Sequence record: OL362275.1
Length of the DNA: 39,342 nt
DNA from: Escherichia phage HC12
Strand: one strand, 5' to 3'
Positions 1 through 39,342 of the stretch are shown piece by piece. The notes under the pieces were generated by a model. That model was given only the letters and a program-made list of their open reading frames with translations. It had not been told where the DNA came from and made no database searches. The translations under genes were made by a program, and so were the position numbers. Numbering within the stretch: position 1 is the stretch's first letter; every line of letters starts with the position of its first letter.

Positions 1-208
1 TCTCACAGTTCAAGAACCTCAAGTCTCCCCATAGGCCCTCTTTCAGTCAGACTCAAGGCCCTACCCGTTACTGCTCCTTGCAGTCACAGCCAGTCTATCA
101 TAAGGTTGGACCGATGGTCAAGACGTCAGGTCAACGATAGGTCTAGGCTATGGCTTAGGGAAGGACGATAGGTAGGGACTATTGGTCTTCTTTGAGTCTC
201 TATCTGTA
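1..208. repeat. Left genome terminus; probable copy of the direct terminal repeat
   Basis: Window starts with TCTCACAGT, the left-end sequence of T7-group genomes. No ORFs. Segment ends near TTTGAGTCTCTATCTGT, resembling the T7 terminal-repeat boundary. The second copy is not at the right end of the window, so the length is unverified. Confidence 0.35.
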
Positions 209-345
209 TAACCATAAGTCACAACCATAGGTCACAGCCTACCTCTCACAACCATAAGTCATAACCTACAGTCTCACTAACCTACAGTCTCAACCATAAG
301 ACACCAACACCTACAGTCATAGACCTACAGTTAATAGACACAAGG
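209..345. repeat. Array of about 9 imperfect 13-bp direct repeats (ACCATAAGTCAC / ACCTACAGTC units)
   Basis: Tandem near-repeats visible directly. Position matches the short repeat array next to the T7 terminal repeat (concatemer junction/packaging region). Confidence 0.6.
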
Positions 346-583
346 CTATAGACTTAAGGTCTAAGACATGTTAGTCAAAGACTATATCCTCTTACACCAT
401 GGGGCCGACGATAGCTTAATCAATATTATTTCAAATTACCTATTGACTATAGGTCCAGACTATGGCCTAATAGCTTCCGTCAACACGACACGGCAACAAC
501 CGGATAGTGAAGACGCCGGGTCATCCCGGTTAAGTAGACAGCCTGATAAGTCATACGAACAACAGGCAGATGACAGAAAGTAG

Positions 584-613
584 TTGACAAGATGTACCGA
601 CTTAAAGTAGTAT
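584..613 (+). promoter_or_regulatory. Host sigma70-type early promoter, T7 A3-like
   Basis: TTGACA at 584-589, 18-bp spacer, TAGTAT at 608-613. Flanking sequence (GTACCACAT...CTCTTTAACAATCTGG) parallels the T7 A3 promoter / R0.3 region. Confidence 0.55.
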
Positions 614-738
614 GTACCACATCAACACGAAACAACGGTGACGACCAACACTGAAACGGTCTACCTGAAGTCCTCTGACTGAAGGGAATGCTCTTTAACA
701 ATCTGGATAAACTCTTAATGTGCGCCGATAGCGACTAA

Positions 739-789
739 CTACAGGGCCTTTGAGTCTACATCTGAAGGCCCTGACTGATAGTCACTAAC
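739..789 (+). promoter_or_regulatory. Early intergenic hairpin element, RNase III-type processing site candidate
   Basis: CTACAGGGCCTTT...AAGGCCCTGACTGATAGTCACTAAC: 7-bp inverted repeat GGGCCTT/AAGGCCC followed by the recurrent CTGACTGATAG motif. Lies just upstream of the first early gene. Confidence 0.4.
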
Positions 790-805
790 TTAAAGGATGG
801 ACACT

Positions 806-1051
806 ATGAAACACTTAAGCACAATCACTAATCGCAATGAAGTATTCGTGAACACTAAAGGTTATGCGTGGATTCAGCTTAAAGAGATGACAGGAGCGCG
901 TCACCGTGTGGTAGTGCGCAAGGTATCAAGCAAGCAGTTCAGCAACTACAGCGTCGATACTGTGCGTATAGACAACGAGACATACCTGATAGACTCGCAG
1001 ATAACCGTGAGTCCTACAGTGGGCGTCTCAGCTCCTTATTTCGCTAACTGA
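806..1051 (+). CDS. Hypothetical early protein (first early gene)
   Basis: ORF 797..1051 in the track; AAAGGA Shine-Dalgarno favours the second ATG at 806. No motif recognised. Confidence 0.6.
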   Translation: MKHLSTITNRNEVFVNTKGYAWIQLKEMTGARHRVVVRKVSSKQFSNYSVDTVRIDNETYLIDSQITVSPTVGVSAPYFAN

Positions 1052-1061
1052 GAGTGATTAA

Positions 1062-1106
1062 CTACAGGTCGTTAGACTGATAGCGGCCTGACTGATAGTC
1101 ACTAAC
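1062..1106 (+). promoter_or_regulatory. Early intergenic hairpin element, RNase III-type processing site candidate
   Basis: CTACAGGTCGTTAGACTGATAGCGGCCTGACTGATAGTCACTAAC, second copy of the CTACAGG...GGCCTGACTGATAG...TAAC element, immediately upstream of the ocr-like gene. Confidence 0.4.
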
Positions 1107-1134
1107 ACATAATTAACTTTGAGAGGATATAACT

Positions 1135-1641
1135 ATGGAACGTAATGCTAACGCATACTATGAGCTGCTGGCTGCAACCGTTGAGGCATTTATCGAGCGT
1201 ATTCAGTACGACCACCTGACTCAAGATGACGACTACAGCACTGCGCTGCATGAGGTCGTAGACGGTCAGGTTCCACACTATTACCACGAGATTTTTACGG
1301 TGATGGCTGCTGATGGTATAGACAACGAGTTCGAAGACTCTTGGATGATACCTGAAACCAAGGACGTAACGCGTATCCTACAAGCTCGCATCTATGAGGC
1401 GCTTTATAACGATGTGTCTAATAGCTTGGATGTAGTCTGGTTTGAGGATGAAGAGGCAGACGAAGAGGATGAATATTGGGTAGTTGACGCTAAAACAGGC
1501 GCAATAATCATGCAAGCTGTAGCTCTTGAGGTCGCTACTGCATGTGCCAAGGTTAACTATGCGGCAGGTCGCCACCTGAAGGTGGAAGACATCAATGATA
1601 ACGTAGTGTTCGACCCTGCGGCTGAGGACTGCGAGCGATGA
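1135..1641 (+). CDS. ocr: Ocr-like DNA-mimic anti-restriction protein (gene 0.3 homolog) with C-terminal extension
   Basis: Strongly acidic. Core [45 protein letters not shown] aligns closely with T7 Ocr ([45 protein letters not shown]). Good RBS GAGAGGA. 168 aa versus 117 aa in T7. Confidence 0.85.
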   Translation: [168 protein letters not shown]

Positions 1642-1787
1642 TAACTTACGGTTTATGCCAGCACCACGTCACTAACGCCCGGCTTATGGTCAAGACCGGG
1701 CAGTTAAACCACGATGCGACTATGCGTCACCTGAAAGCGGTCTACGAGGGCCGCAAGCGTATACACGACAGTTTACACGCTAAGTGA
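1638..1787 (+). CDS. Hypothetical small protein (49 aa), start coupled to the ocr stop (ATGA overlap)
   Basis: Hand-translated ORF MITYGLCQHHVTNARLMVKTGQLNHDATMRHLKAVYEGRKRIHDSLHAK. Absent from the track (under 60 aa). No independent RBS. Confidence 0.3.
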   Translation: MITYGLCQHHVTNARLMVKTGQLNHDATMRHLKAVYEGRKRIHDSLHAK

Positions 1788-1791
1788 CAGA

Positions 1792-1835
1792 CTACAGGTC
1801 ATCAATGCTGGTGGCCTGACTGATAGGCATTAACA
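1792..1835 (+). promoter_or_regulatory. Early intergenic hairpin element, RNase III-type processing site candidate
   Basis: CTACAGGTCATCAATGCTGGTGGCCTGACTGATAGGCATTAAC, third copy of the element; AGGTCAT...TGGCCT imperfect stem. Confidence 0.4.
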
Positions 1836-1850
1836 ACTGAGAGGGAAGAT

Positions 1851-2078
1851 ATGAACACAATCACTGGTGCCATAACCAAAGGTTTTCGAGCAATTTTCGG
1901 TGAAACGCAAGAAGTATGCACCAATCATAAATTCGTACTTTCTTGCGTAGCAGGTGACGAGTTTGACGGGTTCGATAAACTGGTGGTTTGCGACCATTGC
2001 GGACAAGAGGCTATCCAACACTCAAACGGTAAATTTGAATTAATAGACGATAGCCTTACAGAAGGAGACGGCGAGTAA
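1851..2078 (+). CDS. Hypothetical early protein with four cysteines (possible zinc ribbon)
   Basis: RBS GAGAGGGAAG then ATG. 75 aa with C23, C32, C47, C50 (VVCDHCGQ). Confidence 0.65.
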   Translation: MNTITGAITKGFRAIFGETQEVCTNHKFVLSCVAGDEFDGFDKLVVCDHCGQEAIQHSNGKFELIDDSLTEGDGE

Positions 2079-2210
2079 CCTACATAAACAGGAGAGAACC
2101 AAATCATAGCTTGACCATAACACTGACGTGATGGTACTGAGTGATAGACGAGAGGTCATCGACTGATAGGTGGCCTCAAAGATTACCACTTACATTGATA
2201 GGAGTTAACT

Positions 2211-2315
2211 ATGAGCACTGCAATCATCTGGACTATCTCAGGCTTCGTAGCGTGGGGAATGTTTACTCTAGTCTGCAAACTACCGGTCCTTACTCAACTG
2301 TTATGGGGCTTATGA
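2211..2315 (+). CDS. Hypothetical small hydrophobic peptide (34 aa)
   Basis: GGAG RBS 7 nt upstream of ATG. Hand translation MSTAIIWTISGFVAWGMFTLVCKLPVLTQLLWGL. Its stop overlaps the next start as ATGA. Confidence 0.4.
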   Translation: MSTAIIWTISGFVAWGMFTLVCKLPVLTQLLWGL

Positions 2316-2515
2316 CTGTGAGTATCGCACTATTGATAGCCATAGGCTATGGACTTATCGCCTACGTGCTGGTGAGAGACATCAACAAAGCGCGTAAAGT
2401 CTACAAATTCAACTATGTACGTCTGGGTAGCTGGACTGTACGTCAACCTAACGGACGATTCATGCGTAACTTAGCGAACGTCTGGGATATAGCAACACTT
2501 GGGAGCAAACTGTAA
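2312..2515 (+). CDS. Hypothetical early membrane protein (one predicted TM helix)
   Basis: In-frame part of track ORF 2141..2515, which begins with GTG inside the upstream element. ATG at 2312 overlaps the preceding stop. Hydrophobic N-terminus MTVSIALLIAIGYGLIAYVLV. Confidence 0.5.
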   Translation: MTVSIALLIAIGYGLIAYVLVRDINKARKVYKFNYVRLGSWTVRQPNGRFMRNLANVWDIATLGSKL

Positions 2516-2841
2516 TGAACAAGTCATACGGGATTAATCTGGTACACTCTATGGACGCAGACATGCAAATGTTAAGCCTACTGGCTACCGGGTATCGTCA
2601 CGGAACGTCAAGTCACTCCGCACGTCAACAGCAGGAGCGGGACCGGGTACTGCAAGCAAGACTCCGGGCTGAGGGCCATATATACGAACTGATGAGTCTG
2701 GCGTATGGTGGACGACCAATCACTGACGATGGTAAACTTTTAGTCTCAGGCTGGAAGGCGATAGACCAACGGTCAACCATCAAGCACACGACTCATGGTG
2801 ACTTCAGTCATCTTCACGCTAACCCACTGATATGCAAGTGA
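2515..2841 (+). CDS. Hypothetical early protein (108 aa), sits where the gene 0.7 kinase lies in T7
   Basis: ATG overlaps the previous stop (TAATG). No kinase motifs seen. Last ORF before the RNA polymerase gene. Confidence 0.6.
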   Translation: MNKSYGINLVHSMDADMQMLSLLATGYRHGTSSHSARQQQERDRVLQARLRAEGHIYELMSLAYGGRPITDDGKLLVSGWKAIDQRSTIKHTTHGDFSHLHANPLICK

Positions 2842-2846
2842 TTCTG

Positions 2847-2869
2847 ACTTAACTATCACTATAGGACTC
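2847..2869 (+). promoter_or_regulatory. Phage RNA polymerase promoter (ACTTAACTATCACTATAGGACTC) upstream of gene 1
   Basis: Matches the 11-copy phage promoter family (CACTATAGG core, +1 G at 2864). Confidence 0.65.
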
Positions 2870-2938
2870 AAGGTCTAAGACTCCAAGTGAAAGACCAAAG
2901 AGACTCTAAGTGAAAGACTAATAACAAGGACTTTAAGT

Positions 2939-5620
2939 ATGAGCGTCATCTCTATTGACAAGCACGACTTCTCTGATGTGTCGAACGCCATTGAGCCGTT
3001 TAACCTACTGGCTGACCACTACGGGCAAGACCTTGCAGTCAAACAGCTTCAGCTTGAGCACGAGGCATACACTGAAGGCGAGCGACGTTTCATCAAGAAC
3101 CTTGAGAGACAGACTGAGCGAGGGGAACTGGCAGACAATCAGGTCGCCAAGCCTTTGATGCAGACTCTGGTCCCTAAGATTGCGCAAGCCGTCATGGAGT
3201 GGCACGAAGGCCTAGACGGGAAGCTGTCAACCTCGCGTCCTAGTGTAGCGTTCACCATGTTGAGCACTGAAGAGAAGGCCGTAAAGGACCGCTCTATGCG
3301 CATCTCCTGTGAGTCCGCTGCGGTTATCATACTGAAGGTCATACTCTCCAAGCTGGTCAAGCCTGAAGGGATACCGATTACACCGATGGCCTCCGCGATA
3401 GGTCGCACACTTGAGGACGAAATCCGCTTCGGTCGCATCCGTGACAAGGAGAAAGAGCACTTCAAGAAGGCGATAGCTGATAACCTGAATAAGCGGACCG
3501 GGGCGTCATACAAGAAAGCCTACATGCAAGCGGTCGAGGCGTCCATGCTGGAGCAAGGCCAACTGGAAGATGCGTGGGGGACTTGGAGTCCTACAGAGGC
3601 TGTCCACGTTGGCATCAAGATGCTCGAGATTGTCATCCAGTCAACACAACTGGTCGAGCTTAAGCGGTACGGTGCTGGCAATGCAGCGGCTGATGTAGAG
3701 ATGGTCCACCTGTCAGACTTCTGGGTCAAGAAGATGGCACAACGAGGATTCAGCCTTGCGGGTATAGCTCCAGTCTACCAGCCTTGCGTCGTTCCACCTA
3801 AGCCGTGGACTGGTGTCGTAGGCGGTGGGTACTGGGCCAAAGGACGCAGACCATTACCACTGATTCGCTTAGGGTCTAAGTCTGCGGTAGCACGCTACGA
3901 AGACGTGTATATGCCTGAAGTCTATGACGCTGTGAACATCATTCAGAATACACCTTGGAAAGTGAACAAGAAGGTTCTGGAAGTGGTGAACATGGTCGAG
4001 AAGCTGAACAACACGCCTATTGATGACATCCCTCAGATGGAACCGCTGAAGCCTGAGGACTATGCGGGTGAGACTGAAGAAGAACTCAAGGCATGGAAGA
4101 AGGCTGCTGCTGGTATCTATCGCCGCGAGAAGGCCAGACAGTCACGAAGATTATCACTGAGCTTTATCGTTAACCAAGCAAACAAGTTCTCTCAGTTCAA
4201 GGCCATCTGGTTCCCGTACAACATGGATTGGCGAGGTCGTGTCTACGCTGTCCCGATGTTCAACCCTCAGGGTAACGACATGCAGAAGGGCCTCCTGACT
4301 CTGGCAGTCGGCAAGCCTATTGGTGCTGACGGTTTCAAATGGCTGAAGGTCCACGGTGCAAACTGTGCGGGTGTCGATAAAGTCACCTTCGATGAGCGCA
4401 TCAAGTGGGTGGAAGACAACCACGAAAACATCATGGCTGCTGCTAAGGCACCGATGGATAGTATTGAGTGGTGGGGCAAGTTAGACTCTCCGTTCTGTTT
4501 CCTTGCGTTCTGCTTCGAGTATGCTGGCGTAATGCACCACGGCCTGTCTTACTCTTGTTCGCTACCGATAGCGTTCGATGGGTCCTGCTCTGGGATTCAG
4601 CACTTCAGCGCGATGCTTCGTGACCACATCGGTGGACATGCAGTAAACCTGACGCCATCCGGTAAGGTCCAAGACATCTACCGCATCGTGTCTGACAGCA
4701 TTGAGGAGGAGCTTAAAGTCCTGCTGATTAACGGCACTAACAACGAGATGGTCACTCACGAGGATAAGAAAACTGGTGAGATTACCGAACGTATCAAGCT
4801 GGGGACACGAGAGCTGGCCCGTCAGTGGCTGACATACGGTATGTCACGCAAGGTCACTAAGCGTTCAGTCATGACTCTGGCATACGGGTCGAAAGAGTAC
4901 GGCTTCGCAGACCAAGTTTACGAGGACATCGTGATGCCAGCGATTGACTCAGGGTCTGGCGCTATGTTCACTGAACCAAGCCAAGCGTCTCGCTTCATGG
5001 CTAAGATGATTTGGGAAGCTGTGAGTGTGACCGTAGTTGCTGCGGTTGACGCGATGAAATGGCTTCAGGGTGCTGCCAAGCTGCTTGCTGCTGAAGTGAA
5101 GGACAAGAAGACTGGCGAAATCCTGAAGCCATGCCTTCCGGTACACTGGGTAACACCTGATGGTTTCCCTGTCTGGCAGGAATACCGCAAGAAGGATACC
5201 ACTCGTCTGAACCTGATGTTCTTAGGGTCATTCAACATTCAGCCTACCGTCAACAGAGGTACGAAGAAAGAGCTGGACAAGCACAAGCAGGAGTCAGGCA
5301 TTAGCCCTAACTTCGTCCACTCACAAGATGGTAGCCACCTGCGGAAGACTGTAGTCCACACTCACCGCAAGTATGGCGTGATGTCATTCGCAGTGATTCA
5401 CGATAGCTTCGGGACCATACCTGCTGACGCTGAGTATCTGTTCCGTGGTGTCCGTGAGACGATGGTCGAGACATACCGCGATAACGATGTGCTGCTTGAC
5501 TTCTACGAGCAGTTTGAATACCAGCTTCATGAAAGTCAGCGCGACAAGTTGCCTGAGCTTCCGAAGAAAGGTAAACTGAATATCGAAGACATCTTGTCTT
5601 CAGACTTTGCATTCGCTTAA
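2939..5620 (+). CDS. 1: DNA-directed RNA polymerase, single-subunit T7-type
   Basis: 893 aa, colinear with T7 RNAP. Conserved blocks WFPYNMDWRGRVYAV, FDGSCSGIQHFSAMLRD, HDSFGT and C-terminal DFAFA. Specificity-loop region reads RLNLMFLGSFNIQPT. Confidence 0.97.
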   Translation: MSVISIDKHDFSDVSNAIEPFNLLADHYGQDLAVKQLQLEHEAYTEGERRFIKNLERQTERGELADNQVAKPLMQTLVPKIAQAVMEWHEGLDGKLSTSRPSVAFTMLSTEEKAVKDRSMRISCESAAVIILKVILSKLVKPEGIPITPMASAIGRTLEDEIRFGRIRDKEKEHFKKAIADNLNKRTGASYKKAYMQAVEASMLEQGQLEDAWGTWSPTEAVHVGIKMLEIVIQSTQLVELKRYGAGNAAADVEMVHLSDFWVKKMAQRGFSLAGIAPVYQPCVVPPKPWTGVVGGGYWAKGRRPLPLIRLGSKSAVARYEDVYMPEVYDAVNIIQNTPWKVNKKVLEVVNMVEKLNNTPIDDIPQMEPLKPEDYAGETEEELKAWKKAAAGIYRREKARQSRRLSLSFIVNQANKFSQFKAIWFPYNMDWRGRVYAVPMFNPQGNDMQKGLLTLAVGKPIGADGFKWLKVHGANCAGVDKVTFDERIKWVEDNHENIMAAAKAPMDSIEWWGKLDSPFCFLAFCFEYAGVMHHGLSYSCSLPIAFDGSCSGIQHFSAMLRDHIGGHAVNLTPSGKVQDIYRIVSDSIEEELKVLLINGTNNEMVTHEDKKTGEITERIKLGTRELARQWLTYGMSRKVTKRSVMTLAYGSKEYGFADQVYEDIVMPAIDSGSGAMFTEPSQASRFMAKMIWEAVSVTVVAAVDAMKWLQGAAKLLAAEVKDKKTGEILKPCLPVHWVTPDGFPVWQEYRKKDTTRLNLMFLGSFNIQPTVNRGTKKELDKHKQESGISPNFVHSQDGSHLRKTVVHTHRKYGVMSFAVIHDSFGTIPADAEYLFRGVRETMVETYRDNDVLLDFYEQFEYQLHESQRDKLPELPKKGKLNIEDILSSDFAFA

Positions 5621-5635
5621 CAGGAGGAGAAGTAT

Positions 5636-5866
5636 ATGTCAATGAAACTTGTAGCACACAACAGGACATACAACGATGGGTCGGGACGTTGCCATGTAGA
5701 GCTGACTTATAAGGATTTAGTCATTCTCCGAGACAGATTACAAGCGGGTGTGACTGGATGGATTCAACCTAACGAGTACAACCTTATAGCTTCGATTGAT
5801 GAAGTGCTTAACGCGTGGATGGAAGACGAGCGCATTCAGTATCCGTCATTCCCTCTAATTAGATAA
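5636..5866 (+). CDS. Hypothetical protein
   Basis: RBS AGGAGGAG then ATG. 76 aa ORF between RNAP and the phi1.1-type promoter. Confidence 0.6.
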   Translation: MSMKLVAHNRTYNDGSGRCHVELTYKDLVILRDRLQAGVTGWIQPNEYNLIASIDEVLNAWMEDERIQYPSFPLIR

Positions 5867-5876
5867 GGAGAGAGTT

Positions 5877-6092
5877 ATGAAATTTGCACACAAGCATACT
5901 GGCGTTAATGGTGGGACTCAAATCGTGACCGTAACAGAACACAACGGCAAGGGTCTGGTGAAGACCACGGTCATCCCTACAGAGATGTCCAAGCAGCTTA
6001 ACATCCCGTTCAAGACTCTTGTATATCTGGTCGAGTCCAGCCACGAGAAGTACCTGAAGGACGCAGTGTCCAAGCTGGGGAAGGACAAATGA
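5877..6092 (+). CDS. Hypothetical protein
   Basis: RBS AAGGAGAGAG then ATG. 71 aa ORF. Confidence 0.6.
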   Translation: MKFAHKHTGVNGGTQIVTVTEHNGKGLVKTTVIPTEMSKQLNIPFKTLVYLVESSHEKYLKDAVSKLGKDK

Positions 6093-6166
6093 CAGACATA
6101 CAGTTACTGGCCCTGTGGCTGGGAGCACTCGCAGTATTCACTTTAATCCAACGCAGAAGAGGTTAA
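6089..6166 (+). CDS. Hypothetical small hydrophobic peptide (25 aa), ATGA-coupled to the preceding gene
   Basis: Hand translation MTDIQLLALWLGALAVFTLIQRRRG. Very short, no independent RBS. Confidence 0.25.
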   Translation: MTDIQLLALWLGALAVFTLIQRRRG

Positions 6167-6167
6167 C

Positions 6168-6190
6168 CCTAAACTATCACTATAGGATTA
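6168..6190 (+). promoter_or_regulatory. Phage RNA polymerase promoter (phi1.1-like)
   Basis: CCTAAACTATCACTATAGGATTA, promoter family member, +1 G at 6185. Confidence 0.7.
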
Positions 6191-6232
6191 GACTCAAGGT
6201 CATGACTCAAAGTCGTGGCCTTCATGATTAAC
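6188..6232 (+). promoter_or_regulatory. RNase III-type processing hairpin (R1.1-like)
   Basis: TTAGACTCAAGGTCATGACTCAAAGTCGTGGCCTTCATGATTAA. Same conserved element recurs at 13046 and 36348, at the positions of T7 sites R1.1, R4.7 and R18.5. Confidence 0.55.
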
Positions 6233-6263
6233 CCTAAATAAACACTACTGGAGATTTAACCGT

Positions 6264-6443
6264 ATGTATCAGAACACTATCAACTTCGAGCGCATCCGTG
6301 AACGTCAGCAGACTGAAGGTTACATCCCTAAGGGCCGCAAGCTAAACAAGACCAAGCGTGGCGGTGGTGTCAAGGGTGCTTTCCGTAACGCTGAAGGCAA
6401 AGACTCTATGGTCAACCAAGAGAAGTATTTCGTAGGAGCGTAA
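6264..6443 (+). CDS. 1.1: gp1.1-like small basic protein
   Basis: Hand-translated 59-aa ORF MYQNTINFERIRERQQTEGYIPKGRKLNKTKRGGGVKGAF...; contains GRKLNKTKR as in T7 gp1.1. Absent from the track (under 60 aa). Confidence 0.65.
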   Translation: MYQNTINFERIRERQQTEGYIPKGRKLNKTKRGGGVKGAFRNAEGKDSMVNQEKYFVGA

Positions 6444-6446
6444 GAC

Positions 6447-6698
6447 ATGAGCAGACGTTGGGTATTCGATGCGTCAACCAGCCAGTGGTCATCGTTAGGC
6501 CGGACACACCGCGAGCTGAGTGAGGCAGGACTTGAGGTCAGAATGGATGTCCTGCCGTGCTCCGGAAAGACTCTGGTCCTAATCATTGAAGCAGACGGTT
6601 GGAGGATTCTGGTATCCCGCGAATTTACCAAAGATGAAATCTTTAGCTGTGAGCAATGGTGCTTACAACAATTGAACGCTTATAGGAGCTGGAAATAA
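6447..6698 (+). CDS. 1.2: gp1.2-like protein (in T7 an inhibitor of host dGTP triphosphohydrolase)
   Basis: RBS AGGAG. 83 aa. Immediately precedes ligase as in T7. Sequence similarity to T7 gp1.2 is only loose; the call rests mainly on position. Confidence 0.6.
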   Translation: MSRRWVFDASTSQWSSLGRTHRELSEAGLEVRMDVLPCSGKTLVLIIEADGWRILVSREFTKDEIFSCEQWCLQQLNAYRSWK

Positions 6699-7771
6699 TG
6701 ACAACTATTAAAACTAACCCGCACCGCGCTGTAGATTACTCTGAGTCAGGAGTTACGAAAGCACTGGCAGCAGCCGGGTCGCTGGAAGCTGAAGTGAAGT
6801 ATGATGGTGTGCGGCTGAACCTCCCGGTCTTCCCTACTGGTGAGACACAATGGTTGAGCCGTGAGTCTAAACCTCTCCCAGCCCTTGAGTGGCTGTCAGT
6901 CCTTACCAACATCGACAACATCGTCAGGGACCAGCAAAAAGCTAGCGACTGGCGGTGGTTCCTGAAGCAGGCTGGCTACGAAGGCACTGGCCTGATGATT
7001 GACGGTGAGGTCATGGTAAAAGGAGTGGACTTCAATACGTCTTCAGGTCTAGTCCGTACCATGTGGTCAGACACTAAGAACTACGCTTGGAATGGCAACC
7101 CAGATGCTGACATCGACACCAAGAAGAAGCATAAGGTCCCTTTCCATCTGGCAACCGACTACATACGCGTGGTTGTCTACGGTATCGTGGACCTTAACGT
7201 CATCCTTGACCCGAAATCCGAAGGTCCTATTCATAGCGTCACACGCCTGAAGGCCGAAGCTATCGTCCCTCTCCTCCAGAAATACTTCCCGGAAATCGAC
7301 TGGGTTCTGTCTGAGTCACACACGGTCTATGACCTTGAGTCGCTCAACTCCCTGTACGAACAGAAGCGTCTGGAAGGACACGAGGGTCTGGTAGTCAAGG
7401 ACCCGCTTGGTAAATACAAGCGAGGCAAGAAGTCTGGCATGTGGAAAATGAAGCCTGAGGAGACCATCGACGGGACCGTGTGTGGCCTCGTGTGGGGGAC
7501 TCCGGGTAAGGCCAACGAAGGTAAGGTGATTGGCTTTGAGGTTCTGCTTGAGGATGGCATGGTGGTTAACGCCTGTGGTCTGACTGAAGAACAGAAGGAT
7601 GAGTTTACGGAAGCCTGTAACACTGATACATATATTCTCGGTGGAATCAATCCATACGAAGGCTGGCAGTGTGAAGTCCTCTTCATGGAGCGCTTCCCTG
7701 ATGGTTCCCTTCGTCACCCTAGCTTCAAGTGCTGGCGCGGGACGGAAGACAATCCAACCGTTAAGAGTTAA
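6698..7771 (+). CDS. 1.3: ATP-dependent DNA ligase
   Basis: 357 aa. Active-site KYDG (AEVKYDGVR), plus EGHEGLVVKDP and KRGKKSGMWKMKPE aligning with T7 ligase. Confidence 0.95.
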   Translation: MTTIKTNPHRAVDYSESGVTKALAAAGSLEAEVKYDGVRLNLPVFPTGETQWLSRESKPLPALEWLSVLTNIDNIVRDQQKASDWRWFLKQAGYEGTGLMIDGEVMVKGVDFNTSSGLVRTMWSDTKNYAWNGNPDADIDTKKKHKVPFHLATDYIRVVVYGIVDLNVILDPKSEGPIHSVTRLKAEAIVPLLQKYFPEIDWVLSESHTVYDLESLNSLYEQKRLEGHEGLVVKDPLGKYKRGKKSGMWKMKPEETIDGTVCGLVWGTPGKANEGKVIGFEVLLEDGMVVNACGLTEEQKDEFTEACNTDTYILGGINPYEGWQCEVLFMERFPDGSLRHPSFKCWRGTEDNPTVKS

Positions 7772-7854
7772 CTAAATGTCAACCCAGTGGTCTTCGGACT
7801 GCTGGGTTTCTTTGCTTTGTGCTAGAAAGCTATCGTCTGGGCCACCAGCATGAC

Positions 7855-7877
7855 ACTAAGCTATCACTATAGGAAAA
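7855..7877 (+). promoter_or_regulatory. Phage RNA polymerase promoter
   Basis: CACTAAGCTATCACTATAGGAAA, +1 G at 7872. Confidence 0.65.
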
Positions 7878-7903
7878 CCATAACTCGACCTAAGGAGGCC
7901 GAT

Positions 7904-8164
7904 ATGTTTAAGAACTTAATGTTCAATCGTTATACCAGTACATTCCACCTGTCTAACAACCCGTTCGCTTGCATTAAGCGCAACGAGAAGCTGGGATACT
8001 TCGGGAAGGCCGTTAAGCTGTCACCTACAGTCTATGCTCTGATTACTCACGGCAAAGCTGAAGAGGCTCGCCAGAAGCGTGATACCGACGTACCTGTGGT
8101 ATACACCAAGTGGCCTCGCGTTCGTCTGTTTATTGAGTTCGTGAAGGAGGTGATCAATGGTTAA
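7904..8164 (+). CDS. Hypothetical protein (gene 1.6 position)
   Basis: In-frame ATG with AAGGAGG RBS downstream of the promoter; the track start at 7850 lies inside the promoter. Confidence 0.6.
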   Translation: MFKNLMFNRYTSTFHLSNNPFACIKRNEKLGYFGKAVKLSPTVYALITHGKAEEARQKRDTDVPVVYTKWPRVRLFIEFVKEVING

Positions 8165-8600
8165 GGTGGGGGATACAGTTAACTATGTTGGACCAGTTGG
8201 AGCGCACGCGGGACGCTCCTGTGGCAAGGTGATATTGGTTAAGAATGAGCATGTAGCTGTTGTTAAGTGGCCCCGTTTATCTGAACCACTCACTCACTCC
8301 ATTAGTTCCTTAAGTATTACCAAGCAGGCGCAGTCCGAGCCGACAACCATAGGTCAGGAAGATAGCGTCCGTAAGCCATCTCACTATCAGGTCTTTGACG
8401 GCGTGGAGTCCATTGAGATTATCGCTCGGTCCATGACTGTCAGTGAGTTCCGTGGCTTCTGCATGGGTAACGTCCTTAAGTATCGACTCCGGGCTGGTAA
8501 GAAGTCAGAGCTGGCGACTATGGAGAAGGACCTGAACAAAGCTGCCTTTTATCAGGAGCTGTTCGACCTACATAAAGGTAAGTGCTATGCTGCCGAGTGA
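8157..8600 (+). CDS. 1.7: gp1.7-like protein (nucleotide kinase family in T7)
   Basis: C-terminal 75 aa [73 protein letters not shown] align almost residue-for-residue with the T7 gp1.7 C-terminus. N-terminal half is different and shorter than in T7. Confidence 0.8.
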   Translation: MVKVGDTVNYVGPVGAHAGRSCGKVILVKNEHVAVVKWPRLSEPLTHSISSLSITKQAQSEPTTIGQEDSVRKPSHYQVFDGVESIEIIARSMTVSEFRGFCMGNVLKYRLRAGKKSELATMEKDLNKAAFYQELFDLHKGKCYAAE

Positions 8601-8682
8601 GTGGTGCGAGCGTAAATTTGAGGAGACAGGTAACGTCGATTACCTTCAGCTCTACAACTTATGGAAGGAGCGTGGTCTATGA
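8587..8682 (+). CDS. Hypothetical small protein (31 aa; gene 1.8 position)
   Basis: Hand-translated [31 protein letters not shown]. Stop overlaps the gp2 start. Confidence 0.3.
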
Positions 8683-8837
8683 CTGACGTAGAGAAGAAAT
8701 ACATCGTTGAGCTTGAGGGTCGCGTTCAGTCCTTCGAGGTTCCGTTGTACGCAAAGTCTCTAGAAGAGGCTACCCTGAAGTCCCAAGAGTATGAGGACGC
8801 TGGTTTTGTGGTCGGACGGATTCGTCCTGAGACCTAA
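8679..8837 (+). CDS. 2: Gp2-like inhibitor of host RNA polymerase
   Basis: Hand-translated 52-aa [55 protein letters not shown]. Aligns with T7 Gp2 ([34 protein letters not shown]). Absent from the track (under 60 aa). Confidence 0.75.
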
Positions 8838-8855
8838 ACTATCACTGTAGGACAG
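8833..8855 (+). promoter_or_regulatory. Phage RNA polymerase promoter (phi2.5-like), variant CACTGTAGG core
   Basis: CTAAACTATCACTGTAGGACAGA; -3 is G instead of A. Confidence 0.6.
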
Positions 8856-8895
8856 ACGTCCAGTTAGTAACTTTTAAATTAGGAGATTTACACCG

Positions 8896-9588
8896 ATGGC
8901 TAAAGAGCAACTGAAGACTTTCACCACTCCGGTAGCTGGTATCGTTGAGCCTTACGCATGGCTGAACAAAGCAGACACCAAGTTTAATGAACGTGGTGAG
9001 CATAAGGTTAACCTGACGTTCGACCTGAGCGACCCGAAGGTCCGTAAGATGATTGATGTCTTACAGAAGATTCACGACGATGCGTATGCGAAAGCACTCG
9101 CAGACCACGAGAAGAACCCACCTCAGGTTCAGCGTGGCAAGAAGCCTATTGAACCACGTGAAGGCGACATGCCGTGGATTGAGAATGGTGACGGTACTGT
9201 TACCCTTAAGTTTAAATGCTTTGCGTCTTACCTGAAAGACGGCAAGTCCGAGCCTATCTTATTACGGTTCTACGACACCGATGCTAAACTCATCCGTGAC
9301 GTCCCGAATATTAGCGCTGGCTCCAAACTGAAGGTCAAGTTTAAAGTCCTGCCGTTCAAGTGGAACGCTGCGACCGGTGCAAGCGTTAAGCTCCAGCTTG
9401 AGTCCTGCCTTCTTGTAGAACTGAAGGAGTGGAAAGGTGCTGGTGGTGATGGTGGCTGGGGTGATGATGAAGACCTTGGTACTGGCTACAAAGCGCCAAC
9501 CGATGGTGACTTCGGGTCTGATGCCTTCGGTGACGATGGTTCCGAAGGTGGTGACGACTCCAGCTCTGGTGGCGATTACGACTTCTAA
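8896..9588 (+). CDS. 2.5: Single-stranded DNA-binding protein
   Basis: 230 aa aligning with T7 gp2.5 (AEPYA..., GKKP..P.EGDMP, KLKVK, ASVKLQLES) with acidic C-terminal tail ending in F. Confidence 0.95.
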   Translation: MAKEQLKTFTTPVAGIVEPYAWLNKADTKFNERGEHKVNLTFDLSDPKVRKMIDVLQKIHDDAYAKALADHEKNPPQVQRGKKPIEPREGDMPWIENGDGTVTLKFKCFASYLKDGKSEPILLRFYDTDAKLIRDVPNISAGSKLKVKFKVLPFKWNAATGASVKLQLESCLLVELKEWKGAGGDGGWGDDEDLGTGYKAPTDGDFGSDAFGDDGSEGGDDSSSGGDYDF

Positions 9589-10040
9589 TGGCCCAATGGT
9601 CTGCAAAACGGGGGCACTCTGTGGGTGCCTACCGCTCTGGACTTGAAGCCAAGAACCAGCAGTGGCTGGAACAGAACGGCGTCAAAGCGGAGTACGAAAG
9701 CCATTATATCAACTATGTGATTCCGGCTTCCGACCACAAGTACACACCAGATTTTATCCTTCCTAACGGTATCATCGTGGAGACCAAAGGTATCTTCGAT
9801 AGTGATGACCGTAAGAAGCACCTTCTGGTACGAGAACAGCACCCAGAGTTAGACATCCGTTTCGTGTTCTCAAGTTCACGCTCCAAGTTATACAAAGGGT
9901 CTCCAACCACGTATGGCGCATGGTGCGAAAAGAACGGCTATAAGTATGCCGATAAATTCATCCCGGTTGAGTGGCTTAGAGAGGCGACTGTACGTCTGCC
10001 TTCAGGTATACTCATCCCCAAGAAGAAAGGAGTTAAGTGA
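9588..10040 (+). CDS. 3: Endonuclease I (Holliday junction resolvase)
   Basis: 150 aa, near-colinear with T7 gp3: YTPDFILPNGIIVETKG (PD...ExK), HLLVREQHPELDIRFVFSSSRSKLYKGSPTTYG. Confidence 0.95.
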   Translation: MAQWSAKRGHSVGAYRSGLEAKNQQWLEQNGVKAEYESHYINYVIPASDHKYTPDFILPNGIIVETKGIFDSDDRKKHLLVREQHPELDIRFVFSSSRSKLYKGSPTTYGAWCEKNGYKYADKFIPVEWLREATVRLPSGILIPKKKGVK

Positions 10041-10531
10041 TGAGCAAGAAGTTTAAACTGTTAGTAGATGCGCATGGCTGGCCTAGTGGGACTATAGTTA
10101 CCAAGTGTGAGAATGACCCCGTACCAGATTCAAGAATGACCCTAGTTGAGTGCCAGATTCCAGGCGCATACAAACATGGGTCTAACGGCTGCAATACTCA
10201 GCCTGAGGGTATGTGGGGAGCATGGGTCCTTAATTGGAAACTTGAGGAAATCAAGCCGGAAGAGAAACTCACTGGTGTCCAAACCACTCAAGTCCTGCCA
10301 GCTTCGAGCGTACCGCCTGTGACTTTGAAGCGTGAAGTCCTGACCATCGACAAGATTGGTGTAGGCCAGACGTTCATCGTCCATGGAAAGCCTGAAGAAG
10401 TTTACGTGAAGATTAGCAACTCACACGTCTTCAACCATAAGCATCTCCAGATGCACACCACGGACGCACAACGCTTCACCCAGCACCTGAATCTGGTTGT
10501 CGTAGAATTGGTGGTGTACAATGGTAAGTAA
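10040..10531 (+). CDS. Hypothetical protein inserted between endonuclease I and lysozyme
   Basis: 163-aa ORF; ATG overlaps the gene 3 stop (TGATG). No counterpart at this position in T7. No motif recognised. Confidence 0.65.
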   Translation: MSKKFKLLVDAHGWPSGTIVTKCENDPVPDSRMTLVECQIPGAYKHGSNGCNTQPEGMWGAWVLNWKLEEIKPEEKLTGVQTTQVLPASSVPPVTLKREVLTIDKIGVGQTFIVHGKPEEVYVKISNSHVFNHKHLQMHTTDAQRFTQHLNLVVVELVVYNGK

Positions 10532-10979
10532 GGTACAGTTCAATCCACGGTCCCGGACCGACGCTATCTTCGTACACTGTTCGGCTACCAAGCCAGAGAT
10601 GGACATCGGGGTAGAGACCATCCGTATGTGGCACAAGCAGCAAGGCTGGCTGGACGTAGGCTACCACTTTATCATCAAGCGCGATGGCACTGTGGAAGAG
10701 GGACGCCCGGTCAATGTCGTAGGGTCACACGTTAAGGACTGGAACTCACGGTCTGTAGGCGTCTGCCTTGTAGGTGGAATTGACGCTAAGGGCAAGTTTG
10801 AAGCTAACTTCACTCCGGCCCAGATGAACTCCCTGCGCAACAAGCTGGCTGACCTGAAGGACTTGTATCCTCAGGCAGAAATCAAATCACATCATGACGT
10901 AGCACCAAAGGCGTGTCCAAGTTTCGACTTGCAACGCTGGCTGTCTACCAATGAACTGGTCACTTCCGACCGAGGCTAA
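10521..10979 (+). CDS. 3.5: N-acetylmuramoyl-L-alanine amidase (T7 lysozyme)
   Basis: 152 aa, near-colinear with T7 gp3.5: TDAIFVHCSATKP, GWLDVGYHFIIKRDGTVE, HHDVAPKACPSFDL, C-terminal ELVTSDRG. Confidence 0.95.
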   Translation: MVSKVQFNPRSRTDAIFVHCSATKPEMDIGVETIRMWHKQQGWLDVGYHFIIKRDGTVEEGRPVNVVGSHVKDWNSRSVGVCLVGGIDAKGKFEANFTPAQMNSLRNKLADLKDLYPQAEIKSHHDVAPKACPSFDLQRWLSTNELVTSDRG

Positions 10980-10997
10980 ACTATCACCGTAGGGATG
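10975..10997 (+). promoter_or_regulatory. Phage RNA polymerase promoter, variant CACCGTAGGG core
   Basis: GCTAAACTATCACCGTAGGGATG; two core substitutions relative to the consensus. Confidence 0.55.
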
Positions 10998-11042
10998 AGA
11001 CCACGAGTCTTGTCCCTTTGTTCGCATTTGAGATTAAGAAAT

Positions 11043-11121
11043 GTCTCCATAGCTCAAACGGTAGAGCGGCGGGTCGTGATGGCCTATTGCGATTAGGGTT
11101 CGAATCCCCGTGGAGACGCCA
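11043..11121 (+). tRNA. tRNA-like element (canonical acceptor, D and T arms, encoded CCA; anticodon arm non-canonical)
   Basis: GTCTCCA...TGGAGAC perfect 7-bp acceptor stem. D arm GCTC-AAACGGTA-GAGC with G18G19. T arm with GGTTCGAATCC. Discriminator G then CCA. The 26 nt between the D and T arms do not form a clean 5-bp anticodon stem; best fold gives loop GTCGTGA (anticodon CGU, Thr) with an imperfect stem. Confidence 0.45.
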
Positions 11122-11132
11122 CTAAGGAGTGA

Positions 11133-12836
<1,704 letters not shown>

Positions 12837-12878
12837 TCGGGACATCGCTGACTATAAGAATTTTACGGAGGACCGTTA

Positions 12879-13043
12879 GTGTTAAAGAAACTTAAAGCTC
12901 GCTACCATCGGTTCATGTACAAATGGTGGAGCGACGAAGCAACCTGCCTGTCGAACATTCTGGGAGACCAGCGGTTCAACTCTGAGGCATGGAAGAAAGC
13001 TAACCGGAAGTTCATGTATCACTTCTTGCGTACAGACTTCTAG
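12879..13043 (+). CDS. Hypothetical small protein (54 aa, GTG start)
   Basis: GGAGGA RBS 6 nt upstream of GTG. Hand translation (M)LKKLKARYHRFMYKWWSDEATCLSNILGDQRFNSEAWKKANRKFMYHFLRTDF. Position of T7 genes 4.3/4.5. Confidence 0.45.
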   Translation: MLKKLKARYHRFMYKWWSDEATCLSNILGDQRFNSEAWKKANRKFMYHFLRTDF

Positions 13044-13045
13044 GT

Positions 13046-13090
13046 CTAGACTCAAGGTCATTCACATAGAGTGGCCTTTATGATTAGACT
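13046..13090 (+). promoter_or_regulatory. RNase III-type processing hairpin (R4.7-like)
   Basis: CTAGACTCAAGGTCATTCACATAGAGTGGCCTTTATGATTAGAC, second copy of the conserved element, upstream of the DNA polymerase gene. Confidence 0.55.
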
Positions 13091-13106
13091 AAACGGAGGA
13101 TTAACC

Positions 13107-15278
13107 ATGTTTGACCTTAAGAGTATCTGGGGTTCTGACATCGAGACCAACGGTCTCCTTGATACAGTCTCCCAGTTTCACTGTGGGGTCCTGATTAACG
13201 CCGAGTCGAATGAGACCCTTAAGTATGGGGTAGCTCCGATGGTCGGTATCGTCGGTGGCTTCAAAGAGTATGTGCAGAAGGTGGAAGAGATTGCCGCATC
13301 ACCTGATGGTATGCTGGTATTCCACAACGGTATCAACTATGACGTCCCGGCTATTGACAAGCTGAAGCGTCTGTACTTCGGGAAACGCTTTAACTTCCCG
13401 AAACACAAGATGATTGATACCTTGGTGCTGGGTCGCTTGATGTATCCCAACATTAAGTTCTCAGACATGGGCGCGGTGAAAGCTGGTCGTCTGCCTCCTA
13501 AGATGATGGGACGCCAGTCTCTTGAGGCTTGGGGTTATCGTCTCGGTGAGATGAAGGGTGAGTACAAACACGATTACGTTGCCAAGTGCAAGGCAGAAGG
13601 TATCGAATATAAGGCTGGGGACGAATGGTTGTTCCCGTCTCAGGAGATGCTGGACTATAACGTTCAGGACGTTGTGGTCACACTGGCGTTGTTCAAGAAG
13701 TTCCTGACTGACAAGTATTACTTCCAGTCTGAACAGTTCGCTTTCGACCAGATTTATGCGTTGCGTCTGGAACATGATGCTGCGTGGACCTGTGCGAAGA
13801 TGGAACGTAACGGCTATCCGATGAACACCGAGATGGTCGAAGGTTTATATCGTGAACTCACCGTCAAACGTGCAGAGCTGTTGGACAAGCTGCGTTCGAC
13901 TTTCGGCAGCTGGTACGCACCAAAGGGAGGCAAGGAGTTCTTCAAGCACCCACGGACAGGCAAGGACCTTCCGAAGTATCCGCGAGTCGTGTATCCTAAG
14001 GTCGGGTCAGTATTCAAGAAGCCGAAGAACAAAGCTCAACGCTTAGGTCTGGAGCCTTGCGAGTTCGACTCACGAGACACGATGGAAGGAGCACCGTTCA
14101 CGCCAATCACTTACGTTGAGTTTAATCCGGGAAGCGGAGACCACTTAGCGAAAGTCTTGATGGAGCGTGGTTGGGAGCCTGTGGACTTCACTGACACTGG
14201 GAAACCTGTAGTCGATGACGAGACGTTAGAACACGTTAAGCTACCAGACGCAGAGGCTCAGGCTTGCGTAGAGCTGGTCCGTGAGTATCTGGTAGTCCAG
14301 AAGCGCATCGGTCAGGCGGCTGAAGGTAAGAACGCATGGTTGAAACTTGTAGGTCCAGACGGACGTATGCACGGCTCAATAAACCCATGCGGGGCAGTAA
14401 CCGGACGTGCGACCCATAGTTCACCAAACATGGCTCAGGTACCTGCTAACGGTGCTCCGTATGGTGAGACTTGCCGTGGTGCTTTCGGTGCAGCGTGGAA
14501 CAAGAAGGACGGCAAGCCAGACCCTTGGATTCAAGTTGGTGTGGATGCCTCAGGTCTTGAGCTTCGTTGTCTTGGGAACAGAGCGGCTCCGTTTGATGGT
14601 GGTGCCTATGCGAAGACTGTGGTCGAAGGTGACATCCACTGGGCCAACGCAGTAAACGCTGGGTTAGCACCTAACGTCCAACGCGATAAGTCTAACCACG
14701 ACCATGAGGCTTTCCGTAACAACGCTAAGACGTTCATCTACGCGTTCCTGTATGGTGCAGGGGCCGCTAAGATTGGACTGATAGTAGGCGGTGGTAAGAA
14801 GGAAGGTTCAGCGCTCATGAAGAAATTCATTGAGGGTACACCAGCTATCAAGGACCTCAGGGAAGCTGTGCAGAACACGCTCATCTCTGAGTCCAAATGG
14901 GTAGACGGTGAGAACATCGTGAAGTGGAAACGCCGCTGGCTGAAAGGTCTGGACGGTCGACGCATCCACATCCGGTCGCCACACTCAGCACTGAACGCCT
15001 TACTTCAAGGTGATGGTGCGGTAGTCTGTAAGCACTGGATTGTTGAGACTGAACGTATGCTTGAAGCCGAAGGATATGTCCACGGCTGGGATGGAGACTT
15101 TGCGTACATGGCATGGGTGCACGATGAGCTACAAATTGCCTGTAAAAACAAGGACTTAGCAGAACGCGTAGTAGAAATTGCTCAACTTGCTATGCGTAAG
15201 GTTGGTGAGTTCTATAACTTTAAATGTGTGTTAGACACGGAGGGTAAAATTGGACCAACGTGGAAAGAATGCCATTGA
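13107..15278 (+). CDS. 5: DNA polymerase (family A, T7-type)
   Basis: Colinear with T7 gp5: exo motif DIETNGL, FHNGINYDVPA, pol motifs GRATHSSPNMAQVP and VHDELQ. Start set to ATG 13107 (GGAGGA RBS); the track start at 13071 is GTG inside the hairpin. Confidence 0.97.
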   Translation: MFDLKSIWGSDIETNGLLDTVSQFHCGVLINAESNETLKYGVAPMVGIVGGFKEYVQKVEEIAASPDGMLVFHNGINYDVPAIDKLKRLYFGKRFNFPKHKMIDTLVLGRLMYPNIKFSDMGAVKAGRLPPKMMGRQSLEAWGYRLGEMKGEYKHDYVAKCKAEGIEYKAGDEWLFPSQEMLDYNVQDVVVTLALFKKFLTDKYYFQSEQFAFDQIYALRLEHDAAWTCAKMERNGYPMNTEMVEGLYRELTVKRAELLDKLRSTFGSWYAPKGGKEFFKHPRTGKDLPKYPRVVYPKVGSVFKKPKNKAQRLGLEPCEFDSRDTMEGAPFTPITYVEFNPGSGDHLAKVLMERGWEPVDFTDTGKPVVDDETLEHVKLPDAEAQACVELVREYLVVQKRIGQAAEGKNAWLKLVGPDGRMHGSINPCGAVTGRATHSSPNMAQVPANGAPYGETCRGAFGAAWNKKDGKPDPWIQVGVDASGLELRCLGNRAAPFDGGAYAKTVVEGDIHWANAVNAGLAPNVQRDKSNHDHEAFRNNAKTFIYAFLYGAGAAKIGLIVGGGKKEGSALMKKFIEGTPAIKDLREAVQNTLISESKWVDGENIVKWKRRWLKGLDGRRIHIRSPHSALNALLQGDGAVVCKHWIVETERMLEAEGYVHGWDGDFAYMAWVHDELQIACKNKDLAERVVEIAQLAMRKVGEFYNFKCVLDTEGKIGPTWKECH

Positions 15279-15666
15279 CGGAAAGTCCCTGCATTATACA
15301 GGTGCTGCGAGCGAGTTGTATGCGAGCTACCGACTGACGGCTATGGGACACCAAGTCTTCCTACCTGCGTTCACCCAGTCCAAAGCGGACTTAGTGGTGG
15401 ATATCAACGGGACCCTTATGAGGGTTCAGGTGAAAACTGGGACCAAGCTGAAGAACTGTAATAGCATTCAGGTCCGGCTTGGTGGGTGCGGTAAGCCAAC
15501 TTACAGTCCTGGAGACATCGACCTACTAGCGGTTGTCTATCAGGATTTGCTCTGGCTTATACCGTTCACTGAAGAGGTTAGAGTCAAGACCTCTATGTGT
15601 ATAAACTTAACGTCTGACAAGAAGTACGGACAATTTAAACAGGAGAAGACTAATGGCTATTACTAA
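15250..15666 (+). CDS. Hypothetical protein, possible PD-(D/E)xK-like nuclease fold
   Basis: 138-aa ORF overlapping the last 29 nt of gene 5. TTG start with GGAGGG RBS (alternative internal ATG at 15343). Segment ADLVVDINGTLMRVQVKTG resembles the D...(E/Q)xK core of Hjc-type resolvases; weak by-eye inference. Confidence 0.5.
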   Translation: MDQRGKNAIDGKSLHYTGAASELYASYRLTAMGHQVFLPAFTQSKADLVVDINGTLMRVQVKTGTKLKNCNSIQVRLGGCGKPTYSPGDIDLLAVVYQDLLWLIPFTEEVRVKTSMCINLTSDKKYGQFKQEKTNGYY

Positions 15667-15937
15667 ACGTATTCGTGTGAGTTTTGATCTGAAGATGGTT
15701 GTTAACTCAAAGGAAGAAGATACCATGTGTCGCCAACTGGCTGAGATGACTAAAGCCTACGCTGAGGGTGAGGAGCTGGATGGTCTTCAGTTGGCTATGG
15801 TAAAAACCGCAATCGAGTCAGGCCCTGAGTCTGCCCTTGAAATTGCCCTCAAGAAGACCATCAAGGAGGAGCTGGTAGACGACTTTGGTTATGGCCAGTT
15901 CGGAGTATCTAACCTGCGATTCGAGGTCAAGCAATGA
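15653..15937 (+). CDS. 5.5: gp5.5-like protein
   Basis: RBS AGGAG. N-terminus MAITKRIRVSFDL resembles T7 gp5.5; position conserved. Confidence 0.65.
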   Translation: MAITKRIRVSFDLKMVVNSKEEDTMCRQLAEMTKAYAEGEELDGLQLAMVKTAIESGPESALEIALKKTIKEELVDDFGYGQFGVSNLRFEVKQ

Positions 15938-16143
15938 GTGAATACTTACGGGTCCTAGCGGCCCTTAAGTCCTGCCCGAAGACCTTCCAGTCCAACTACG
16001 TGCGCAACAATGCGGCACTGGTGGCTGAGGCTGCGAGTCGTGGACATCTGAGCTGTCTGTCTATGGACGGGCGTAACAACGGTGCGTGGGAGATTACCGC
16101 TGCTGGCACCAAGTTCCTGAACCAACATGGAGGATGCCTGTGA
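15934..16143 (+). CDS. 5.7: gp5.7-like protein
   Basis: 69 aa, near-colinear with T7 gp5.7: LKSCPKTFQSNYVRNNAALVAEAASRGHLSCL...GAWEITAAGTKFL. Confidence 0.85.
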   Translation: MSEYLRVLAALKSCPKTFQSNYVRNNAALVAEAASRGHLSCLSMDGRNNGAWEITAAGTKFLNQHGGCL

Positions 16144-17006
16144 GCGAAAAGAAAATAGCTCTGGTTCTTGATGGTGACTATCTGGTCTTCTCTTCTATGG
16201 CTGCTTCCGAGGACGAGACTGACTGGGGCGATGACATCTGGACCCTTATCTGCGACCATGAGAAGGCTCGTCGCATCCTTGAGAACACCATCGCTGAAAT
16301 CGTTAAGAAGCGCAAGGCGTGGAAAGACGCTAAGATTGTGATGTGCTTCACTGACGATTACAACTGGCGTAAGGACGTCCTGCCTACCTATAAGGCCAAC
16401 CGTAAAGGTTCTCGCAAGCCTGTAGGTTACAAGAAGTTCGTAGCCGAAGTGATGGCTGACCCACGGTTCAACAGCTTCCTGCGTCCTACGCTTGAAGGCG
16501 ATGATTGTATGGGTATCATCGGGACCAGACCTCAGATTGTAGGCTGTGACCATGCTGTTCTGGTGTCCTGTGATAAGGACTTCAAGACCATCCCGAACTG
16601 TGAGTTCTTCTGGTTAACCACTGGTGAAATCCTGAGTCATACGACTGCTGAGGCAGACTACTGGCACATGGAGCAAACCATCAAGGGTGACACCACAGAT
16701 GGCTACGGTGGCATTCCGGGGATGGGTGAGGATACCACACGCGCGTTCCTTGACGAGCCGTACTACTTCGTACAGGAGAGCCGTGAGCTTAAGACTGGTA
16801 AGAACAAAGGCCAGATTAAGACTGAGTGGAAGAAGTATCCAAAGCGTGACGACATGACGCTGTGGGACTGCATGGTGACTCTGGCTGCTAAAGCTGGGAT
16901 GACCGAGGAGGAACTTCTTGTCCAAGCTCAGGTCGCTCGTATTTGTCGAGCCTCCGACTACGACCCTAAGTCCAAGGAGGTCATCCTATGGACACCATCC
17001 ATGTGA
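16134..17006 (+). CDS. 6: 5'-3' exonuclease
   Basis: Colinear with T7 gp6: LVLDGDYLVF, KANRKGSRKPVGY, SCDKDFKTIPNCEFFWLTTG, IKGDTTDGYGGIPG, WDCMVTLAAKAGMTEEEL. Start is ATG 16134 or GTG 16140 (GGAGG RBS favours GTG, overlapping the gp5.7 stop). Confidence 0.93.
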   Translation: MPVSEKKIALVLDGDYLVFSSMAASEDETDWGDDIWTLICDHEKARRILENTIAEIVKKRKAWKDAKIVMCFTDDYNWRKDVLPTYKANRKGSRKPVGYKKFVAEVMADPRFNSFLRPTLEGDDCMGIIGTRPQIVGCDHAVLVSCDKDFKTIPNCEFFWLTTGEILSHTTAEADYWHMEQTIKGDTTDGYGGIPGMGEDTTRAFLDEPYYFVQESRELKTGKNKGQIKTEWKKYPKRDDMTLWDCMVTLAAKAGMTEEELLVQAQVARICRASDYDPKSKEVILWTPSM

Positions 17007-17080
17007 TTTACTGGGCCGGACTTCTGGCCCTTTACTGCATGTACAAGTGGTTCGGGTCAAACAACCGTCCTAAACACTGA
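17003..17080 (+). CDS. Hypothetical small hydrophobic peptide (25 aa, GTG start overlapping the gene 6 stop)
   Basis: Hand translation (M)IYWAGLLALYCMYKWFGSNNRPKH. Speculative. Confidence 0.2.
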   Translation: MIYWAGLLALYCMYKWFGSNNRPKH

Positions 17081-17132
17081 GTCTAACCGATAGTCATATC
17101 CTATCAATCCAACAGTCATCCATAGGTGAAAC

Positions 17133-17155
17133 ACTAAACTATCACTATAGGGACT
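17133..17155 (+). promoter_or_regulatory. Phage RNA polymerase promoter (phi6.5-like)
   Basis: CACTAAACTATCACTATAGGGAC, +1 G at 17150. Confidence 0.7.
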
Positions 17156-17216
17156 TTATGACCTAAGATATGACTATAAGATATACTTTAGTCTTAACTT
17201 AAAGAGGAGATTCAAG

Positions 17217-17489
17217 ATGGCGATTAATGCTATTGAAAACGTTGTTAAGCAGTTACAGGAAGAAAGACTTGATGTCCCGAACATCTCACAGTCTGCCATC
17301 CAGTTCCTGCACGTATTGTTCAACGCAAGCTACGCTGAGAAGATGGGCGTTATCAGTCTCCTCAAGCAGCAAGGCTACAGCGATGCGTTCATTGCCGGGT
17401 TCATCAAGGGTCTCCAGTATTGCTCTGACACTCTCGACTCTGCGGTTGCTATGCGTCGTGAGCTGAAAGATACCGTTCAGTTTGATTAA
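17217..17489 (+). CDS. Hypothetical protein (gene 6.5 position)
   Basis: RBS AGAGGAG. 90-aa ORF directly after the promoter. Confidence 0.65.
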   Translation: MAINAIENVVKQLQEERLDVPNISQSAIQFLHVLFNASYAEKMGVISLLKQQGYSDAFIAGFIKGLQYCSDTLDSAVAMRRELKDTVQFD

Positions 17490-17503
17490 CTGTAGGAGGG
17501 ACT

Positions 17504-17728
17504 ATGTGTTTCAGTCCAAAGATTAGCACTCCGAAGCCTTCGGTCCAAGCACCTGAACCAGCACCCCTGAGTGAGGAAGTTGCGTCAGTTGACATCGGGG
17601 CTGAATCGGATGTGGACACCAACGAGACCAAAGGTATCAAAGACCTGAAGGTCAAGAAGGAGTCTGCACCTAAAGATAAATCGTCAGTTAGCCGCGCTAT
17701 GCGAGCCTCTGGCGTCAACATGGGGTAA
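17504..17728 (+). CDS. 6.7: gp6.7-like virion protein
   Basis: N-terminus MCFSPKISTPKP and EPAPLSEEV match T7 gp6.7 (MCFSPKIKTPK...EPAPLTQEV). RBS GGAGGG. Confidence 0.8.
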   Translation: MCFSPKISTPKPSVQAPEPAPLSEEVASVDIGAESDVDTNETKGIKDLKVKKESAPKDKSSVSRAMRASGVNMG

Positions 17729-17732
17729 GACA

Positions 17733-18155
17733 ATGCTACCATATCTCAACTCACGCGAAGGTCGCCACATGTGCGCTTGTCTCCTCTGGGAAGACGGGCA
17801 GTCTAACTTCAAGTCATTCGAGGACTTCAAGGCTCATACTTACCGTATGGCTGACGAGTTCGAGGGTGAAGAGTACACAATCTACGATGTCTCAGGCCAA
17901 CCAGTAGCGTATCTCTACATGCTGGCTACCACATCTTGGCACCGACCGACTCCCGGTCTTGACCTTTCAATAGTCGCTATTCGTCGTGACTCGCAGTCCT
18001 CCCGCAAGGTTCTTGAGACTGTCAGACACATCATAGACGAAGAGTGCAAGCGTTGGGGTCTGGGCTGGTATTCTCGTGTCAAGCATGTTTCCGGGTCGGT
18101 AGACATCGTAACAACCAAGTGCGTTAGCACGAACAAGGAGATTAATCGTGGGTAA
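17733..18155 (+). CDS. Hypothetical protein (gene 7 position)
   Basis: 140-aa ORF between 6.7 and 7.3. No motif recognised. Confidence 0.6.
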   Translation: MLPYLNSREGRHMCACLLWEDGQSNFKSFEDFKAHTYRMADEFEGEEYTIYDVSGQPVAYLYMLATTSWHRPTPGLDLSIVAIRRDSQSSRKVLETVRHIIDEECKRWGLGWYSRVKHVSGSVDIVTTKCVSTNKEINRG

Positions 18156-18396
18156 ATCAATCAGTAAGGCCTTCAGTAAAGTAGTAAAAGGTGCTTTAGG
18201 TACCGTTGGTCTTGGTTCTAACGATGCACCTAAGGTTGTTGAGGCTCAGACCCCAGCAGCACCAGTGGAAGTACCGAACGACAAAGTGGAGGATGTGGAT
18301 ACTGAAACAACCGCATCTAACGAGAAGAAAGTGAAGCGCTCCGGTAAGCGTAGCCTTCAGGTCTCTCGTACATCTGGTGGCGGTATTTCTATTTAA
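18148..18396 (+). CDS. 7.3: gp7.3-like tail/virion protein
   Basis: GTG start with AAGGAG RBS. N-terminus MGKSISKAF and C-terminus SGGGISI parallel T7 gp7.3 (MGKK...SGGGINI). Confidence 0.8.
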   Translation: MGKSISKAFSKVVKGALGTVGLGSNDAPKVVEAQTPAAPVEVPNDKVEDVDTETTASNEKKVKRSGKRSLQVSRTSGGGISI

Positions 18397-18407
18397 GGAG
18401 GTGATGA

Positions 18408-19976
18408 ATGGCTGAACGTGAAGGGTTCGCTGCTGAAGGAGCCAAAGCGGTCTATGACCGACTTAAGAACGGTAGACAGCCATATGAGACACGCGCTCAG
18501 AACTGTGCTGCTGTCACTATCCCGTCACTGTTTCCTAAGGAGTCCGACAACTCGTCTACTGAGTACACAACTCCGTGGCAAGCTGTGGGTGCTCGCTGCT
18601 TGAACAACTTGGCTGCAAAGCTGATGTTGGCATTATTCCCTCAGTCACCGTGGATGCGACTAACAGTCTCAGAATATGAGGCCAAGACCTTGAGTCAGGA
18701 CTCAGAGGCAGCTGCTCGTGTTGACGAAGGGCTGGCTATGGTCGAGCGTGTGTTGATGGCCTACATGGAGACCAACAGTTTCCGTGTGCCATTGTTCGAA
18801 GCTCTGAAGCAGCTTATCGTCTCCGGTAACTGTCTGCTTTACATTCCAGAGCCTGAACAGGGTACTTACAGTCCTATGCGAATGTACCGCTTAGTGTCCT
18901 ACGTTGTTCAACGTGATGCTTTCGGTAATATCTTGCAGATTGTAACTCTCGACAAGGTAGCGTTTAGTGCTCTACCGGAAGACGTTAAGTCACAGCTCAA
19001 CGCAGACGACTATGAGCCTGACACAGAGCTGGAAGTATATACGCACATCTACCGTCAAGACGACGAGTATCTACGTTATGAGGAAGTGGAAGGCATTGAG
19101 GTAGCAGGGACCGATGGTTCATACCCACTGACTGCATGTCCATACATCCCGGTACGAATGGTTCGACTGGATGGTGAAGACTATGGTCGTTCTTACTGCG
19201 AGGAGTATCTGGGTGACCTGAACTCGCTGGAGACGATTACAGAAGCTATCACCAAAATGGCTAAGGTAGCCTCCAAGGTGGTGGGCCTCGTTAACCCGAA
19301 CGGTATCACGCAACCTCGTCGTCTGAACAAGGCGGCTACAGGTGAGTTCGTTGCCGGTCGCGTTGAGGACATCAACTTCCTGCAACTGACTAAGGGTCAG
19401 GACTTTACGATTGCCAAGTCGGTGGCTGATGCTATCGAGCAACGTTTAGGCTGGGCCTTCCTTCTTAATAGTGCTGTTCAGCGCAACGCCGAGCGAGTCA
19501 CTGCTGAAGAGATTCGTTATGTTGCTGGCGAACTGGAGGCGACCTTAGGTGGCGTGTACTCAGTACAATCCCAAGAGCTTCAGTTACCTATCGTCCGTGT
19601 GCTGATGAACCAACTTCAGTCTGCTGGCATGATTCCTGACCTTCCGAAAGAAGCGGTAGAGCCTACTGTCTCAACTGGTCTGGAAGCTCTGGGCCGTGGT
19701 CAGGACTTGGAGAAGCTGACTCAGGCGGTTAACATGATGACTGGTCTTCAGCCGCTATCTCAGGACCCGGACATCAATTTGCCGACCCTTAAGCTGCGAC
19801 TCCTGAACGCTCTGGGTATCGACACCGCTGGCCTACTCCTGACGCAAGACGAGAAGATTCAGCGCATGGCTGAGCAGTCGTCACAACAGGCAGTTGTCCA
19901 AGGTGCTAGTGCTGCTGGTGCTAACATGGGTGCTGCTGTAGGTCAGGGAGCTGGTGAGGACATGGCTCAGGCTTAA
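18408..19976 (+). CDS. 8: Head-to-tail connector (portal) protein
   Basis: 522 aa, colinear with T7 gp8: YETRAQNCA, TPWQAVGAR, YRLVSYVVQRDAFGN, RMVRLDGEDYGRSY, VTAEEIRYVAGELE. Confidence 0.97.
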   Translation: MAEREGFAAEGAKAVYDRLKNGRQPYETRAQNCAAVTIPSLFPKESDNSSTEYTTPWQAVGARCLNNLAAKLMLALFPQSPWMRLTVSEYEAKTLSQDSEAAARVDEGLAMVERVLMAYMETNSFRVPLFEALKQLIVSGNCLLYIPEPEQGTYSPMRMYRLVSYVVQRDAFGNILQIVTLDKVAFSALPEDVKSQLNADDYEPDTELEVYTHIYRQDDEYLRYEEVEGIEVAGTDGSYPLTACPYIPVRMVRLDGEDYGRSYCEEYLGDLNSLETITEAITKMAKVASKVVGLVNPNGITQPRRLNKAATGEFVAGRVEDINFLQLTKGQDFTIAKSVADAIEQRLGWAFLLNSAVQRNAERVTAEEIRYVAGELEATLGGVYSVQSQELQLPIVRVLMNQLQSAGMIPDLPKEAVEPTVSTGLEALGRGQDLEKLTQAVNMMTGLQPLSQDPDINLPTLKLRLLNALGIDTAGLLLTQDEKIQRMAEQSSQQAVVQGASAAGANMGAAVGQGAGEDMAQA

Positions 19977-19993
19977 CTATCACTATAGGAACA
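19971..19993 (+). promoter_or_regulatory. Phage RNA polymerase promoter (phi9-like)
   Basis: GCTTAACTATCACTATAGGAACA, overlapping the portal stop. Confidence 0.7.
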
Positions 19994-19995
19994 AC

Positions 19996-20089
19996 TAGAG
20001 CCACTCAAAGTGGGACTTACTGTAGCGCAAACAATGACAGTTGGCATTGATCCTAAGTCATCCTACAGGTCCTACTTTGAGTGGCTCTA
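19996..20089 (+). promoter_or_regulatory. Long inverted repeat forming a roughly 22-bp stem in the gene 9 leader
   Basis: AGAGCCACTCAAAGT at 19997-20011 is the exact reverse complement of ACTTTGAGTGGCTCT at 20074-20088; pairing extends with G-U pairs to about 22 bp around a loop of about 48 nt. Confidence 0.6.
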
Positions 20090-20119
20090 CCTATTAACGA
20101 CTTAAAGGAGAATGACTTA

Positions 20120-21004
20120 ATGTCTCAATCAGTTTATGCCGAGTTCGGCGTTAGCTCTAATGCAATCACTGGTTCCGTTGAGGACCTGAACGAACACCAG
20201 AAGTCTATGCTTGAACAGGACGTAGCTGTTCGTGATGGCGATGACGCTATTACCTTCAAGCAACTGGAAGCCGAAAACGAAGAGGCGACAGAAGAAGACG
20301 AGAACGTCGAAGAGACTGAGGGTGATGAAGACAACGAGTCCGATGACGAAGAGTCTGAGACCGATGGTGAACAACCTGAGTTCGTCGAACTTGGTGATGC
20401 ACCTAAAGAGCTGACCGAAAGTGTCACAGCTCTGGATGAAAACGAAGCTGCATTTGACGACATGGTGTCTTCTGCTGTAGAAGCTGGCAAGGTCACTGCT
20501 GATGAAATTACCGCTATCAAGGCTGAATACGCCAAGGACGGTAAGCTGTCTGACGCATCCTACGCTAAGTTGCAGGAAGCAGGTTACACCAAGCGCTTCG
20601 TAGATTCGTTTGTCCGTGGTCAGGAAGCTCTGGCTGAACAGTATGCCGCTGGTGTGGTTCGCTACGCTGGTGGTGCTGAACAGTTTAATCGCATCCTGTC
20701 ACACCTTGAGTCCAACGACCCGTCAACTCGTGAAGCACTGGAAGCTGCTATCGTTCGTAAGGACATTGCTACTACCAAAGCTCTGCTGAATCTGGCTGGC
20801 AAGACTCTGGGTAAAGCTGTGGGTGTTAAACCTCAGCGTACCATCACCACTCAGGCTAAACCTGTGGTCGCACCTAAGGCTCCTCAGACCGAAGCATTCA
20901 GCTCCAAGGCTGACATGATTAAGGCTATGAGTGACCCGCGATACCTGCGTGACGCTAAATACACGATGGAAGTTCGCGCTAAGGTAGCTGCCTCAAGCCT
21001 GTAG
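20120..21004 (+). CDS. 9: Capsid assembly (scaffolding) protein
   Basis: Acidic protein. N-terminus MSQSVYAEFGVSS...SMLEQDVAVRDGDDAI aligns with T7 gp9. AAGGAG RBS; the track start at 20081 is GTG inside the hairpin. Confidence 0.93.
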   Translation: MSQSVYAEFGVSSNAITGSVEDLNEHQKSMLEQDVAVRDGDDAITFKQLEAENEEATEEDENVEETEGDEDNESDDEESETDGEQPEFVELGDAPKELTESVTALDENEAAFDDMVSSAVEAGKVTADEITAIKAEYAKDGKLSDASYAKLQEAGYTKRFVDSFVRGQEALAEQYAAGVVRYAGGAEQFNRILSHLESNDPSTREALEAAIVRKDIATTKALLNLAGKTLGKAVGVKPQRTITTQAKPVVAPKAPQTEAFSSKADMIKAMSDPRYLRDAKYTMEVRAKVAASSL

Positions 21005-21005
21005 G

Positions 21006-21028
21006 ACTAAACTATCACTATAGGGAGA
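21006..21028 (+). promoter_or_regulatory. Phage RNA polymerase promoter (phi10-like), full consensus ending GGGAGA
   Basis: ACTAAACTATCACTATAGGGAGA, best copy of the family, upstream of the major capsid gene. Confidence 0.8.
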
Positions 21029-21130
21029 CCAAGAGAAAGACTCAAGGTTTCCCTATTACTTCAGTCCATACGGATTGGGCGTACAGCAAGTAATAAACTT
21101 TATCTTTCAATTGAATAGGAGAATTATCAT

Positions 21131-22180
21131 ATGGCAAACGTTCCGGGTCAGAAAGTTGGTACAGACCAAGGTAAAGGCAAATCTGGTTCCGACGCTCTGG
21201 CGTTGTTCCTGAAGGTCTTTGCTGGCGAAGTCCTGACAGCATTCACTCGCCGCTCTGTAACTGCTGACAAGCATATTGTCCGTACCATTCAGAACGGTAA
21301 GTCTGCTCAGTTCCCGGTCATGGGTCGCACCTCTGGTGTGTATCTGGCTCCGGGTGAGCGACTGTCCGATAAGCGTAAAGGTATCAAACATACCGAGAAA
21401 GTGATTACCATTGATGGTCTGCTGACTGCCGATGTGATGATTTTCGACATTGAAGACGCGATGAACCACTATGACGTGGCTGGCGAGTACTCCAACCAGT
21501 TGGGCGAAGCTCTGGCTATCGCTGCCGATGGTGCGGTACTGGCTGAGATGGCTATTCTGTGTAACCTACCGGCTGCATCTGATGAAAACATCGCTGGTCT
21601 TGGCAAAGCGTCTGTGCTGGAAGTTGGTACTAAAGCAGACCTGAACACTCCGGCTAAGCTGGGTGAAGCAATCATCGGTCAACTGACCATTGCTCGTGCG
21701 AAGCTGACATCCAACTACGTTCCTGCTGGCGACCGTTACTTCTACACCACGCCGGACAACTACTCTGCAATCCTCGCGGCTCTGATGCCGAACGCTGCTA
21801 ACTATGCTGCGCTGATTGACCCAGAGACTGGTAACATCCGTAACGTAATGGGCTTCGTGGTTGTTGAAGTCCCACACTTGACTCAGGGTGGTGCTGGGGA
21901 AACTCGTGGTGCCGATGGTATCACTATTGCGACTGGTCAGAAGCACGCCTTCCCAGCTACTGCTACTGGTGATGTTAAAGTTGCTCTGGACAACGTTGTG
22001 GGCCTGTTCTCTCACCGTTCTGCTGTAGGTACTGTTAAGCTGCGTGACTTGGCGCTGGAACGTGACCGTGACGTCGATGCTCAGGGCGACCTGATTGTTG
22101 GTAAGTACGCTATGGGTCACGGTGGTCTGCGTCCAGAAGCAGCAGGCGCACTGGTTTTCAGCCCAGCAGCAGCGGGTTAA
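21131..22180 (+). CDS. 10A: Major capsid protein
   Basis: 349 aa, colinear with T7 gp10A: LALFLKVFAGEVLTAF, HTEKVITIDGLLTADV, MPNAANYAALIDPE, KLRDLALER, AMGHGGLRPEAAG. Confidence 0.97.
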   Translation: MANVPGQKVGTDQGKGKSGSDALALFLKVFAGEVLTAFTRRSVTADKHIVRTIQNGKSAQFPVMGRTSGVYLAPGERLSDKRKGIKHTEKVITIDGLLTADVMIFDIEDAMNHYDVAGEYSNQLGEALAIAADGAVLAEMAILCNLPAASDENIAGLGKASVLEVGTKADLNTPAKLGEAIIGQLTIARAKLTSNYVPAGDRYFYTTPDNYSAILAALMPNAANYAALIDPETGNIRNVMGFVVVEVPHLTQGGAGETRGADGITIATGQKHAFPATATGDVKVALDNVVGLFSHRSAVGTVKLRDLALERDRDVDAQGDLIVGKYAMGHGGLRPEAAGALVFSPAAAG

Positions 22181-22443
22181 TGACCTTCAGGACTCTCTCT
22201 ACTGAGGGTCCTACCTTTGAAACCTTGGAGTCCTCAGTTGGTGTCAGTCTTAAGGTTGACTTCCCTGAGCTGGCAGATGTGACCGACTGGTCTCTGCTGG
22301 ATGTAACCATGCCGGATGGTGTGAGCTACTCTCGTAGAACTTCAAGTCTCTACTTCAAGGCCACCGATGCTGTGACAGGTCTTGTAACTGTTGGATATGA
22401 CGGGTCTACCGTTGGGTCATTCAACGTTTCGTTCACAAACTAA
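21131..22443 (+). CDS. 10B: Minor capsid protein 10B, predicted product of a -1 programmed frameshift near the end of 10A
   Basis: The -1 frame is open from 22105 to 22443 and overlaps the 10A terminus. G GTT TTC at 22153-22159 is the same heptamer as at the T7 10A/10B frameshift site. Confidence 0.5.
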
Positions 22444-22446
22444 TTG

Positions 22447-22487
22447 AAACCCCTTGGGTGCCTTCGGGTGCTTGAGGGGTTTTTTGC
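22447..22487 (+). terminator. Tphi-like intrinsic terminator
   Basis: AACCCCTTGGGTGCC-TTCG-GGTGCTTGAGGGGTT followed by TTTTTTG; close to the T7 Tphi terminator sequence. Confidence 0.85.
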
Positions 22488-22504
22488 TTAAAGTGAGGAT
22501 GATT

Positions 22505-22594
22505 ATGTTTTACTTACTTACAGCCTTGGGACTATTTGTTAGTTTCTGGGCGATTATATTATTAACCGGACCATGCAGTCCTTACGACAGATAG
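22505..22594 (+). CDS. Hypothetical small hydrophobic peptide (29 aa) downstream of Tphi
   Basis: GTGAGGA RBS 6 nt before ATG. Hand translation MFYLLTALGLFVSFWAIILLTGPCSPYDR. Under 60 aa, so absent from the track. Confidence 0.4.
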   Translation: MFYLLTALGLFVSFWAIILLTGPCSPYDR

Positions 22595-22602
22595 GAGGGA
22601 GT

Positions 22603-23169
22603 ATGGCTCAATACATTCCACTGAATGCTAACGATGACTTAGACGCTATCAACGATATGTTGGCTGCTATCGGTGAACCAGCAGTCCTACAACTTGACGA
22701 GGGGAACGCTGACGTCTCGAACGCTCAACGCATCCTGCATCGTGTCAATCGTCAGGTCCAAGCTAAAGGCTGGAACTTTAACATCAACGAAGCTGCTGTC
22801 CTGACACCTGATGTCCAAGACAATAGGATTCGATTCTTGCCGTCATACCTTCGCGTAATGACCGCTGGGGCCACCAGCTACTACAGTAACATGGGCGGAT
22901 ACCTGTACGACCTATCCACTCAGTCAACCACTTTCACCGACCCTATCACGGTAGAGCTTGTGGAGATGAAGCCATTCTCCGAGATGCCTGTGGTCTTCAG
23001 GGACTACATCGTTACCAAGGCTAGCCGTGAGTTCAACGCTAAGTTCTTCGGTAGCCCAGAGTCTGAACTGTACCTTCGTGAGCAGGAAGCAGAACTCTAC
23101 CAGCAGGTCATGGAATACGAGATGGATACTGGTCGCTACAACATGATGTCTGACATCGGGAGGGACTAA
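22603..23169 (+). CDS. 11: Tail tubular protein A
   Basis: Colinear with T7 gp11: DDLDAINDMLAAIGEP, RGWNFNI, YIVTKASREFNAKFFGSPE, MEYEMD. Start at ATG 22603 with GGAGGG RBS. Confidence 0.95.
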   Translation: MAQYIPLNANDDLDAINDMLAAIGEPAVLQLDEGNADVSNAQRILHRVNRQVQAKGWNFNINEAAVLTPDVQDNRIRFLPSYLRVMTAGATSYYSNMGGYLYDLSTQSTTFTDPITVELVEMKPFSEMPVVFRDYIVTKASREFNAKFFGSPESELYLREQEAELYQQVMEYEMDTGRYNMMSDIGRD

Positions 23170-23396
23170 TGGCTAGTCACAACCTGAAGATTCACCGCCA
23201 GCACTTTGGTCCGGTACAACTAGGTCTAAAGACAGCAGAGCTGAGACTTAACGACCGGGACTTTAAGGTTGGCGACTGGCTTATCCTGAATGAGTGGGAC
23301 AACGGGTATACTGGACAACAGGTAGCACGTAAGGTTGTCCACATTGCTGACGTTGGTGACATCGCTGAGGGATACGTCCTAATGAGTATGATTTAA
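23169..23396 (+). CDS. Small PUA/ASCH-like protein inserted between genes 11 and 12
   Basis: 75 aa MASHNLKIHRQHFGPVQLGLKTAELRLNDRDFKVGDWLILNEW...; the K.H...F......K..E.R.NDRDF.VGD.L.L.E pattern matches, from memory, small phage PUA-like domain proteins. TAATG coupling to gene 11. Confidence 0.65.
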   Translation: MASHNLKIHRQHFGPVQLGLKTAELRLNDRDFKVGDWLILNEWDNGYTGQQVARKVVHIADVGDIAEGYVLMSMI

Positions 23397-23405
23397 GGAG
23401 GGCAT

Positions 23406-25763
23406 ATGCCGCTTATTACGCAAAGCATAAAAAATCTTAAGGGTGGCATTAGCCAACAGCCTGACATCCTGAGGTTCTCAGACCAAGGCGAGGCCCAAGT
23501 TAACTGCTGGTCATCCGAGAGTGATGGCCTCCAGAAGCGTCCACCTACAGTCTTCAAGAGACGTATTAACATCGACGTTGGGAGCAACCCTAAGTTCCAC
23601 CTGATTAACCGTGACGAGCATGAGCAGTATTACATCGTGTTCAACGGGTCAAACATTCAGGTAGTTGACTTGAGTGGTAATCAATACTCAGTTTCCGGTG
23701 CGGTAGATTACGTTAAGTCGTCCAACCCGCGAGATGACATCCGTGTCGTTACTGTTGCAGACTATACGTTCATCGTGAACCGTAAGGTTGTCGTTAAAGG
23801 TGGAAGCGAGAAGTCACACTCTGGTTATAACCGCAAAGCACGAGCTTTAATTAACCTGCGTGGCGGACAGTATGGTCGAACCCTTAAGGTGGGAATCAAC
23901 GGTGGCGTTAAGGTCTCGCATAAGCTACCAGCAGGTAATGATGCCGAGAATGACCCACCTAAGGTGGACGCTCAAGCCATCGGTTCAGCTCTGAGAGACC
24001 TTCTTGTTGCTGCTTACCCTACCTTCACGTTCGACCTTGGGTCTGGATTCCTGTTAATCACTGCCCCTTCAGGGACTGACATTAACTCAGTGGAGACGGA
24101 GGATGGCTATGCTAACCAGCTAATCAGCCCAGTACTCGACACGGTGCAAACAATCTCTAAGTTGCCTCTTGCAGCTCCAAATGGGTACATCATTAAGATT
24201 CAAGGTGAGACCAACAGTAGCGCCGATGAATATTACGTGATGTATGACTCCAACACTAAGACGTGGAAGGAGACAGTAGAGCCGGGAGTGGTCACTGGGT
24301 TCGATAACACCACAATGCCTCATGCTCTGGTGAGACAATCTGACGGCTCCTTTGAGTTCAAGACTCTGGACTGGTCTAATCGTGGTGCTGGTAATGATGA
24401 CACAAACCCTATGCCTAGCTTCGTGGATGCTACGATTAACGATGTGTTCTTCTACAGGAATAGGCTGGGGTTCTTGTCAGGCGAGAACGTAATCATGAGC
24501 CGTTCAGCCAGCTACTTTGCGTTCTTCCCTAAGAGTGTGGCTACACTGAGTGATGATGATCCTATTGACGTAGCTGTAAGTCATCCTAGAATCTCAATCC
24601 TTAAGTATGCCGTTCCGTTTAGCGAGCAGCTACTACTTTGGTCGGATGAGGTGCAGTTCGTGATGACAAGCTCTGGGGTCCTTACCTCGAAGTCTATCCA
24701 GCTTGATGTAGGCTCAGAGTTTGCCCTAGGTGACAATGCCAGACCGTTCGCTGTAGGACGCTCAGTCTTCTTCTCAGCACCTCGTGGGTCATTCACCAGC
24801 ATTAAGAGATACTTCGCTGTAGCAGATGTGTCTGACGTGAAGGATGCCGATGATACCACTGGACACGTACTGTCCTATATCCCTAACGGGGTGTTTGACA
24901 TTCAAGGTACAGGGACTGAGAACTACATCTGCGTCAACTCTACAGGTGCATACAACCGAATCTACATCTACAAGTTCTTGTTTAAGGACGGCGTACAGCT
25001 TCAAGCCTCTTGGTCACACTGGGAGTTCCCTAAAGATGATAAGATTCTGGCGTCTGCTTCTATTGGCTCTACCATGTTCATCGTTCGTCAGCACCAAGGC
25101 GGAGTGGACCTTGAGCACCTTAAGTTCATCAAAGAGGCGACTGACTTTCCGTCAGAGCCGTATAGACTCCACGTTGACTCCAAGGTGTCTATGGTCATCC
25201 CAATTGGCTCGTTTAATGCTGACACATATAAGACTACGGTTGACATTGGTGCTGCTTATGGTGGTAATGCCCCGTCTCCCGGTCGGTACTATCTGATTGA
25301 CAGTCAGGGTGCTTATTTGGACCTTGGGGACTTGACCAGTATCTCTACTGTGATTACCCTCAACGGCGATTGGTCAGGACGTACAGTGTTCATCGGGCGG
25401 TCCTATCTGATGTCCTACAAGTTCTCACGGTTCCTGATTAAGATTGAAGATGATAGTGGCACCCAGTCTGAAGACACTGGTCGTCTACAGCTTCGTCGGG
25501 CTTGGGTCAACTACAAGGACACTGGAGCTCTGAGACTCATTGTCAGAAACGGTGAGCGAGAGTTCGTTAACACCTTTAATGGGTACACCCTTGGTCAGCA
25601 GACCATAGGGACTACTAACATTGGTGACGGGCAGTATCGCTTCGCTATGAATGGTAACGCATTGACCACGAGTCTAACCTTAGAGTCCGACTATCCTACC
25701 CCGGTGTCCATCGTTGGGTGTGGCTGGGAGGCGTCATACGCTAAGAAAGCTCGTTCCGTCTAA
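23406..25763 (+). CDS. 12: Tail tubular protein B
   Basis: 785 aa, colinear with T7 gp12: SQSIKNLKGGISQQPDILR, INRDEHEQYY, FFYRNRLGFLSGENVI, DDDPIDVAVS, GRLQLRRAWVNY, GCGWE. Confidence 0.97.
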   Translation: MPLITQSIKNLKGGISQQPDILRFSDQGEAQVNCWSSESDGLQKRPPTVFKRRINIDVGSNPKFHLINRDEHEQYYIVFNGSNIQVVDLSGNQYSVSGAVDYVKSSNPRDDIRVVTVADYTFIVNRKVVVKGGSEKSHSGYNRKARALINLRGGQYGRTLKVGINGGVKVSHKLPAGNDAENDPPKVDAQAIGSALRDLLVAAYPTFTFDLGSGFLLITAPSGTDINSVETEDGYANQLISPVLDTVQTISKLPLAAPNGYIIKIQGETNSSADEYYVMYDSNTKTWKETVEPGVVTGFDNTTMPHALVRQSDGSFEFKTLDWSNRGAGNDDTNPMPSFVDATINDVFFYRNRLGFLSGENVIMSRSASYFAFFPKSVATLSDDDPIDVAVSHPRISILKYAVPFSEQLLLWSDEVQFVMTSSGVLTSKSIQLDVGSEFALGDNARPFAVGRSVFFSAPRGSFTSIKRYFAVADVSDVKDADDTTGHVLSYIPNGVFDIQGTGTENYICVNSTGAYNRIYIYKFLFKDGVQLQASWSHWEFPKDDKILASASIGSTMFIVRQHQGGVDLEHLKFIKEATDFPSEPYRLHVDSKVSMVIPIGSFNADTYKTTVDIGAAYGGNAPSPGRYYLIDSQGAYLDLGDLTSISTVITLNGDWSGRTVFIGRSYLMSYKFSRFLIKIEDDSGTQSEDTGRLQLRRAWVNYKDTGALRLIVRNGEREFVNTFNGYTLGQQTIGTTNIGDGQYRFAMNGNALTTSLTLESDYPTPVSIVGCGWEASYAKKARSV

Positions 25764-25787
25764 CTTATTGAAGGGCCTATAGATTTA

Positions 25788-25810
25788 CCTTAACTATCAC
25801 TATAGGGACT
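25788..25810 (+). promoter_or_regulatory. Phage RNA polymerase promoter (phi13-like) flanked by a 12-bp inverted repeat
   Basis: CCTTAACTATCACTATAGGGACT. AAGGGCCTATAG at 25771-25782 is the exact reverse complement of CTATAGGCCCTT at 25809-25820. Confidence 0.7.
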
Positions 25811-25839
25811 ATAGGCCCTTAAGGTTATAAGGAGACTTT

Positions 25840-26310
25840 ATGTATATTCGCAAGGCTACGGAACAGGATGTCCGCTACTTTCTGTGGCATCTTTCAGCAG
25901 ATGATGTTAATGAGTGCAAAGCAAACTATGGGTCAACCGTTGGTCTCTCTGAAAGACTGCTTAAGCATCTATCTCCGTCATCTGTGGTTTTAACGAATGG
26001 TGTAGGCGAAGTGTTTGCCTATGGTGGAAACCAAGGGGATAACGTATGGTTCTTGACTTCCGGTATTGTCCATAAGCTGAGACCTAAAGAGAAGCGGGAG
26101 TTTATAAAGCGTATCTCTGAGTACAGGGACTTAATGTTAGACCAATACGGGACCATCTGGAACTACGTGTGGTCAGGCAATAAGTCTCACATTAAATTCT
26201 TGAAGTTGCTTGGGGCTAAATTCCATGATGATTGGACTATAAGCCCAGTAACTGGTGATCGTTTTCAACTATTCACTATCTCTAAGGAGGACGTATGTGC
26301 GAGCCAGTAA
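25840..26310 (+). CDS. 13: Gene 13-position protein (internal virion/assembly protein by synteny)
   Basis: 156-aa ORF with AAGGAG RBS directly after the promoter and before gp14. Assignment by position only. Confidence 0.6.
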   Translation: MYIRKATEQDVRYFLWHLSADDVNECKANYGSTVGLSERLLKHLSPSSVVLTNGVGEVFAYGGNQGDNVWFLTSGIVHKLRPKEKREFIKRISEYRDLMLDQYGTIWNYVWSGNKSHIKFLKLLGAKFHDDWTISPVTGDRFQLFTISKEDVCASQ

Positions 26311-26882
26311 GTATCGGCATGGGTATCATGGCTGTAGCCGGGGCCACTATGTCCGCATCTCAACAGGCAAAGGCTGAGGGTGCTGCTATCGACGCTCAGA
26401 ACCGGCAGGCTCAGGAGATGATTAAACAGATGAACTACTCTGACGCCAACCTGAGGATGCAGGAGAGGGACCTGAAGGAGCAGCAGATGGCTGAACTGAC
26501 AGAGACCACGTTAAACGGTATCCGCAATCAGGGTATGGTCAGAGCTGCGGTAGCTGAGTCCGGTCTGGAAGGTAACTCTATGGACAGGATTGAACGTCAG
26601 GTCGAGGGAGACACAGTAAAGGAGAGAGCAGGGATTACCGAAAGCTACAACCGTGACTATGCGGCTATCTTCGGGAACCGTATCGCCAACATTGAGAACA
26701 CCAAGTCTGCTATCCGTGGTCAGGGTAAAATCATCAAGACCAGCCCACTGGCTCATGCACTTAATGTTGCTACCGCCGGGATGCAAGGTTACGCCGCTGG
26801 TAAGTCAATCTCTGGAGCGTCCAGCTCTGGCGGTGCTGCACCAATTAGTGCTGCTAAAGGTACACCTACAGGTCATAGCTAA
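26295..26882 (+). CDS. 14: Internal virion protein B
   Basis: 195 aa; starts MC..., Gln/Ala-rich, EGNSMDRIER aligns with T7 gp14 (EGSSMDRIKR), C-terminal AAKGT.TG. Confidence 0.85.
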   Translation: MCEPVSIGMGIMAVAGATMSASQQAKAEGAAIDAQNRQAQEMIKQMNYSDANLRMQERDLKEQQMAELTETTLNGIRNQGMVRAAVAESGLEGNSMDRIERQVEGDTVKERAGITESYNRDYAAIFGNRIANIENTKSAIRGQGKIIKTSPLAHALNVATAGMQGYAAGKSISGASSSGGAAPISAAKGTPTGHS

Positions 26883-26893
26883 GAGGAGGACTA

Positions 26894-29176
26894 ATGGCTA
26901 GTAATATTGAATCAGCTCTGGCTAATCGGACTATGGGTCGTGGCAGAGCGCCTGGTAAAACTATCGCCGTCAACTATCAAGCAGCCAGCGTTCAGGCTCC
27001 AACTGGCGACTCCGGTCTGGCTCGTGCGTTAACCAACTTCGTTGAGTCTGGGACAGGATTGTACAAGCAGTTCAAGGACGATGAGAAGACCAGAGCTGAC
27101 GAGCGGTCTAACGAGATTATCCGTAAGCTGACACCCCAGCAAAGACGTGAGGCTATCCAGAACGGCACATTGCTGTATCAGGATGACCCTTACGCTATGG
27201 AAGCACTTCGAGTCAAGACTGGTCGTAATGCTGCCTTTGCTGTAGACGACGAGATTAACGTTAAGATTCAGAACGGTGAGTTCCGTACACGTCAGGACAT
27301 GGAAGAGTATCGTCACCAGCGACTTCAGGACGCCGCTAAGTCATATGCTGAAGAGGCGGGTATTAACCCTACAGACGAGTTCTTCCAGCGTGGGTTCAAC
27401 GATAACATCACAGACCGCAACATCGCTATCTATGGGTCTTTCAATAAGTATTTCAGCAAGCAGTCTGAAGAGACAGCAATGTTGAACACCCGTATTGAGA
27501 TGAACTCATTCCTGAACGATGGCGACCTGATGCGTTCACCTGAGTCTGGCAAGACCTTCATGGCCTACCTTCGGGATGGACTAACGACTGCTGCTATCCC
27601 CTCGGACCAGCGAGCGCGGGAGGTCATTGCCCAGACGGTCCGTGACGCAATCCAGAAGTCAGGCGGCTCAAACTTCCTACAGCAAGTACGAGGCGAGCGA
27701 ATCACCCTTAACGGCGTGGATGCTACAGTCGAAGAGATTGTAGGACCTGATGTCTTCAACGCTGCTATTGTTGAGGCACAAGGAACTGAGTACAAGCTGG
27801 TGGCTAAGTATCAGGAAGACTTAGCGTTAGGCGTGCAGTCTGCGATTCTTCAGGACGACCCAACCATCGGTCTGGCCCAGATTCAAAAACTCAAGGAGCA
27901 GAACAACCTGCTTCAACCGGGTGAAGAACTCACACCTCAGCGTCAGATGCTTATTAATGCCGAAGCCAGCTTACTGGAAGCGGTAAAGCGTAAGTCTGCT
28001 GAACAGGCGAAGGAGAACACGAAGTTAATCCAGACCCAGAACAAGCAACTGGTCATTGACCAAGTGTATCAGCGACGTCTGGCTGGAGACAACGTGTCCA
28101 CCAACTATGAGGACCTTCCGGTCTCTGAAGCCACAGGAGAGTTCAAGCGTTCAGACATGAACAACTATGCGTCTTCTAAGCTACAGCAGATTGACCAGAT
28201 GGACATCCCTGAGGCTGCTAAGGACGCACAGAAGGTTGCATTATTAAGAGCTGACACTAACAACGGTCCGTTCCGTAATGCCTTTCAAACGCTTACTCAG
28301 GACGCTGCTGGTGAGTGGCAAGCTGCGGTCATCCGTGGGCAGTACGACCCAGACAAGCTGCAACGCTTCGAATCTCTTCGTCGTGCCTACACTCAGGACC
28401 CTTCAAGTTTCGCTGCTCTGTATCCTGACCAAGCTCAGTTGTTCTCTACGTTCGACCAGATGGACAAGATGGGTCTGGACCCTCAGACGATGATTGAAGC
28501 TGATAAGCAAGCTGCAAGTCAAAGCCGTGAGATGCGCATGGAGTCAGACAAGGCGTGGCAGGAGTTGAAGAACGACTCTCGGAATAAGGACCTTTCGCGT
28601 CTTCCTACGTCTCTAGACTCAAGTGCTCGTAAGGTCTGGGACTCATGGTACTATCGTACAGGTAACGCTGACGCTGCAACGCAGCAGACTCAACGCTGGC
28701 TGAATGAGAACACCGTAACGTTCCAGTCTGAAGGTTCTGACGGTAAGTCCATCGGCATGGTGTCCAAACACCAGCTTATGGTCGGGGATAACCCAGAGTC
28801 GTGGCAGGTGGGTCGAGACATTATCGACACCGCTCGTAAGCAGCTCATTAAGGCCAACCCTTGGGTAGTGAACTCTCAGTTGTCCGTTGTTGAACAGAAC
28901 GGCTCTATCTTCCTCCAAGACGCTACGGGGACTATTCGTATTCGATACGATAAAGAACTTGTAGGTAAACTCTACCGCGAACAACAGCAGAAGGTACAAG
29001 ATGCCGCATATGCTCAGGCAGAACGTGACGCTAACAAGCGAGCGCGTATCGTCGGGACTAAAGCTGCTGGTGACAAACGTCGAGCTGACCGAGAGGCCAA
29101 CATCGAGAAGCGCGGTGGGATGTACAATGATGTCTCACTGGAGGGTATCGCAAACACCTTAATCGGTAAGGAGTAA
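26894..29176 (+). CDS. 15: Internal virion protein C
   Basis: 760-aa ORF between gp14 and gp16, size and position as T7 gp15. RBS GAGGAGG. Confidence 0.85.
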   Translation: MASNIESALANRTMGRGRAPGKTIAVNYQAASVQAPTGDSGLARALTNFVESGTGLYKQFKDDEKTRADERSNEIIRKLTPQQRREAIQNGTLLYQDDPYAMEALRVKTGRNAAFAVDDEINVKIQNGEFRTRQDMEEYRHQRLQDAAKSYAEEAGINPTDEFFQRGFNDNITDRNIAIYGSFNKYFSKQSEETAMLNTRIEMNSFLNDGDLMRSPESGKTFMAYLRDGLTTAAIPSDQRAREVIAQTVRDAIQKSGGSNFLQQVRGERITLNGVDATVEEIVGPDVFNAAIVEAQGTEYKLVAKYQEDLALGVQSAILQDDPTIGLAQIQKLKEQNNLLQPGEELTPQRQMLINAEASLLEAVKRKSAEQAKENTKLIQTQNKQLVIDQVYQRRLAGDNVSTNYEDLPVSEATGEFKRSDMNNYASSKLQQIDQMDIPEAAKDAQKVALLRADTNNGPFRNAFQTLTQDAAGEWQAAVIRGQYDPDKLQRFESLRRAYTQDPSSFAALYPDQAQLFSTFDQMDKMGLDPQTMIEADKQAASQSREMRMESDKAWQELKNDSRNKDLSRLPTSLDSSARKVWDSWYYRTGNADAATQQTQRWLNENTVTFQSEGSDGKSIGMVSKHQLMVGDNPESWQVGRDIIDTARKQLIKANPWVVNSQLSVVEQNGSIFLQDATGTIRIRYDKELVGKLYREQQQKVQDAAYAQAERDANKRARIVGTKAAGDKRRADREANIEKRGGMYNDVSLEGIANTLIGKE

Positions 29177-29181
29177 TAATA

Positions 29182-29631
29182 ATGAAGAACGGGACAGCCA
29201 GTGAGAGACTGGCAGAACTGTCAGTAGCTGAAGAGTCTGGCTGTATCCGATTCACAGGCCACTTAGACGGAGAAGGATACGGAAGGATAATGGTCAACAG
29301 GGTCAAATACAGAGCGCATAGACTTGCTTACGAGCTTGCTAACGGTCCTATACCCGATGGCTACGTTGTTCGCCATAAGTGCGACAACCCGTCCTGTATA
29401 AACCCAAGCCACCTTGAAGTCGGCACCCAAGCTGATAACATAAAGGATAAGGTGACTAGAGGTCGCCAAGCGTTAGGACGCTTCGTAGGATCGTCTAAGC
29501 TCACTGAGGAAAGTGTGCGTGATATAAGGTCCAGCGACCTAAAGGTTTCACTCTTGGCTGAACGCTATGGAGTGAGTACGGTTTCTATTAGAAATATCTT
29601 GAGGAGAAAGACATGGCGACACGTGGAGTAA
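29182..29631 (+). CDS. HNH homing endonuclease (free-standing), inserted between genes 15 and 16
   Basis: GYGRIMVNRVKYRAHRLAYELANGPIPDGYVVRHKCDNPSCINPSHLEVGTQADN is a classic HNH motif; C-terminal helix-turn-helix-like LAERYGVSTVSIRNILRRK. Overlaps the gene 16 start by 19 nt. Confidence 0.85.
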   Translation: MKNGTASERLAELSVAEESGCIRFTGHLDGEGYGRIMVNRVKYRAHRLAYELANGPIPDGYVVRHKCDNPSCINPSHLEVGTQADNIKDKVTRGRQALGRFVGSSKLTEESVRDIRSSDLKVSLLAERYGVSTVSIRNILRRKTWRHVE

Positions 29632-32600
29632 GGAACTCAAACCCCGGGAACCTCCGTAAGTCCAAAGACCAATGGGAAGGTGCTATAGGTGATGATGGCG
29701 AATTCGTTATCTTCGACAGTCCTGAATCTGGCGTCCGAGCCTTAGCGAAAAACCTTCAAAGCTACGGTCGCCAAGGTTATGACTCCATCGAGAAGATTAT
29801 CAACCGATGGGCACCTCCGAGCGAGAACGACACTAAGTCCTACATCGACTCAGTGGTGGCTGCGACTGGTATCCCTGCCACCCAGAGTCTCGACCTATCG
29901 GACCCTGACACCCTGTCTTCTCTGGCTCAAGCTATCAGCTTCCATGAGACAGGCTCCCGGTACGACCCTGAAGTCTATCAGAAGGGAGTCGCACGAGCAC
30001 TCAATGGCATTAGCCCAAAGACTCCACCAGTAAGCGCTAACGTATTTGACGCACTCACGGAAGGACTCAAGGCTAAACCTAAAGTAGCTCTGGGTGAGAA
30101 CCTTCCGACCGCTGCTGGTCTAAACATTGAGGGTCAAGCACCTGAATCTCCCAACGAATCGTTCGGTGAGATGTTCTATAAGTCTACTGGCGAGACCATG
30201 AAGGAACGAGAGGACCGCTCTACGTGGTTCGGTTTCGGTGAGGCTACAAAAGCTGAAGTGAAGAACTCTATGATCGGCGTGGCTATCCGCGCTGGTCAGA
30301 CCGAGGACTCACTGGATGTCATTGGCGATGTGTTCAACCCAACCCGATGGAACAACCATAAGTGGTCTCGTGAGGAGCTGGACCAGATTCGTAACGCTGG
30401 GGTTCTTCCTCAGTATTACGGAGTCATTACTGGTGGTTCTCCTCAGAACCTGACCGAGCTTATTAACTTGGCGCTTGAGAACCAGAAGTTGGATCAAGAG
30501 AAGGCCAAGGCTGGGACTGGTGCTCAGTTAGCCGCTGGTGTGATTGGCGCTGGTGTGGACCCTCTGACCTACGTCCCTATTGCTGGACAGGTTGGTAAGG
30601 GCGGTAAGCTGGTCAATAAGATGTTCACCGTGGCTGCTCAATCTGGAGCACTGGCTGGTGTGTCTGAGATGGCCCGTACCTCAGTGGCTGGTGGTGATGC
30701 TCATGTGGCTGAAGCTATCCTTGGTGGCGCTCTCTTCGGTGGTGGTATGACTGCTATCGCTGATGGACTAGGCAGAGCCTTAGGCCGAAACACTAATGAG
30801 TTTGCTGGTCCAGCTACCCGTCTGGAAGCTCGTGAGACAGCTCGCAACACTGATGGTCAGGACCTGTCTCGTCTACCTATTCAGGATGGTGAGCAGACAT
30901 TTAGTCATCAAGGAGTTAAGTTCGCTAACGTTCCAAACGAGCCGGGTAGTGTACGATTAGAAGATGGTTCAATCCTGATTGGTGAGAACCCTCTGAACCC
31001 TAAGACACGTAAGGTCTTTGACGAAGTGATTGAGCCTGAACGTGCCGCTGCGGGTGTGAACCTTGGTGGCCTGACTGAGATTGGCCTGAAGCTGCTTCGG
31101 TCTGAGAACCCTGAGATTCGTGGAGTAGCTGCTGACTTAGTGCGTTCACCGACTGGTATGCAGTCTGGGGCCTCAGGTAAAATCGGGACCACTGCGTCAG
31201 ACGTATTCGAGAGACTTCGTGCTGTGGACCATCGGTTCTACAACGACATCGACGAAGCGGTTACTGAGGCGCTCAAGGACCCATACTTCCAGACAGCATT
31301 CTGGCGAGACTCTGGCGCATTCCGTCAGGACATCTACCAGCGTGTGTCTATGGCTATTGAAGACGGAAGTGGGAACCTGAAGGCTGAACTGACTCCGGGA
31401 GAACTGAAAGTCTATGACCTGCTGAAGAACCAGTTTGACGCCAAGCGTGAGATGATGGAGAACCCGGCGATGTTTGGTCGTCCAGACGCTCAGTCTATCT
31501 TTCCGGGCAGCCGCTTCAAGGGAACCTACGTCCCGCATGTGTATAGCAACCAGATGAAGAAGCTGTACATCAAGGAGCTTGGGAGTCCAGAGGCGTTGCA
31601 GGAGGCCATCAAGAAGTCATGGTTGACCAGCTATGCGTCTCGACCTGAAGTCAAGAAACGCGTGGACGAGGCACTCTTAGAGGCTGACCCTACGTTGACT
31701 CCAGAAGGACTTGCGGCTGCGGTCGATAAGTACGCCAACGATAAGGCTTATGGTATCTCTCACACCGAGCAGTTCGAGCGTTCATCCGTAATGGAAGAGA
31801 ACATCAATGGTCTGGTAGGTCTGGAGAACAACAGCTTCCTTGAGGCTCGTAACCTGTTCGATAGCGATATGTCAATCGTCCTACCTAACGGTCAGACCTT
31901 CAGTGTCAACAACCTGCGTGAGTGGGACATGGACAAGATTGTCCCGGCCTACAACCGTCGAGTTAATGGCGATATTGCTATCATGGCTGGTACAGGCAAG
32001 ACCACGAAGGACATGAAGGACTTGGTTGAGACCCTGATGAACAAGGCTGGGGATGACGGTAAGTTGAAAGGTGAAGTATCTACCTTACGTGACACTTTGA
32101 AGATTCTAACTGGTCGTGCTCGACGTGATGGTGCTGATGATGCGGCCTTCGCTACCGTGATGCGCACAATGACAGACCTATCGTTCTTCGCTAAGAATGC
32201 CTACATGGGTGTTCAGAACTTAACGGAGATTGGTGGTATGCTGGCTCGTGGTAACGTTCGTGCAATGCTTCATGGAGTCCCAATTTTCCGTGACCTAGCC
32301 TTCCGTAACAAGAAGGTTGGGGCCTCAGAGATTAAGGACCTGCACAATGTTATCTTCGGTAAGGAACTGGATGACTCAATCCGTCCGTCTAAACAGGATG
32401 TCATTGACCGTCTGCGATCTTACAGTGACCTAGGTCGTGGTACAGCTACAGCTCTGGGGACTGCCAAGTATTACACTGGCGAACTTGCAGTACGCTCTCC
32501 GTTCACTAAAGTCCTCAACGGTACGACCAACTACCTGTTAGATGCTGGACGTCAGGGCTTCCTGTCTGACATCGTGGAGCATAGCCTGACTGGTAGTAAG

Positions 32601-33500
32601 CGTAAGTTCGATGACCGCTGGCTGAAGACCGCTGGTATCTCTGACGAGCAGTGGAAGGGCATTAAGTCCCTAATCCGTGAGTCAGTGACTCGTGGTCCAG
32701 ACGGGAAGTACACCATCAAGGATAAGAAGGCGTTCAGTCAGGACCCAAGGGCTATGGACCTCTGGCGTATGGGTGACACCATCGCTGATGAGACCCTGCT
32801 CCGTCCCCACAAGCTGAGCAACATGGACGCCAAGGCTTATGGTCCGATAGCGAAGACTGTCTTGCAGTTTAAGAACTTCGTTATCAAGTCTATCAACGGT
32901 CGAACCATGCGTACCTTCTACAATGCCACCAAGAACAACCGAGCTATGGACGCTGCGCTGTCAACGGTTATGTCTATGGGTCTGGCTGGAATGTACTACA
33001 TGGCTCAGGCGCACATAAAGGCTTACGCTATGCAGGACGGGCGTGACCAAGAGTATCTGAAGCAAGCCCTTAACCCAACAATGATTGGCTATGCGGCGCT
33101 GTCCCGTAGCTCCCACTTAGGTGGTCCTCTTGGGGTCGCCAACATTCTGGGTGGAATCGCTGGGTATGAGGACACTAAGATGCTCCGCTCGTCAATCCTT
33201 CCGCGCTCACCTACCGAGAAGACGGAGAAGCCAATCGCCTTTGGTGCTGCTTCCAGTGGTCCGGTAATGAATGTGGTCGGCAACTTCCTTGAGCAGGTCC
33301 CGGCTTTCGGCTATGCTGCTAACGTTGGTGCTACGGCTTACAACTTGGCGGGATACCTCAAGGCTGATACCCGTGTCAACGAGCGAGACTACATGACCGG
33401 GATGTATAACACGTTCCGTGAACTTGTACCGAATGACCCGATTACCCAGAAGTTGCTGCTTGGAACGTTTGAGGAGCAGGGCATCCACATCAAGGACTAA
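29613..33500 (+). CDS. 16: Internal virion protein D (ejection protein), N-terminal domain unlike the T7 transglycosylase domain
   Basis: 1295 aa. From about residue 230 colinear with T7 gp16 (TRWN..W..EEL..IRN, SPTGMQSGASGK, YGISHTEQFE, NSFLEARNLFDSD, FFAKNAYMG, DPTMIGYAALSRSS, KELVPNDP). N-terminal 130 aa (NSNPGNLRK...RWAPPSENDT) is different. Confidence 0.93.
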   Translation: MATRGVRNSNPGNLRKSKDQWEGAIGDDGEFVIFDSPESGVRALAKNLQSYGRQGYDSIEKIINRWAPPSENDTKSYIDSVVAATGIPATQSLDLSDPDTLSSLAQAISFHETGSRYDPEVYQKGVARALNGISPKTPPVSANVFDALTEGLKAKPKVALGENLPTAAGLNIEGQAPESPNESFGEMFYKSTGETMKEREDRSTWFGFGEATKAEVKNSMIGVAIRAGQTEDSLDVIGDVFNPTRWNNHKWSREELDQIRNAGVLPQYYGVITGGSPQNLTELINLALENQKLDQEKAKAGTGAQLAAGVIGAGVDPLTYVPIAGQVGKGGKLVNKMFTVAAQSGALAGVSEMARTSVAGGDAHVAEAILGGALFGGGMTAIADGLGRALGRNTNEFAGPATRLEARETARNTDGQDLSRLPIQDGEQTFSHQGVKFANVPNEPGSVRLEDGSILIGENPLNPKTRKVFDEVIEPERAAAGVNLGGLTEIGLKLLRSENPEIRGVAADLVRSPTGMQSGASGKIGTTASDVFERLRAVDHRFYNDIDEAVTEALKDPYFQTAFWRDSGAFRQDIYQRVSMAIEDGSGNLKAELTPGELKVYDLLKNQFDAKREMMENPAMFGRPDAQSIFPGSRFKGTYVPHVYSNQMKKLYIKELGSPEALQEAIKKSWLTSYASRPEVKKRVDEALLEADPTLTPEGLAAAVDKYANDKAYGISHTEQFERSSVMEENINGLVGLENNSFLEARNLFDSDMSIVLPNGQTFSVNNLREWDMDKIVPAYNRRVNGDIAIMAGTGKTTKDMKDLVETLMNKAGDDGKLKGEVSTLRDTLKILTGRARRDGADDAAFATVMRTMTDLSFFAKNAYMGVQNLTEIGGMLARGNVRAMLHGVPIFRDLAFRNKKVGASEIKDLHNVIFGKELDDSIRPSKQDVIDRLRSYSDLGRGTATALGTAKYYTGELAVRSPFTKVLNGTTNYLLDAGRQGFLSDIVEHSLTGSKRKFDDRWLKTAGISDEQWKGIKSLIRESVTRGPDGKYTIKDKKAFSQDPRAMDLWRMGDTIADETLLRPHKLSNMDAKAYGPIAKTVLQFKNFVIKSINGRTMRTFYNATKNNRAMDAALSTVMSMGLAGMYYMAQAHIKAYAMQDGRDQEYLKQALNPTMIGYAALSRSSHLGGPLGVANILGGIAGYEDTKMLRSSILPRSPTEKTEKPIAFGAASSGPVMNVVGNFLEQVPAFGYAANVGATAYNLAGYLKADTRVNERDYMTGMYNTFRELVPNDPITQKLLLGTFEEQGIHIKD

Positions 33501-33518
33501 ACTATCACTATAGGAAAC
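33496..33518 (+). promoter_or_regulatory. Phage RNA polymerase promoter (phi17-like)
   Basis: ACTAAACTATCACTATAGGAAAC, overlapping the gene 16 stop. Confidence 0.7.
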
Positions 33519-33564
33519 TGGAGGCGCTACCATAGGTCTCCGTTTAAATCACAAAGGAGGCATA

Positions 33565-35745
33565 ATGTCCACGATTACACAATTCCCTTCAGGAAACACT
33601 CAGTACAGGATAGAGTTCGACTACCTAGCCAGAACGTTTGTTGTTGTTACGCTGGTGAATAGCTCTAACCCTACCCTGAACCGTGTACTGGAAGTTGGTA
33701 GAGATTACCGATTCCTTAATCCAACGATGATTGAGATGTTGGCTGACCAATCAGGTTTCGACATCGTTCGTATTCACCGTCAGACTGGAACTGACTTAGT
33801 GGTAGACTTCAGGAATGGCTCAGTGTTGACGGCTAGTGACCTGACCAATTCAGAGCTTCAGGCTATCCATATTGCAGAAGAAGGTCGAGACCAAACGGTT
33901 GACTTAGCGAAGGAATATGCCGATGCTGCTGGTAGCTCTGCTGGCAACGCTAAGGATAGCGAGGACGAAGCACGACGAATGGCGGCGAGTATCAAGGAAT
34001 TTGGTAAAATTGGCTATATTACCCGTCGCTCCTTCGAGAAAGGCTTCAACGTTACAACATGGAACGAGGTCCTGCTATGGGAAGAGGATGGTGCTTATTA
34101 CCGCTGGGATGGTACGCTTCCAAAGAACGTTCCCGCTGGTTCAACTCCTGAATCATCTGGTGGTATTGGGCTGAGTGCGTGGGTTAGTGTTGGTGATGCG
34201 TCACTTAGAGCAAACCTGTCTGATAGTGATGGCGCTAAATACATAGGCAGTGGAGAAAGGACATTACTTGAGCACAACAATGATGTTTTGCACTCAAAAG
34301 ACTTCCCAACACTGCAGGCAGCTATAGATGCATCTTTGCAAAAAAATGATCTACTGGTGTCTCCTGGAAATTATACTGAAAAAGTTACTATTGGAAACGC
34401 GCAGTTAAAAGGTGTTGGCGGGGCCACGGTACTAAAAACTCCGGCAGACTTTACAAACACTGTTCAGGTTAATTTAGCTACACCTAATTGGCAATTCCGC
34501 CATAGTGGTGGTTTTGCTATAGATGGTTCCGGGACAACCGGGGCCGTAGGTATTAGTTTTGACCCGTCAGACCAATATTCCGGACGTCATAATTTTAGTG
34601 ATGTATACATCCACAACATCAACAAGGCCATTCAGAAGCCTTCCGGGAACATCGGCAATACTTGGAGAAATATTGGGATATCTACGTGTGATTGGGGGTA
34701 TTACGCGATTAGTGGCTCAGAGATGCATTGCGGGGCCGATACCCTCTACAATATCCACTTCGATGGCATCTCCACCTATGCAGTCTATCTAGACGGCACT
34801 GTCGATAATGGCGGGGTGGGCGCATGGTGGCTTAAAGACTCCATTATTGAGGCTTCCGGAGGTGGCGGGATATACTTAAAAAGTAAATCGGGCGACTGTC
34901 CTACATCTCCATGCGGGGTATCCAATATATGGATGGAAGCGATCGCAACATCACCGGCTGTTCAGGTAGACGGCGTGGCGCAAAAACCGCGAGTTCTCAA
35001 GTTGGTAGACACAGCGATATTCTTTGCTGAGTATTCTTATCTCAACAACATCGAGCTATCCAACTCCAACTTAGTAACTTATGGTTGCCGTTTTGACAAC
35101 GCTGATGGTAATCAGGATATTGTCGTGGATGCACAAAGTACCATTGTAGCCCATGACGTGTATTTAAACGGCAGTTCTGGAAAGGACGTTATTGTGGAGT
35201 CCGTCGCATCGCAATCTGCAACTATAGCTACCACAAACTTATCTCTGAGGGGCAACTTAACAAGAGGGAGAGTATTTAATACGCCGACAGGGAATAAATT
35301 AATGGCTATCACATTTGACTCAGGTAGCCATAAGTTTTCTGGCAGCGGCACCGTTAACGGTTCGACTGTATCTGACGGACTTCACGCCGCTACATGTACC
35401 GAATTTTCATTCCCCGGAGCCGGTTTATATGAAATGGTAGCGACAAGAACAACCATTACATCCGGTAGATGGTACGTGTGGGGAGTTAACTCACGCCTAC
35501 AATCTGGCTCGGCGGATATTAGTATAACGTCAGGTATTACCATGGGTAGTGTTTACACAAAGCCGGGGGAGTGGATTAGCACTTTCGGTGTAGGAAAGGC
35601 ATCTACCACTGGCACTGTAGCGCTATACGTTTCCACAGGAGGAGGTTCGGGAGCTACGGTCAGATTCAGTGACTTTTTCATCGCTGAGTTTACGACGCAA
35701 GCTCAGGCTTTAGCTTTCGCCAATTCAAGGATGTCGTTATCATAA
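33565..35745 (+). CDS. 17: Tail fibre / tailspike: conserved T7-type N-terminal adapter, divergent C-terminal receptor-binding domain
   Basis: N-terminal 150 aa (FDYLARTFVVVTL, DYRF, LVVDFRNGSVLTASDL, IHIAEEGRD) align with T7 gp17. Remainder unrelated to T7, Gly/Ser/Thr/Asn-rich with repetitive beta-strand-like segments. DNA becomes AT-rich from about 34200. Confidence 0.9.
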   Translation: MSTITQFPSGNTQYRIEFDYLARTFVVVTLVNSSNPTLNRVLEVGRDYRFLNPTMIEMLADQSGFDIVRIHRQTGTDLVVDFRNGSVLTASDLTNSELQAIHIAEEGRDQTVDLAKEYADAAGSSAGNAKDSEDEARRMAASIKEFGKIGYITRRSFEKGFNVTTWNEVLLWEEDGAYYRWDGTLPKNVPAGSTPESSGGIGLSAWVSVGDASLRANLSDSDGAKYIGSGERTLLEHNNDVLHSKDFPTLQAAIDASLQKNDLLVSPGNYTEKVTIGNAQLKGVGGATVLKTPADFTNTVQVNLATPNWQFRHSGGFAIDGSGTTGAVGISFDPSDQYSGRHNFSDVYIHNINKAIQKPSGNIGNTWRNIGISTCDWGYYAISGSEMHCGADTLYNIHFDGISTYAVYLDGTVDNGGVGAWWLKDSIIEASGGGGIYLKSKSGDCPTSPCGVSNIWMEAIATSPAVQVDGVAQKPRVLKLVDTAIFFAEYSYLNNIELSNSNLVTYGCRFDNADGNQDIVVDAQSTIVAHDVYLNGSSGKDVIVESVASQSATIATTNLSLRGNLTRGRVFNTPTGNKLMAITFDSGSHKFSGSGTVNGSTVSDGLHAATCTEFSFPGAGLYEMVATRTTITSGRWYVWGVNSRLQSGSADISITSGITMGSVYTKPGEWISTFGVGKASTTGTVALYVSTGGGSGATVRFSDFFIAEFTTQAQALAFANSRMSLS

Positions 35746-35889
35746 AAACAACCTCAGCCGAATCGGGTTATTTATCATCAGAACGGTATTGAATAATCGA
35801 AGGTTGTGGAGGTAGAGGATAACTACACGTTGACCAACGTATGATAACAACTTTGGGTCACGGACGACCCGCTTTAAACTGGAGGTTTT

Positions 35890-36084
35890 ATGATTGAGTT
35901 AGACTTCAAGAATGAGGTCCTCAAAGCCTCGCCTATCGTCGGGACCGCTGCGGCTGATGGTGCCAGTCGGTTCTTCTTTGGGCTAACGCTCAACGAATGG
36001 TTCTACGTCGCTGCTATCGCGTACACCGTGGTGCAGATTGGCGTCCTAATTTACAAGACGATTAAGAGCGGAGGTAAGACATGA
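35890..36084 (+). CDS. 17.5: Holin (class II)
   Basis: 64 aa, near-colinear with T7 gp17.5: LDFKNEVLKASPIVGTAAADGASRFFFGLTLNEWFYVAAIAYTVVQIG. Confidence 0.9.
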   Translation: MIELDFKNEVLKASPIVGTAAADGASRFFFGLTLNEWFYVAAIAYTVVQIGVLIYKTIKSGGKT

Positions 36085-36344
36085 CGCAGATGGACTTAGA
36101 GAAGTTCCTGTTAATGCTGGACACAGAACGTGCTAGACTAATGCTGCAAGACCTGCGGGATGACTCTAAGCGTTCGCCCCAGCTCTACAACGCCATTGAG
36201 AAACTGCTTGCTCGACACAACTTTGTGTTAAGCAAGGTGTCTGTGGACGAGAAGACGCTGGCGGATATGGAGGCCTTGAACGCAGAGTACGATAAGGTGC
36301 TTTCAGCTACTGAGGATAATGACACCGGGTATGGTGTTCAATAA
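36081..36344 (+). CDS. 18: Terminase small subunit
   Basis: 87 aa; FLLMLDTERARLMLQDLRDDSKRSPQLYNAIEKLLARH aligns with T7 gp18. Confidence 0.9.
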   Translation: MTQMDLEKFLLMLDTERARLMLQDLRDDSKRSPQLYNAIEKLLARHNFVLSKVSVDEKTLADMEALNAEYDKVLSATEDNDTGYGVQ

Positions 36345-36347
36345 GTG

Positions 36348-36390
36348 TTAGACTCAAGGTCATCGTCAGGTGGCCTTTATGGTTAACACT
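36348..36390 (+). promoter_or_regulatory. RNase III-type processing hairpin (R18.5-like)
   Basis: GTTAGACTCAAGGTCATCGTCAGGTGGCCTTTATGGTTAAC, third copy of the conserved element, at the position of T7 R18.5. Confidence 0.55.
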
Positions 36391-36440
36391 GACTAGTGGA
36401 GGCGACTCTACGTTAAATCTGATAAACCGGGAGGGCAACT

Positions 36441-36890
36441 ATGCTCGAATTTTTAAAGAGAGCGGCTCCGTGGTTACTTGCAGCAGTGATGTTTGCTGGT
36501 GGCTACCACACCGCTAACAATAAGTGGGAGGCTAAGGTCAATGCAGAATACACCTCGAATCTTAAGGCATCGGAAGATACAAGGCTTGCTGTCCAAGCTG
36601 AAGTCAACAAAGTGTCCAAACGGTTTCAGGACGAAATGTCCTCGCTGGAAGGCAGCACTGATAGGATTATTGCTGACCTTCAGTCTGACAATAAGCGGTT
36701 GCGCATCCGAGTCAAACCAACGAGTGGAACCACGCAAAGTGACGGTCGATGCTTCATTGATGGTTACGCCGAACTTGACGAACGAGATGCTAAACGTCTT
36801 ATCGCCATCGGAGTGAAAGGAGACAAGTGGATTAAGGCCCTTCAAGACACTGTGAGAGCCTTACAGCAAGAGAAGGAGGTGACGCATTGA
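36441..36890 (+). CDS. 18.5: Rz-like i-spanin
   Basis: 149 aa, N-terminal TM segment; MLEFL..., [53 protein letters not shown] align with T7 gp18.5. Confidence 0.9.
36541..36816 (+). CDS. 18.7: Rz1-like o-spanin lipoprotein embedded in the +1 frame of Rz
   Basis: Embedded +1-frame ORF with hydrophobic stretch [13 protein letters not shown] followed by lipobox ISGC. ATG 36541 has a GGAGG RBS but gives a 53-residue pre-Cys leader; true start uncertain. Confidence 0.5.
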   Translation: MQNTPRILRHRKIQGLLSKLKSTKCPNGFRTKCPRWKAALIGLLLTFSLTISGCASESNQRVEPRKVTVDASLMVTPNLTNEMLNVLSPSE

Positions 36891-38650
36891 GTAAAGACTT
36901 AGTGGCGCGTCAGGCGCTAATGACTGCACGTATGAAGTCAGACTTCGTGTTCTTCCTGTTCGTCCTGTGGAAAGCTCTGTCGCTCCCAGTCCCGACTCGC
37001 TGTCAGATTGACATGGCGAAGAAACTATCGGCTGGGGACAACAGGCGCTTCATCCTACAGGCGTTCCGTGGTATAGGGAAGTCCTTCATTACGTGTGCCT
37101 TCGTTGTCTGGAAGCTATGGAACAACCCAGACTTGAAGTTCATGATTGTGTCGGCCTCAAAGGAGCGAGCCGATGCTAACTCCATCTTCATCAAGCGAAT
37201 CATCGACCTCATGCCTCAGCTTCAGGAACTCAAACCTAAGCAGGGACAGCGAGATGCGGTTATTAGCTTCGACGTGGGACCTGCCAAGCCAGACCACTCA
37301 CCTTCGGTTAAGTCCGTTGGTATCACTGGTCAGTTGACTGGTAGTCGTGCTGACATCCTGATTGCCGATGACGTGGAGGTTCCGAACAACTCAGCGACTC
37401 AGGCTGCACGAGACCGTCTATCAGAGCTTGTGAAAGAGTTCGACGCTATCCTGAAGCCGGGAGGTACGATCATCTATCTGGGTACTCCTCAGAACGAGAT
37501 GACCCTGTACCGTGAGCTGGAAGGTCGTGGGTACACCACTACTATCTGGCCCGCTCGTTATCCACGCGACAGGAAGGACTGGCAGTCTTACGGCGACCGT
37601 CTGGCTCCTATGCTTCAGGAAGAGCTGGAAGAGGACCCTGAGTCCTTCTACTGGCGTCCGACTGATGAAGTACGCTTCGATGATACGGACCTGAAGGAAC
37701 GTGAGCTGTCCTACGGTAAAGCTGGCTTCGCTCTACAGTTCATGCTTAACCCGAACCTGAGTGATGCCGAGAAGTACCCTCTTAAGCTCCGTGACCTTAT
37801 CGTAGCCGACTTGGACCCAGCGTCCAGCCCAATGGTCTACCAATGGTTGCCGAACCCTCAGAACAAGCGTGAGGACGTTCCTAACGTTGGACTCATGGGT
37901 GACTCGTACCACACGTATCAGACTGTAGGTTCTGCCTTCAGCTCATACACCCAGAAGATTCTGGTCATTGACCCTAGTGGTCGTGGTAAGGATGAGACTG
38001 GTTATGCGGTACTGTACCAGCTCAACGGCTACATCTTCGCTATGGAAGTTGGTGGTATGCGTGGTGGGTATGAAGACTCTACGCTGGAAGCACTGGCTAA
38101 GATTGGCCGTAAGTGGAAGGTCAACGAATACGTCATTGAGGGTAACTTCGGTGATGGTATGTACCTTGAGCTATTCAAGCCTGTAGCGGCCCGTATACAT
38201 CCTGCTGCTGTAACTGAAGTGAAGAGTAAGGGTCAGAAAGAACTCCGCATCTGTGACGTTCTGGAGCCTATCATGGGGTCTCACCGACTTATCATCAACG
38301 CTGCTGCTATCGTCCAAGACTACCAGTCGGCCTCTGATAAGGATGGTGTTCGTAACCCTATCTACTCTCTCTTCTACCAGATGACACGTATCTCTCGTGA
38401 ACGTGGAGCCTTGGCACACGATGACCGACTTGATGCGCTGGCTATCGGTGTACAGTTCTTCGTTGAGTCTATGGCTAAGGATGCCAACAAAGGCGAACGT
38501 GAAGTCACTGAGGAGTGGCTGGAGGAACAGATGGAGAACCCACGAAAAGGCTTCGAGTCCATCCACACTGAGTTCTGGGACAATGGGGTCCGGGTAACTC
38601 ACGATACGGACGACGAGCTGGGACTAGGGTCATACGTTACGTTCCACTAG
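36887..38650 (+). CDS. 19: Terminase large subunit
   Basis: 587 aa, colinear with T7 gp19: [109 protein letters not shown] start with AAGGAGGT RBS. Confidence 0.97.
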
Positions 38651-38744
38651 CTGAATGAATAACTATAGGCGAAAACTGAGTTAATAAGCAGTTAGTAACC
38701 TATAGTTACTACCAGTCTAACCTACTGTTTTACAAGGAGTTTGG

Positions 38745-38767
38745 ACTTAACTATCACTATAGGGAAG
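38745..38767 (+). promoter_or_regulatory. Phage RNA polymerase promoter near the right end (phiOR-like)
   Basis: ACTTAACTATCACTATAGGGAAG, +1 G at 38762. Followed by AT-rich sequence with CTATAG-containing repeats. Confidence 0.7.
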
Positions 38768-38946
38768 ACCCCCGGTTACTTATAGTATTACTATAGTGAA
38801 TATACATATGCAGACTTTATGCAAGACCTTAGGAGGCAGACTCCGAGTTCTTACCTAAGGCTTGCACCGATGGGAGGAGGTGATATTAATCATAATACCT
38901 CCAATACAGATAGTCACAGACCATAGATACAGGAGGTATGTAGCAT

Positions 38947-39105
38947 ATGGCAAAGACCAAAGCTGTACTTAAAGCTCTGGCGACCAATCGAGCTACATAC
39001 AGGTTTCTTGCTGCTGTTCTACTTGCTGCTGGCTCTACTGCTGGAAGTCAGTGGGTTGGGTGGGTCGAGACTCTCGTATGTTCTCTGGTGTCTGAGTGTC
39101 GTTAA
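38947..39105 (+). CDS. Hypothetical small membrane protein (gene 19.5 position)
   Basis: AGGAGG RBS. Hand-translated 52-aa ORF MAKTKAVLKALATNRATYRFLAAVLLAAGSTAGSQWVGWVETLVCSLVSECR with a hydrophobic core. Confidence 0.5.
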   Translation: MAKTKAVLKALATNRATYRFLAAVLLAAGSTAGSQWVGWVETLVCSLVSECR

Positions 39106-39136
39106 CGCCGTAATGGTAACAATCAACGAAAGTAAG

Positions 39137-39180
39137 ACCTAAGGTCAGTTCATAGCTGACGCTACTCTACTGACCTTAGC
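39137..39180. repeat. Inverted repeat CTAAGGTCAGT / ACTGACCTTAG (11 bp arms, 19-nt spacer) near the right end
   Basis: Exact reverse-complement arms in the sequence; non-coding right-end region. Confidence 0.5.
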
Positions 39181-39265
39181 TACTGTAGTCAAGGACTTTA
39201 GGTAACACCTTAATAGAAGCTCACTTAGGGTCATCCTACTTATTGGTCTATCCTAGTGTCGCCTG

Positions 39266-39310
39266 ACCTACGGTCCTTGACCTACAGTGGCTGTGGCCTA
39301 CAGTAGTGAC
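39266..39310. repeat. Short direct repeats of CCTACAGT-type units at the right end
   Basis: CCTACGGTCC, GACCTACAGTGG, GGCCTACAGTAGTGAC; same unit family as the left-end array at 209-345. Confidence 0.5.
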
Positions 39311-39342
39311 GATGAGTTTTGGACCAAAAGTTTGAGACCACA

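Follow-up and report, generated by a model that had tools for sequence, protein, structure and literature searches.

A probable conserved right-end control region of Kayfunavirus type in Escherichia phage HC12, recorded with one copy of the terminal repeat

In phage T7, the promoters phiOR and phi6.5 have been named as secondary replication origins (PMC8373140). PMC2680503, citing Kim et al. (1997), describes the hairpin adjoining T7 gene 19.5 as needed for normal concatemer processing, deletion of this M-hairpin leading to defects. Polymerase pausing and the terminase have likewise been described for T7 (PMC3276506; bioRxiv 10.1101/2021.01.11.426313), and class II termination by the T7 polymerase is reportedly abolished by any base change in the signal (bioRxiv 10.1101/2021.01.11.426313). 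One terminal repeat is present per concatemer junction, and the repeat is often lost in assemblies (PMC10438801). For SH3 and SH5, two relatives of the phage studied here, the genome ends were mapped by direct sequencing of phage DNA, the primers being placed close to where the ends had been predicted (PMC4925675).

The window analysed here is the whole 39,342-nucleotide record of Escherichia phage HC12 (OL362275.1), and the region under study, 38651-39342, sits between the end of gene 19 (38650) and the right direct terminal repeat, the location expected for the T7 group (Studiervirinae). A nucleotide search with this region matched 221 phage records, dominated by Kayfunavirus, with HC13 and 6925 as the best matches (99.6% identity) and K1F at 97.4% over 100% of the query; the gene 19 homologues of HC13, SH3 and K1F carry terminase or maturation protein annotation. 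With a probability of about 0.88, this is the conserved control region at the right end of a genome from the K1F-like genus Kayfunavirus (T7 group), in which deposition or assembly retained only the left copy of the direct terminal repeat (~200 bp). The region is ordinary in that it is common to more than 200 sequenced phages; a right-end organisation of this type is already known, and the understanding of T7-group biology is unchanged. The original prediction of a T7-type right end, with a phiOR promoter, origin-like AT-rich DNA, a small ORF and packaging-related repeats, is supported by the T7-like order and spacing, the gp19.5 family and the T7 literature, its functional part by analogy, and every element that it listed was recovered at its predicted position (Table 1).

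Table 1. Features of the HC12 right end and of the adjoining left end, in window coordinates; a slash marks the junction.
Feature	Position	Strand	Details
Gene 19, terminase large subunit; left boundary of the region	36887..38650	+	Pfam Terminase-T7_RNaseH-like, E = 6.2e-38
Stem-loop directly after the gene 19 stop	38660..38708	+	Arms 100% complementary; outer arms 38660-38669 / 38699-38708 (10 nt); inner stem 38674-38678 with 38689-38693; two of the four CTATAG copies inside
Phage-RNA-polymerase promoter, phiOR equivalent (predicted)	38745..38767 (-17 to +6), +1 at 38762	+	TTAACTATCACTATAGGGAAGA
AT-rich block downstream of the promoter, candidate secondary replication origin	38768..38832	+	GC 0.35; TTATAG + CTATAG string 38776-38805
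Leader hairpin of the small ORF (predicted)	38876..38902	+	Arms GGAGGT / ACCTCC; minimum-free-energy fold of the predicted phiOR transcript
T7 gene 19.5 homologue, 52 aa, possibly membrane-spanning	38947..39105	+	Ribosome-binding site AGGAGGT 38932-38938, 8 nt upstream of ATG
Inverted repeat/hairpin, positional equivalent of the T7 M-hairpin	39136..39182	.	Perfect arms 39139-39149, 39169-39179
Second long imperfect inverted repeat	39178..39292	.	39178-39203 vs 39266-39292; arms are the short-repeat motif in opposite orientations
Right-end short repeats	39264..39304	+	Three TGACCTACGGT-type units at intervals of 14 and 16 nt
Conserved block adjoining the terminal repeat	39306..39342	+	GACGATGAGTTTTGGACCAAAAGTTTGAGACCACA; 28/37 columns invariant in 9 relatives
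Right-end/terminal-repeat junction	39342 then base 1		...GACCACA/TCTCACAG...
Direct terminal repeat, single copy in the window	1..201, end uncertain between 200 and 205	+	Alignment to K1F and SH3 repeats
ATCTGTAT directly after the repeat	202..209	+	At the position of the T7 class II pause site (ATCTGTT)
Left-end short-repeat array, counterpart of the right-end repeats	210..340	+	AACCATAAGTC and ACCTACAGT units

The 11-bp inverted repeat that had been proposed at 39137-39180 is present after the small gene with perfect arms (11 nt, 100% complementary) around a 19-nt loop. An inverted repeat of this length is by itself modestly unusual, 4 of 300 shuffles reaching 11 bp, and the DNA fold of 39136-39182 has a free energy of -11.2 kcal/mol (z = -2.35). 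The arms are invariant in all 25 relatives (25/25), among which seven loop variants occur; arms that never vary provide no covariation by which selection on structure could be told from selection on sequence. The centre of the hairpin lies 54 nt past the stop of the gene 19.5 homologue, and the inverted repeats of T7, T3 and K11 lie 41-50 nt past theirs. In contrast to the T7 hairpin, which has 19-nt imperfect arms and a 3-nt loop, the HC12 hairpin combines 11-bp perfect arms with a 19-nt loop and shares no sequence similarity with it. As the two differ in both sequence and shape, we regard the HC12 hairpin as a positional analogue of the T7 hairpin, not as a demonstrable homologue.

An alternative, which we consider unlikely, is that this hairpin works at the RNA level, either as a site for RNase III or by stabilising the 3' end of the phiOR/gene 19.5 transcript, instead of serving as a DNA hairpin in concatemer processing. 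The hairpin does lie inside the phiOR transcription unit, its RNA fold reaches -22.6 kcal/mol (z = -2.73), and for Pseudomonas phage gh-1 the annotation of the stem-loop at the corresponding place is R13, a putative RNase III site. However, the hairpin is followed by no U-tract, a terminator scan returned no terminator-like sites and an Rfam scan no match at E <=1, while a stem of 11 + 4 bp is short for RNase III; moreover, the corresponding hairpin region of T7 influences concatemer processing (PMC2680503). An RNA role and a DNA-processing role of the hairpin are not mutually exclusive.

The arms of the hairpin, GACCTAAGGTCAG and CTGACCTTAG, are composed of the same 9-11-nt motif as the short repeats that flank the terminal repeat. 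These repeats comprise ACCTACGGT, ACCTACAGT and GCCTACAGT at 39266, 39280 and 39296, respectively, and four exact ACCTACAGT copies at 264-331, so that ACCTACAGT-type units are found on both unique sides of the repeat (264-331 and 39266-39304). The predicted match between the right-end repeats and the left-end array was thereby borne out, and the comparison of the two genome ends that had been suggested as a check gave as its best match a two-unit block of 23 nt (39266-39288 vs 309-331), with no second terminal repeat. The same units also build the 26-nt imperfect inverted repeat, whose matching parts comprise 16 nt at 88% and 11 nt at 91%; both of its arms are highly conserved, and it is included in the DNA fold of 39106-39342 (z = -3.21). 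We tentatively speculate, while considering it rather improbable, that the hairpin and the short repeats might jointly be recognised, as one array, by a single phage protein, e.g., the small terminase gp18; its binding, together with bending or extrusion of the DNA, would then link cutting of the junction to duplication of the repeat. To the best of our knowledge, the function of the right-end and left-end short repeats is not established even in T7.

The small ORF belongs to the same protein family as T7 gp19.5, since its 52-aa product matches phrog_2193 at E = 1.6e-23, to which T7 gp19.5 is assigned at 4.5e-25, and a direct BLASTP comparison of the two proteins gave E = 3e-5; the K1F counterpart is annotated gp19.4. 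By contrast, Pfam DUF5465 (PF17553), the C-terminal motif of gp19.5, did not match the HC12 protein even at E <=1, whereas T7 gp19.5 is detected at E = 6.5e-11. Among the matching records, one relative is annotated as DUF5465 all the same. The protein carries Ser30 where its relatives have Val. The prediction of a 52-aa membrane ORF stood as to the ORF, and the membrane label appears plausible but marginal: a stretch of 21 uncharged residues (F20-V40) lies between R19 and E41, and the Kyte-Doolittle 19-residue maximum is 1.25, compared with 1.59 for T7 gp19.5, which like its CR8 homologue is membrane-spanning by TMHMM prediction.

Could the ORF be no real gene, its conservation stemming from overlapping DNA or RNA signals? 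The surrounding non-coding DNA is nearly as conserved as the ORF itself, the variable columns by codon position (8, 5 and 12) show a weak third-position excess, and the missing DUF5465 match points in the same direction. We nevertheless judge this very unlikely, as a strong ribosome-binding site stands at the correct distance, the frame is intact in all ten aligned genomes (10/10), including K1F with its in-frame 3-nt insertion, and the PHROG family is shared with T7 gp19.5, a protein whose substitutions in T7 alter the timing of lysis (PMC2680503). The leader of the gene 19.5 homologue would in turn fold into a hairpin. At the same site, relatives carry GGAGGG/CCCTCC or GAGGGT/ACCCTC, and hairpins of the GGTGAT...ATCACC type occur at this position in T7, T3 and K11. 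The RNAalifold consensus fold of the leader did not recover the GGAGGT/ACCTCC stem because a gap in the alignment shifts the register; the variants were thus read directly, which gives the covariation of this stem weaker formal support than is available for the stem-loop behind gene 19.

A phiOR-like promoter had been predicted at 38745, and this sequence is indeed one of nine window sites that share ...CTATCACTATAGG, with +1 at 2864, 6185, 7872, 17150, 19988, 21023, 25805, 33513 and 38762. It fits the nine-site consensus of the genome itself, aCTaAACTATCACTATAGG, and is by sequence a predicted phiOR promoter; CACTATAGGGA at <=1 mismatch gave 7 matches, compared with 0.54 expected. The promoter has a mean identity of 97% across 9 relatives, and phiOR is annotated at the equivalent place in T7, T3 and K11. 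Three sigma-70-like matches were also returned, all of them weak (9/12 each). Downstream, the AT-rich block has a mean identity of 93% in relatives. The predicted AT-richness was confirmed over 38640-38819, where the GC content is 35.6%, compared with 50.1% for the genome, placing this segment in the lowest 0.2% of 180-nt windows. GC values <=0.37 are reached in only two stretches of the genome, namely the block after phiOR and the site of the phi6.5-type promoter, which lies between genes 6 and 6.5. Both of these stretches coincide with the equivalents of the named secondary origins of T7, which supports the reading of the block after the phiOR-type promoter as, by analogy, a candidate back-up replication origin.

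The four CTATAG copies of the region (38663, 38700, 38757 and 38791) had been described as repeats of the AT-rich sequence, and the 30-mer quoted for them was located at 38776-38805. All four exist, yet they do not constitute one repeat family: two are arms of a stem-loop, a third belongs to the promoter, and most relatives lack the fourth. With four copies in 692 nt, far above expectation (the genome holds 22, compared with 8.4 expected genome-wide), and with 38786-38800 (TATTACTATAGTGAA) resembling the promoter core at 13/15 positions, one might think of a cluster of related right-end sites to which the phage RNA polymerase binds, as additional sites or as decoys. This is highly improbable in our estimation, because the copies at 38663 and 38700 pair with each other as opposite arms of one stem-loop, and in the SH5 and IME278 lineage these arms become TACCTACGCA and TGCGTTAGGTA and preserve pairing although CTATAG is gone; the copy at 38791 reads CTGTAG in six of nine aligned relatives and CATAG in EcpYZU01 and is not recognisable in SH5 and IME278; and, of the four copies, only the one within the phiOR-type promoter belongs to a match to the full consensus from -17 to +6. 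Among 13 distinct variants of the stem-loop from relatives, none of the outer pairs is broken; five pairs are changed on both sides in the SH5 lineage, and three pairs show single changes to G-U. This tolerance of G-U pairs points to an RNA-level structure on the + strand, to which the two promoter-like CTATAG copies are here reassigned. Pairing of the promoter core TCACTATAG (38754-38762) with CTATAGTGA (38791-38799) was considered as a further conserved structure and rejected, as the second arm is absent in SH5, IME278 and T7.

The right end of the window is defined to the base. Base 39342 is the last unique base, and the next base in K1F, SH3, SH5 and 16 IMG/VR contigs starts TCTCACAGTT, which is the sequence at base 1 of the window; K1F reads ...GAGACCACA/TCTCACAGTT... 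across the equivalent junction. In the SH3 and SH5 records, the annotated 'short direct terminal repeat' begins at exactly this base. All of the IMG/VR contigs (16/16) start the repeat after the equivalent of 39342, and nine of the 16 end 182-226 nt past the search pattern, a distance that exceeds their terminal repeat copy by about three bases. At its other end, the repeat reaches window position 200 by alignment to the right-end repeat of K1F and 205 by alignment to the annotated repeat of SH3; a 24-nt insertion in the HC12 repeat is found in none of the relatives examined. Positions 1-210 have no other match within the window, in agreement with the original prediction that the left terminal sequence lacks a second copy here, and K1F, SH3 and SH5 show the continuation. 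We infer the second copy from the relatives with mapped ends (PMC4925675). As the record holds one repeat copy, the true virion genome would be ~200 bp longer than the 39342 bases given, and the exact junction at 39342 is useful for annotation, for phage rebooting and engineering and for the design of packaging-signal plasmids. That the genome is circularly permuted or headful-packaged, its window ends being arbitrary assembly break-points with no special right end, can practically be dismissed: many related database records are rearranged with the region internal, but the window starts and ends at the exact bases bounding the K1F repeat and the experimentally mapped repeat of SH3 and SH5 (PMC4925675), the junction sequence is nearly invariant, and the terminase is of T7 type. 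In the rearranged assemblies of relatives, the right end is joined to the left end by a single repeat.

On the right side of the junction, the conserved block 39306-39342 is, by analogy with T7, probably part of the terminase recognition and cleavage site. On the left side, ATCTGTAT is present in every relative whose record reaches past the repeat (7/9), and the records of K1F, SH3 and SH5 stop within it. T7 carries ATCTGTT at 161-167; directly after the repeat, the window and those relatives that extend past it have ATCTGTA(T) instead of the class II signal ATCTGTT, a 6/7 match to the T7 core. We therefore treat 202-209 as no more than a putative pause site, as it reads ATCTGTA and the T7 polymerase is reportedly intolerant of any change. 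In the K11 record, CTATCTGTT is annotated as 'concatemeric junction'.

Taken together, the elements suggest a scheme in which origin activity, polymerase pausing, terminase binding and the function of the hairpin are what we infer from T7 only. Late transcripts ending after gene 19 would carry the 3' stem-loop, and the phage RNA polymerase would initiate at the phiOR-type promoter with +1 at 38762. By the T7 analogy, the phiOR transcript would open the AT-rich DNA just downstream and could prime replication there, thus acting as a secondary origin, while it would also bear the structured leader and encode the 52-aa gp19.5 homologue. In concatemers, transcription would run across the single junction repeat to ATCTGTAT just beyond, at whose T7 counterpart the polymerase pauses and helps to recruit the terminase (gp18 and gp19). 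The terminase may then recognise sequences adjacent to the repeat, namely the block 39306-39342 and perhaps also the short repeats. The hairpin 39139-39179 may act in concatemer processing and terminal repeat duplication like the T7 M-hairpin.

Compared with known systems, the region is closest to the right ends of K1F (AM084414, DQ111067), HC13, 6925, SH3 and LM33_P1, which are 97-99.6% identical to it at the nucleotide level and contain the same promoter, gp19.4/19.5 ORF, hairpin, short repeats and junction sequence. In K1F, the small gene and the hairpin are separated by an additional 75 bp, an insertion that contains a 22-aa mini-ORF; the K1F promoter start reads GGAAGA, compared with GGGAAGA in the window, and its records contain the right repeat copy that the window lacks. 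T7 (nt 39130-39937) has the same order of elements with nearly the same spacing: the promoter +1 follows the gene 19 stop by 112 nt in the window and by 99 in T7, the ATG of the small ORF follows +1 by 185 and 160, the hairpin centre lies 54 and 50 nt beyond the stop of this ORF, and the repeat lies 184 and 190 nt beyond the hairpin centre. When the region was globally aligned with T7 39127-39777, identity was scattered and even the promoters were mis-aligned, so that the two are essentially unalignable as DNA; the comparison with T7 is accordingly based on the order and spacing of the elements and on the protein family. The promoter specificity (CTATCACTATAGG in the window vs CGACTCACTATAGG in T7), the short-repeat unit (ACCTACAGT vs CCTAAAG, T7 having CCTAAAG/CCTAAGG on both sides of its repeat) and the site after the repeat (ATCTGTA vs ATCTGTT) differ as well. 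In T3 (Teetrevirus) and K11 (Przondovirus), phiOR, gene 19.5 and the terminal repeat are annotated in the order of the window, and gene 19.5 is followed by a hairpin, which in both is of the T7 type (AGGGATTC...ATCCCT), unlike that of the window. Their hairpin-to-repeat distances (184 nt in T3, 145 nt in K11) show that this spacing is not fixed; a constant 'ruler' of this kind, suggested by the similar values for the window (183.5 nt), T3 (184) and T7 (190), was ruled out by K11 together with gh-1 (about 108) and some Kayfunavirus (159.5-193.5). T7 and the window have in common the gp19.5 family, AT-rich DNA downstream of the promoter, short repeats flanking the terminal repeat, a terminal repeat beginning with TCTCACAGT and, immediately behind it, a site of the ATCTGT type; the repeat of T3, which starts TCTCATAGTTCAAGAACC, is very like that of the window.

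A megablast search with bases 38651-39342 matched 221 phage records, 198 of them over at least 80% of the query, and a more sensitive search left the picture unchanged. The matching records belong to Kayfunavirus (Autographiviridae, Studiervirinae), with Escherichia phages HC13 and 6925 as the best matches (99.6% identity) and the type phage K1F at 97.4%. The ORF ending at 38650 encodes a terminase large subunit of T7 type (Pfam Terminase-T7_RNaseH-like, E = 6.2e-38). As the left 900 bases reach at most ~97% identity to known records, these right-end matches identify the window as a K1F-like genome that is identical to no record in the collection. Its right end shows nothing unusual for such a genome: it is the standard, widely sequenced K1F-like right end, built like the well-studied right end of T7, and is already known. 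The original prediction of a T7-type right end held in all six observations and in its interpretation, and failed only in grouping the CTATAG copies as repeats.

Features of the right end and of the terminal-repeat boundary (window coordinates)
Feature	Position	Remark
Stem-loop after gene 19	arms 38660-38669 / 38699-38708	probable + strand RNA structure; starts 10 nt past the gene 19 stop
Phage promoter TTAACTATCACTATAGGGAAGA	38745-38767	
Leader hairpin GGAGGT...ACCTCC	38876-38902	upstream of the ribosome-binding site 38932-38938
52-aa ORF	38947-39105	ribosome-binding site AGGAGGT
Perfect 11-bp inverted repeat	39139-39149 / 39169-39179	19-nt loop
Long imperfect inverted repeat	39178-39203 vs 39266-39292	short-repeat motif in both orientations
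Junction-proximal block	39306-39342	nearly invariant
ATCTGTAT	202-209	directly after the terminal repeat

As had been claimed, a second copy of the left terminal sequence (bases 1-210) occurs nowhere in the window. In K1F, ...GTTTGAGACCACA is directly followed by TCTCACAGTTCAAGAACCTCAAGTCT..., which corresponds to window base 1 onward, and the record stops 178 nt later; the K1F repeat is reported as 179 bp (PMC4925675). In the SH3 and SH5 records, the annotated "short direct terminal repeat" starts at exactly the base equivalent to window base 1, and these repeats, of 183 and 190 bp, were sequenced directly from phage DNA with primers near the predicted ends (PMC4925675). A 19-mer taken from the junction-proximal block retrieved 16 IMG/VR contigs. 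All of them continue past the junction as K1F does, and nine end 182-226 nt past the pattern, at the end of a right repeat copy. In rearranged assemblies, the right end leads through a single repeat copy to ATCTGTAT and the repeat array of the left end, which is the concatemer-junction arrangement. By these comparisons, the window represents one unit genome in which the repeat occurs once, at bases 1 to ~200-205, and its end is the predicted junction with the terminal repeat. In T7-like phages, the second repeat copy is commonly lost in assembly (PMC10438801). The window's repeat also carries a 24-nt insertion, GTTACTGCTCCTTGCAGTCACAGC, at ~67-90, which is found neither elsewhere in the window nor in any examined Kayfunavirus locus that includes the terminal repeat.

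In the window, and in those relatives whose records reach past the terminal repeat, the repeat is directly followed by ATCTGTAT. T7 and K11 carry the class II pause signal ATCTGTT at this site, a match of 6/7. Since any change to this signal is reported to abolish it for T7 polymerase (bioRxiv 10.1101/2021.01.11.426313), pausing at 202-209 is a candidate only; a K1F-type polymerase with a pause specificity of its own may account for the one-base difference.

The perfect inverted repeat after the small gene was confirmed, and its extended arms (39136-39149 / 39169-39182) are invariant in 25/25 Kayfunavirus sequences, while the loop occurs in seven variants of 19-23 nt. T7, T3, and K11 likewise carry an inverted repeat at this position after gene 19.5, that of T7 being the M-hairpin; deleting it is reported to delay lysis, reduce plaque size, and impair concatemer processing (Kim and Chung 1996, Kim et al. 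1997, cited in PMC2680503). In sequence, the Kayfunavirus hairpin does not resemble the T7 M-hairpin, and we therefore call it a positional analogue. A rival explanation is action in RNA as an RNase III site, the putative role annotated for the corresponding stem-loop in gh-1; because the arms never vary, covariation is uninformative on selection for structure or sequence and on action as DNA or RNA.

Right-end short repeats matching the left-end array were also recovered: ACCTACAGT-type units start at 39266, 39280, and 39296, four exact copies lie within 264-331, and the two ends are most alike over a 23-nt two-unit block (39266-39288 vs 309-331). One motif is common to the hairpin and the short repeats, which might, though with low probability, form a common protein-binding array. 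With up to one mismatch, ACCTACAGT is over-represented genome-wide (~27 occurrences outside the end regions vs ~11 expected).

The phiOR-like promoter (late phage-polymerase type) predicted at 38745 was found as one of nine window sites sharing ...CTATCACTATAGG (consensus aCTaAACTATCACTATAGG), and the core CACTATAGGGA occurs seven times with at most one mismatch, against 0.54 expected. GC content falls to 35.6% in 38640-38819 (genome mean 50.1%), and 180-nt windows with GC <=0.37 occur at two genome places only, 38623-38840 and 17031-17309, the latter surrounding a promoter (+1 at 17150) that lies between the exonuclease gene (gene 6) and gene 6.5. For T7, phiOR and phi6.5 are the named secondary origins (PMC8373140). 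This placement supports the reading of the AT-rich right-end block as a candidate secondary origin, as in T7. The 17031-17309 stretch, the sole other one as AT-rich as the right end, is the equivalent of the T7 phi6.5 secondary origin, and its post-promoter sequence has GACTTTATG and GACCT(A/T)AG motifs in common with the phiOR block. At the left end, no full phage-type promoter (phiOL equivalent) was found in 430-480; the CTATAG at 447 sits in a sigma-70-type promoter (TTGACT, 17 nt, TAATAG) resembling T7 A1.

AT-richness, four CTATAG copies within 38651-39342, and the position of the quoted 30-mer (38776-38805) were all recovered as predicted, but the four copies are not a single repeat family. 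Those at 38663 and 38700 lie in opposite arms of the stem-loop after gene 19, and the one at 38757 is the promoter itself. The copy at 38791 reads CTGTAG in 6/9 aligned relatives and CATAG in EcpYZU01, and is absent from SH5 and IME278; TTATAG at 38780 is conserved. Outer stem-loop pairs are broken in none of 13 distinct relative variants; the SH5/IME278 lineage has changed both sides at five pairs, losing CTATAG and keeping the pairing, and at three further pairs relatives have a single transition that yields G-U. This G-U tolerance points to an RNA structure on the + strand, most simply, and probably, one that forms the 3' end of gene 19 transcripts or stabilizes them. In K1F (DQ111067; locus L002, 2530-2634) and ST11 (locus L014, 630-746), short "unknown" CDSs are annotated across the stem-loop and promoter region; since it holds a conserved RNA structure and the promoter, these gene calls are probably spurious.

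The 52-aa protein matches phrog_2193 (E = 1.6e-23), as does T7 gp19.5 (4.5e-25), and aligns with gp19.5 at E = 3e-5 over a common TYRFL...VCS core; Pfam DUF5465 matches T7 gp19.5 but not the window's protein. The ORF is intact in 10/10 aligned genomes, with an in-frame 3-nt insertion in K1F. T7 gp19.5 is short, non-essential, and predicted to span the membrane, and may have a holin-like role (PMC2680503). For the window's protein, the predicted ORF stood and the membrane label proved marginal, with a Kyte-Doolittle 19-residue maximum of 1.25 and Ser30 where relatives carry Val. In relatives, the leader hairpin reads GGAGGG/CCCTCC or GAGGGT/ACCCTC with pairing kept. Its left arm is Shine-Dalgarno-like and its right arm anti-Shine-Dalgarno-like, and the latter could pair instead with the gene's real ribosome-binding site 32 nt downstream, which suggests a possible translational switch for the small gene. 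Between this gene and the downstream hairpin lies an insertion hot spot (39132/39133), empty in the window, where K1F (locus L001, 2993-3061) has a 22-aa mini-ORF, SH5 (locus L008) a hydrophobic ORF of ~37 aa, MDKDLLALAVVVSGLVISIVGLIIMDK..., and IME278 and EcpYZU01 (loci L011 and L012) shorter inserts, each with its own GGAGG.

From T7 we infer that the right end would act as a secondary replication origin, that polymerase would pause just beyond the terminal repeat, that terminase would recognize sequences next to it, and that the hairpin would assist duplication of the terminal repeat; recognition of pac elements falls to gp18 and their cleavage to gp19 (PMC9860248). T7, T3, and K11 likewise have small hairpins directly after gene 19, and GGTGAT...ATCACC hairpins at the position of the window's leader hairpin. 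The order of gene 19 stop, phiOR, AT-rich block, leader hairpin, gene 19.5, hairpin, short repeats, and terminal repeat is identical in the window and these three phages, and the window's spacings compare with those of T7 as 112 and 99 nt from gene 19 stop to promoter +1, 185 and 160 nt from there to the small-gene ATG, 54 and 50 nt from its stop to the hairpin centre, and 184 and 190 nt from the hairpin centre to the terminal repeat.
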